A DNA stretch of 63,001 bases, filler included, from Ministeria vibrans ATCC 50519 (Eukaryota > Protista > Filasterea), in assembly GCA_943704425.1 (NCBI GenBank). It is 6 parts of 6 records of this genome, joined end to end, with 100 filler letters (N's around TTAATTAATTAA, not from the genome) between each part and the next. Parts side by side here need not be neighbours in the genome. Positions count along the whole stretch, not along the records: positions 47,608 to 60,564 come from CALSCP010001193.1; 5 more parts are not named here. One strand, written 5' to 3'. The notes beneath the pieces were generated by a model. The model was not told where the DNA came from and made no database searches. It was given only the letters and a program-made list of their open reading frames with translations. Positions 1 through 63,001 of the stretch are shown here, piece by piece; position 1 is the stretch's first letter, and every line of letters begins with the position of its first letter. A program made the translations under genes and the position numbers.

Positions 1-86
<86 letters not shown>

Positions 87-160
87 TCTCTTCTCTCTCT
101 CTCTCTCCTCTCTTCTCTACTCTCTCCTCTTCTCTTCTCTACTACTTTTCCTTTCTTCCT
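1..160. repeat. (CT)n microsatellite / pyrimidine tract (intronic in OAT)
   Basis: Direct reading: long tctc run degenerating toward 160. Confidence 0.95.
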
Positions 161-230
161 CCTTTATTGAGTTTTTTCTATACGTCCCTGTATATTGATG
201 AGAATGTGGCGTATTGTTTCACTTGTGTAG

Positions 231-841
231 ATTCAAACGGGCCTGTGTCGCACGGGCGAAATGCTTGCAGTGGCGCACGACAAAGCTCGCCCCGATCTGA
301 TTGTGCTGGGCAAGGCGCTGAGTGGTGGCATGATGCCTGTCTCAGCCGTGCTCGCTGACGATGAGGTCATGTTGGGCATTCGTCCGGGCCAGCACGGCTC
401 GACGTACGGCGGGAACCCGTTGGCCTGTGCAGTGGCCGTCGAAGCACTCCAGGTGTGTGTTTCGTGTGACTGTTTGTCTTTTAGACTTCTCACTCTCACC
501 TTTTTTTCTTTTTATCGTAGATCCTCAAGGATGAGAATCTGGCTGCGCGCGCCACTGTTCTCGGAGACAAGTTCCGCAATCGACTGAACGAGGTTAAGGC
601 GAAGCACTCACTGGATTTCATTGAGGAGACGCGGGGACGTGGACTTCTCAACGCAGTGGTCATCAGCGAATCACACCACACGTCGGCGAAGAAAATCTGT
701 CTGCGCCTGTTGGACGCCGGTCTGCTTGCCAAGCCCACCCACAACCACATCATTCGTTTTGCACCTCCTTTGGTCATGTCGGATGCGCAAGCAGAGGAGG
801 GACTCGATATTATCGAGAAGGTTCTCGTCTCGGCAAAGTAA
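231..841 (+). CDS. OAT: Ornithine aminotransferase, 3' part (exons 231-452, 521-841)
   Basis: [12 protein letters not shown]-lysine motif [43 protein letters not shown]; GT-AG intron 453-520. Confidence 0.95.
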
Positions 842-886
842 AGGAATATATATATTTTTTTCTTTACGACTTTCTTTTTCTTCGGT

Positions 887-3042
887 TCACTGGGCCAATT
901 CATTGTGCATTCGCTTCTCCCAGCCGCTTAAATTGGACTGTATCACGTCAAGGACGCCCTGGGCACCCACAGGGAAGAGTGACGCGAGCGCAGAGTAGAC
1001 AGGCAGACACACGTTACGCAAAAAGCCTACTTGGAGTTTGTTTTTGTTGGCGCGTGACCGATCGAACATCTCGAGGGGCTCTTTGCCACGGGCGCGTTCA
1101 AGGTCGCCTTGGTTGAAGAACTCCTCGTAGACAAGGTCGGCAAGCGGGAAGGAGATATCCCAGGATTTGGCGGCGGCAGAGAGGTCGCAGGCGGTCATGC
1201 AGAGGGAGAGAAGCGCAAGACGGTCGGGGGATGAGCGCACGGGGAGAAAGGAAGATGAGGCATCCTTGTTGTTGAGACGCGCTTGGAGTGAAGGAAAGTC
1301 GCGGAAGTGGCAGCCAAGGTCCGTTGCGAGCACAATGTGCTTAAGCAGTAAGTGTGCGTGCTCTTCGGCGTCGCTTGACAGTGCACTAAGCAGCTGACAC
1401 CCTTCCATACTGAGTAGTACGGTTGCCTTTAGAGACAAGAAGATAATAGCATTAACTACTACTGTTAGATGTATGAGTTATAAGCTTACTTGTGCGAGGT
1501 GGTGGCGCTCTAGGAGAGAGCCTTCGCTGGCGTAGAGAGAGGCGAGAGGCGAGTCAGAGATGAGGAGGTAGTTGCCGTTGGTGCCGCGATGGTCAAGGTC
1601 GTGGCAGAGACACGAGATGAAGAGCATGTCACGTTCAAGTGGAGTAAGACCGGAGGTAGCGGGGAGCGACGTAAGAGTGCAGAGTGCATAGGCAAAATGA
1701 GTGACGGTGGCGGCATGAAAAAAGTTGTGGTAGGGAACGGAGCGGTAGGCACGACGAGCGGCGTGGACAAAGCGCACGGCGGTGTCTAAGGGCACCTGTA
1801 GACGCTCGAGGAGGCCCAGTTCGCGCATCATAAGCACAAGATGCACCACGACCGTGTCTGTGTCGGGCTCGGACTTTGGGTTGTAGTCGAAGGAGCGGAC
1901 ACGGTCGGGGAGACATTGGTCGGGCTGGACACGCGCCAGAAGGGCACTGAGAGTCGTCTCGTCGATACGCCATTGCTCGGTGATCATTTCCATGGTGATG
2001 TGATGCTGTGCTTCGATGCGACGCAAACGATCGAGGGTCATGGCGTGACGCAAGGTGGCGGCGACACACGCGGCAAAGCGAGCGGCGCTGTGCACGTCCT
2101 GCTCACTGAATCCTCCCTTGTCGCACTTGTTCATAAGCTCCAGGACCGCCACTACACGGTTCGAGTCGTCGCCTACAATAGGTACGGCAAGAAGCGAGCG
2201 AGTGTGTGTGTTGAATTGCTTGTCGAGGGTGGCATTGAAGCGAGTGTCGTCCTGTGCATTGTTGGAGACCACCGTCTCACGTGTAGCGACTGCGGCGCCC
2301 ACAATCCCTTGTGAAATGGGGATGCGAATTTGACGCCAGTCGCTCTCCTTTGCCGTGTTCGTGATGGTGGACGAGGAAGATTGCATTGTTTTGGCGTGGG
2401 GGGAAGTACAGTCGAAAAGGCGAGCAACAAGTTCAGTGCCAGCGTCGCTGACAAAGAAGAGGGATCCTCGCTCGGCGTGCACGAGCGCAATAGCCTCCTC
2501 CAGGATGGCCAGTAGCGTTGCATCGGTGTCTGTATCAAAGAGAGCCTGGGCAATGCGGTCGACGACCTCCGCTTCGACGAGGGCCGGGCCCGCCAGCGTC
2601 TCTGCAATGCTCTTGGACAAGGGCGCAACAAACCGCTCGGCCAGCGCCACCACATCGCCATTCAACGCACTCGACTCCACCCACACCACTGAAACCAACG
2701 TACCATCCGTGGCACGCACACGAATGGGTGTTCCGCCGGCCGTCGACGGAGGAATGCTTGCGTGTAGTTTGGCGGCATGTCCCGTCATTCTTGAAATCTA
2801 AGTTCAACCACAGTCCAACCATGCGTTAACTCAAAAAGATAGATAGATAGAGAGAGAGAGAGAGCTGGCGTGAACTACACTTGTGTTTTTCACCGTACTT
2901 GTGACTCAACAGCGCCAATTAGATCGGCTGACGAGAGCGCAACAGTGAGAGCCTGAAGAGCAAAATGTCAAAACAACAAAAAAAAATCCATGTTTCACCT
3001 TACATCAAAGAGTTCTCGATCATTTGGCAGTGTGTGAGTCAT
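887..3042 (-). CDS. GAF-domain class I cyclic nucleotide phosphodiesterase, PDE2-like
   Basis: GAF domain with NK..FxxxD; catalytic YHNFFHA, HDLDHRGTN, LYASEGSLLERHH (PDE2A-like SEGS insert), TACDLS, EFFNQGD, LQVGF. Two short 5' exons inferred from ATG at 3042. Confidence 0.9.
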
Positions 3043-3210
3043 AAAATATATGCTGATCAGCTAAATGGGGCTCAGAGAGAGATCGGATTTAAAAGACTGA
3101 AAATAAAATGGGCAAAATTGTAAATCTCAATCTTTGAATCTCGAATTCACAAATTCATTAATAATAATTAATTAGCTTGGTTCTGCTCACCTTGTAATCG
3201 GTACTTTGGC

Positions 3211-3400
3211 ATGGGTAAGCACGAGTTCTTCTCGCCAAAGGCCATCGCCAATCGGATCAAAGTAAGACAGAATGACGTTCAACCCGTTTCATAGTCGCAC
3301 TTGTCGTGTAGAGTAAAGGCCTGCAGAAGCTGCGCTGGTGGTGTGAGCCTTGTCAGAAGCAGTGTCGGTAAGGCAGGATGCGGTGGCGTGCGTTTCTCTC

Positions 3401-3485
<85 letters not shown>

Positions 3486-4958
3486 GAACACATTTTCTTT
3501 TCGACTCACATCACATCTCGTTCGGTGTAGCGACGAAAACGGCTTCAAGTGCCACGCCTTGTCCGAGGCACACATTCGCATGATGAAGGTGTATCGCGAC
3601 AACAAGGGCAAGTTCACCGACAACTATACGCAGCAGTTTCTGCACTCCTTCCTGCGCTGTCTCAAGCGCCAGTACGGCACCAAGCGCGTCTATGCGAACC
3701 AGGTGTATCAGCAGATTGTGCGCGAGCCCGATCACGTCCACATGAATTCCACTCGCTGGACCACCCTCACCGGCTTCGTGCAGGTATGCGAGCGCACACA
3801 ACACCAAACAGGGCCCAAAATTCTTACTGTTTGCATGGTCGTTTTTTCCCCTATCCAAAGTTTCTTGGCACCGAAGGATACTGCAAAGTGGATGAGACAG
3901 ATAAAGGATGGTATATTACACTGATTGATCGTGATCCAAACGCGATTGCGCGTGCGCGCACGATGGAGAAGGAGGAGCGACGTCGACTGGACGACGAACA
4001 ACGTCATCAGAAGGTGATTATGGAGCAGGTGCGCAAGGGCCTTGAGGCGGAAGGGGGTGCAGGAGGGAGTACATCGGACACTACGGGTACAGCTGCTGTG
4101 GAAGGTGGGGGTGAACTGCGACGCGCAGATCCCAACGAGAAGATTGCACTTGAGTTGAAACCGGTCGAAGCAACTTCAACGAGCGGCACTACAACTTCCA
4201 CCACAACGACAACCACCACTTCTGGTCCTATGGGCGCCGTGCTTGCTCCCACTGCCGCTGTCAAGGGCCCTTCTGTGTTTTCCACACTTGCCAAACAGAG
4301 CGGCACAAGCACCAGCAAGAGCGGCACAGGTACAAAGAGAAAGCTGTCGGCTATGGAGGAACTCATGCTCGAGAACGAGGCGCAGAAGAAGCGCAAGGCG
4401 TCTGCTGCTGCCCCGCCACCGCCCCCGCAGGATCTTTGGATTGCCGTATGCACACATATCTGTCATGTCATCTCTTTATTCTTCATGTTCTCTCATGCAG
4501 GTCGACTTGATTGTCAAGGTGGTGCACAAGACTCTCGAAGGGGGTGCCTACTACAAGCGCAAGGGGGTTGTGACGGCCGTGGCGGACGCAGCCAAGTACC
4601 TGGCGGAGGTGGAGATGCTCGACTCGGGCGACGTCTTGCGTCTCGACCAAAAGGTTGGTGCTTCTCATTTATTCACTCACGCACCCCATTTACTTTACTT
4701 ACTCGCTCACTTTACGCACTCACTCACTCACTCACTCACTCACTCACTCACCTTTTCTTTCTTGAGCAGTATCTGGAGACTGTGATTCCGAACGAAGGGC
4801 GACGCGTGCGGGTGGTGCTGGGCGCCCATAGGGGTGCAACTGGGACCCTCTGTGCGCTTGATGTCGATCGCTTTGTGGCCCGTGTGCGTCTGGTCGAAGG
4901 CCCTTCCGACGAAAAGGCGCTTCCCTACGAATATATATGCAAGTTTACTGAGTCATAA
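3211..4958 (+). CDS. KIN: DNA/RNA-binding protein KIN17 (multi-exon)
   Basis: MGKHEFFSPKAIANRIK-SKGLQKLRWWCEPCQKQCRDENGFKCH, HVHMNSTRWTTLT, CKVDETDKGWYI, C-terminal KOW region LETVIP..YEYICK. Confidence 0.95.
3404..3480. repeat. (GT)n microsatellite in KIN17 intron
   Basis: Direct reading. Confidence 0.95.
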
Positions 4959-5159
4959 TGAAGACGAATGGGTATTGTACAAAAAAATAAATGCCAGATC
5001 AGATATCATCACAGTCCATTGGACCTAATGCCTGTTGGCTATTATTGAATATTGAGTGAGCATAGGTAGCTTAGAAAGTGGTTTTTGACTTTTGAGCTTT
5101 TACAATCATAATAAATTACTTCCTCTAAATATTTCTTCATTATTTCTGATATATCCAGT

Positions 5160-7492
5160 ATGCCGCGTCGAAAGCCATCGCTTGCAGATCAGATCGCAGC
5201 GCTGACTAATCCGGCACCGACCGAGGCGGATCCTGAGGTACGTTCTCTCTCTCTTTTTTTTTGACATTTTCGTCGTGTGTCGCGTCTGTCGATTCGTTTT
5301 TGCTTGTTTCTCGCGTGTCTGGTGTGTGGTGTGGTGTTTTGAATGGGCTGAAATGGACAGCTGGCGGAGAATTGGGCTGGATGCTTTGCACGTGGACAAA
5401 CACTGAACTTGAACACGTTTTGTAGGATTTTGAGCACAGCGGTGATCAGGCTCGTTTGGAAGAGTACAGCAGCGATGAAGATGCTGTTGGCAACGATTTT
5501 GGGGATGTGGTACGTGACCGAGATGCCAAGAGAGGGAGTGAAGGTGAGTTTACGGTTTTTTGCGCAGACGGATTTGCGGAAGCGTGCAGATTCAACGCGA
5601 CTGCTGGAGATGGACAACCGGTATGCGGGCCGTCGCGTGCGTCGCAAGGACTTGGGGATGGAGGCTGATGACCCAGAGTCTGAGTTTGAGTCGGCAGAGT
5701 CGGATGAGGAGAGTGATTCGCAGGAGGACAGCGAAGAGGAGGACGACAGCGAAGAGGAGGGCGACAGCGAAGAGGAGGAGGAGGAGGACGACTCGGATGG
5801 GCAAGACGAAGACGATTACGATAGCGACAATGAAGGAGATGAAGCGCTGGCCCAGTATACGGGCGTGACGCAAGCAGAAGTGTCCCTGAGCGAACAGATG
5901 AAGCGCATCAGCGAACAAGACACGGAAAAGGTACTGAGACTCAAAAACACCCTCGCACAACTAATGTCATAATAATAATTGAAATAGATCGCACTTGTGT
6001 CACAAACGAGCGACAAAGACCGCGAGCGAGGCATTGCAACGCGACACCAACTGCAGTTGCAGGATAGTTTCCTCGAGACGCGCATTCGACTACAGTCGCT
6101 TCTCACTCTGGCAAACCGGTTCCCTCGCACAATGGTACACAGAAATAGAGAGAGAGAAAGGAAGGAGAAAGAAACAAAGTGATACAGAGAGAGAGATAAA
6201 GTGATAGAGACAGAGAAACAAAGTGATAGAGAGAAAAAAAAGAACAAAGTGATAGAGAGCGAGAGAGAGAAAAAGACAAAGTGATGCGGACAGATGTATT
6301 TTATACCTTTGACTTACCGTTTTGCTGCTGGACAGGCGTTTACGGAGATGATGGCAGTGAAGGGAAACGAAGAGTTAGCTAAAAGTATGGGAAACACGCG
6401 CAAGTCATTGGGCTCAGTCGTCGACACTATGTTGGAACTGCAGTCAGTAAGAAACTGTGTGTACGCTGCTCATCATAAGGGGGTTGTTGATTTTGTGTTG
6501 TTTTTAGACGCTGCTGGGTCAGTTTGAGGAGACAGAGAGTCTGGTGTACAGCGAGGGAAAGCGCGGGAAAAAACGGAAAGCTGAAGAGAAGGAAGACGAA
6601 GGAGAAGAAGAAGAAGGAAGAGTGTGGGGACAGATTGAAGGACAGCACGAGCAGTTGCGGGGATGGATTCGGACGACGATTGAGCAGTGCAGTGCACGTG
6701 CGCAGATGGCGAGTGGCGGTGGAGGGGGCAGTACTGGCACGGCAATGCATGCAAAGAGGTTCAAGGCCATCAACCAGGTAGGGCGGCTGTGTGTCTGTCG
6801 GTCTGTCTTGTGTGTGTTAACTCTTTTCTTTATCACTAATAATTTGTTTTTCGTTTTTATGTTTTTTTTTTTCTATCTCCTTCTCCTTCTCTATTATGTA
6901 TAGTCGACTATGGCGCAAATTGACCGGCTGCTGCAGCACAACCATGCGCGACTGATGGAGCGGGCGCAGACGCGACGCAGCAACGACCGTGTGCTGTGTG
7001 AGACAGCACAGGAGCGCAAGGCACTGTCTCTGGTTTCAAGTGTACATGCTGATGGGAGTGGTGGAGGTCGTGAGGGAGCGGAGCGTCGTGAAGCCGAGTT
7101 TCCTGTGGACACTGAGCAGTTTGATGACAGTGACTTTTTCCAGTCGCTGTTGCGGGTGTTTGTCGAGCGGTCGCAAGAAGGCGGTGGCGGTGCGCTGGCG
7201 GGTGGAGGGGGCGGCAGTGCCCTGCATGCTGCGCGCGTGGCCCAGCAGCAGGCGACATTGGCTGCTCTTCGTCGCAAGATGAAGAAGGTGGTTGACCGTC
7301 GTGCAAGTAAAGGTCGCAAAATTCGGTATGAGAGAGACACACGATGGAAGAAAATAATTTAAATTTATTTTTCATCATAGGTATCATGTGCATGAGAAGC
7401 TTGTTGACTTTATGGTGCCCGATTCGTTTCTGTTGACACGCACGCACAATGACACGGCACGCTCTGAAATGATTTCTAGTCTCTTTCAGTAG
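5160..7492 (+). CDS. AATF: AATF/Che-1/Bfr2 ribosome biogenesis factor (multi-exon)
   Basis: N-term SLADQIAALTNPAPTEADPE, acidic tract, LETRIRLQ..L.LANRFP, FDDSDFFQSLLR, C-term VDRRASKGRKIRYHVHEKLVDFMVP. Confidence 0.92.
6170..6285 (+). repeat. Composite minisatellite AAACAAAGTGAT(AG)n, intronic array
   Basis: About 5 copies of a (C)AAAGTGAT anchor separated by variable AG runs; same unit occurs at 44675, 56028 and 60715. Confidence 0.85.
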
Positions 7493-7760
7493 TCACAATA
7501 ATACACAACCTTCAAATTCGCTTACAAGAATCTATTATGAATTTTAACAGTTTTAGTTTTCACTTCATTCAATTCACTTTCCTTGTTGTATTTTGATCTG
7601 TGCTACTGCTGACCATGATGATGATGATGATGATTCGCCCGTCTCTGAGACGAATGGTATTAGTTATCCTTCCCACCTTCTGCTTGCTCCACCCTGGTTC
7701 ACTCTATGGAGTGGACTGGCCATGAGATAAGTGTTGACTCTCGTCTCCCTTGACCTTGAT

Positions 7761-9945
7761 ATGGCCCAGGGGAGCTCGGCAATGCGACGCAATCCGTCGC
7801 GCGCATCATCGTCATCTTCATCGCCGTCTTCTTCCGCCGCGCTGCTCGACAATCAGGGTAGCCTGCCGTCGCTGCCGCTGCCATCCCTCGAGGCAACCTC
7901 CAAGCGATACTTGGCGTCGTTGGAGATGTTGCTGACGCCGGAGGAATTTGACAAGCGTCGTGTGCTCGTGGACGATTTGTGTGTCAGTCCGACTGGCGTG
8001 CGCCTTCAGGAGCGTCTGGAGGAGCGGAGCAAGAGCCAGCGCAACTGGCTCGACCAGTGGTGGGAAGAGTATGGGTTCTGGCGCAAACGATCGACACAGG
8101 CAGTCAATGGGAACGTAGGCGGTCCACTCGATCTCACGGCCCACTGGCCTGCCGTCGAGAATGCGCCGGCAGAAATTCAAATTGCTCGCACAACGTTGCT
8201 GCTGTATCACACTCTGCGCTTTTGGCGTGCAGTGGCAACACGTACTATGGTACCCGATGTGACTGCTCGCAATGAGCCGCTGTGCATGGCGCAGTACGAG
8301 CGAGCGTTCTCGACGACGCGGGTGCCGGGCATCACCTGCGATCACCTGCAACACGTTGAAGGGAGTCGTCACGTTGCAGTACTCGTGCGCGGCCGCATCT
8401 TTCGCCTGAATGTTCTTGAGGCAGACGACACGCTTGTGTCTATGGAGCAACTGGCGCGCTCACTGAGTGTCATTCACGCAACAGCATCGCTCATGGGCGA
8501 CGGCGACGCAGTCTCCGCGCTCACGACCTTGCCTCGCGCTGACTGGGCTCGCCTTCGCAACGACATTATTGCCCAGCCGGGTGGGCAAGAGGCCCTTGGC
8601 GACATTGAAGAGAGTATCGTTACAGTCTCTCTCGACGATGCGAGACCGCAGTCCATGGCACAAGTGAGCGCAACACCACAACACCAAAAAATTAATTGTA
8701 TTTTTTACCTTTTTTTTTTTGTAGGTGTCGTCGTTGACACTGCAAGGAGACTGCACGAACCGATGGTATGACAAGAGCGTGCAGTTGATCACGTTTGGCA
8801 ATGGTCTGCTGGGGATGAACAGCGAAGGGAGTGCGGCAGAGGCAATGGTGTATGTGCGGTGTTTCGGTGATGTTGGCGGTGCGATGGTGGACGATGGTGC
8901 AAGTCACGAGATGGCGTTGCGCGAGGCTGCACGTGAGGCTCGCATGACGATGAGTGCGTTGAGTGTGTTGCAGAGTGGTGCGCGTGAGGTGAGAGTGCCC
9001 ATCACAAGCGAGATACGCTCCAAGTGGATTCCGGAGGCGCGTGCACTGTACACGCGAGACCTGGCACGCCTGTCGGTATGTGCCTATGAGCAGACGGGCG
9101 TGCGAACGGCCGCAGACGGAATGGCGGTGCCTGCGCTGGGACGTGCCGCGCTCGAGACGGTCCGCCTGCACTCCGACTTTGTCGTGCAGATGGCACTGCA
9201 GCTGGCCCTGCACCGTGTCCACGGTCGTCCTTTTGTGTCTGTTGCGCCTGCCAGCACGCGCGCCTTCTTCCATGGCCGTACTGACCTGGCACGCACTGTC
9301 TCGCGTCCGTCTGTTGAGTTTACGCGTATTATGTGTGACCCGTCTGCATCGCTCGTCGACCGTTTCAAAGCGCTGAGCTTTGCCGTGCGTGCACACGCAG
9401 AGTCAATGATGGCTGCAACCAATGCACTCGGCGTGGACCGTCACCTCATGGGCCTGCAAGTATGATAAAGAGACAAAGACATTGATATGATGGAGTGATC
9501 TTTTTTGTGTTGTTAGATTGTTGCCGAGGCACTGAACAAGGAGGACGGAACGCCCGTGCCTGAGCTCTTCGCGGTGGATGACTATCTCAATCCCAACACA
9601 ACAGAGAGCCATGTCACTGCCTATCCCGTACGAGCCAAATTGCCGCATTGTCTTTTTTAATATTTTATTTTCTTATGTGGTGTGGTGTGTGTGTGTGTGT
9701 AGGCTGGGTACAGTGCGATGTCGTGGGGTGGCTTTGCGCCTGCAACGCGCGATGGCTATGGCGTTGCCTATACGATATTGGACGACGCAGTGCGCGTTGT
9801 GTGCACCAGCTGGGACCAGAGTGACTGTGCGAGTGCGAGTCGCTTGAGTGACGCGGTGCAGATGAGTCTTGACGATGTGGCTGAACTGGTGGCGCGTGCA
9901 ACGGCGCAGGTCAAAGCGCAAGAGGCGTACAAGAGCAGATTATAA
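7761..9945 (+). CDS. Choline/carnitine O-acyltransferase family protein (CROT/CrAT-like), PTS1 -SRL, catalytic His absent
   Basis: LPSLPLPSLE, NWLDQWW, LCMAQY..FSTTRVPG, NRWYDKS, D.VVQMALQLA, ASTRAFFHGRT, GVDRHLMGL, DGYGVAY; ends YKSRL*; 3 introns. Confidence 0.88.
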
Positions 9946-10042
9946 GAAATTGTTACATTTGCGGTTTGTTTACTTCGTGTCAAGGGTAGTTGAATGTATG
10001 TGAGAGAGAGGTGGTGGGGGGGGGTGAGATTTAATTGCAGAA

Positions 10043-10673
10043 TTAGGGCGAGAAGATGGCGTAGGGCGGTAGTGAGTTGAGATGTGCAACGAGCGCCGAG
10101 ACGTGCGTTTCAAAAGCATCGCATCGACCACGAATGGGCATTTCGACTGGGTAGAACGGGTTTTTCAGTACATAGTCGGTGTAGAGCTCGTAGATTTTGC
10201 GTAGAAGAGTCTCAGTGTGGTTTTGCGTCGGATCAGCAGTGACAAGAAACTTTGTGCCTAAATAACAAAAATAAATATATTTATTATGCATTGCGCGAGT
10301 GAGAGACAGAGAGTTGCGTCCAGCTGTGAGCGTACCGGTCAAGGTTTGAATACAGTTGATTTTGAAGGTGTCTGTGTCGAGCTGGTGCATACCGGAGCAG
10401 CCAGAGACTGGAGATATCTACAGACGAGCGGAGTGGATGTGTTTGAGAAGGGTCTTCGCTGAAAGGGCCCTTGCGACACACCTTGGCGGTGATGGCGTGT
10501 AAACTATGGAATGTACTTGCTAGCACGATGCCTGCGGAAGAGAGAGAAGCGTGAGGGGCGGCGTGAGAGCGCGAAGACGAACCTTCGTTGGCACTCAAAG
10601 GAGAAACTGTCCCAAACGGCTGCAAATAAATCAGAGTGCCGGCCTTGTTGATGATAAATAAGGAGTATATCAT
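10043..10673 (-). CDS. TRAPPC4: TRAPP subunit 4 (Trs23/synbindin), short form
   Basis: MIYSLFIINKAGTLIY, LASTFHSLHAI, QTLTGTKF, IYELYTDYVLKNPFYPVEMPIR; 3 introns. Confidence 0.93.
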
Positions 10674-10763
10674 GATTGAGCCGAGAAAGTGCGGGAAAGT
10701 GACGGGCAGTGGACGATGCACTGACGATTAAAAAAAAAGTATGATTGGAAAATTGATTATATT

Positions 10764-12247
10764 TTACTGCAGTTTGTCAGCGATGATTTTTTCAAGCTTC
10801 ACACAGTCGATGGCAAAGTTACGGATGCCCTGAGCAAGTTTCTCGGTGGCCATTGCGTCCTCGTTGAAGAGCCAACGGAAGGAGGGCTCGTCCAAAGTCA
10901 TCTTTGCAATGTCCATTTGCTTGGCGGACGCGGCGTCCAGCTTGCGCTCCAGTGTGCCCGTCTCCGCCTGCAGCTGCTCCAGCAGCTTTGGACTGATCGT
11001 GAGGAAATCGCATCCCGCAAGCTCCTTGATCTCACCCAGATTACTATAAACGTACAGTAAGACATCACACACACACACACACACACACACACTAGAGATC
11101 ATACCGGAAACTGGCGCCCATGACAATAGTGGGAATGTTGAACTTCTTGTAGTAGGCGTAGATGCGAGAGACGGAGAGCACGCCGGGATCCTCGTGCGCC
11201 GCGTACTCGGCTGTGCCCGTCGACGCCTTGTACCAGTCAAGAATGCGCCCGACAAACGGCGAGATCAGCGTCACCTTGGCCTCAGCACACGCCACTGCCT
11301 GTCAAGTACAAGCGAAAGTTACACAAAACAGGATAAAATAAGGGTTGTTTTGCGTTTGTGTGTGTAAAGTGACAGAGTGAGTAAGTGGGTGAGTAAGTGA
11401 GGATGAATCTTTGTGGTGTCTTTGTGATGATATGTGTACTTGGGCGAAACTGAAGAGCAGTGTCAGATTGCAGTGAATTCCGTGCTCGGCTTCGAGCACC
11501 TTGGCCGCCTGAATACCCTCCCAGGTCGACGCGATTTTGACAAGCACGCGTTCCTTTGCAATGCCCGCTTCTTTGTACAACTGCAAACAACCAAAGGAAA
11601 GTCAAGTCGCACCCGACACTTTCAGAGTCGCATAAAAAAACACACCTCAATGATGTGGATCGCCTTCTTGATGGTCGCTGCTGTGTCAAAGGAGAGTCTA
11701 CAAGGCGCGCGGGGGGGGGAGGAGGGGGGCGCGTGCACGGCGTGGGGGTGAGCGAGTGACTTGTGCGCGCGACTGCACCTACCGAGCGTCCACTTCCGTT
11801 GAAACGCGTCCCGGGATGATCTTGAGGATCTCCACGCCAAAGTTCACCGCCAACTTGTCCATGGCAGCCTCAACCTTGCTGCTGCAGCCCGGCAGAAGGA
11901 AAGAAGCGTGAGAAATCGCTCTTGTGATAGGTTTTTTTTTTTTGTGTGTGTGTGTGTGAGTGTGAGTGTGCGAGTCAGTAGTACCCTTCGGCTGTGCGCC
12001 CATACGCAAGCGCATCGTCAATCAGCGACGCGTACTTGGGCAGCGCGGCGGCCTGCAGCAGCAGCGAGGGGTTTGTGGTGGCGTCCGTCGGCTTGTACTT
12101 CTCGATGGCTACACACAAGGGCGAGGGGATGAGGGGGGGCGGGGGGGGCGGGGGCGGAAGCGATCACTGTTGCTCGAGACATTCAAAGTCGCCCGTGTCC
12201 GCCACGACAGTCGTGTATGTTTTGAGTTGATCAAGGATTGAAGTCAT
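10764..12247 (-). CDS. TALDO1: Transaldolase (7 exons)
   Basis: [61 protein letters not shown]. Confidence 0.97.
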
Positions 12248-12566
12248 TGCAGCGTATAATAGTCACAACAGAGGAATAGCAATAAAAAATTAAAAATTGT
12301 GTGTGTGTGTGTGTGTGAAATGTAATACTAATCATTATTCGTTGATTTCGTTCATTTCGTTGACGGTTGACCTGTTCTTTCTTCAATTTAGCTTTCGGTA
12401 CAATCACATGCCATGAATAGTATATTATCTTGTACTCTTGTTTTGACATTGAGTACAGCTCTCGACCCTTTATATATTTTCTTATACCCATAAATAAATA
12501 GTTTTTCCTCTTATTCTTCTTCTAATACAATTCATCTGTTTCTTATACATAATGGTTCTGTACTTA

Positions 12567-12944
12567 CTATTCTGAGGCGGCGAATGCGGGATGGTTTTTC
12601 CAGTCGGAAATGAGATCCTGAATGTGCACAAGCGCTGTCAGATCCATTCGGGTCTTTCGAATGCGCTGCTCCATATGCGGCACAAGTTGTCGAATGGCCT
12701 GGTCATTGCGACGACGCGCAGTCGCAACAGTCTGTTGTACGAGTGCTTCGGTTGCACTCCACGACGCTTGACCACTGTCGTCATCATGATCGCTGTCACT
12801 GCTGCTCTCAAACTCAGACGGATAACACTCGAGCGCACTTTCCAGCATGATGGACGGCTCAACACCCCATTCTTCGGCAACACTACAAAACACACAAAAG
12901 GAAGAACAATGCATGCTACTAAGCCTAAGCACACACTAAGCACA

Positions 12945-13038
<94 letters not shown>

Positions 13039-13046
13039 ACNNNNNN

Positions 13047-13122
<76 letters not shown>

Positions 13123-14462
13123 GTATATTTATAAATTATTGCAGTACGTGACGTGACAGTGTGGCTCCCGCGCAGTCAGACGGCCAAAGTCGCGCAAAAG
13201 CGAGCCACGACGGTCGACGCACACGCGCACCAGCGATTCCACTGCACTCGACAGTGCACCGCCACATTCACACATACTCTGTAAAAAGAATGTATTAGTA
13301 TCGTATATCTTTGTTGGCGACTTACCTGAGCGGCTTTTCGATCGAGGTGCGTGTGTCCTGAGAGTGCAGTGCGTCGCACGAGAGCACTCACAAGACTCTG
13401 CTGCGCGTCAATGTCGCGCATGAGATCATCAACTTGAGTACGCACACGACGTGCCTGTTCGCGCGTGCGCCGTGCGGCGTCCAGGTCCGTCTCGAGTCGG
13501 GAGAGTGCGTCGTCGAGGCACGCAATGGCGTGTGTTTCGCCATGACATGCCGCGCGCACTTGGTCCAGTGCACTCTGTCGCTCCAGTGTCACCGAGAGTG
13601 ATGCTGCTCCACTGCTCACTGTCATTGCATGTCGCTCTTGCTGCACTGCCCTTGCCGCCTCTCTCTCTGCACCAGACTCTTCAAGGGCGTAAAGCTCGTT
13701 TTCAAGTCGTTCACATTCAAAAAAGTCGTCGAGCAGTCGCTCAGCACTGACTGAAGATGCCTCGTCCTCTTCCTCCTCCTCCTGTTGTTGTGTACCCCTT
13801 GACTCGCGCTGACCTCCCTCGAGACGGTCGAGTTCCTCTCGTGCGACGCTGGTAAGCTCAGCGACAAGAGCCGCCACACGTCCCTCACGAATTACCGTCT
13901 CTTCGAGCGCTGTCCACCGGCTGCCAATATCACCTTTTCTGCGTTTTTCGTGTGTTCCAGGCGAAGACAGAGCCGCTGTGCCGTCGTAGTGCACACGTTC
14001 TTTCAGGAATTGTTCGATGTGAGCCAGAGTGACGCGAGTAAAGCTCGACAAGTCACCATTGTGCGCTGAGCGAGGCCCGCTTGCTTCCTCCAGGCGTGCG
14101 CAATACTCGTCGGCAGTCGCTGCAGTACGATCTGATTGGACCAAGAGGGCACGCGTCAAGCAGGAGAGCCGCTCCTGCCGCAGACGCGATGGCGGTTTCA
14201 ATGGTGCGCAACTCAACACGCGCGCGAGTTCGTCCAGCTCGGCGCGCACCGCCGCGATTTCCAGTCGCAGAAAGTTCGTTGTATCTTCCGCTTGGCGGCG
14301 TTCCTCTTGAAGGCGACCAGGCGCCGCGCTGTCGCTGTTGATTGAAGAGTCCCGTTGAGTGGCAAGCCATTGCAACGACGTGAGAGTGTCGCTGTCGAGC
14401 GTCAGCTGGTCCACGTCGCCAGTGTAGCCAAGGTCTCGCTGAAGCCACTCAAAGTCGCTCAT
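12567..14462 (-). CDS. Long coiled-coil protein, possibly augmin subunit HAUS5-like
   Basis: Large exon 14462-13326 plus two further exons; heptad-rich; C-terminal ISDWKNHPA resembles the HAUS5 DWWEQP motif. The CDS is likely real; the family call is weak. Confidence 0.55.
12947..13119. repeat. (CA)n microsatellite with internal 6-N gap
   Basis: Direct reading. Confidence 0.95.
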
Positions 14463-15239
14463 GGGCAACGATGGTCGATGTGGGTTGCAGGAGTCGAGAC
14501 AAATCAAAGTAAATGAAAATATTTAATGATCAAAGAGCCGCATCAACGGCCGGCAATCTCCTCATTTTCATGACGCTAGGGCCACAGAGCTAGCCACTGT
14601 TGATGGTACAATGACTGTCAACTCCGCCCTATCGACCATTAAGGTGTCTTTCTATGCCGAATTCTCTTTGCGATAAAAAAGGAATACGTTCCGAATCCGA
14701 AATGCTCACAGACAGCGCGACTCAGTCAGGTCTCAACTCTCAAGCAGACCTACATCGTGCCGTATTCGTTGCGTATCTTTCCTCGGGAGTCGGAACGCAG
14801 TCAGGATCGCCCGTTAATGCTCTCAAAGGTCTACGTCACAAGCAACCAATTGTATCCATTTTCCAGAAGCAGCAGTGCAGCACTACCATATGCAAATACG
14901 CAATATGCATAGCGCATACATGAATAACATGATAATTGATACATCTCATACATGTAACATGTCCGTCAAAAGGACCAAAAGGGCGCAAACGTTTCGCATT
15001 CTTTGATTCCTTTCCAAATACCAGCCAAGGCGTGTCAATGAGAATCAAAGTCGGTATTCATTGGCGCGTGCTTCATACTTTTCCTCGCACCAACCAAAAA
15101 GATTCGCGACACCACTCAAAAGTCTATGTCGACAAGGAAGTGAAGGAACTGTGCTAGCGTCTTAGCGAGGGCCTTATGGGGCCCAGGGCTTCAAATTCAA
15201 GTCCATTTTATCCAATAGTGGTGCATCGAAAAACATATA

Positions 15240-15768
15240 TGACGTCAGTTTGTGACATCACAAAGTCCGAGTGTGAAGGCACTGTGAACGTCCTGTGCAA
15301 CGCCCCCGCTCAAACTCCCTCTCCACAATCAACTCCAATGCTCTATCGCCGTCACCATGAATGCTGATTACTGACCCTTGCGACCCCTTGCAAAGGAAAG
15401 AGGAAAAAAGGATCGAGTCTGACGCAAGCGATCTGTGCCGCCGTCGGACCTTCACTTATTAAACGAAACACACGTCGTTTGAATTGCAGACACATTTTTT
15501 CTCCCAACGTCTACCTTCTACCTGCCAAGTGTTGCCTCTACTTCCACTTCAGTCGGTTTTTGCTCTCCAGGCTTCGTTTTTTCCAACTTTTCCCAGGTAG
15601 GCAATTCTCGTTTTTTTTTCAACAGAATGTGTTCCGCTGCAGCGGCAAAGCCCTGTGCACCTGGCGAGCCCTAGAGGATAAAGCACCACTCATCACCCCC
15701 TGTGCCGCATCGAACCTTCGTGAATCATTCGCGGTTCGAAAGGGTCCCTGAAGTCGTTCATGACGTCA
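15240..15768. promoter_or_regulatory. Two perfect CRE palindromes TGACGTCA (15240-15247, 15761-15768) upstream of the HMG-box gene
   Basis: Exact 8-mers read in the sequence; function is inferred. Confidence 0.4.
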
Positions 15769-16252
15769 AAGAGACTTTGGGGTCGTTCTGTCGCCGTAGT
15801 TGCCCTTGTTGGCTCTCGTCCGCTCCCTGCTCGCACCCCCCCTGCCCGCCATTGCCCAATCCTGTCACGTAACACCGCCGATTCGCCTCCTATACAAGCC
15901 TGTGTCTCAGCCTCGGCTATTTCTTCCTCCTTCAGATCCTCACACAAAATACCACCACTATTCCCAGCGTACGCCCTCTCATTTCTTTTGTAAATGCATC
16001 ACGATGTGCCAGGGAACATCAAACGTTCGCGATTGGCACAAAATTCAACATTTTTTTCGCATCCCAAATGAAGTAACAGACCAAAGTTTTTACCGTTCGA
16101 CTCTACGCACTGCACGCGCTGCGCTCGCATTCAACATGTGTGGACGACTCTTGTTCTCCCGCTTACCATATGCCGTTTCATTTCCTCTTTACAGCTCTCT
16201 CTCTCTCTCTTTCTTTCCTTTTTTCGACGCGACAAAAAAAACATTGCTACGT

Positions 16253-17171
16253 ATGCAGTCAACACCAAACTCAACAGCCCCTTCAATGTCCGCTCGTATT
16301 CCACGCCTTCCTTCGACTCTCCTTGTCCACGTCAACGGCGTTGGTGCGATCGCGGTGCCTTCCGCCCCGATCAACCGCTACGTGTACTCCGAGTCACTGC
16401 GTGAGCCAACGCTGGTCCTGCCGCCCCCCTCGACGTTGTTCGCTGGTACACCCGCGCAGTATTCCCACGAGCCACAGTCCACGCCTTCTCCTATGGAAAT
16501 GCAAGAGCACATTGCCGAACGTCAAACGACTTTTTCGCCCGACTCCGCCTCCACACAGTACGGCGGCCACCCAGGCACACCTCCGCCACAGCAGCACCAA
16601 CAGACACAGCAGCACCAACAATACGCCCATGTGGCCTCGCCTCTCCCGGCTCACCCCACATCTGCAACCCACGCCACGCATCCTGGCGGACTCTACGACG
16701 CGTCTCAGTCCAACCTGACCACCTCGTGGAAGAACAAAACTGGTCCTGGTCGCGTGAAACGTCCTATGAACAGTTTTATGCTCTTTGCCTCGCAACATCG
16801 TCGTCAGCTGCTCGACTCGCGACGTGATCTCTCCAACAAGTAACAACCAGAGCGAGACCCCAACCTCATGTACTTATTCATTTCTTTTGTCTCACAGTGA
16901 GGTGAGCCGTGTGCTCGGTGATGCATGGGCAACACTTGAGCCCCATGCACGCGCGTACTACGAAAGTGAGGCACAGCGACTGGCAATGGAACACCGACTG
17001 CGCCATCCCGGTCATCTCTTCGAGCGCCGTGTCTCAAAGGCTAAAACGTTGACGGCACAACGTGCGCCCCGTGCTCGCAGCTACACCCAGTCGTCGGTCG
17101 AGAGCGACCAAAGCGGCACTGCCTTCCACGCGAGTCACCTCCAGAGTGCTTCGGCAACCACGCTCGACTAA
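16253..17171 (+). CDS. Sox/TCF/MATA-class sequence-specific HMG-box transcription factor (exons 16253-16839, 16898-17171)
   Basis: GRVKRPMNSFMLFASQHRRQLL..DLSN|NEVSRVLGDAWATL..RAYYESEAQRLAMEHRLRHPGHLF; P/Q-rich N-terminus. Confidence 0.9.
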
Positions 17172-17567
17172 ACCAACACTCAATTCAGCTGGCCTGACAA
17201 CAACACTCAACCTTTCCTCTCTTTGTCATGTATTACTCGCTACGCTCATTCATTTTTCATTTTCATGAATCATACAAAATTCATAAAAATAATAATAATA
17301 ATAATAATACACAATTCAAAATCATCCACATTGTGCTGCTCATAAAAAATAGTGAAAACCTATTAAGATAAATAAAAAAAAATTCAAGAATCAACAGCTA
17401 AAGATACATTTTGAGGGTTAGTTTGTGAATTGTGACGGAATCATGAGCAAAATTGTGTTTGTATTTTTGTTAATTGTTTCTTCACTCTTTTCTTTCAATC
17501 GCCAAGAGCTTGTGAGAGCTTGAGAGGGCAGCTCCAAAGCAGACGTTCCTCTCCTCTCGCTTTCGCG

Positions 17568-21007
<3,440 letters not shown>

Positions 21008-21398
21008 TTTTTGTGCAATACATTCACTTTCCTTTAAATTTTTCCCAGAAATATTATTATCAAGCACCATACAAAAAGCGACAAGACAAACAGCTGAGAA
21101 TCACTTTCTACACTACATAAAAAAGCCTTTTCAAGTTTGCGCTAGTGTATTTGGTCAGGAGTCAATGAATAATAGGAATAACAACTTAATTACTCAGGAG
21201 ATGAAAATAATACAATGAAGCGTAATACAATGTGTCCGCCATAGGCTAGCCCCAAGAAGATAGAGCACCCATAGACCTACCGATACGCTTTCGCAGCAAG
21301 CGTACAAAAAATTCAAGGAATTCGGAGAGAGACACGCACACCAATGAATAATATTCCGTCTATCTTCACTATTAACACTATGAACTATTCAATTTTTT

Positions 21399-24300
21399 AT
21401 GCCTCTCTTGTCGTTGACAAACGACGGAAGTCGCGGGCGCGACGGAGGTCACGGCGCTCGCGGCGCAACTCCAACAAAGCTCGGGTATCATGGTGCGGAT
21501 GGCAGCGCGGGCGAGCCGGGCGCGACTGGCGAGAACGGCGGTTCGATTTATCTGCATCTTTCGCCGGACCGTGACGAGAGCGCCATCGTCATCAACGCAC
21601 AGCTCGAAGGCCAGGAGCCCGCTCAGTACACGCTTATGATCCAGGATGAAACCAACAGCTTGGAGCTGTCGTCGTGCGGCGGGCCGGGAGGCAACGGGGG
21701 CTGTGGCGGGGCGGGCGGCGACGGCTCGAGCGGCGTTCCCGGCGAGAACGCCCGCGCCAACTGCACTGGCACCAACGGTGGCCGCGGCGGGAATGGGGGC
21801 AATGGCTGCGATGGTGGTGCGGCAGGAGATGGCGGCGCAGGTGGGATGGTTGTCGTGGCAGCCTCCGAGAACGACACCGACATGTTTATGCTCGTCAAAG
21901 CGCACCCGCTCGTCAACGGTGGCTTGCCAGGCGCCGGTGGAACTCCGGGCGAAGAAGGAAACGGCGCACCTGGAGGCAAAGGTGGCCAAGGCTTTAGCTA
22001 CACGCAACGGTCGACACGCGCCGATGGGGTGCAGATTACCAGCCAAAAGTACTCGAGCGGCGGACACGACGGCGCTGCCGGAAGACCGGGCAAGAAGGGC
22101 CGCCGGGGACCCGACGGCAAACGCGGGCAAGATGGACGCTTTCTCTTTCGTATTGTCACCATGAGCGGCCAAGAGGTCGACTACCCCTGGCTCTACTCCA
22201 TTCGCCTTGTCCTGCCCAGTGTCCACACCGAGGCACGCAGCGGAACCGGCATCCTCGAGCCCGGCAGCATGTGCGACACCACCCTTGTTGTCGGCAACAC
22301 TGGTGAAATGCCTACCCCGGCTCGTCAGCCTACCGTTTTTTCCTTGCTTCCCGACGATTGGGTATCATTCTAAAATATTTGAATTTTTGTTGTTGACTGT
22401 AACAACACCAACAACAACAACAGCAACAATAATAATAATAATCATAATCATAATAATTTTATTATTATTATTAATTTATTATTCATAATAGTAATAATGT
22501 TATTGTTATTGTTTTTTATTCATTAGGTGTACTTTGAGCCACACAGCGACTGTGCACTTCTGACGCAGTCCATTGCACGCGGGCACACCGCATCAACAGT
22601 GCTGCGGTGGCAAGTGTGCAGCTCGCCAGGCCCCACGGTGGGCAACCCATTGCACGAGACGGCGACGCTGCGCTTTGAGGCGCGCATGCGACGCGTTAAT
22701 CAAATTCACCCTGCGGTGCAGGGCCAACACATCACGCTGCCCATTGCTCATGTGGCAGCGTCTAGCATTGCCCACATGCCTGCGGCCATTGCACTTAGCG
22801 AGGAGACGCCCTTGGCCGTGGCCGTACACAACGCCAGTGCTCTTCCGCTCGGTCTTGACGCCGAACCGGCGCGTGTGCTCTCCCTTCGCATCGAAATCAC
22901 CGATGTACACTATCCACTCACCGCTCTCACCCCGTTTTCCCTCGACACCTGTCCGTATCGTTTGTACGATGCTGTCGGGCGCCACGTTGACACTCTCGGC
23001 GGTCCCGTTGCTCTGCTTGCCCCGCACGCGGACCATATCGTTGCTGGCTCTATCTCCTTCGACGCTTGCGTGCCCGCCTACTCCAAAATCTCCTTCCGTT
23101 CCACTCTTGAGCTTGGCGATGTCAACGAGCCGCTCACACCGAATGTGGTTCAGTATCGCGACTGGCACCTGGTGTTGGCCGAGAAGTGCGATTGTGCCGA
23201 CGATTGCGAGATTTTGCTTGTGACCAACTCGGCGACGAGCGCTCACGAAGTCGTCGCTTGGCGCAACCTCTGTGCCATGTTTGGTCGCTCGTGCGCCGTC
23301 TGGAACATTGACCTCTACGACTGCCTTCGATTGGGGCGCAGTGCCAGCAACAGCAACAATAGTTTCTTTGAGCGTCTGCGCGGCCGTCTTGTCGTTGTCC
23401 TCAACAACGAACGCCTCCTCAATGAGTCGTGGGGTCACTCGGCAATGCAATCGGGCGCAATCTGCCACCGCGAACTTCTCCATGGCATCGTCTATCATGC
23501 TTTACACGTTTACATCTGCGGCCAATCCTCCGGTATCGACTTCTCACGTCTACTTGTGCCCGCGCTGCCCAACGGCGAGGCCCCCGAGCGCTCTGTGCTT
23601 TTCGCGTCAGTTGATGCCTTTCTCAATGCCCGTGTGGGCGCTACCGCTGCTACTGCCGGTGCCGCTGCCCTGGAATCGGGTTCTCGTGGTCCCGTGCCGC
23701 AGTCATCCATGGCCACAGCAGACGTCAAGGTATCGAAAGAAAAAATGAAGGGCTGTAAACCGTGCGTGCGCGGCGTTTGACACTCTAGCACCTTCGATAG
23801 GGATTCATGCGAAAGAGAGGAGGACAGGACGGCAAGCGATCGTACAAGATGCGGTACTGGGCCCTTTTTAGCAACTTGGCGACACTCGCGTATTACAAGG
23901 ATCCCACTGACACATTTCCGCTTGGGATGATTTGGCTGCGCAATGCGACACTCACTTGCGAAGGCGCAACCAAGCTGATCATTCGTACACCGGAACGAAC
24001 TTTCTTTCTCGATGTGTGTGCTCGCTCGAAGAAACTGTCGTCGAGCGAGTCATCGGCCAAAGCGCGACGTGGCGCAGCCGTCGCCGCCGGGTGTCTCCGG
24101 GGCACGTCTCGTGATGTCTGGGTGAGCTCGCTTAACGGTGCCATTGAAATGGCGGATCTCATGAACGACCATTGTGACTTTGAGCAGGCGGAGGAGATGG
24201 TGGAGGAAGAGGAGGTGCCGACCGACGACAGCCGTGATGCCACGCTGTCACTGTCACCCACACCACCGCACTCCACCACCGCCGCCAACCGGGACGGATC

Positions 24301-26536
24301 GAAGCAGCATTTGACCCCACGTGCGCGTGCGGAACACGCTCTACGTCTCTCGCAACTGTCATCACTCTCAGTGCTCTCCGCCGGCGCGCGTGTTTCCAAC
24401 CGACAGGCGCTCTCGACGATGAGCGCCCCTGGCGCACCCGTCTCCTCGTCGGTCTCCGTAACCACCAAGACCACACAGCCATCGAGCGCGGCCCGGTTGG
24501 TGGGCCCGGCCAACAGCGCGGAAGCTGACTATGCCGGCTACCTGCGCAAGAGGGGCGCTCCCCACTCGTCCGCGTGGAAGAGACGCTGGTTCGTCTTACG
24601 CCGTGACTCGCGTACGCTCGCCTACTATGAGACGGCGACCAGCACCAAACCCAAAGGCGTCATTTCGCTCGAACGCTTCACGTTGCTGGACCCACCAGTG
24701 GGAGACTCAGCCATGGCCAAGGGCTGTGGCTTTCTGCTTGCTACCCCCATGCGCACCTACCGCATTGCATGCTGTGCCAAGGAACACGGTGGTGCCAGTG
24801 TTGTGTCAGCGTGGCGTCACGAGCTGCAGCGTGACCCATCAAGTCATACGCCCGACCAGGCACACGACGTGAAGGAGGCGCAACTGTATGAAGTAGTTGA
24901 GGACGATGACGATGACGATGAAGATGAAGAGGAGGAAGTGGCGGAGATGGCGGTGGATGAGAAGGGAAGAGAAGAAGCAGACTTGACTGGTGTCGAGGGA
25001 GACTCGGAAGCGATTGTGGAACATGAAGGTGAAGAAGAAGAGGAAGAAGAGGCTGAAGAGAAACGTGAAGAAGACAGCGACAACGGCATTGTCGAAGATG
25101 ATCACGAAGTGGACGATGATGACGATGACGATGACGATGATGACGGTGATGATGATGAGACGCGCTGGGCGATGCTGAATAACACTGACTCGTGGGAAGG
25201 AGGCGCGAATGAGCCAGAAATGGATTGGAGCGAGAGCACCGCAAAGTACGATTTTGAGGCGGGTCCCATTCCCGAGCGCCCTATCGCCGCCGTGGATGCG
25301 GAGTGCACTGTTGCTCCCACTGCTGGCGACGCGTCACTTCGACGGCAGCGCTCGCCATGGCTCGTCTTCGACAATGACCAGCATGAACTGGCTTCGCTCC
25401 CGTCGAGTCTACTTGCCGCGCGTGCCTCGGTCAATGTGATTGATCGAATTGAAGTGAAAACAGCGTACACGCGCCCCGCGCGGCCGCAACCACGCGACCT
25501 CGAGCGTCGTGCTCTGCGCATTGCGACGGTACTGCGTGAACGCGAGCCGGCGCGACGTGTCTGTGTCGTGTACACCTTCAATCCTGTGGACATTCCCGGT
25601 GGCATACTGCGACGTCGCATGCACCTTGGGACGATTGAGGTGCGACGTTCGGTCAACAATGACTACGCGCCGGTTGTGTTTTGCGACGCCGATGATGCCC
25701 AGCTTCACTCGGGCGCTCCCTTTGTCCACAGCGCCGCCAACCTGTGTGGCGTCTTGAAGGCGATGCACTATTTCAAGAAACTTGACATTCTCGCTGCGCT
25801 TCCCTTGCGCTTCGATGCCGCACAGCACCGCATTGCGGGACCTCTGGTGGACGCTATCATCAGCGATCTGATGGACGAGCAGGCGTGTTATCGCGCCGAT
25901 AGCCCCTGGGCTGGAGCCTGGACGCCACGTGTGCTCAAGCACCGCGGCCTCACCTACCTGCGTCACCTGTGCACAGCGTGGTTCTCCAACGACGCTGTGC
26001 GTGGCGTCCCGGCTGCCACTGACAAACGCCTTGCGCTCGAGCGTATTGCTGTCACCATCTTACTCGTGTGCAACCGCTGTGTGGGCAAGGCGGATCGCCT
26101 GCTTCTGCGTCGTCGCCAGCGCGCTGTCTCAACTGCCTCTCTTGCCCTTCTCAATGGATTTTTGGCAAACATCACCTTTGGAGAGCAGGCAGGCAGTGTG
26201 CGCTTGCGACCGCAACAGCAGCTGCTGAAGCAACTTTCCAAGCAGGCGAGTGCCATGAAAAAGCGCGAGAAGGCCTCCAAGATTGACCGTCACGAGTGTC
26301 TGCGCCGCCTGCGCGCTCCGCACGCCACGCCGACTCAGTCGTGCCCGGCCAGCAGCTCGCTGGCGTACGCGTCCCAGCCCAACATGGTGCTCTCCGCCGA
26401 TGAGTATGCCGAAGTCGCCTTGCCTGCATCCACTCTTCTTCCGCGCATTCAGCAGCCTGTGTTTTCAACTACACAGGAGCGTGAGTCTGGCATTGCAGCT
26501 CACGCTCACGCGGGAACCTATACATACGTTGTATAA
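21399..26536 (+). CDS. Large Gly-rich (GGxGG / Gxy) protein with two PH domains and an acidic tract (exons 21399-22361, 22527-23729, 23801-26536)
   Basis: Clean phase-0 GT-AG joins; PH1 KGFMRKRGG..KMRYWAL..LAYYK..PLGMIWL; PH2 AGYLRKRG..WKRRWFVL..LAYYE..PKGVISL. Confidence 0.85.
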
Positions 26537-26567
26537 TTTATTACATTACAATACAAGGTCATTTCTA

Positions 26568-26667
26568 NNNNNNNNNNNNNNNNNNNNNNNNNNNNNNNNN
26601 NNNNNNNNNNNTTAATTAATTAANNNNNNNNNNNNNNNNNNNNNNNNNNNNNNNNNNNNNNNNNNNN
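26568..26667. other. Scaffold gap with TTAATTAATTAA linker (also 37106-37205, 44544-44643, 47508-47607, 60565-60664)
   Basis: Identical 100-nt N blocks with a central six-frame stop linker, i.e. an assembly artefact. Confidence 0.95.
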
Positions 26668-26688
26668 TTTTTTTTGTCTTTGATGTAG

Positions 26689-27399
26689 TCGTCACCGCCA
26701 CCGTCAGACTCGGATCATGACGGCCGGGTAACGATTGAGAGCACGCAAGTCAACATTGAGAACAAGCGCTACTACTTCGACCTGCGCTCCAATACGCGCG
26801 GTCGATACCTCAAGGTGTCGCAGACGACAGAATTTCACACGCGTGTTAGCGTGCTCATTCCCGCCGAGTCCATGGACGAGGTTCACAACGCCTACCTCGA
26901 AATGATTGCACTTAACAAGGAGACGCCGTCAACCGAAGGCGGCGAGCGTTCGCGCTCGTATTCGCGCGATTATGCGTCGCGCGGCTCGCGCGATCATTCC
27001 CGCGACTCACGCGACTCACGCGACCAGCGGTTCAACGCGCGCGACTCTCGTCACAGGCAGTCGCGCCCCGAACATCAAGCTTCATCGCGAGGTGGTGGTA
27101 ACAGCTACGCCTATGGCGGCGGCTCGTCGTACGCACCCGCATCGGCACGGATTGGACGTCCCGACGAACGTCCATCCGAAGTGAGCACCACCACACTCGA
27201 CACTCCGTTGGCGTCCGCTCGCGAACTCCGTGTAGGCACCAAAGTGTTCCTGATGGAGGCGAGGAAGAACGCTCGCGGCATCTACCTGCGCGTGTCGGAG
27301 ACAAGCAGCGTCGGCCAGCCCGCCATTGTCGTCCCGCGCGAAGCCTGGTCCGAGCTTGCGCAGACCCTCCACACGTACTGCGATGAGGTGCCCCTCTAA
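26689..27399 (+). CDS. PURA: Pur-alpha (PurA) family ssDNA/RNA-binding protein, 3' part
   Basis: Two PUR repeats: LNIENKRYYFDLRSNTRGRYLKVSQ and LRVGTKVFLMEARKNARGIYLRVSE..IVVPREAW; 5' end lies in the gap. Confidence 0.88.
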   Translation, partial: SSPPPSDSDHDGRVTIESTQVNIENKRYYFDLRSNTRGRYLKVSQTTEFHTRVSVLIPAESMDEVHNAYLEMIALNKETPSTEGGERSRSYSRDYASRGSRDHSRDSRDSRDQRFNARDSRHRQSRPEHQASSRGGGNSYAYGGGSSYAPASARIGRPDERPSEVSTTTLDTPLASARELRVGTKVFLMEARKNARGIYLRVSETSSVGQPAIVVPREAWSELAQTLHTYCDEVPL

Positions 27400-27734
27400 A
27401 CGCGCTCCGTAGCACGACGGAGGGCGGGCAGGCTCAAGAAGGAGAAGGAGAAGCGAGAGAGAGAGGAACGTCAAAGTGTGAGTGTGAGATGCGTTGACGG
27501 CGAAAGAGATACGAATGAAAGAAAGAGGAGAAGGAGAGAAAGAAGAAACCAAAGAACAAGACAGAAAAGGGGGGAGATGCTATTGTGAGAGAAGAAAGGA
27601 TGAAGCAAGGGGAAAGGGAGGGAAAATAAGAATTAATTAGGTCTGTACAGAAAAAGATTATTATTTTTTTTTTAAAAAATATATATATATATAACTGTGC
27701 GTGTGTGCGTGTGTGGATGGATGGGTGGTTTGAA

Positions 27735-30692
27735 TCAGTCATTGGCACTGCGGTCAATCGCCTCATCGTCGTCATCATCGTCTTCTTCGTCGTCGCTGTA
27801 CTCTTCGCCCCGACTCTTCTTGGACTTTTTCGACTTCTTCTTCTTCTTCTTCTTCTTCTTCTCCTTCTTCTTCTTCTTGCGCGCGGCTGCCATCTCATCG
27901 TCATCATCGTCGTCGTCTTCGGCCTCGTCGTTGTCGCTGTGGCGGCCCTCCTCCATTTTCACCTCGGGCGCTGCGACGGGCGCCTTGAGGCGCAATTTGA
28001 ATGTTGGCGTTGCGCGAGCTGGGGTGCTCGACGATGCTTCCGCTGCTGCTGTTGTTGCTGTTGTCGTTGTTGGCGGCGATGGTACCATAGAAAATGATGC
28101 TGGGACATCTGCCTCAAGTTTGATCGCTGCCGGCTGTGACGGTGGCTGTGACGGTGGCTGTAACTGTGTGGCGGAGGTGGGGGTTTTGAAGGAGATTTTG
28201 AGCAGGGAAGTAGAGCGAGCGGGCGTCGCGGGCGGCTGTGGTGGCCGAGTGGGCTCAGGCAGCGCATGCTGAGACTCGCTGGGCGCTGCTGATGCTGTTG
28301 GTGGTGGTGGTTGCGGAGTAGGCATTTTGAAGCGGATAATGGGTGTCGATGGGGTCGATGGGGCCGCGGGTTGAGGAAGGGTCGGTGTTGGGCGATGTTG
28401 ATGTTGCTGTGGGTAGGGCGACGCATAATCAGGCTGAAAGGGCTGTTGAGTCGGTGTGAAGGGGAACTGTTGATGTTGTTGTGGTGGTGGAGTGGCAGTG
28501 CCGCGGTAGTGGTGTTGAATGTCGGCCTGATTGAAGACAGACGCAGCGTCGAGAGGCGCGTAAAAGTTTGAAAGATCTTGAGAAGGCATCATGGCGGAGA
28601 TGGGTGACTCGGGGGGTGGGAACAAGGAGGGAGTGGAAGGGGGGAAAGATGGAACGGGAGGGGGTGTGGGCATTGCTGCCACAGCGGCCGCTGCAGCAGA
28701 GATAGCAGCAGCCTCCGCGACGGTTTTACTCGCCCTGAGCGAGGCGGGAGTCGCTGTCGCAGCTGCCACCGCTGCCGCTGCCATTGGGTTAAGGGCACGC
28801 ATAGGCGTGTGTTGCAAAGTTGCTTGCGTCGTCGTAGTAGTATTAGTGGTAGTGGTGGTGGTGGTGGTGGTGGTCGTTGTCGTTGCCGGCACTGTTGCCG
28901 TCTCAGCCGTTGATTCCATCGCAGACGCCTCGTTCTCGACCTCCGGCTCGACGCGTTCCGGTTCAGCCTCCGGCTCCGGCTCAGGGTCGGGCTCATAATT
29001 GACAAAGTTGATACGCTCCGCACGCACCAGAGAGCGTCGTCGTCGTCGTTGATGGAGCGTCGTGGAAAGATATTTGACATCTAGGTCCATCGTAAAAGGA
29101 ACAATGGCGGGCAGCGGTGAGGCGGCATCCCCGTCACCATCAGCACCGTCGACGACACCCGTGTCATCATTGGATTCGCTCCCACCACCATTGGGCACAA
29201 TCGCTCCTCCTTCATCACAATGATTGACATCGTCGTTTTCGTTGCCAACATCCTCTTTCCTGCTCTCGTGCTGTTTTGCCACATCAACCATTTCTGCGTC
29301 AGCTGCGTCTCCAGTTCGCTCAACTTCGCCCATTGCCTTATCGTCGCCCGGGACTCCCTCGAGATCAGACTCCAGGATTTGGCCGGTCGCCTTTTCCTCC
29401 TCCGTATTCGTCTCAGTGTGTGTGTCGTCGGTCGGAGCTCCGTCCAAATCGGCCTCACGAGTTTGACCGGTCGCCTTTTCCTCCTCCATATTCGTCTCAG
29501 TGTGTGTGTCGTCGGTCGGTGCAGCCTCCAGATCGGTCTCAACGGTCTGCTCCATTGCGGACGTCTTCGTGTCGGTTGGTGCTCCCTCCAGATCGGTCTC
29601 AACGGTCTGCTCCGTTGTGGACGTCTTCGTGTCGGTTGGTGCTCCCTCCAGATCGGTCTCAACGGTCTGCTCCATTGCGGACGTCTTCGTGTCGGTTGGT
29701 GCTCCCTCCAGACCGCTCTCCAGCGTCTGCCCCGTCGCCTCCTCTTGAGCCGCCGCTGTGTCCGTCGCACCATCATCATTCCCCCTGACCTTCTCCGTCA
29801 ACACACTCGTCGTCTCCTTCTCAGCATCTGAAGACGTATCCATCGATCGTGCGCCATTCGGACAGTCTGCCATCGGCTCCTCGAACACCATCGTCTCCTT
29901 CTCCGTCTCCTCAATGCCACCCGCTGTTTTCTGACACTCTTGATCTTGCACCACTTCCTTAGCGGCAACCACTCCGTCGTTCGTTGCCTCACCCGCATAG
30001 TCTCTTTCCTTCCTTGCCGTGACCATCGCGCTCTTTGCCTCCTCTTGCCTCTTTACTGAGGCACTCCCTTCAGCCACAAGTCGTTCGTCTGGGTCTCTTT
30101 GGAGACGTCCGCCGTCCAGCTCGTCGTCGTTTCCGTCCAACGCGGCACCTGCCGCCTGCATCTCCCTCAAAGCTAGATCCGCCAGGGCCGCCAAGGCCAC
30201 ATCACGCACCGGCTCTAACACGGGCAAGTGGCTGTCGACGTACATGCGCGACACAGACTCGTACTTGCGCTTGCGACCACGCGCCCTCGCCAACTGTTGC
30301 CTCTTCTCCGCCCGCGCCAATGCTTTGCTCTCCTCGCTCGCCATCTCTTGCTCTCCCTCCACAGCATTCGCGCTCTCCTCCTCCTTCTCCTCTTCTCCTT
30401 CGTCGTCGCCTTCTTCAACCGCATCCTCGTCGGACGCACCTCCTGCAAGCGCCTCCAGCATCGCCATGGCAATGTCTCGCATAGTATCATCGTCGTCTTG
30501 CTCCCCTTGCGTACCCGACACGGCCGCAGTCGCTGGCAATGGCACTGTTGGGGGACACGACACAAAGGGTGTTGTGGCGCTGTCGGTTACTTTGGCAAAC
30601 TGATTGGCGAACAGCGCAATCTCAGGAATCGACACACGCATGTCACGAAACGCGAAGAGTACGTCACCGACGTGTGCTTCCGTACGCCCATC

Positions 30693-30738
<46 letters not shown>

Positions 30739-31392
30739 GCACAAACAAAAAAAAGAAAAATGAGATGCGTCTCTTCTTGGGTGTTGGTTGTTGGGTCATG
30801 TCACGTACTATGAGCAGCCATAGCGCCAACCTGCCGTGACACCTCCCGCATAAGATTCCCCAGCACATCCGCTAATATGTCACAGGCTTCCCCTCTACTC
30901 ATAATCACACGCACAAAAAGAGAAGAAGAAAAACAAAAAGAAGATTAGACAACGCAAAAATGAAGGGAAGACGATCAGATATAATAATTATAATAATTTT
31001 ATAACTGTGAAATGTGATGCAAAGATGTCCAACAGCACCACGCTGGCGATGCAGCCAACGCGGTGGGGATGGCGGCAAGATGCGATGGGGTATGGCGGGG
31101 AAGGAACGGGGGAGAAGAGGCGACAGAGAGAGAGAGAGGAAGAGAGAGAGAGAAAAAAAAGTGTATCTCAAAAAATCATGAAATGGCGAAATCACGCCCA
31201 AAATCCATAAGCGCAATGTACACTGCGGCGTAAATGGTACTGCGGGGGCGGCACAACCACCGTGCGTGTGCTGCAGACTCACCTGACGGCTACAAAGCCG
31301 AGCGCTTCGCATATCCTTGCCACTGTCGCGCGCTGGATTTTCTGCACAAAGTAGGGCACCGACGGTGTCGGTGCCGCTTCTCGACTATTCAT
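27735..31392 (-). CDS. Bromodomain-associated (BTP) histone-fold protein, TAF3/TAF8-like, long low-complexity tail
   Basis: VARICEALGF..ACDILADVL..LMREVSRQ..AH|NGRTE..VGDVLFAFRDM; YVDSHLP; poly-K and acidic C-terminus; 2 introns. Confidence 0.8.
29383..29720 (-). repeat. Coding tandem repeats: ~2 x 84 bp and ~3.5 x 60 bp
   Basis: Units encode ATGQxxExDLxGAPTDDTHTETNxEEEK and LEGAPTDTKTSAMEQTVETD; near-identical at DNA level. Confidence 0.9.
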
Positions 31393-31612
31393 GGTCGTCG
31401 AAAAGAGTGCTTCCAAAGAAGATCCGGATGGAATATGGGTTAATTATGATAAATGAATGATCACAGCAGATCAATGATTGATTATTATTTCACTCATCTT
31501 TGTTTGTTTCTCTCTGGCAGTGCACTCTACAGTCAGCCTTTCTTCACGCACACACATACATACGCACCCTCTCTCTTTCTCAAGTGAATCTTGGTCAGCC
31601 GGTGGACGCGAC

Positions 31613-34600
31613 ATGTCGCGGTTTCGAAAGGCTGCTGGAGATGTGTCGCGTATGTCGCGACTGATTAACTCGTCGAGCGCCTCCTCCAACGCCACGACGG
31701 CGTCGGGGGATGTTGAGAAGAAGAAGGGGCACTATCGAACGTCCAGTGCTGTTCCCCACATGGCCCACCCCGAAGTGACGGGCGTTGCGCCGAAACAAGG
31801 GTCCGACAAAAAGACAAAAAAAAAAAAAACATTTTCAAAGGTACACTTTCTTCAACTCTTGTCCATTGTGTGCGTAGCCCCCCTGGCACCAAGTTGACCA
31901 TTCGTGGCCAGTCGTTTGGTGAGAAGCTCGAGTCAATCAAGGACGTGACGGTGTGCGGACTGAGCTGTCTGTCGTCCTTGCAATGGGTTTCGCCCGGCAA
32001 GCTTGTCTGTCTGGCGCCGTCAGGGGCCGTCGGCAGTGGGCCGATCATCGTCACGTCGTACGCCGGTGGCGCAGGCACGTCCACTGTCATTTTCACCCTT
32101 GAAGAGGCGGAGGTTGAGGAAGTCGAGCGGGCGCCCTTGCTGCACACCGAGACGGACGCCTGGCCCACCTTTGACGACACACTCAGCAGCTACGAGCCTC
32201 GTCATGCAGGCGACACGGCCACGACCACGCCCGTCTTGCAAACGGCCGAGGCTGCACGCGCCGCGGCCAAGGCTGCACGACGCACAAAGCTTGCAGGTGG
32301 AGATCCATTGGGTTTGCTGACACGTCAACTCTTGAACGAAATGCAACCGCGAAGCGAACGTTTTGCACCCGCCGCTTTCCTCGGCGAAGTCCACAAGGCC
32401 ACGACCTTTGATCAGCTACGTGTGGGTCGCGATAAACTCCACGACTCGATGAACGACTCACAGGCCGAACTCACACAGTGGGTCAAACGCGATTTTGACG
32501 CCTTTGTCCAATGCACTCGGTCGCTCAGCGACGTCCATCGGCTTCACCTCAAACTGCAAGATCAAGCCGCTAAATTTGCAATTGAGCGTGCACGTCGTCC
32601 CACCTCGATGAATCTTGTGGGTTCGCAACAGCAACATCAGCAGCAACAACAACATCAGCAGCAGCAGCTGCAACAGCGGGCGCGCGCCTCAACCGCGGCA
32701 CCCAACATCTCTACCTCGTACACGACGATGCCCACAGGCAGTAGTGCCGTTGGCTCAACTGTTGTGACGAGCGGCGAAGGCGCAGCGTCAGGTCCAGCAA
32801 CTGTCTTGTCGGACGCGACTGATGCGACGGAGATTGTCACAGGGCGCACGGGCTTCGAGACGTGCGTCACCGCCTCATTGGAACAAGCAATCCAGTCGGT
32901 GTTGGGTAAGGCCAAGGCACTCTTTGATCCGCTGCTGGAACGTCGTATTCGTGCGGACATGCGACGAAACGCGGTCAGCATTCTCGATCGCTACAACATG
33001 CTTTTCCGTCTGCCACTCCTCATGAAGACGTCCATCAGCAGCGGCGACTACAGTGGCGTCGTTCAAGACTACAAGCGTGCACTGCAACTTTTTGCTGACA
33101 CCAACGTCGAGGTGTTTCACGAGGTGCTCTCCGAGTGCCATCGCCTCATTGCCGTGCTTCGTCACCAGCTCGTGGAACGTCTCAAGATCCCACAGGCGTC
33201 GGGCGTTCACGAGCGCCTTATTGGCTACCTCAACGAACTCGATCCCCACGAGGACGCCACATGGGTGTGTCTATGTGGGCAACTTGAGTGGCTCACGCGG
33301 CAGTCGTCGTCCCTTGCGGACCAGGCGGAGGCTCAGGGCGAACTCGAGTCGCTGTCGCTTGCTGACGCCTCGCGTACCACAGGCTTCTCGACGGATCCCA
33401 TCGATATTCGCGTGACGTCTGCCTCGCCTGGAGGCTCCAATACCCACTCCACCGTCGGTGACGTCTCACTCGAACGACCGCTTGCCATTCGCCGAAAATC
33501 CTCGCTGGGCTCTGGCGAGACAGGCTCCATGGGCTTGCGAAAGACTCTCACCCCCACTCGTGTCTCACTTGTGCGCCAACTCTCGTCGGGGGCACGTCTG
33601 CGAACAAGGCCCCAATCGTTACTTCACGTCGAATCCGGTGGCAGTGGCAGTGGCGGTGGTGGTGGTGGAGGAGGAGGAGGACACCACGCAAACGGTAGTG
33701 GCTACGCCGTGCGGCGTCTTAAGAGCTGGGACTGGGACCGTGTGCGCAAGATGGGCCGACGAAATGAGGCGCTGATTCACGGTGTGCGTCACCCGACGTT
33801 GCGTCTCTCGCGCGTCTCTAGCACTTCATCCAGTAGCATGACCTCCCTTCACACGTTGCACGCGGCAAGTACTGCTCCGCGTGCACCCGTTTCCATTGCC
33901 GGCGCCAGTGTCAGTCGATCCATACCCATGCGCAGTCGCATTAGCATGACCACCTCGCTCAACCTCAATGCGGTTGCTATGGCCGCCTCCGGCAGTGGCT
34001 CCGTCTCTCTTGCCATGCTTTCCCGCCACCACGCCGAGACGGCCGCCGCCTCTTCGTCGTCACAAGCGCATTCGAGTACGTCGCCCAGTCTCAATCGTGA
34101 GGAGGACCGCGCCGGTGCCGTCGGCATGGGACTGAGTCTTCAGGGCGTGAGCGACAGTGACGTTGATCCCACCGTGCTCTTTGCCATTCGCTCCTGTCTC
34201 TTGCTCACGTCTCACTTGCCGCGTCTCTGCCACATGGGAGGGGATGCCTTCAAAGAGGTCAAGCGTGGCCATCGTCGCCAGGAATCCGGTGGCGCAGCTC
34301 TTAGCGGTATCATTACCGACACAGGCGCGTCCACGTTGGGTGGCAACGGTACCAACAATGTGCCGTCGTCATCCAGTGCTTCGGGCTCAACGCAGGCACA
34401 CCTGGCGCACCGTCGACTTGGCTCGAGTGGAGCAAACCTTTTGGATTTGCGTCGTCGAAGTCTCGTGCTTGAGGGCACGCTCGCGTCTATTCCGGGCTCG
34501 CCCGCCGTAGTGCTTCCGAACAGCTCGAGCAACACCAGTATTATGTCGGGACACCCATTGGAAGACGCTGAGGAGGCTATGCGCAGTGGTCGTCCTGCAG

Positions 34601-36774
34601 CGCTACCCGAACATACACGCGCCGAGTTTGAGCGACTGGTCGCCGACACTGCCAACGCGTGTGCACTCAACTTGCGCCGTGTGCTGCTCCCGAGCTCCAC
34701 ACGTGGTCGTCGTGTATCGCCGCGCCGCTCGCTTCAAGCCATGTTTTCTGTGTCCGATGTGGATTCAGATAGTGACCCCGACACCGACACCAACAGCAAC
34801 GGTGCAACAAGTGGCAACAACGACGACATCAACGACGACAGCGACGGCGACGGCGACAACAATTGCGACAAGGTTGGCGCCTCTCGCGCGTTCTCGTCGT
34901 ACAATGGGCGGCTGCATTGCCACATGATGCTGGAGGAGTGGATGTCAGGCTCGGGGGCCATGACGGGCGTGGTACACGCACTGTGCGACTGTATCGACCT
35001 GCTGGTGACAGGTGGTGTTCATGAGACGGCTATTTTGCCGCTGGTAGATGTACTTCACGACGTGCGTCGCAACTGTGTCTACTTTACGTGTACGCAGTTG
35101 CGTCGCGAGTTGAAGGTGCTTCCCTACGAGGCTGACAACAACGGCTACTTTGGTACGTCCAGGCGTGCCGCACCATCCTTTCCCGCTCAGTTTGAGAACA
35201 CACTTCTACTCGCCGTCAATGTGCTCGCGCTGGTCACTCGCGCCCCTGCTGCCGCCACCGTTGCTGCGAACCAGGCGTTCCCTGCCACATCCACAACCTC
35301 CTCCTCATCGTCCGCCAAGAAGCACGAGAAACTGACGTCGAAGCGTAGCTGCGACCAACTCACACGACAAAAGGTCAAATTCACGACGGACACGGACCGA
35401 TCGATGGATGAAGCCGACCCAACGTCCACTTTGCTCTCGGGCACGAGCGACTCGGTGGCGATACCTTTGACAACGTCGTCGTCGTCTCTGGCACTAGAGC
35501 GTCAGCTGCCGTCGGATAACATGCGCAAGCGTCGCTCTTTTGGGCTGCAACACCAGCCACACTCGCACGATGCTGACACCATTCGCGCTGCACCCTCTTA
35601 CAAGAGCATCATGGTGGGACGTGGTGTGACCGTGAACACGAACGATGGCGACGGTCGAGACCGCGCGACTCCCATCGAGACTTTGGCGCCTCTTGCTCCC
35701 GCCTTTGCTGCCATTCAGAAGTTTGTCTTGTCGACCCTCAAATCGTCGATCGAGTCGTGCTTGCGCGGTCTTCGTTCGGTGGCGGTGGTGGCGGTCGAGT
35801 CACGCTCGTTGAGTCGCGACGCGCTTGGCGAGCGGACATTTAGCAGTACGTTTGGAAAGACAGATCGTGTGGTGACGCTCGTGGCAAACATGGAGTTGTC
35901 GGACGCGGCGAACGCGGGGAATGCGTCGGCGTCGGTTATGTCGCACGCGTGGTATGATGAGCGTCGTCTTGTGGCTGCCCTGGCCAATACGGAGCAGCTG
36001 CGTGATCACGCACTCGTGCGCGTCTTTGATGCAGTCGCTCGCGAGTTTCCCATGCTCAATTTGGATCAGTTGCGCGAGTCAACGCGTGCCGCCACAACGG
36101 CACTGTGCGATGAATTTTTTGACTTGTTCACGGGCCAGGTGGCATCACGCATCGACGCTCTTGTCGAGCACGGACTCGAGTCGTCAGCCCCTGCTGGTGT
36201 GTTGTCGCGCACGGCGCTCAAAGTGAAACGAGCCGCCAAGGCCATGTTGCGCGAGACCAGCACGACAAGTTTGTCGGCGGTTGATGAGGCGATTGCATCG
36301 GTAGGCATCGACGAGCTTTACGACGCTGGTGGTAGTGGGGTGGTCGACGAAGGAGATCGGCGGAGACGTCGCCGACGCGCGGCGGCCACCACGGGCGCAT
36401 GTTTTGAGGCACGCTCCTACGTGCGCGAAGTGCTCCTTGCGCTCTGTGTCAAGCACGACATGTGTGTGGGTATGGGTACTGCCTTTGTGCAGCGCGTGTA
36501 CGAACGACTGTTTGTACGCATTTCCCAAGTGATCAGCCGCACACTCGACGGTCTTTCGGGCGGCATGTGCTTTGACGAAACTGAGCGTCGCTTTGCACTC
36601 TTTGAGCTTGAGTGTTTCCGACGAGCGTTGTCGCGCTTTGCTACTGACGAGTCGACGCGCCAGTTTAACGAGTGCGCCAAAAAGCTCAATGTGCCGCTTT
36701 CGTCGGACATTGAGGAGGCCGTCGTCGACTTCTGCGAGGCGGCGCGTCTCCAACTCGCATGTTTCAATGTATAG
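31613..36774 (+). CDS. EXOC2: Exocyst component 2 (Sec5) with N-terminal IPT/TIG domain
   Basis: PEVTGVAPKQG|PPGTKLTIRG..VTVCGLSC..W.SPGKLVC..GPIIVTS..G.GTSTV.F; DPLG; F.P..FL..VH..TTF..L; VK..FD.FV; R.AVSIL.RY..LF.LP; C-term RSYVREVL. Start could alternatively be the later ATG at 31760. Confidence 0.93.
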
Positions 36775-36980
36775 CTGTACACTTTCTTTTGTATCGTTTT
36801 CATTAATTATTTTCATAAAAATGATAACCCATAACACCGAAAACCTGAATTTTCTAAATGACAGACTTGTATTTTTGTAATAATAGCTGTTATTATTATT
36901 AATCATCATTTCTGTTTGCGTTACAAATACAACAATAACTAACGGCAAGAGCAATCCCATTCTCCCAGTCCGTCCGTCAA

Positions 36981-37048
36981 ACACACACACACACACCACA
37001 AAGACACACACACACATACACACACGCACACACACACACACACACACA

Positions 37049-37100
<52 letters not shown>
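36981..37100. repeat. (CA)n(CT)n compound microsatellite
   Basis: Direct reading. Confidence 0.9.
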
Positions 37101-37103
<3 letters not shown>

Positions 37104-37206
37104 GANNNNNNNNNNNNNNNNNNNNNNNNNNNNNNNNNNNNNNNNNNNNTTAATTAATTAANNNNNNNNNNNNNNNNNNNNNNNNNNNNNNNNNNNNNNN
37201 NNNNNC

Positions 37207-37792
37207 TTCTGGTGTTGGCGACTGGCTGAGTGTGTACTCTTCTCATGTGCGAGTGGAACTGGAGCAGAGGGGCGACCCGCATGAGAATATTGAACGTGAG
37301 ATGGGACTGTTGCGGGTCTTTGAGCGTGTTCCTTCGTCTTTCCAGGAGTGGCTGCTGCAGGCAGAGAGAGTGCGTGGCAGAGGGGACGAGACTGATCTTG
37401 ATGTGGCCTTTGAGCGTTGTGCCGATGGTCGATTCAAATGTCGGATGGAACGACCCGTGTTGGGAGTGCAGTGTAATACGGCGCCATTTGCAAAGGGGAA
37501 AGTGGGGATTCACTTTGCAGCGTATCATCTTCTGAGTGTGCATCGCACAAAGTGTGTCATTTGTGGCCAATCTCTGAGTCAGGCAAATGCTCTCCCTCGC
37601 CACCTTCGTCGATGTCACAGTGACCTATTCGCGTCGGAAGAAAGTCAATGGCGATCTGTGTACGAGAAGGCAGTGCGGAGTGCCTTGGAGAGAGAGGGAG
37701 TGGAGGAGAGTGAGATTGAGAGTGAGTTGATGATGTTGTATGAGCATGAGAAAGTGCCCGCTCAATTTCAAAGATGGGCTGCGCAACACTAA
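37207..37792 (+). CDS. C2H2 zinc-finger protein, 3' fragment after gap
   Basis: Open frame with CVICGQSLSQANALPRHLRRCH and a degenerate preceding finger ending YHLLSVH. Confidence 0.55.
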
Positions 37793-37851
37793 CTCGCTCT
37801 TCCTTCAATTTTCATTTGTTTCCATGCAAATCAAGAGTCGTACTTTTTATA

Positions 37852-37970
37852 AGAAAATAGAGTATCGAGAGCTGAACAAGACAATATACAAAACAAAGAG
37901 CAGCACAATGCTACAACCGCAGACTTCTAGACGAGAATGTCCCGAAAGAAGCCCATAGACCCACCGATAC
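37852..37970 (+). repeat. Dispersed ~110-bp intergenic repeat, copy 1
   Basis: gagagctg..aacaagacaatatacaaaacaaagagcagcacaat..agacttctagacgagaatgtccc, shared with 51035 and 58645. Confidence 0.85.
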
Positions 37971-38139
37971 ACCCATGAGAAGAATTAATAATTGATAGAA
38001 GCAAATTGAGACAGTGTGAGTTCGAGTCCCTTGACTCTTCAACAGCATTATTATTATTTTGACCTTTGACTCGCGCTCTCCCTTATACACATACACTCAC
38101 ACAGACCGTCTAAAAACAACACAGACACGTTTTCATCCC

Positions 38140-39857
38140 ATGCCGGGGGAGTTTAAGAAGAACTACGTGCTCTGCGAGGTGCTTGGAAGGTATCCGACTT
38201 TGGCGTTGCCAAGGGCAACGTGCGCCATCCCACTACTTCTCCCCCCCTGATCCTGCGTGTTTTGTCCACAGAGGAGCATTTGCGGTAGTTCACAAGTGCC
38301 GAGAGAAGAAGAGCGGAAAGGAGTGGGCCGTCAAGATTATCGCAAAATCGGTAAAAACACCGAATTGTGGATGTCCGCTTTTGTCGAATGTCTCGCGCCT
38401 TTCTTAGGGCACAGACCCAGTCGCACTGCGCAAAGAGATCGAGGTTTTAAGAAAACTCGACCATCCCAACATTGTGAAGCTCAAGGCAAGCGCCCTTCGG
38501 CGACCCTTCTCGGTTGTGCCTGACTCGCTTGCGTTTTTTCCGTTTTCTGTTATCTCTGTCGCGCAGGAAGTCTTCGAAGAGAAGACCAGCATCCTTCTCG
38601 TGATGGAATTTGTGACGGGGGGTGAGATGTTTGACCGCATCGCCCAGCGCGGGTACTACAGTGAGGCGGATGCGAGCATGGCGGTGTTCCAGATGCTGAC
38701 GGCCATTGAGCACCTGCACAAGGGCAACATCGTCCACCGAGGTCCCCCTTCCTGCGCCCCCACCCGCATTCTCCACTCACGCGCTTCACAATTGCCCCCT
38801 TTAGACCTTAAACCCGAAAACGTCCTGTACGAGAACACTTCGGATATGGCTGACCTGAAAATTGCGGATTTTGGACTGGCGACAGTCATGAGCAAAGGAG
38901 TCGGCCTGTCGACCATGTGCGGCACTCCGGGCTATGTCGCCCCCGAGGTTCTCCTGGGAAAGCTCTATGGCAAGCCAGTTGACGTCTATGCCATTGGAGT
39001 ACGCTTTTTTTCTTTGTTTGCTTTTTGTTTTGCTTGTTGACACAGAGTGACACCAAGTTTGTTTTCTTGTTTCTTCTTTCTTTCTTACTTTCTTCTTCCT
39101 AGGTGATTATGTACATTCTTCTGTCGGGAATGGAACCATTTTACGAAGAAAACGAGGCTTTGATGTACCGTCGCATCATTCGCGGCCAATGGAACCTCAA
39201 AGCGCCGATTTGGAAACACATTTCAGAAGGTTGAAACCCAACTTTAATATCATACTGTCATATCGTGACCGTTGTTTACTGTTCCAAAACGAAACTTGTT
39301 CTCTTTAGCGGCAAAAGATTTGCTAAAACAACTAATGAATGTAAAGCCTGAGAAACGACCGAGCGCAGCAGAAGCACTGAAACACTCTTGGGTGAAGGTA
39401 CAACACACAAAATCACTCAGTGTCACCATTGTGCATAGAGAACGCTTGCGATAAACTTGCGATGAACTTGCGATGAACTTGCGATTCTGAAACAATCATG
39501 CAGGGAAACAGTGCGCCAGGGAGCGCACTACCCGACACACTGGCAAACATCCGGTCGTACAATGCGCGACGGCGACTGAAGGCCGGCATTCGGGCAGTAG
39601 TGGCACTGAACCGAATGCGACGCATTCAACCGACGCTGCTCGACCATCCCCCTACACTGTCCCCTGCCTCTGTCCCTGCCCCTGCCCCTGCCTCTGCCCC
39701 TGCCCAGGCCTCTGCTTCTGTGACGCTTGTCACGACAACGACTACCACAACGACCAAAGTCAGTGCGGCGCTGTTTCCCTCAGGCGCCACTGGCAGTGTT
39801 GCGCCTGCCACTCAGCGCAACAAAAAGGGCCCTACGCCCATCAAATACACTTTGTAA
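38140..39857 (+). CDS. Ca2+/calmodulin-dependent protein kinase (CaMKI/IV-like), multi-exon
   Basis: LGRGAFAVV, AVKII, HRDLKPEN, DFGL, TMCGTPGYVAPE, CaM-binding segment YNARRRLKAGIRAVVALNR. Confidence 0.92.
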
Positions 39858-39879
39858 CACTCAATGATACGCTTTTGCA

Positions 39880-41236
<1,357 letters not shown>

Positions 41237-41395
41237 GCTTGCAGCCAGTCGAAAATAGAGAGTGGTATCAAAAGAGTGCGCTCGTCGTACCGATCACTGA
41301 TAAGTGTGCATTGCACAATACAGATAATTGTTGATCGTACCAAAATTTTAATCTATGACGCAAAAGTCAAAAGTAATTTTCCTTCTTTTTGTTAC

Positions 41396-42968
41396 ATGCG
41401 ACAACTTTTCGCGCTTCTGCTCGTCGCTCTGAGCGCTCGCACGGCGTGGGCGCAGCAGTCGGTCAGAGAAGCGGTCGTGACGATCTCCTTTTCTTCTGCC
41501 ACTGCAAACGTCACTTCTTCGCCCATCCGCAGCCAAGCCATCTACAACACCTTCTCTCCCGAGGTACCCTCGCCACTGTCGCCCCCTAGTCCACTGCGCC
41601 CAGCAGCATCTTCTCTCCGTCTCTCTGAGACTCACATTCAAATCTCAGTCCAAAAAAAAATTGACCGATTTTCGATTTTCAGATACCTTTTGAAGGCATT
41701 GCTGTGTCGACCACATCACCAACAACGGGGTGTGGCGACGTGCCGGCTGCCCCGCTGGCCAACGCCATTGCCATTCTGGTTGTGGGAGGAAACTGTTCGT
41801 TTGCCGACAAAGCCCGAAACGCACAGCGCGCCGGGTACGTCGGCGCACTCATCTACAACACAGACCAGCGCGACCGCGTTGTGGTCAGCACCGGAGGTAC
41901 GCTGCTTTCTTGCTGCTCTCTTGTCTTTTGGGACTCGTTTGGTTTCTATCAAGTTCACACTTTTGTCTTTTGCGCCAGCTGATCAGCAATTCCCAAGCAT
42001 CAGTGCCACGTGGTCTCTTGAAATGGTACGTTGAGGCCCACCACTGCGTACAATCATTTTTAATTTGATTTTGTGGTGTTTTACTTTTTGTCGTTTCGAT
42101 ACTAATAATAATGACAAAACTAATAATAATAATAATAATTATAATAAATAATAGGAAATCCTGACCTATCAACTCAGGCACTCCGTTGTGACGGTATCGA
42201 TTGAACCGGGCGAGTCGTGGCCGCTTTATCCTTACGCCTTCAGCAAACTCTTCTTCAACGTGTCCATTTTCTTTGTCGTCTTTGTCTGTATCACTTTGGC
42301 GTAAGGAACAGTCGTCAGGGTTCTTTCTTTCTAATTGTAATGTTTAGGTTTTTGGGCTTCTATTTGTTCAAGCGACGGCGTTTGATGCAGCATATTGAAG
42401 CGAATCTTGCGCGGCATCAAGAGCGACGCGAACAGCGCGCACGCGAAGTGCTGTCAACTTTGCCCACGCGCGAATTCAAAGGAGACAACGACGATAGCCT
42501 CACGTGTGCCGTGTGCATTGGCGAGTTTGAAGATGCTGATATTGTTCGCGTGCTTCCGTGTGCGCACGAGTTCCACAAGACGTGTGTTGATCCATGGCTC
42601 TCCTCTCATCACACGTACTGCATTGTGTGTCTTTTGAGTGTTACACGAGCTGATGATTTTGTTCTCTTTTGCTTAGTTGTCCACTCTGCAAATTTGACAT
42701 TTTGGGTGAAGACGAAGAAAGCGAAGAAGGAGAAGAAGGAGAAGGAGCGGAAGAAGAACCATTTAACAGCAACAGCGAGACATACACAGAGACAGTGACA
42801 CTGCACTCGCTGTCACACACCCCACTCACAGACCCCCATTCAACCCTCCACTCTCCTCTCGCCCACTCCTCCTCTGTTGAACTCGCTCCCGTCGTTGCTT
42901 TCTCCTCTCCTGACTCCATTATCCGCTCTTCGGAGTCTGCTCGTCTTCTCGCAGACTCTGATGTGTAA
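41396..42968 (+). CDS. PA-TM-RING E3 ubiquitin ligase (RNF13/RNF167/GRAIL-like)
   Basis: Signal peptide; PA domain [23 protein letters not shown]; TM; RING-H2 [24 protein letters not shown]..|CPLCK. Confidence 0.9.
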
Positions 42969-43792
42969 TACAACTTTATATTATTATTATTATTAATTAT
43001 TTTTATTTTTTTTCTGATCGGGATGTTTCTGTCATTACAGTCTCAGTAACTACTTTAGTATGGATAAAATGAAACTGGCACAATAGAAACTGTGCTCTGA
43101 CGTGGTCGAGACGATCAATGAGGGGCGCCAGTCGATGCGCACTCTGCATTGTTTTCGTTCCTGCGCGTCTGCTCACCCGCTGTTCGACCCGCGCGATATG
43201 AGGTGGGTTTCTTGTCACCTGATCACCTCCGACAAAGTGCCATCTTTAAGAGTGACCTGGCGTGCAGCTGTTGTGTCACGCTGGTCGCTGTCCCAGAAGT
43301 TGATGCGCATTGGCGCACGTACGGTCTGGCAGGTGCTCACTGCGTCGTTGAACGACTCGTTTGCCGCGTACATGAACAAAAACAACTTGCTCTCGCGGCC
43401 CATTAAAGAACTCCTGTTTCAAACACTTGGACCCAGTAAAGACGGCGGTGGACCGCATTGAAACCGCAATCATTGCGGGTGAACTGGCGCTACGCCTCAT
43501 CATGCTGAAGTCAAATGCAATACGCACTAGTCGATGTTGGTGAGGCGCGTTAGACATGAGAGACCAGCGAGGATCTCATTCTTTGCGACGGCAATGGCGT
43601 CCACATCTGATGACAATTTCAGTCAAACTTCATATCATACGCGTGAAAAAAAGTGTATTGTTTTGAAGAATAGCAAATTGAGTAAGTGGGGAGGATATAT
43701 AGTTTTAGAAACCCATCTTTCACTCAGGCTCGGATCAGCACACAAACACACTAATATAATTATATTTTTTAACTGCTTTGACAATAATAATT

Positions 43793-44543
43793 TCATAATA
43801 TTTCAGTAAAGGCAGTGATCATCGAGTCAGCTTGTGCACGACCAATGTGTGACACAAGGAATGCAAAGGCCTTGTCGGCCATAAGCTCCCAGACGTCCAT
43901 GAGATGCGCCAGGCGCAGACGCAAGAAAGCAATGGCGAGAGCGGTGGACGCGACAGATGCATTGCTTGACGAGACAGTGACAGTGCGCGTGACCGTCTCA
44001 GCGCTCAGTCCACACGCGCACATCAGCGCGTCGCTCATAGGGATGGACCCGTCAACGTGTTGCTGTTGGACCATCAAATCAAGGACAGAGGAGGTTTTGT
44101 CGGCATGTGCAGAAGAGAACGTGGGTGCATCCTCAGAGAGTCGGTGACTGGTGACGGGAGAGTCGACACGGCCACGCGAGAAAAGTCCCAAGAACGAATC
44201 GAACAGACTTCCGCGTGAAGACCTCTTGGCGCTCCTATTGAAGGATAGCGACGCGGTATGCAAGGAAGTGTTGCCTGTGTCGATGTTGCACGCGAGACAG
44301 TCGAGTGACTCGTTCTGTTGTTGGATGCACTCAGATATTTCGCGTGAGATCTGTGAGAGCGAATTTATTTGAGCAGTGACTGAGTCAAGAGCAGAATCAC
44401 GCGACAAGACTTGCATTGCAGCTTGTGACTGGGACGCCATGGCGGGCACATCAACATGTTGAACCCATCCGCCGCACTGCAGTCGCTCGTGGAGAGAGCG
44501 CACGTCGACTGCGACAAACGATGTGTGTGTGCTGGCCAGATTG
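43793..44543 (-). CDS. VWA5A/PARP4-type C-terminal region containing a Q-SNARE-like motif (5' part in gap)
   Basis: LASTHTSFVAVD, then LMVQQQHVDGS and STALAIAFL...WELMADKA.AFL, typical of VIT-vWA protein C-termini. Confidence 0.75.
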
Positions 44544-44643
44544 NNNNNNNNNNNNNNNNNNNNNNNNNNNNNNNNNNNNNNNNNNNNTTAATTAATTAAN
44601 NNNNNNNNNNNNNNNNNNNNNNNNNNNNNNNNNNNNNNNNNNN

Positions 44644-44678
<35 letters not shown>

Positions 44679-44882
44679 AAGTGATAGAGAGAGAAACAAA
44701 GTGATAGAGAGAGAAACAAAGTGATAGAGAGAGAGAAACAAAGTGATAGAGAGAGAGAAACAAAGTGATAGAGAAAGAGAAACAAAGTGATAGAGAGAGA
44801 GAAACAAAGTGATAGAGAAAGAGAAACAAAGTGATAGAGAGAGAGAGAAACAAAGTGATAGAGAGAGAGAGAGAAACAAAGT

Positions 44883-44935
<53 letters not shown>

Positions 44936-45078
44936 TGATAGAGAGAGAAACAAAGTGATAGAGAGAGAAACAAAGTGATAGAGAGAGAGAGAAACAAAGT
45001 GATAGAGAGAGAGAGAAACAAAGTGATAGAGAGAGAGAGAAACAAAGTGATAGAGAGAGAGTGTGTGTGTGTGTGTGT
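44644..45078 (+). repeat. Composite minisatellite array AAACAAAGTGAT(AG)n
   Basis: About 16 anchors, spaced roughly 18-26 bp by variable AG runs. Confidence 0.92.
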
Positions 45079-45126
45079 GAGTGAAACAAACAACAGTCAT
45101 ACCACAATTCGATCTGAGCTTCTTAC

Positions 45127-45338
45127 GTTCCATACGTGCGCAACACCAGCGTCCCCGTCTTATCGCCGTACTTGGGAAACACCGTTGGCGGCCCAATGAT
45201 GTTGCCGACGCCATACTAGTCCCAAACGAGCGTGTCAGAAAGGAAATAAACGATTAGTTATTTTACAGAATTTCTCGTAGAATATTGCGATGAGACGCGT
45301 TCCGCCCTCGCGACCCATTGGGAAACATATGAGTTCAT
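45127..45338 (-). CDS. FBXL4-like N-terminus (exons 45338-45267, 45215-45127), continues into intron/gap
   Basis: Spliced MNSYVSQWVARAERVSSQYSTRNS|YGVGNIIGPPTVFPKYGDKTGTLVLRTYGT resembles FBXL4 QYAKEV..FSSHYG..SY..NLAG.PNVFP..GD..T.V.RTYGT. Not present in the ORF track. Confidence 0.72.
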
Positions 45339-45518
45339 TGTATATCGAGAGAGCTATCAAGAAAGAAGTTCGCAACCCTGTTTGCGCTCTGTGTGGTCGA
45401 TGAATAAAACTGAAGATCAAAAACGTCTATTAAAATTGTATCGTCGTAATCATAATAATAATAATAATAAAACCAAATTCAATTCAATTGATCAATTCAA
45501 TCTTGTTCGTTCATTTTG

Positions 45519-45630
45519 ATGGCATCATCGTTACGCACCAAGCGGCGGCGCCCATTTGGCGAGAACCACGACAGTCCAAGGCAGGCGAAAGTGTACGTGC
45601 AAGACCGCAATCGCGAACAGATTTATGGTA

Positions 45631-45672
<42 letters not shown>

Positions 45673-46458
45673 TTATTCGAACAACCAAAAAAGAAAGTTT
45701 TTGGCGCGCGTTATGAAAGCAATCGTCTTTTCGCACTGTACTGAGCGCTGACGTGCTCTTGCGCCCGCGCGTCCACTCCCTGTAGAACACACAATGCACA
45801 TCCTCATGCAGTCGGGCGGCGACAGTGCGTTTGGCGGCCCATCGCTGCCGTACAGCGTCGAACGGTTTGAGGGAGAGCACACAGAGGCGTACTGCGTCGT
45901 CTGTACGTGCAGCCTCGACACCCTCCCCTGCTCCTTCTGCTCCAAACCCACGTGCGACGCGTGTCTCAGACAATGCGAACAGTGTCAGGATATCTTTTGC
46001 TCGTTTTGCAGCGTAACCAAGTAAGTTGACCGACATTGCTCAATATATCATTCAACCTGGACTCTCTTTTTGTGGTATATTCCAGTTACGATTGTACATC
46101 GGACCGAGTGTTTTGCTTGACATGCAACACGGAGTTACAGCAGCAGAACCAAAGACGCAGCCCTCCGTCAACGTCGCGTTGCCCTGCGCGCGACTCATCA
46201 CCGCCTGTCTCCACCTTTGGCTCGCCCCTCTCCTCCGCCGCCACCCAATACCAACAGTCGCCCCACCACCAACGAGCACAGTCAACCTCCATTGCATTCC
46301 ACCGCACTACTCGCGCCGACCTCTCACCCGCACAGCACATCTCACCAGGAACTCCCACCGGCGCGCGCTCCAGCCCGTTTCTCGAGCATATCGTCCCGCA
46401 AAGCCTCATTGAGGCCTTCGACGACCGCGACGAAGACTCAAACGACATGCAAATGTAA
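45519..46458 (+). CDS. SIVA1: Apoptosis regulator Siva homolog (3 exons)
   Basis: KRRRPF..SPRQAKVYV..REQIYE.T..IL, then Cys array CVVC..CSFCSKPTCDACLRQCEQCQDIFCSFC..YD..DRVFCLTC. Confidence 0.82.
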
Positions 46459-46650
46459 CAGTTCAAGACAACACCCATTCCGTCTCTTTTTCTCTATTGC
46501 TTTGACGAAGATATACACATTTCATTTCATTCCTTTTGTGTGTTGCGACAGTCCTGCGACAGGTACACACACGAAAAAAAATCGCTCTCATATTGGATAG
46601 GTGGTCTGCTCTCTCCCTCACTCTCTCATTGCGGATAGAAGTATAATGAA

Positions 46651-47419
46651 TTAGAACTAGAAATACAAAAAAAAAATCGGTGTGAGTGACAAGTGAAGTG
46701 AGAGTGTCAAGTGATGTGACAAGTGTGTGTGTGTCACGTTTGTGAGACACGCGTGTGTGTGTGTGTGTCAAGTGAGTGTGCCATATGTGACACGTGAGTG
46801 TGTCTCATTCGTAACATGCGAGACAAAGTGGTACTTACGCGAAGGTAACGTGTAATGTAGTCCTCGCGCACCTGCGCCTCGAGCTGCTTGCAGTCGTTGT
46901 AGAGCTGCTTGTCGCGCATCCATGCATGCTGGATGGTCTGGTCTTCCGTGTAGCGGTCTTTGGGGTCAACCTTGAGCAGACAGGTAATCACGTGGATGGC
47001 TATAGAGGAATGGCGCCGGTCAGAGTGGTGTCTCATCGCTACAATATGCACGAGATACGCACCTGCTTTGGAAATGTTGCGCCAGACATCCTTGGGGAAC
47101 ATAAAGGCAGCATTGCGCATTTGGTCACGGATGTCCTCGTCTTCATTGAAGGGGAAGGTGCCACTGAGGGACACATAAATGATGACACCCACCGACCACA
47201 TGTCGACGCTGCGCTGGTACCCTTCCTGCGAGTCCTCAAGCACCTCAGGCGCTATTTGATTCAAAAGAGACAAGGGAGAGTGAGTGGGTGAGTATCGAAG
47301 GTGTGTGTTTGCGTATAGTGAATCTGTGTCGTACCCACATAGGCGGGTGTACCCACAATGGACATCATGAATGAATTTTCGCCGACCACCTTGGCAAAGC
47401 CAAAGTCGCAAATCTTCGC
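46651..47419 (-). CDS. PRKD: Protein kinase D, C-terminal exons (rest in gap)
   Basis: [58 protein letters not shown] are near-diagnostic of PKD; inferred last exon TTC TAA. Confidence 0.92.
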
Positions 47420-47790
47420 CTACAATACGAAATACAGCATACAATGAATCAAAGGGTAAAACCCTTTATATTTTTTCCTGTCACTTTTTTTTCTCTCTCA
47501 CGCGTTTNNNNNNNNNNNNNNNNNNNNNNNNNNNNNNNNNNNNNNNNNNNNTTAATTAATTAANNNNNNNNNNNNNNNNNNNNNNNNNNNNNNNNNNNNN
47601 NNNNNNNGCAACTCAATGACAACTGGTCGAGTAACTACCAAGTCAACTCCCCTTATCCTTCCTCCATCCCCACCAGACTGTGCGTCTCTGCGCTGCTCTT
47701 TTGTCGCATCGTTGCCAATCTGATCCGCCTCCGTTTTTTTTTTTTTTTTTTTTTTTTTTTTTGTGGTCAACTCATTTTTTTCTTTTTTAG

Positions 47791-49526
47791 ATTACCGCCG
47801 GCAACGAAGACATACCCACGTCTGAAGTGACCAATAACCGAGCGACGCTGGTGGGCGGCCAAGCCGTATTTCAGTCCATTCGCTTTGTCAGTCGCAGCAC
47901 TTCTCGGTATATATATAATTAAACACAAGCAACAGTCCGCTCAACTCTTCGCTGTCTCTTTGCGCACAGTGGCGGACGAGGCAAACGCTTTGACATCACC
48001 ATCACAATCAACTCGTCGCCTCCCATCGTGGCAAAGGTTGTCGATGTCATTAAGATTACGGCGGACGGGCCGCGCGAGCCACGCTACTCACGCTACAAAC
48101 ACTCGGATGTGCCTTCCGGCTATGGACACGGCCATGGCGGAGGCGGCGGCGGCGGCGGCAGCGGCGGCAGCGGCTCGGGGAATGCGTCAGGCTCAATGCC
48201 GGGACTTCGTTCGGCGTCGGGATCGGGACGTCGAGCCAAGTACACTGATCCGTCATATCCATGGCGCAGGTCGGGACGCAAGCGACGTGTCGACGACGAC
48301 GAAGATGACCTTGACGAGGACTTTGACGAGGACTTTGACGACGACGATCCACCCGTTCCGGTCAGCAAGAGACGCTCTACGCCCAACAAACGAGCAGCGA
48401 CGGAGAAGACAAAGTCACCAGCCACACGCAGTGGTGGTGGTGGTGGTGGTGGTGGTGGCAGTGGCGGCGGTGGTGGCGAGGCTGCTTCTGTTACCAACAT
48501 TGCTGCCACGAACGCCGCCCTTGTGCCCGGCGTATACCCATCCCAGTTGATCTCTCACCAAATGCAACAGCCGCCACTTATGCAGGTTCCCGATCCGCTC
48601 TATCTGCCGCAGCAGCTTCAACAGCAGCAGCACCAACAGCAGCAGCACCAACAGCAGCAACAGCGAAGTCCTTTGCGTATGCGTGCAGCCCACTACATGG
48701 CCCTTGCCGACGCCTCGTTTAACACTCTACTCACCGTGTGCGGGCAAGTCGTGCAACAGGCAGACCGCACAGCCCAGGAGCTCCAAGAGTTCCAGAATGC
48801 CGTCGAACTGGCTGTGTCGTCTGAGCCGGCATTCTTTGACGAGAGCCAAGGGACCGACATGCTGCCGCTCAGCGAGTGTGTGGCTGTCTGCGAAGACATG
48901 AAACCGCATGTGGACAGCATCCAGGTGCAGGTGCGCAAGGCCATGGACCTCACGCACCATCTGTTCTTGTCCTTCCGCTCCATTGGCGACATGTTTGGCA
49001 TGCAAGCGCACGTCAATGGCAATCCCGCGTCCGCCAACAACCTTGCTGCGTCCAGTCGTACGGGCACCAACACTGGCGGTACTGGCGGCACAACAAGCAG
49101 CACCAATCCCGGCGGTGGTCCGCCTCTCATGCTTCGCTCCTCTCTGAGCACCGCCCTCATGGGAATGCCCATCTTCCAGCCCACCGATGTGAACCCGTAC
49201 TCGCTGGGCAACTCCCTCTCCTTTTCAACCACCTCCCTTCCTCGTGTTCCCAGTGCCTCTCTCATGTCTCTTCCCCCAGACGTCAATCCAAACCCTACCG
49301 TCACCGTCACCAACTCCTCCTCCTCCAACAACACTCCCACTATCAATGGCGCTCAGTCGCTCCGTCTCGAAGTGCCTCATCAGGTGCTCAACCAGCGCTC
49401 CTCTGCTACCTCAATGGCCCTTCCCTCGCAGCAGTACCAGCAATACCAGCAACAACAACAGAAGCAGCAACAACAACAGCAACAGCAACAACAACAACAG
49501 CAGCATCAGAGCCAACAACACCATCA

Positions 49527-49557
<31 letters not shown>

Positions 49558-50958
49558 CAGTCTGCCTTTCAACAACAACCCTACCAACCGCGTTTCCCCC
49601 CTCCTCCTCAGCAACAAGCCCAGTTTCAAATGCCACCTCAGCATCAACACCAACATCACCAACAACAATCACAACAACAACAATCACAACAGCAACAATC
49701 ACAACAGCAACAGCAACAGCAACAACAACAACAACAACAGCAGCAGCAGCAGCAGCAGCAGCGTCAGCGGCAACCATCCACAGACTCGCCGTCTATTCCA
49801 GGCTCTCCACCCACCAAAACAGAGCTTCCCGCTGACGCCACCACCGCAGGCATTTCTCTCCCCGTTGCTAGCATTGTTCTCCCCGCCACCGACGTTGCCT
49901 CTGCCGCCGACTCGGCCACGACTTTGCCTCTTGCCACTCTTGCTGCCGCCACCATTGTCGACCCAACGTCACCTCAGGTCTCCGAAATGGGCGAACGCCA
50001 TCTGCACTCCGCCGTTCTTCTTAAGCCCTCATCTGATGCCCCTCAGTGGCTCAGACTCACCGGGTTTTCCGCCTACGATGACAATGACGATGTTAGTTTG
50101 CGCAACATAGCAATATACACTCATACTCACACACATACTTACTTTTTATAGATGTGCCCACTGGAGCGCATTGTCGAGGGCCACTACGTCTACTTACGCG
50201 GTCTTGTCATTCAGGTGCGCAGCTCGGATACAAATCTACAGCCTGTACTTCTCGAGACTCAACCAAGCTCTTTTGTTTTTTCTTAGGATTCCAATGTGTC
50301 AACTTCACGTGGAGTGCGCACGAAACTGTCGCGCGTGCTCAAACTCACCGTGGGCCAAGACCAGCACTTAAAGTACACAATCGGCTTGGTTTTTGGTGGT
50401 TTGACTGATTCGGTTTCTCTTATTAGACCCTGTCTGTGGGCACAAACACAGTACGGTGTGTACCGACTTGAACTGGCAACACCCGCATTCCAACTGGTGC
50501 ACAACGAGCAGCGCGTCATTGCACTGCTACAGAAGGCAGCGAGTGGAGACGGGACGGACGTCGCTGTGCAACAACATGCATACCCGGCTGAAACAGTGGA
50601 GGGGGATGTGCCAGTTTTGCGTGTGTCATCGCCGGCGACTGATACAAGTCTCACTGCTGCTGCCCCTGTGAATGGTACTGTGGGTGAGGGGGGTGCGCCA
50701 CCCAGTGAGCCCATTGCTGCCACGATAACCACTGCCACCACCACCACTACTAGTGGCTCCCCTACAACTGCAGCGTCTTCGCAATTTGTTCCGCCGACGA
50801 TGACCTCTGTCGTGCGCCATGCGACCGATCTTGCCTTTCGTGAGGCGCGACTGCTGCCACGCAAGAAACGTCTCGAGTCGGAAACCACGGAGGCCGACCC
50901 GAGGATTATCGGTGGTATTCCCTGCACCCCTGATCTCATGGATGTTCCCGAGGAGTAA
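47791..50958 (+). CDS. RUNX: Runt-domain (Runx) transcription factor fused to a C-terminal DNMT1-RFTS/RFD-like domain (5' end in gap)
   Basis: Exons 47791-47906, 47970-50091, 50152-50214, 50287-50372, 50427-50958. Runt: ITAGNED..NNRA...AVFQSIRFVSRS..GRGKRFDITITI..PP.VA....IKITADGPREPR. Confidence 0.9.
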
Positions 50959-51029
50959 AATTTGTATTCTTTCACGTCATTTAAGAAAAATAATATTGAT
51001 ATTTTTAGAGAATAGACGATTAAGAAAAA

Positions 51030-51250
51030 TAATAAAAAGAGAATCAAGAGCTGTACTCAATGTCAAAACAAGACAATATACAAAGCAAAGAGCAGCACAA
51101 TACTTCCGCCGTAGACTTCAAGACGAGAATGTCCCGAAAAAGGCCAAGACCCACTGAAGGCACAGGTTAATAATAATAATATTAATAATAATAGGAAAAT
51201 AAAGAGAATCGAGAGCTGTACTCAATGTCAAAGCAAAACTAATATAATTA
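51030..51250 (+). repeat. Dispersed intergenic repeat, copy 2 (51035-51156) and truncated copy 3 (51193-51245)
   Basis: agagctgtactcaatgtcaaa occurs twice; the first copy continues gagcagcacaatacttccgccgtagacttc.agacgagaatgtccc. Confidence 0.88.
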
Positions 51251-51417
51251 TATTAATAATAATATAATAATTTATTATTGTTTTTTATTATTGTTAGTTA
51301 TTATTATTATTATTAATAATTTAATTTTGCTTCTGCCTATTCGCTTCCCTGAGTTACCTCAAAATCCTCATTCCTCAAACGCCAAACAATACTCTTTTTT
51401 GCGACTGTGATCCTGAC

Positions 51418-54400
51418 ATGCAATCTCTTGAGACGGAACACCGTCACTTGGGTACTCTTGTCGACGAGATCAATCGACGAGTCAGACAGCACGAATGGCC
51501 CGGCGACGAGTGGCAATGCCGCAAATGCGCTCACAAAAATCCATCGACGGCTCAGCGTTGCGCTCGTTGCCGTCTCGCCTCAAACGCCTTTCTCTGTCGC
51601 GTGTGCACACTGCCACGTGGCGCTCCCATCCAGTGTCCCGTGTGCGACACTCCAGCGGACGCGAGCGACTTTGCTACGGGCGCAACTTTGCCACTGCGCG
51701 TCCGAGAGCTCGTCGAGCGTGCTCACGCCGAGTACGATCGACTCACGGCGCTCCTTCGCTCAACAAGTCCGCCCGACGCCTCTACCATTGCGGACCTCAC
51801 CTGTGCACTTCGCGCCGATCTCGACGAGCTCGTTCCCAGCGACAAGACGCCCAACGTCGCAAATCAACAAACGTCGTCGCGTGCGTCCCTCGCCAGAACT
51901 CCGTCATCGGCCGCTGCAGCAACCTCGGCGCCATCAAGTACAATGGCTCGTTCTTCTGAGACCCTCTTGGACGCTGAGGCGGCCCGCGTCGTGCGTGTTG
52001 ACGAGCTGCAGCGTCGTTTCCTCGACGAGCTTCCTTCAGGTCACTTTGCAGGCACCATTGCTCGTCTGCGCGACGTCATGCTGCCCATCGACGACTTCCT
52101 GGCCTGGTTCACCAGCATTTTTAGCATTCCCGAGGCGCAGCAAGCTGCCTTCCGACGCAGCCTTGCCTCGACGGCAGTGTCGGCGGCGTCAAGCGGTGTG
52201 AGTGCGCGCCTGCAAGCAAGCGTCAAGCTCATGCTCAAAGGTGGTCACTATGCAGGCTATGAGCGTCTGCAGGCCATTGCTGACGAAGGAGCCGTGCCAG
52301 TCGATGTTCGCACCGACGCGAAGATCCTTGCGGGAGCCTGTCGCATTGCGTTGGGCGACGTACAGGACGCGGCAGGGGTGCGCGAAGCGGCACAGAACCC
52401 CCTTGCAAACACTGCCATTGCCAACTATGCGCTTATGTTGCTAGAGAAGGGTCTTGGCAACAACATGAGTGCTTGTGGCCATGCTGTTGCCTTTCTCATG
52501 GCGTGCATCACGGGCGAGTGGCCGCAGTGGGAGGACGACGCGCACGAGCTTGTCGAGCAGTGCGCTGCGAGTGTTGTTGAACATGCACGCGCCGCGACGG
52601 CGCGTGCCCCCGCAACTGCCGCAGGCGCAGCAACAGGGTCCGCGGCAGAGGCAGGCAGTAGTGCAAACATCACGTCCGCCGCCGCCACCACCGCCACCAC
52701 CAGTACCAATAGTGCCCAAGAGGCGCGCTGGTCGAGCATTCAGTCGTGTGCGTCGTCACAAGCAGAGCTCACGGCGCTGTGCCGTCTCATGTCCATGACA
52801 GGACTGGCCAACATCAAAGACCGTCTCATGGACATCTTTGAGCGCGTACAGATTCAACGCGAACAGGGCATTGGGTTTGACGACGTGTTCTTTCACGCAC
52901 GATTTGAAGGGAATCCAGGTGGGGCAACGAGTGAAATTATCCAATCTTTTAATTCTGTTGTGTGTGTCGTTGTGTTGTGTTTTTTTATTTTATTTTTTTA
53001 TATAGGCACTGGAAAGACTACCGTTGCGCGGATTTATGCAGACTTTCTGAAAGAGGTTGGGATTCTACCGGGCGCAGCAGTGGAGATGACGACAGGAGCC
53101 AAATTGCGAGGAGGCGGAGAGAAGGCACTGAAGGAGCACTTGAAGAAGATTGAGAGTGCTGGCGGTGGAATCCTGTTTGTCGATGAAGCGTACCAGCTGG
53201 TGCCACACAGTGGCGGGGGAGGGCAGGAAGACGCACCCGAGCTGGACCGACTGTTGACGGAGATGGAAGACTGTAAAGGCAAGATGGTGGTTGTCCTGGC
53301 GGGCTATGTCAGCGACATGGAGTCTCTTTTCAACTACAATCCCGGTTTGCCGTCACGTTTCCCGTACAACTTTCACGTAACACACAAAAAAAAAACACCA
53401 ACAGCTTTTTATTTTCATCTTGCTAATGGCTTTGTATAGTTTGCGGACTATAGCGACGAAGAGCTGCTGAGCATGCTGAAAGGTCGACTTAGGGTAGGTG
53501 GCAAGACGTTTCGGTTTGCGGACGAGCGACACGCGCGTATTGCGATCCGACGGATTGCACAGGCGCGGGGCACGCCGGGCTTTGGCAATGGGCGGGCAGT
53601 GCGGAACCTGTTGCAGCGGGCGCAGGACCGACAGGCTGCGCGAATTGCGCTTGAGAAGCGCAATGGAGCACAGTCGTATGACATTATGGTGTTTGAGCGT
53701 GACGATGTGTTGGGTGCGAGGGTAAGCAAGGCCGACATGCTCGCCAGCTCGACCGCTTATCAGGAACTGCAGCGCATGGAGGGCCTCGACTCGGTCAAGG
53801 AGGCTGTCGACAATCTCATCGATCTTGTCGCTCTTAATGCTGATCTTGAAGAGCGCGAAGAGCCCCTGCAACAGGTCAGTCTTAACCGTTTGTTTCTGGG
53901 CAATCCCGGCACAGGTAAGGAAAGTTTTTTTTTCGTTTTTTTTTGTTTTTTGTTGTTGTTTTGATTTCGGGTATTGCAGGTAAAACGACGGTGGCACAGT
54001 TGTATGGGGGCATTTTGCGTGACGTTGGACTGTTGAGCAACGGTGAGGTGGTGATGAAGAAGGCATCGGACTTTGTGGGGACTGTGATTGGGGCGTCGGC
54101 TGATCAGACGCGTAAGATTGTGGAAGGAGCAATGGGAAAGGTGTTGGTGATAGACGAAGCGCACACGTTGTACAGTGGCGGGTCGGGTGTGGGACTGGCG
54201 GGCAAGAATGATCCGTTCAAGGATGACGTCATTGACACGATGGTAGAACGTGTGCGAGGGGTGCCTGGCGAAGATCGTGCGGTGTTGCTTGTGGGACTGC
54301 GCGCCAACACGGAGCGAATGCTCGAGGCGGTGAATCCGGGCCTCAAGCAGCGCTTTGACTTGCGCAACGCCTTCATCTTTGACGACTACAACAACGACGC

Positions 54401-56109
54401 GCTTTTTCGCATTCTGTCCAATCGAGCTCAAGAGGAAGGGCTCCAACTGGACTTTGCGGCGAAACAAGCGGCAATTGCGCACTTGGCACAGGAACGCAAG
54501 TTGCCCAACTTTGGCAATGCGACCGCCGTGGCAAATCTGTTGTCGCGTGCCAAGACGCGCATGCGTGGCCGTGCACGGGCACTGCAAACCGCATCGTCTT
54601 CGACACCCGTCTCGATGATTGCCGAGGATTTTGCCAATGCGGATGCGGCCGAGAGTGAGGCAGCAGATGCGCAGCGACGCGACGCGGCGGATTTGTTGAG
54701 TGACGAAGTGGTGGCGCACCTGACCAAGCTGCGGGGCGGCATTGCCATGGCTAAGAAGAAGGGACTGTCGATTGCCGAGGCGACCGGTAGTCTTGGCTAT
54801 CGGTTTGTGGGCAGTCCGGGCACCGGCAAGACAACGGTGGCGCGTCAGATGGGACGCGAGTTGTACGCGGCAGGTGCCATCGCGAGCAACGATGTGTTTG
54901 TCGAGGTGACCGCCAAGGACTTGCTGACAGGCTATGCGCAACAGGCGGCTATCAAAACGGAGGAGACGTTCAGTCGTGCCCTGGGCGGAGTGTTGTTCAT
55001 CGACGAGGCGTATGCGCTGATTCCCCACAAGGAGGTGGTAGACGCACTGGTGCAGGCACTGACGCTGCCTAAGTTTCACGGGAACATGGCGGTGATTCTG
55101 GCGGGCTACGAGACCGACATGGCTGCCCTGCTGCGCATCAATTCGGGTCTGGACAGCCGTGTGCCTACGGTGGTGCGCTTTCCCGACTGGAGCAGCGAGA
55201 AGGCTTCGAAGGTGTTTACGTCGCTGATGCAGTCGCGTTTTGACGTGCGTCTGGGTGTTGAGGCAGAGACGGCATTGCCGCGCGTGATGGACGAGCTTAT
55301 TCGTGCGCCCGCTTGGGCTAACGGACGCGACGTGGTCGAGTATGCGCGACACGTCTTCCAGAGCTACGGAGTGCGTACGATGGAGGAGCCGTCGTCAAGT
55401 GATCTTTTGAGCGAATCGGATCTGCGTGAGCCACTGCGCGAGATAATTGCGACCAAACTGGCTACGGGCGATGCGACATCGAGTGCGGTGGAGCGAGCGG
55501 CACTGCTGCCGCCCATTGTGCCACTCCCGTCTGAGTCGGCGAATCAGGTGGAGGTACCGCAAGTGGCGTTGACCGATGCCAATGCGGCCGAGGTGGGAGG
55601 CGGAGGAGGTGAAGGAGATGATGAAGGGGAAGGGGCCATGGCTGTGGAACAGGAAGGGGCTCGCGTGTGGCCGTTGAATCTAACTGCGGATCGGGATGCG
55701 CCCGCCTTCACGTTTGACTCAAAGGAAGAGGAGCAGGCAGTGAACGATGCACTGGATGCCATGCAACTGAAGGGACCAGGGGCACGCGAGCGAGTGGAGC
55801 GGATCATGGGCGAAGGCGACGACGGTGAGCTGACAGGCGAGATGGTGGACGGACTTGCGGGACGTCTTAGTGGTGACGGGGCATCTGCACGTGCCGCTAT
55901 GATTGTCAAGCGCTGGAAGAAGTCGGTCATAGCCAGTACCACTGATATCACCGACTATGCCAAAGGTACAACACATACATTGTGAAGTAGAGAGACTTGG
56001 AGATATAGAGGAGGGAGAAAAAAGAAAAAGTAAAGTGATATAGAGGGAGGGGAGGGAGAAAGGAACAAAGTGATATAGAAGGAATGTATATGTGTGTGAC
56101 TGAAAAAAA

Positions 56110-56141
<32 letters not shown>

Positions 56142-56275
56142 TAGACAATCAAGTGCAGATTGTCGCCCAGAGACTACGACCGGTGTATCGGTGTCACGGG
56201 TGCGATGCGCTGTCGAACGAATGGGCTCCATGCTGGTACAAACCCTACCTGTGGAAGTACGAACCGGTTCCCTGA
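51418..56275 (+). CDS. RanBP2-type zinc finger + helical region + three tandem CbbX/SpoVK-type AAA+ domains
   Basis: WQCRKCAHKN..CARC; three Walker A (GNPGTGKT x2, GSPGTGKT) and Walker B (DEAYQL, DEAHTL, DEAYAL); NPGL.SRF; FGNGRAVRN; 4 GT-AG introns. Confidence 0.9.
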
Positions 56276-56350
56276 ACGAGGGTTAATAAGAGAATGATAC
56301 AGAATATTATTGTCTCTTTTTGGTTCGAGTGCGTTGGCGATAATTTCATA

Positions 56351-58471
56351 TTACAACCAATCATGATCGAGGCAAAGAGGACAGACAGCATAGACACGAG
56401 CATCGTGGACAAACTGAGAGTCTTGCTTGGCTGCAGCAGAGGGATCAGCGACCGCCTTGAGGACAGTACCGGTGCCGTGGCCCCAAGGGCAGGCGAGGGC
56501 GCGCGGATGGACTACGTCAGCGAGTGCCGTCTTGCGAAAGGTTGTGTCGGCAAGAATGGCGCCCGTGAGGATGGCACGCGTGAAATCGGTGCCGTAGAAG
56601 CGACACCCGGTAAGGTTTGCGTGTGAGAGGTCACGGCCAACAAGTGACGCGCGCGAGAGGTCCTGACCCGTAAGATTCGTGCGTACCAACGCGCGAGGCA
56701 TTCGCGTCCAGTCAATTTTAGAGGCGAGAAACGACGCGCCCTCGACAATCGCTTTGGACATGTTTGCGTCGCGGAGGTTTGCGCCGTCAAAGCACGCCTG
56801 AGACGCATCCGTTTTGTACAGGCTTGCATTCGCAAGGTTGCACTTGACAAAGCTAGCGCCACGCATGTCCTTGCTGGACAGGTCGACGCGCGAGAGATCG
56901 TGGCCGTCGAGCACAACGGCGGGAAGTGCACGGGGCATGCGGCTCCACTCCAGTGAGGCACCCACGAGAACCGCACGGGACAGGTCGCGCTCGGCCAGGT
57001 CGGCACATGTGAGGTCAAGGCCTGACAGGTTGACGCCGGCAAGAGCAGTGGGCATGTGAGCCCAGTCGATGTGTGCGCCCACGAGAGAGACATCTGTCAG
57101 GGTGGCACTGCCAAGCTGTGCCTCGCTCAGGTCAGCATGGTCCAGCTTGGCACCCGTCAGGTTGGTCGTGACACAGTGTGCTCGCGTGAGTGTGGCGCCA
57201 CGTAGGTCTGCATTGACGAGCGACACACCGTCGAGCGTGGCGTCGGTGAGATCAGCGCCGCGCAGGTCAGCGCCGTCGAGGCATGCGTCGGTAAGGTTGA
57301 CGCCACTGAGACGTGCACCGTTGAGATTGCATGGAAGTCCTTTGTACGACAGATCGATGCCCATCAGATGACAACCACGCAAGTCCATGCCGACAAGTGC
57401 CACGCGTTGGTTGGCGCACTGGAATCGTGCAATGAGGTTGAGCAGTTCGAGTTGGGACTGACAGGCGAGACCGACGGGGCGAGACAACTCGAAGGAGGTG
57501 GAGTCATCGGTAATGGCAGTGACTGTTGCGGCTGTTGACGGTAGTGATGCTGGTACAATGGGAGCAGTGGGTTGGGCGAGAAGTGCGTCGACGAGACGAT
57601 CGAGGTCAAGGAGACGCGCCGTCGCCAGAAGTTCGTTGTACGTGTCGATGCTGAGCGACGTAGGCACCACGTCCGTGCGGAGCCAGGCGACGATGAGGGG
57701 GAAGTGGGCAATGTCAAGAGAGAGCGGCGCGCCGTCCGTGTGGTCCTGAGCGATGAGAGCCAGCACAGAGTCGGGCTCCTTAAGGAGCGTCGCTTTGGAG
57801 ACGACGAAGTTGCGACCGTCGCAGCAAATGGTGATGCCGCTGCAGAGGTGCTGACACAGGGCGAGACGCGACTCGCGACGGGCGGCATATGCTTCGCGAC
57901 GCTGCCGTTCTTCGGCGGCGCGCCGTTCGCGCTCCTCTTGGGCAGCGCGGGCGGCACGCGCTTGGATTGCATCGGGACACTTTTCAAGATGGGCTGGCAG
58001 ATCGCGACGCGGCACGCTCGTCTGGCAATCGGGGCATTGGGAGGGGGCAAAGTCGCATGCGTCACTGGCATGCTTCAGCGCATCGCTGCTGGACGCGACA
58101 AAGTTGCAGCCGGCACGGCGATGGCGGCAGGGGACGTGGGCGCAGTCGCGGTCGACGTGCGTAAACAACTGCTCGCGGACACCCGCCCACGCGCAGCCCG
58201 TCTTGCGGTTGCGGCAAAACACTGTGACAGACTCACTGAGCAGGTCTTTGAGCGTCTCGTCGACGTCGCGGATGTCCGTGGCGGGGTTCACAGCGACGGC
58301 GCAGACGGGACATGTTTTGGAGGCGCGAAGGTGGTGAGCGAGGCAGAAGGCACAAAACTTGTGTTTGCAGGAGAGCCGTCGGGGTTCCCACAGCGGCTCT
58401 TTGCACGTGCCACACAGGATGAGGGTGCTCAGAGACTCAACAGACACGTACTCGAAGCATTCCTTTTCCAT
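56351..58471 (-). CDS. Intronless RING + TRAF-type zinc fingers + KCTD-type BTB + pentapeptide-repeat protein
   Basis: CGTCKEPL..CKHKFCAFC..CPVC; CRN..GCAW..H..C; ITICCDGRNFVVSKATLLKEPDSVLA..F.LIVAWLR; long A(D/N)Lxx repeats. Confidence 0.9.
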   Translation of the reverse strand: MEKECFEYVSVESLSTLILCGTCKEPLWEPRRLSCKHKFCAFCLAHHLRASKTCPVCAVAVNPATDIRDVDETLKDLLSESVTVFCRNRKTGCAWAGVREQLFTHVDRDCAHVPCRHRRAGCNFVASSSDALKHASDACDFAPSQCPDCQTSVPRRDLPAHLEKCPDAIQARAARAAQEERERRAAEERQRREAYAARRESRLALCQHLCSGITICCDGRNFVVSKATLLKEPDSVLALIAQDHTDGAPLSLDIAHFPLIVAWLRTDVVPTSLSIDTYNELLATARLLDLDRLVDALLAQPTAPIVPASLPSTAATVTAITDDSTSFELSRPVGLACQSQLELLNLIARFQCANQRVALVGMDLRGCHLMGIDLSYKGLPCNLNGARLSGVNLTDACLDGADLRGADLTDATLDGVSLVNADLRGATLTRAHCVTTNLTGAKLDHADLSEAQLGSATLTDVSLVGAHIDWAHMPTALAGVNLSGLDLTCADLAERDLSRAVLVGASLEWSRMPRALPAVVLDGHDLSRVDLSSKDMRGASFVKCNLANASLYKTDASQACFDGANLRDANMSKAIVEGASFLASKIDWTRMPRALVRTNLTGQDLSRASLVGRDLSHANLTGCRFYGTDFTRAILTGAILADTTFRKTALADVVHPRALACPWGHGTGTVLKAVADPSAAAKQDSQFVHDARVYAVCPLCLDHDWL

Positions 58472-58644
58472 TATTGTGGTAATGAAGTGAGTAAATTATA
58501 TGAGTTTAGAGCACAAGTTTGTGATCCAGTTGGCAGTTTCAAATCACTGTTTGACAGACTGTAGCCTAAATACCGAGATGATTTAAAAGCAAAAAGAGAA
58601 CTGGACAGTGAGTGGACACTGTCACTGCTTGAAAATTGTGAATA

Positions 58645-58752
58645 TAGGAAAATAAATACAGAGCTGTACTCAATGTCAAAACAAAACTATATACAAAACA
58701 AAGAGCAGCACAATACTTCCGCCGTAGACTTCTAGACGAGAATGTCCAAAAT
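58645..58752 (+). repeat. Dispersed intergenic repeat, copy 4
   Basis: aggaaaataaa..agagctgtactcaatgtcaaaacaaaactatatacaaaacaaagagcagcacaatacttccgccgtagacttctagacgagaatgtcc. Confidence 0.88.
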
Positions 58753-58880
58753 GGGAATGTATTTTTCATTTCGTTCTGAGTTGGGAGTAAATGGCGCATT
58801 TGATCTGACTAAGAAGCTGCATGACGAGTTTGACTATGCAGAACACATTCTACGTGATCTACACGCCAAACTGGAGATAA

Positions 58881-58915
<35 letters not shown>

Positions 58916-59179
58916 TGGAGCACATAGCGCGCAACTCTTATACATGTTGTGTTTCACTTACGATCAGTTGCACTATGTCGTTCAGGCGCTGTTCAGAGAG
59001 CATCCCGCTGTGGCAAGTTCCGTGAGGACGTTCTTCCAGAACACAAAATGAAAATGAGATAACAATTGCGTGATGTGTGCCACAAAGTGACGGGAACCGC
59101 ACAGTTCATATTTTTAATTCGTTTCGTGCCACTAAGGCTTCAACGTAAACAGGGGTTTCAAATATATTATGTGACATTA

Positions 59180-60564
59180 TTAAAGAATAATACAGGTTGA
59201 TGTGTCGGTTGAAGGTGACGACTGAAGTGTCGAAAGTGCACGTGTGATAGCTTTGTTCCGTGGGTGTGAAGCGGGGAGTTTTGATTCGTATGTGCGCTTT
59301 GCTCGTTCAAAGAACGTACGAGCCTTAGGGGTGTCGCCTTGTGATCGGTGAAGATACCCAATATTTTCATATGTTTCGGCTGTGGACGGGTGGTCGGGAC
59401 CAACAGACTTCTCACAGATGGTCAGAGCACGCTCATAGTACTCAAGAGCACGACTGTAGTCTCCTTGTGCCCGAAACACAATGGCCATGTTGTTCAATGT
59501 CTGGCCTGTGGATGGGTGGTCGGGACCAACAGACTTCTCACGGATGGTCAGAGCACGCTCATAGTACTCAAGAGCACGACTGTAGTCTCCTTGTGCCTGG
59601 AACACACCAGCCATGTTGTTCAATGTGTCGCCTGTGGATGGGTGGTCGGGACCAACAGACTTCTCCTTAATGGTCAGAGCACGCTCATAGTACTCAAGAG
59701 CACGACTGTAGTCTCCTTGTGCCCGAAACACAATGGCCATGTTGTTCAATGTGTCGCCTGTGGATGGGTGGTCGGGACCAACAGACTTCTCACGGATGGT
59801 CAGAGCACGCTCATAGTACTCAAGAGCACGACTGTAGTCTCCTTGTGAATGGAACACAAGAGCCATGTTGTTCAATGTGTCGCCTGTGGATGGGTGGTCG
59901 GGACCAACAGACTTCTCCTTGATGGTCAGAGCACGCTCATAGTACTCAAGAGCACGACTGTAGTCTCCTTGTGCCCGAAACACAATGGCCATGTTGTTCA
60001 ATGTCTGGCCTGTGGATGGGTGCTCGGGACCAACAGACTTCTCCTTAATGGTCAGAGCACGCTCATAGTACTCAACAGCACGAGAGTACTGCCCCTGGTC
60101 GTCCAATACACTCGCCATCGTATGAAACGAATCCGCTGCAACCACAGACTCCTCATCTCCAACACACGCCATTCCCATCTCAATCCCTCGCATCGCCTCA
60201 TCAAACCTCCCATTCACTCCCCACAGCACCGACAGCCGTATTCCAAGCCTCACCACCTCATCATTTTTCCTTCCCTTCTTTACCATCCGCTCCAAACACT
60301 TCATCCCATGCACTCCAACCTCTCGACACCACTCCATCCCAGAGTATATCTTCTCCTCCTTATCAATCTCTTTCCGCAACGCCATTCCCACACGCATCAA
60401 TTCCTTCCACCGCTCCTCCTCATCATCAAACCCGGTCGCCCGACACACATCCTGCACCAGCTCGTGCACACTCACGCGTGTCCCTCCCCTCTTCAAAACA
60501 GACAGTCGACACAGAAACAAAAGCGCCACATCAAACTCATCCTCCTCTGCTCCCTCCTCTTCTT
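59180..60564 (-). CDS. NPHP3/kinesin-light-chain-type TPR array protein, probable NB-ARC-TPR C-terminus, ending in CaaX (CIIL); 5' part in gap
   Basis: SVHELVQDVCR winged-helix-like motif; 42-aa repeats GPDHPSTGxTLNNMA.VF..QGDYSRALEYYERALTI; terminal CIIL*. Confidence 0.85.
59380..60095 (-). repeat. 126-bp near-identical coding tandem repeats (about 5.5 units)
   Basis: Repeated gtcagagcacgctcatagtactcaagagcacgactgtagtctcc at 126-bp spacing. Confidence 0.95.
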
Positions 60565-60664
60565 NNNNNNNNNNNNNNNNNNNNNNNNNNNNNNNNNNNN
60601 NNNNNNNNTTAATTAATTAANNNNNNNNNNNNNNNNNNNNNNNNNNNNNNNNNNNNNNNNNNNN

Positions 60665-60712
<48 letters not shown>

Positions 60713-60872
60713 GGAGAAAGAAACAAAGTAATAGAGAGAGAGAGAGAGGAGAAAGAAACAAAGTGATAGAGAGAGAGAGAGAGGAGAAAGAAACAAATTG
60801 ATAGAGAGAGAGAGAAACAAGTGATACAGAGAAAGAAACAAAAGTGAAACAAAGAAGAGAGAAACAAACAAG
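60665..60872 (+). repeat. (GA)n plus AAACAAAGTGAT(AG)n minisatellite
   Basis: Direct reading. Confidence 0.85.
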
Positions 60873-61586
60873 TCAGCATATGATTCATAATTATTATGAT
60901 TCTGAGTTTCGAAGTGGTGACGGGAGCAAAAAAAAAAGAAGAAATGGGCAGGCAAGCAGGGAAGAAGCAACACCCTCTGTTCGGCAGTAGGAAGTGGGAA
61001 CAATACAGCAGTGAGAAAAAAGCGCGAACAAGAATGAAATGGCGGGAAACTCGTTTTCAGACGTGAACCGCAAGGGAGGGCAACAACGACAGCGGCGAGG
61101 GTCGAGAGGAGTAGCACGGGTGCCCAAGGCATGGGTTCGCAGAATGGAAAGGAGGGGCCGTGCACCGGCGCGAGCGGCGTGGGCAAGCGAACGTTTCAGT
61201 TCACTCCTGGCACATCACTCACAGAAGATATGTTCTCACAACTCTGGCACAGGGTACCGAGGGGCCATACAAAGCGATGGATGGCAAGAGAGGAGGAGCA
61301 GCAGGCGTGTGCGAGGCGAGAGAGAGCGCAACACCACCAAGTGCAACACTGGCAGCGACGCAGCAGCCCCGTACCCACGCATAGGCACAAACCACGAAGC
61401 AGAATCCATTCGGAAAGGTTTCATAGTCTTCATCATGAGAGAAACGCGTTGAAAACGAGTCACTCGAAGTGACAGTGGCAGTTTTTTTTAAAAATATAAC
61501 GAAAAAAAACGGAAGGTGTAAAACATAAGAGCAGTGAGAAAAGAGAAAGAGGGAGGGTGACGAGAGCAATTGGAGTCGTATGGTAC

Positions 61587-61689
61587 CTTCAATGAGACAC
61601 TTGACGGTGTTGCCCATTTTGGCAATATTCATATCAACAACGATTTCAAGACCGTCGTTGGACTTGAGCTTGACCTTGGCCTCAGACAT
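61587..61689 (-). CDS. SKP1-like first exon; downstream exons not found before the gap
   Basis: MSEAKVKLKSNDGLEIVVDMNIAKMGNTVKCLIE then a GT donor; matches the Skp1 N-terminus. Confidence 0.65.
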
Positions 61690-61895
61690 GTATGATCAGA
61701 TACGAAAGGGAGGGGAGAGACGAAACGAACGATTGGCGCAGAGATCAAATAAAGAAGACTGAAGAATGATCCAGAGACCAGACGGTTCACGGTTGACGAA
61801 TAGTCATCATTATAATCGCTGACGATTCCATTATGTATCTAAGGCTAAAGGCACACTGACTTTTCAATCGATTTTTTTTGTTTGTTTGATTTGTC

Positions 61896-62848
61896 ATGCT
61901 GAGGTGGTGGTGCCTCTCGCGGCCGACGAATGCGATCCTAAATCGTGTCCGTCGATCCAACTCGACAATTTCACGGCATGCCAGCGAACCCGTTGGATCG
62001 GAGGAATTTGCCGCTCTTTGGAACAAGACAGGCATCCCTGTGGACACACCTATGGGTAGGCGCTAGCACACGCACGCGATTTCAAACGGAAAACTGGATT
62101 AAAATGGGGTTTAACGTTCTTCCATCGCCTGTTTGCAGTTCTGAACGTGAGCGGCGGTGTCGACAGCATGGCCATGGCCTTCCTGATGCAGCGGCTGTTC
62201 GACAGCCAGCCCACGCCCGTCAAGCCCTCGCGCGCCGTTGTGTTTGACCATCAGCAGCGCGCCCAGACGGCCCACGACAACACTCGCGTCGCGGACATCT
62301 TGAAATCCGTCATTGGCATCTCCCACGTCGAGCTGCTCACGCTTGACCTGAAGCCCAACTCGTCGCAGGAAATGATGCGAAAGGCTCGCAGCCGAGCCAA
62401 CAGCGAGCTGGCAAGGAAGCATGGCAGTCGCTACTTGGTTACAGCCCATCACGCCGACGATCAGCTTGAAACGTTCGTTTTCCGCCTCGCTGCTGCCTCC
62501 TACTTGAACGGTCTCGGCGCCATGGAGATCGTTCGTGCTTCTCCTCGAGCATCCCTTGACGAGCCTCTTCTCTACACCATTCGTCCTCTGCTTGACATCC
62601 CAAAGGTATCTCAGCGCATGTTTTTCTGTGTGTGTCTCTCTCTAACATATTTCTCATTGTTTAGTCGCGTCTCATTGCCACATGCAAAGCACACAACATC
62701 GAATGGTTCGAAGATCCCTCCAACAAGATGACGTCCAAGTACCAGCGCAACCGTGTCCGCAAAGACCTCAGCGAACTGCCCACCCTCGACAACATTACCG
62801 CCCTCTTTACCTATATTAAGGACTACAAGGCAGCTGTCGATGTCAAAG
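61896..62848 (+). CDS. tilS: tRNA(Ile)-lysidine synthetase (TilS family), probable mitochondrial targeting; continues past window
   Basis: Arg/Ser-rich N-terminus; PP-loop SGGVDS, DH, TAHHADDQLET..RL, IRPLL, WFEDPSN, RNRVR. Confidence 0.88.
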
Positions 62849-63001
62849 GTACACATTCAAGTTCCTCTCTACCTCTCTACTGCATTCATTTAGACAGATA
62901 CTCTGTCAAAAAAGAAGAAAAACACACACACATCTTTACTATCTAAACACACATTGTTCTCACACACCGTCTCACACACTGTTCTCACTGCAACCCCCCC
63001 C

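Follow-up and report, generated by a model that had tools for sequence, protein, structure and literature searches.

Runx proteins are developmental transcription factors whose origin predates animals. Animal Runx proteins carry a RunxI region and a terminal Groucho-binding motif, VWRPY. Runx genes have also been reported outside the animals, in Capsaspora, a filasterean (PMC4877666, PMC3753549). A second described system that bears on the present locus is the RFTS domain, which is found in DNMT1 and also occurs outside DNA methyltransferases; in Schizosaccharomyces pombe Raf2, the RFTS is required for Cul4 binding (PMC4121317).

The locus described here, at positions 47791-50958 on the plus strand, comprises the 3' two-thirds of a gene for a Runx-family transcription factor in the filasterean Ministeria vibrans. 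Positions are counted along the window, that is, the entire 63,001-nucleotide stretch of DNA that was analyzed. Like animal RUNX1-3 and Drosophila Runt and Lozenge, the encoded protein has a Runt domain with the C-terminal DNA-contact loop GPREPR, and, as in animal Runx, a long low-complexity region of the activation type follows this domain. Unlike animal Runx, the protein yields no match to RunxI (PF08504) and lacks a terminal VWRPY, its C-terminus being ...DLMDVPEE. It differs from animal Runx also in its predicted helical hairpin, in poly-Q tracts of great length, and in a beta-rich module of about 105 residues near the C-terminus. The favored reading, to which we assign a probability of roughly 0.6, is that of a Runx gene carrying an orphan, folded-looking, beta-rich module at its C-terminal end.

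Gene structure and the Runt domain

This part of the gene consists of five exons, the last of which includes the stop codon, preceded by the end of an upstream intron. Features are listed below with the evidence on which each was assigned.

47608..47790, + strand, terminal part of the upstream intron (T(32) tract, AG acceptor; the three frames closed or poly-F)
47791..47906, + strand, exon 1, middle of the Runt domain, ITAGNEDIPTSEV...FVSRSTS, then the split codon CG/T
47907..47969, + strand, intron 1, 63 nt, GT..AG, phase 2 (inferred from splice signals and from Runt HMM coordinates that are contiguous across it)
47970..50091, + strand, exon 2, a single open frame of 707 codons; after the Runt end, Gly-rich runs and then a basic/acidic stretch, RKRRVDDDEDDLDEDFDEDFDDDD...KRRSTPNKR (translation)
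48670..49014, + strand, predicted antiparallel two-helix hairpin, about 50 residues per helix (AlphaFold2, single sequence)
49465..49761, + strand, main poly-Q/H tracts, exon 2 residues 499-597 (translation, composition)
50011..50091, + strand, C-terminal module part 1, AVLLKPSSDAPQWLRLTGFSAYDDNDD (translation)
50092..50151, + strand, intron 2, 60 nt, GT..AG, final in-frame TAG (RNA junction 50091>50152 in runs X1, X5, and X6)
50152..50214, + strand, exon 3, C-terminal module part 2, MCPLERIVEGHYVYLRGLVIQ (translation, RNA contigs)
50215..50286, + strand, intron 3, 72 nt, GT..AG, final in-frame TAG (RNA junction in X1 and X5)
50287..50372, + strand, exon 4, C-terminal module part 3, DSNVSTSRGVRTKLSRVLKLTVGQDQHLK, last codon AA/A (translation, RNA contigs)
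50373..50426, + strand, intron 4, 54 nt, GT..AG, in frame and open (RNA junction 50372>50427 in X1, X5, and X6)
50427..50958, + strand, exon 5, coding part (stop TAA at 50956-50958)
50427..50545, + strand, C-terminal module part 4, PCLWAQTQYGVYRLELATPAFQLVH, then helix NEQRVIALLQKAAS (translation, low-confidence model)
50546..50958, + strand, low-complexity Thr/Ala/Pro-rich tail with a short basic stretch, LLPRKKRLE (translation)
50959..50990, + strand, short 3' UTR (poly(A) addition site at about 50990)

Upstream of exon 1, positions 47608-47790 are non-coding in all three frames, and positions 1-54 of the Runt profile, together with the protein N-terminus, belong to exons further upstream. 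Exon 1 was ended at 47906 because a donor GT occupies 47907-8 and the split codon is completed at 47970. The long second exon begins with the residues GGRGKRFDITITINSSPPIVAKVVDVIKITADGPREPR and finishes with PQWLRLTGFSAYDDNDD. An initial annotation of this DNA had described positions 47970-50091 as one uninterrupted exon from the Runt end through poly-Q; translation bears this out with a single frame, and all of the peptides that the annotation quoted were recovered in the frames assigned to them. Intron 4 is both open and in frame, and for this reason a gene caller took 50296-50958 as a single unspliced ORF (P0002, locus L001), the source of which is a single 1.3-kb Logan DNA contig.

Exons 1 and 2 together encode the C-terminal 73 residues of the Runt domain, corresponding to positions 55-127 of Pfam PF00853. 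Exon 1 matches profile positions 55-91 (E 2.5e-5, 24.3 bits) and is colinear with the match in exon 2, where 47970..48084 covers positions 91-127 with 35.2 bits, above the curated cut-off of 27 bits. The latter segment also matches 17 RUNX1, RUNX2, and CBF-alpha chain sequences in the PDB (best E 2.5e-10, RUNX1 chain 2j6w_A). It contains the DNA-contact loop IKITADGPREPR, which agrees with the C-terminal loop consensus IKITxDGPREPR and whose GPREPR is identical in alignment to RUNX1 chains 2j6w_A and 3wtu_A. The profile and chain matches uphold the earlier identification of a Runx gene, and the Runt domain would be expected to bind the Runx DNA motif.

Transcripts of the C-terminal exons

Exactly the three GT..AG introns predicted downstream of exon 2 (50092-50151, 50215-50286, and 50373-50426) are removed in RNA contigs from three runs that derive from separate studies. 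Runs X1 and X5 each contain all three junctions and X6 contains two of them, as expected from the canonical splicing that had been proposed past exon 2. A contig from DNA run X19 has the unspliced form, without the 50091>50152 junction. The intron 3 junction is given as 50212>50285 in X1, and moving the cut by +2 places it at 50214>50287; in X5 this junction is accompanied by a synonymous G>A at 50214. At the 3' end, record 1 of the X1 contig stops at 50990 and is followed by 19 A. Given these junctions and the poly(A) tail, the C-terminal module of about 105 residues is part of the spliced message. Transcripts that end or splice away before the C-terminal exons, which would have spoken against the initial annotation, were looked for in the RNA contigs and did not occur. 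The spliced RNA contigs span exon 2 from about 49735 onward and are interrupted in the CAG repeats around that position; that the Runt exons and the module are physically continuous is supported by the open frame of exon 2, not by one sequenced molecule.

The C-terminal module and its possible relatives

The module occupies approximately 50011-50545 and is cut by three introns across four exons (the end of exon 2 and exons 3-5). Compared with the low-complexity flanks, the stretch 49951-50091, exons 3 and 4, and the first 40 residues of exon 5 have higher sequence complexity and a higher hydrophobic content. Within the module the sequence is non-repetitive, with 30-44% hydrophobic residues in an alternation typical of beta strands; part 4 is the segment of the last exon that is greatest in both hydrophobicity and complexity. 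A single-sequence AlphaFold model of exons 4-5, with the intron retained, has four strands and a helix at low confidence (pLDDT 54.5); it covers exons 4-5 only, so that a third of the module is absent from the input, and it is too poor for fold comparison. The module ends with a short helix (50503-50544), beyond which lies the low-complexity Thr/Ala/Pro-rich tail. Its position suggests that the module may fold into a surface on which a co-regulator docks; it would then stand where animal Runx has RunxI and the Groucho-binding VWRPY. As a discrete C-terminal unit present in mRNA, it offers a handle on how a pre-metazoan Runx without VWRPY/Groucho recruits co-regulators.

The module was searched exon piece by exon piece, in lengths of 21-47 residues that are too short for significance. 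A Pfam scan of these pieces and of the 223- and 88-residue frames of exons 4-5, with E up to 10, gave neither PF12047 nor any other family in the module pieces. With phmmer against the PDB, the four module pieces retrieved no DNMT1 chain, and part 2 (50152..50214) had no match at all. No RFD cluster appeared among the ESM Atlas look-alikes of the pieces; those that did appear were weak clusters of beta-propeller type, sharing few features and at chance level. Because the pieces were short and were searched unjoined, these blanks carry little weight either way as regards RFD. Among 1.84 billion (1.84e9) protein representatives, phmmer with the exon 4-5 frame detected no relative except the locus's own unspliced ORF, P0002, and a word-indexed search of 5.8e9 clusters gave the same blank, with that ORF as its sole hit. 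A JGI metagenome scan with this frame returned nothing, and no intermediate homologue bridging the module to known RFD proteins emerged from the phmmer, word-indexed, or metagenome searches. Foldseek with the pLDDT 54.5 model of exons 4-5 yielded no match with E <=0.001; DNMT1 was not among the matches listed, and the low-confidence matches were meaningless. The module is thus without a detectable relative, and no argument from conservation can be made.

As for the family of the module, the strongest candidate is a beta module resembling the RFD (RFTS N-lobe), although none of the tests carried out lent it support. True though divergent homology of the module to the DNMT1-RFD or RFTS beta-lobe (N-lobe; PF12047), as in S. 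pombe Raf2, is tentative, and we place the odds somewhat against it. Reading the module directly against the DNMT1 sequence suggests three colinear blocks: L-T-x-F-S-x-Y-x5-C-P-[LI]-[ED] across the exon 2/3 junction; hydrophobic-x-G; and, in exons 4-5, G-V-x-x-K ... T-x4-Y-x-L-x4-P-x-[FY]. A hand BLOSUM62 estimate gives about 40 raw, or about 21 bits, for the first ungapped block, but with only one pair of proteins compared this already corresponds to an E of order 1, and the resemblance was chosen after the fact. The exons concerned are included in RNA contigs, and RFTS domains outside methyltransferases exist (PMC4121317); if its module were an RFD, the Runx protein would resemble Raf2 in this respect. 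In comparison with the RFTS of DNMT1, the likeness consists only of this apparent motif resemblance and the beta-rich character, whereas the differences are several. No HMM match was obtained on the pieces searched, and no PF12047, DNMT1 chain, or RFD cluster was found for any of them, in searches of low power; the exon 4-5 frame likewise has no bridging homologue. The zinc-binding Cys/His motif typical of the RFTS start is absent, the whole segment having two Cys and no CxxC, in agreement with the initial annotation, which had noted that the Zn ligands are not conserved. The helical C-lobe that follows the barrel is also absent: the sequence past about 50545 is of low complexity and leaves no space for a helical lobe of about 100 residues. 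The module has about 105 residues and the RFTS about 250. A literature search found no Runx protein described with RFD/RFTS architecture, and to our knowledge no such protein is known.

An alternative is that the tail is not an autonomous domain, with exons 3-5 being lineage-specific and fast-evolving, bearing at most short linear motifs, and resembling RFD by chance. We consider this unlikely. It is consistent with the lack of homologues for the exon 4-5 frame in representatives, clusters, and metagenomes, the lack of a family match, the poor AlphaFold confidence for exons 4-5, and the dominance of low-complexity sequence in the surrounding protein. Yet the segment itself has normal complexity, its hydrophobic content and alternation are those expected of beta strands, and three short introns are precisely removed from it with the frame kept; moreover, AlphaFold run on a single sequence often does poorly even with real domains, and part of this module was missing from its input. 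The ease with which chance resemblance arises is illustrated by an approximately 10-bit match to an unrelated designed protein, which was the basis of a beta-trefoil lead. In the PDB phmmer search, the exon 2 tail (50011..50091) matched 3q7y, a designed beta-trefoil (E 4.7e-4), and 4qks (E 7.4e-3), but the E-value for the trefoil is a single 22-residue match summed over three identical design repeats, with i-Evalues of 15 to 220. No internal repeat was found between module pieces (BLASTP, E up to 100), no Pfam trefoil family matched them, and trefoils are usually longer than about 105 residues. This lead was rejected as highly improbable.

The consequences of the orphan-module reading depend on the family to which the module belongs. 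Were it an RFD, the Runx factor would be linked to a ubiquitin, chromatin, or cullin-ligase partner, and a docking module of the DNMT1/Raf2 type, for chromatin or for a ubiquitin ligase, would replace the Groucho-binding end in a unicellular relative of animals. Such a protein would tie a factor with sequence-specific binding to an adaptor of the heterochromatin or ubiquitin type and would widen the known range of RFD architectures. The idea of a ubiquitin or chromatin reader with Groucho-independent repression depends wholly on the putative RFD homology. If the module is not an RFD, the gene is of a known kind except for its orphan domain, and is mainly of concern to specialists in holozoan gene regulation.

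The region between the Runt domain and the module

Past the basic/acidic stretch, which may serve as a nuclear localization signal, exon 2 encodes in order the helical hairpin, Ser/Thr/Pro-rich tracts, poly-Q/H tracts, and the first strand region of the C-terminal module. The hairpin was modeled by AlphaFold2 from a single sequence with a pLDDT of 77.3 in one of five models. Compared by Foldseek, the model matched generic coiled-coil hairpins only (best E 0.13), which assigns it to no family, and exon 2 residues 222-420 returned no homologues when used as a query. The entire 707-residue exon 2 as a homology query produced poly-Q noise only, and an exact look-up of a neighboring 706-residue ORF gave no record. 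The poly-Q tracts (exon 2 contains 118 Q in total) and the helical hairpin may contribute to activation or self-association. With introns of 54-72 nt, 55% G+C, and regulators rich in poly-Q, the genome resembles that of a unicellular relative of animals.

The Runx gene and its exons

The Runx gene of Ministeria vibrans lies on the + strand. The piece of the window considered here (47608-60564) begins within an intron bearing a T(32) tract, and between 47608 and 47790 all three frames are closed or encode poly-F; the N-terminal half of the Runt domain is beyond the piece edge. The five exons read from the sequence (2919 coding bases in total) are as follows:

47791-47906, +, exon 1
47970-50091, +, exon 2 (a single open frame of 707 codons)
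50152-50214, +, exon 3
50287-50372, +, exon 4
50427-50958, +, exon 5, with the stop TAA at 50956-50958

These boundaries agree with the initial annotation except at the end of exon 1, which is corrected to 47906 (donor GT at 47907-8); the codon split between exons 1 and 2 (CG, then T) is completed at 47970. All peptides quoted in that annotation are found in the frames it named. The locus and genome are characterized by short introns, 55% G+C, and poly-Q-rich regulators, and the Runx locus sequence recurs in sequencing runs from ten studies; together these traits point to a unicellular relative of animals kept in culture.

Judged by its sequence, the Runx identity of the gene is real. Exon 1 matches positions 55-91 of the Pfam Runt profile (PF00853; E 2.5e-5), and the profile carries on directly, at positions 91-127, where exon 2 begins (E 1.1e-8; 35.2 bits against a cut-off of 27). 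A search of solved structures with the 50 residues that open exon 2 finds 17 RUNX1/RUNX2/CBF-alpha chain sequences (best E 2.5e-10), and the DNA-contact loop IKITxDGPREPR is conserved. Runx has previously been reported from Capsaspora (PMC4877666, PMC3753549), and a Runx gene as such is probably not new. In contrast to animal Runx proteins, this protein lacks a VWRPY terminus and ends in ...DLMDVPEE; RunxI (PF08504) has no Pfam match in the Runx exons.

Past the Runt domain, exon 2 encodes, in order, Gly-rich runs, a basic/acidic stretch resembling a nuclear localization signal that adjoins an acidic patch, the segment 48670-49014, a Ser/Thr/Pro-rich region, and about 100 residues of poly-Q/H. 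The 48670-49014 segment (+; about 115 residues of normal complexity) belongs to no family, and its homologue search was empty. One of five AlphaFold2 models predicts an antiparallel two-helix hairpin (pLDDT 77), whose Foldseek matches are generic coiled-coil hairpins only. In the last 30-45 residues of exon 2, complexity and hydrophobic content climb again.

Transcript evidence for the C-terminal exons

Contigs from three putative RNA runs of three studies (X1, X5, and X6) and from a DNA run (X19) were placed on 49780-51100, with the CAG-repeat tract excluded; none of the contigs was judged to be human. The RNA contigs omit exactly 50092-50151, 50215-50286, and 50373-50426 (each GT..AG), whereas the X19 contig is colinear with the genome. 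All three junctions occur within one contig in X1 and likewise in X5, and X6 has the first and third; the three introns predicted in the initial annotation are thus confirmed. The X1 contig terminates at 50990, followed by 19 A. Together, the junctions and poly(A) place the C-terminal exons in a polyadenylated message along with the last part of exon 2. The RNA contigs stop in CAG repeats near 49735, and continuity from the Runt exons to the C-terminal module rests on the uninterrupted 2.1-kb frame rather than on one sequenced molecule. The gene is shown to encode a protein with a Runt domain, and at the end of its mRNA lies a module that is compact, strand-prone, and free of repeats.

Between runs, single-base differences are seen at 50214 (a synonymous G>A in X5) and, in the low-complexity tail, at 50650 (C>G) and 50652 (C>T) in one X6 contig of depth 3.5; these may be strain variants or errors.

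Nature of the C-terminal module

Once spliced, the module comprises roughly 105 residues over four exons (~50011 to ~50545). The initial annotation took it for a DNMT1-type RFTS. An in-frame TAG closes both intron 2 and intron 3, so that no unspliced query spans more than exons 4-5, which are readable through an open 54-nt intron; the module was searched exon by exon. At E up to 10, Pfam gave no match for the tail of exon 2, for exons 3, 4, and 5 singly, or for the exon 4-5 frames of 223 and 88 residues. DNMT1 is absent from the phmmer matches of four pieces against all PDB chain sequences. Against 1.84 billion representatives, the sole phmmer match of the exon 4-5 frame is the same unspliced ORF in a 1.3-kb Logan DNA contig; a word-indexed search again found only that ORF, and a JGI metagenome scan found nothing. 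ESM Atlas neighbors of the module pieces are beta-propeller-like, at chance level only. The AlphaFold2 model of exons 4-5 has four strands and a helix (pLDDT 54.5, with no alignment and with 18 intron-encoded residues included), and its Foldseek matches are meaningless. Such blanks say little either way: at 21-47 residues the pieces are too short for any match to be significant, and weak matches are hidden by HMMER filters. Literature searches returned no description of a Runx C-terminal module and, as far as they reach, the confirmed module is undescribed.

The module is probably a folded docking unit, its family left general (probability about 0.6). That it is not an autonomous domain at all is unlikely. 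A true homologue of the DNMT1 RFD (PF12047) would be a more specific case of the docking unit, and is less likely than not. In its favor, the module appears to resemble DNMT1 in three colinear blocks, yet the best ungapped block reaches only ~21 bits (a hand estimate, about E = 1 for one protein pair, and picked post hoc). RFTS domains do exist beyond methyltransferases, as in Raf2, whose RFTS is required for Cul4 interaction (PMC4121317). The initial annotation names plant EDM2 as another such protein. In contrast to a DNMT1-type RFTS, which has a Cys/His zinc motif and a helical C-lobe, the Runx module has neither. As the annotation had recognized, the zinc ligands are not conserved (two Cys in all, no CxxC, no Cys/His zinc motif), and there is no room for the C-lobe, only one short helix before a low-complexity Thr/Ala/Pro-rich tail. 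The module is therefore at most RFD-barrel-like, not a full RFTS. Interest in it would rise if an RFD were confirmed.

A beta-trefoil was rejected. The exon 2 tail (49996-50079, +) matches the designed proteins 3q7y (E 4.7e-4) and 4qks (E 7.4e-3), but these values are artefactual: the design carries three identical repeats, and a single ~10-bit match is added up across them. No internal repeat exists between the module pieces. This match indicates how easily chance yields resemblances like the DNMT1 block.

In the mechanism proposed for the docking unit, the Runt domain would bind DNA, the basic stretches would drive nuclear import, and poly-Q with the predicted helical hairpin might serve activation or self-association. 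The module would then offer a co-regulator docking surface in the position held by RunxI/VWRPY in animal Runx.

Neighboring features in the window

A repeat whose core is GAGCTGTACTCAATGTCAAAAC is dispersed over the sites 51021-51134, 51186-51239, and 58634-58747, the first copy beginning ~30 nt past the Runx poly(A) site. Two copies have 93 nt in common at 94% identity. Summed word depth in X19 reaches ~171,000 over the repeat versus ~400 for the adjoining unique gene, which puts the genome's copy number in the hundreds; the repeat is present in RNA contigs as well. Three further coding regions follow:

51418-55985, +, RanBP2-type zinc ribbon, then several AAA+ modules (AAA, AAA_lid_6)
56351-58471, -, RING finger, TRAF/Sina-type zinc finger, and long pentapeptide-repeat array in a single 706-residue ORF
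59245-60174, -, TPR_12/TPR_10 (kinesin-light-chain/NPHP3-type) array of 126-nt units

The first is a large gene or ORF pair with at least one intron between ORFs near 53440-53940. The second has an architecture unusual for a eukaryotic E3-like protein, and its exact product is absent from the gene-position index. In the third, the central TPR units are 92-95% identical in DNA, which suggests recent unit duplication or homogenization.
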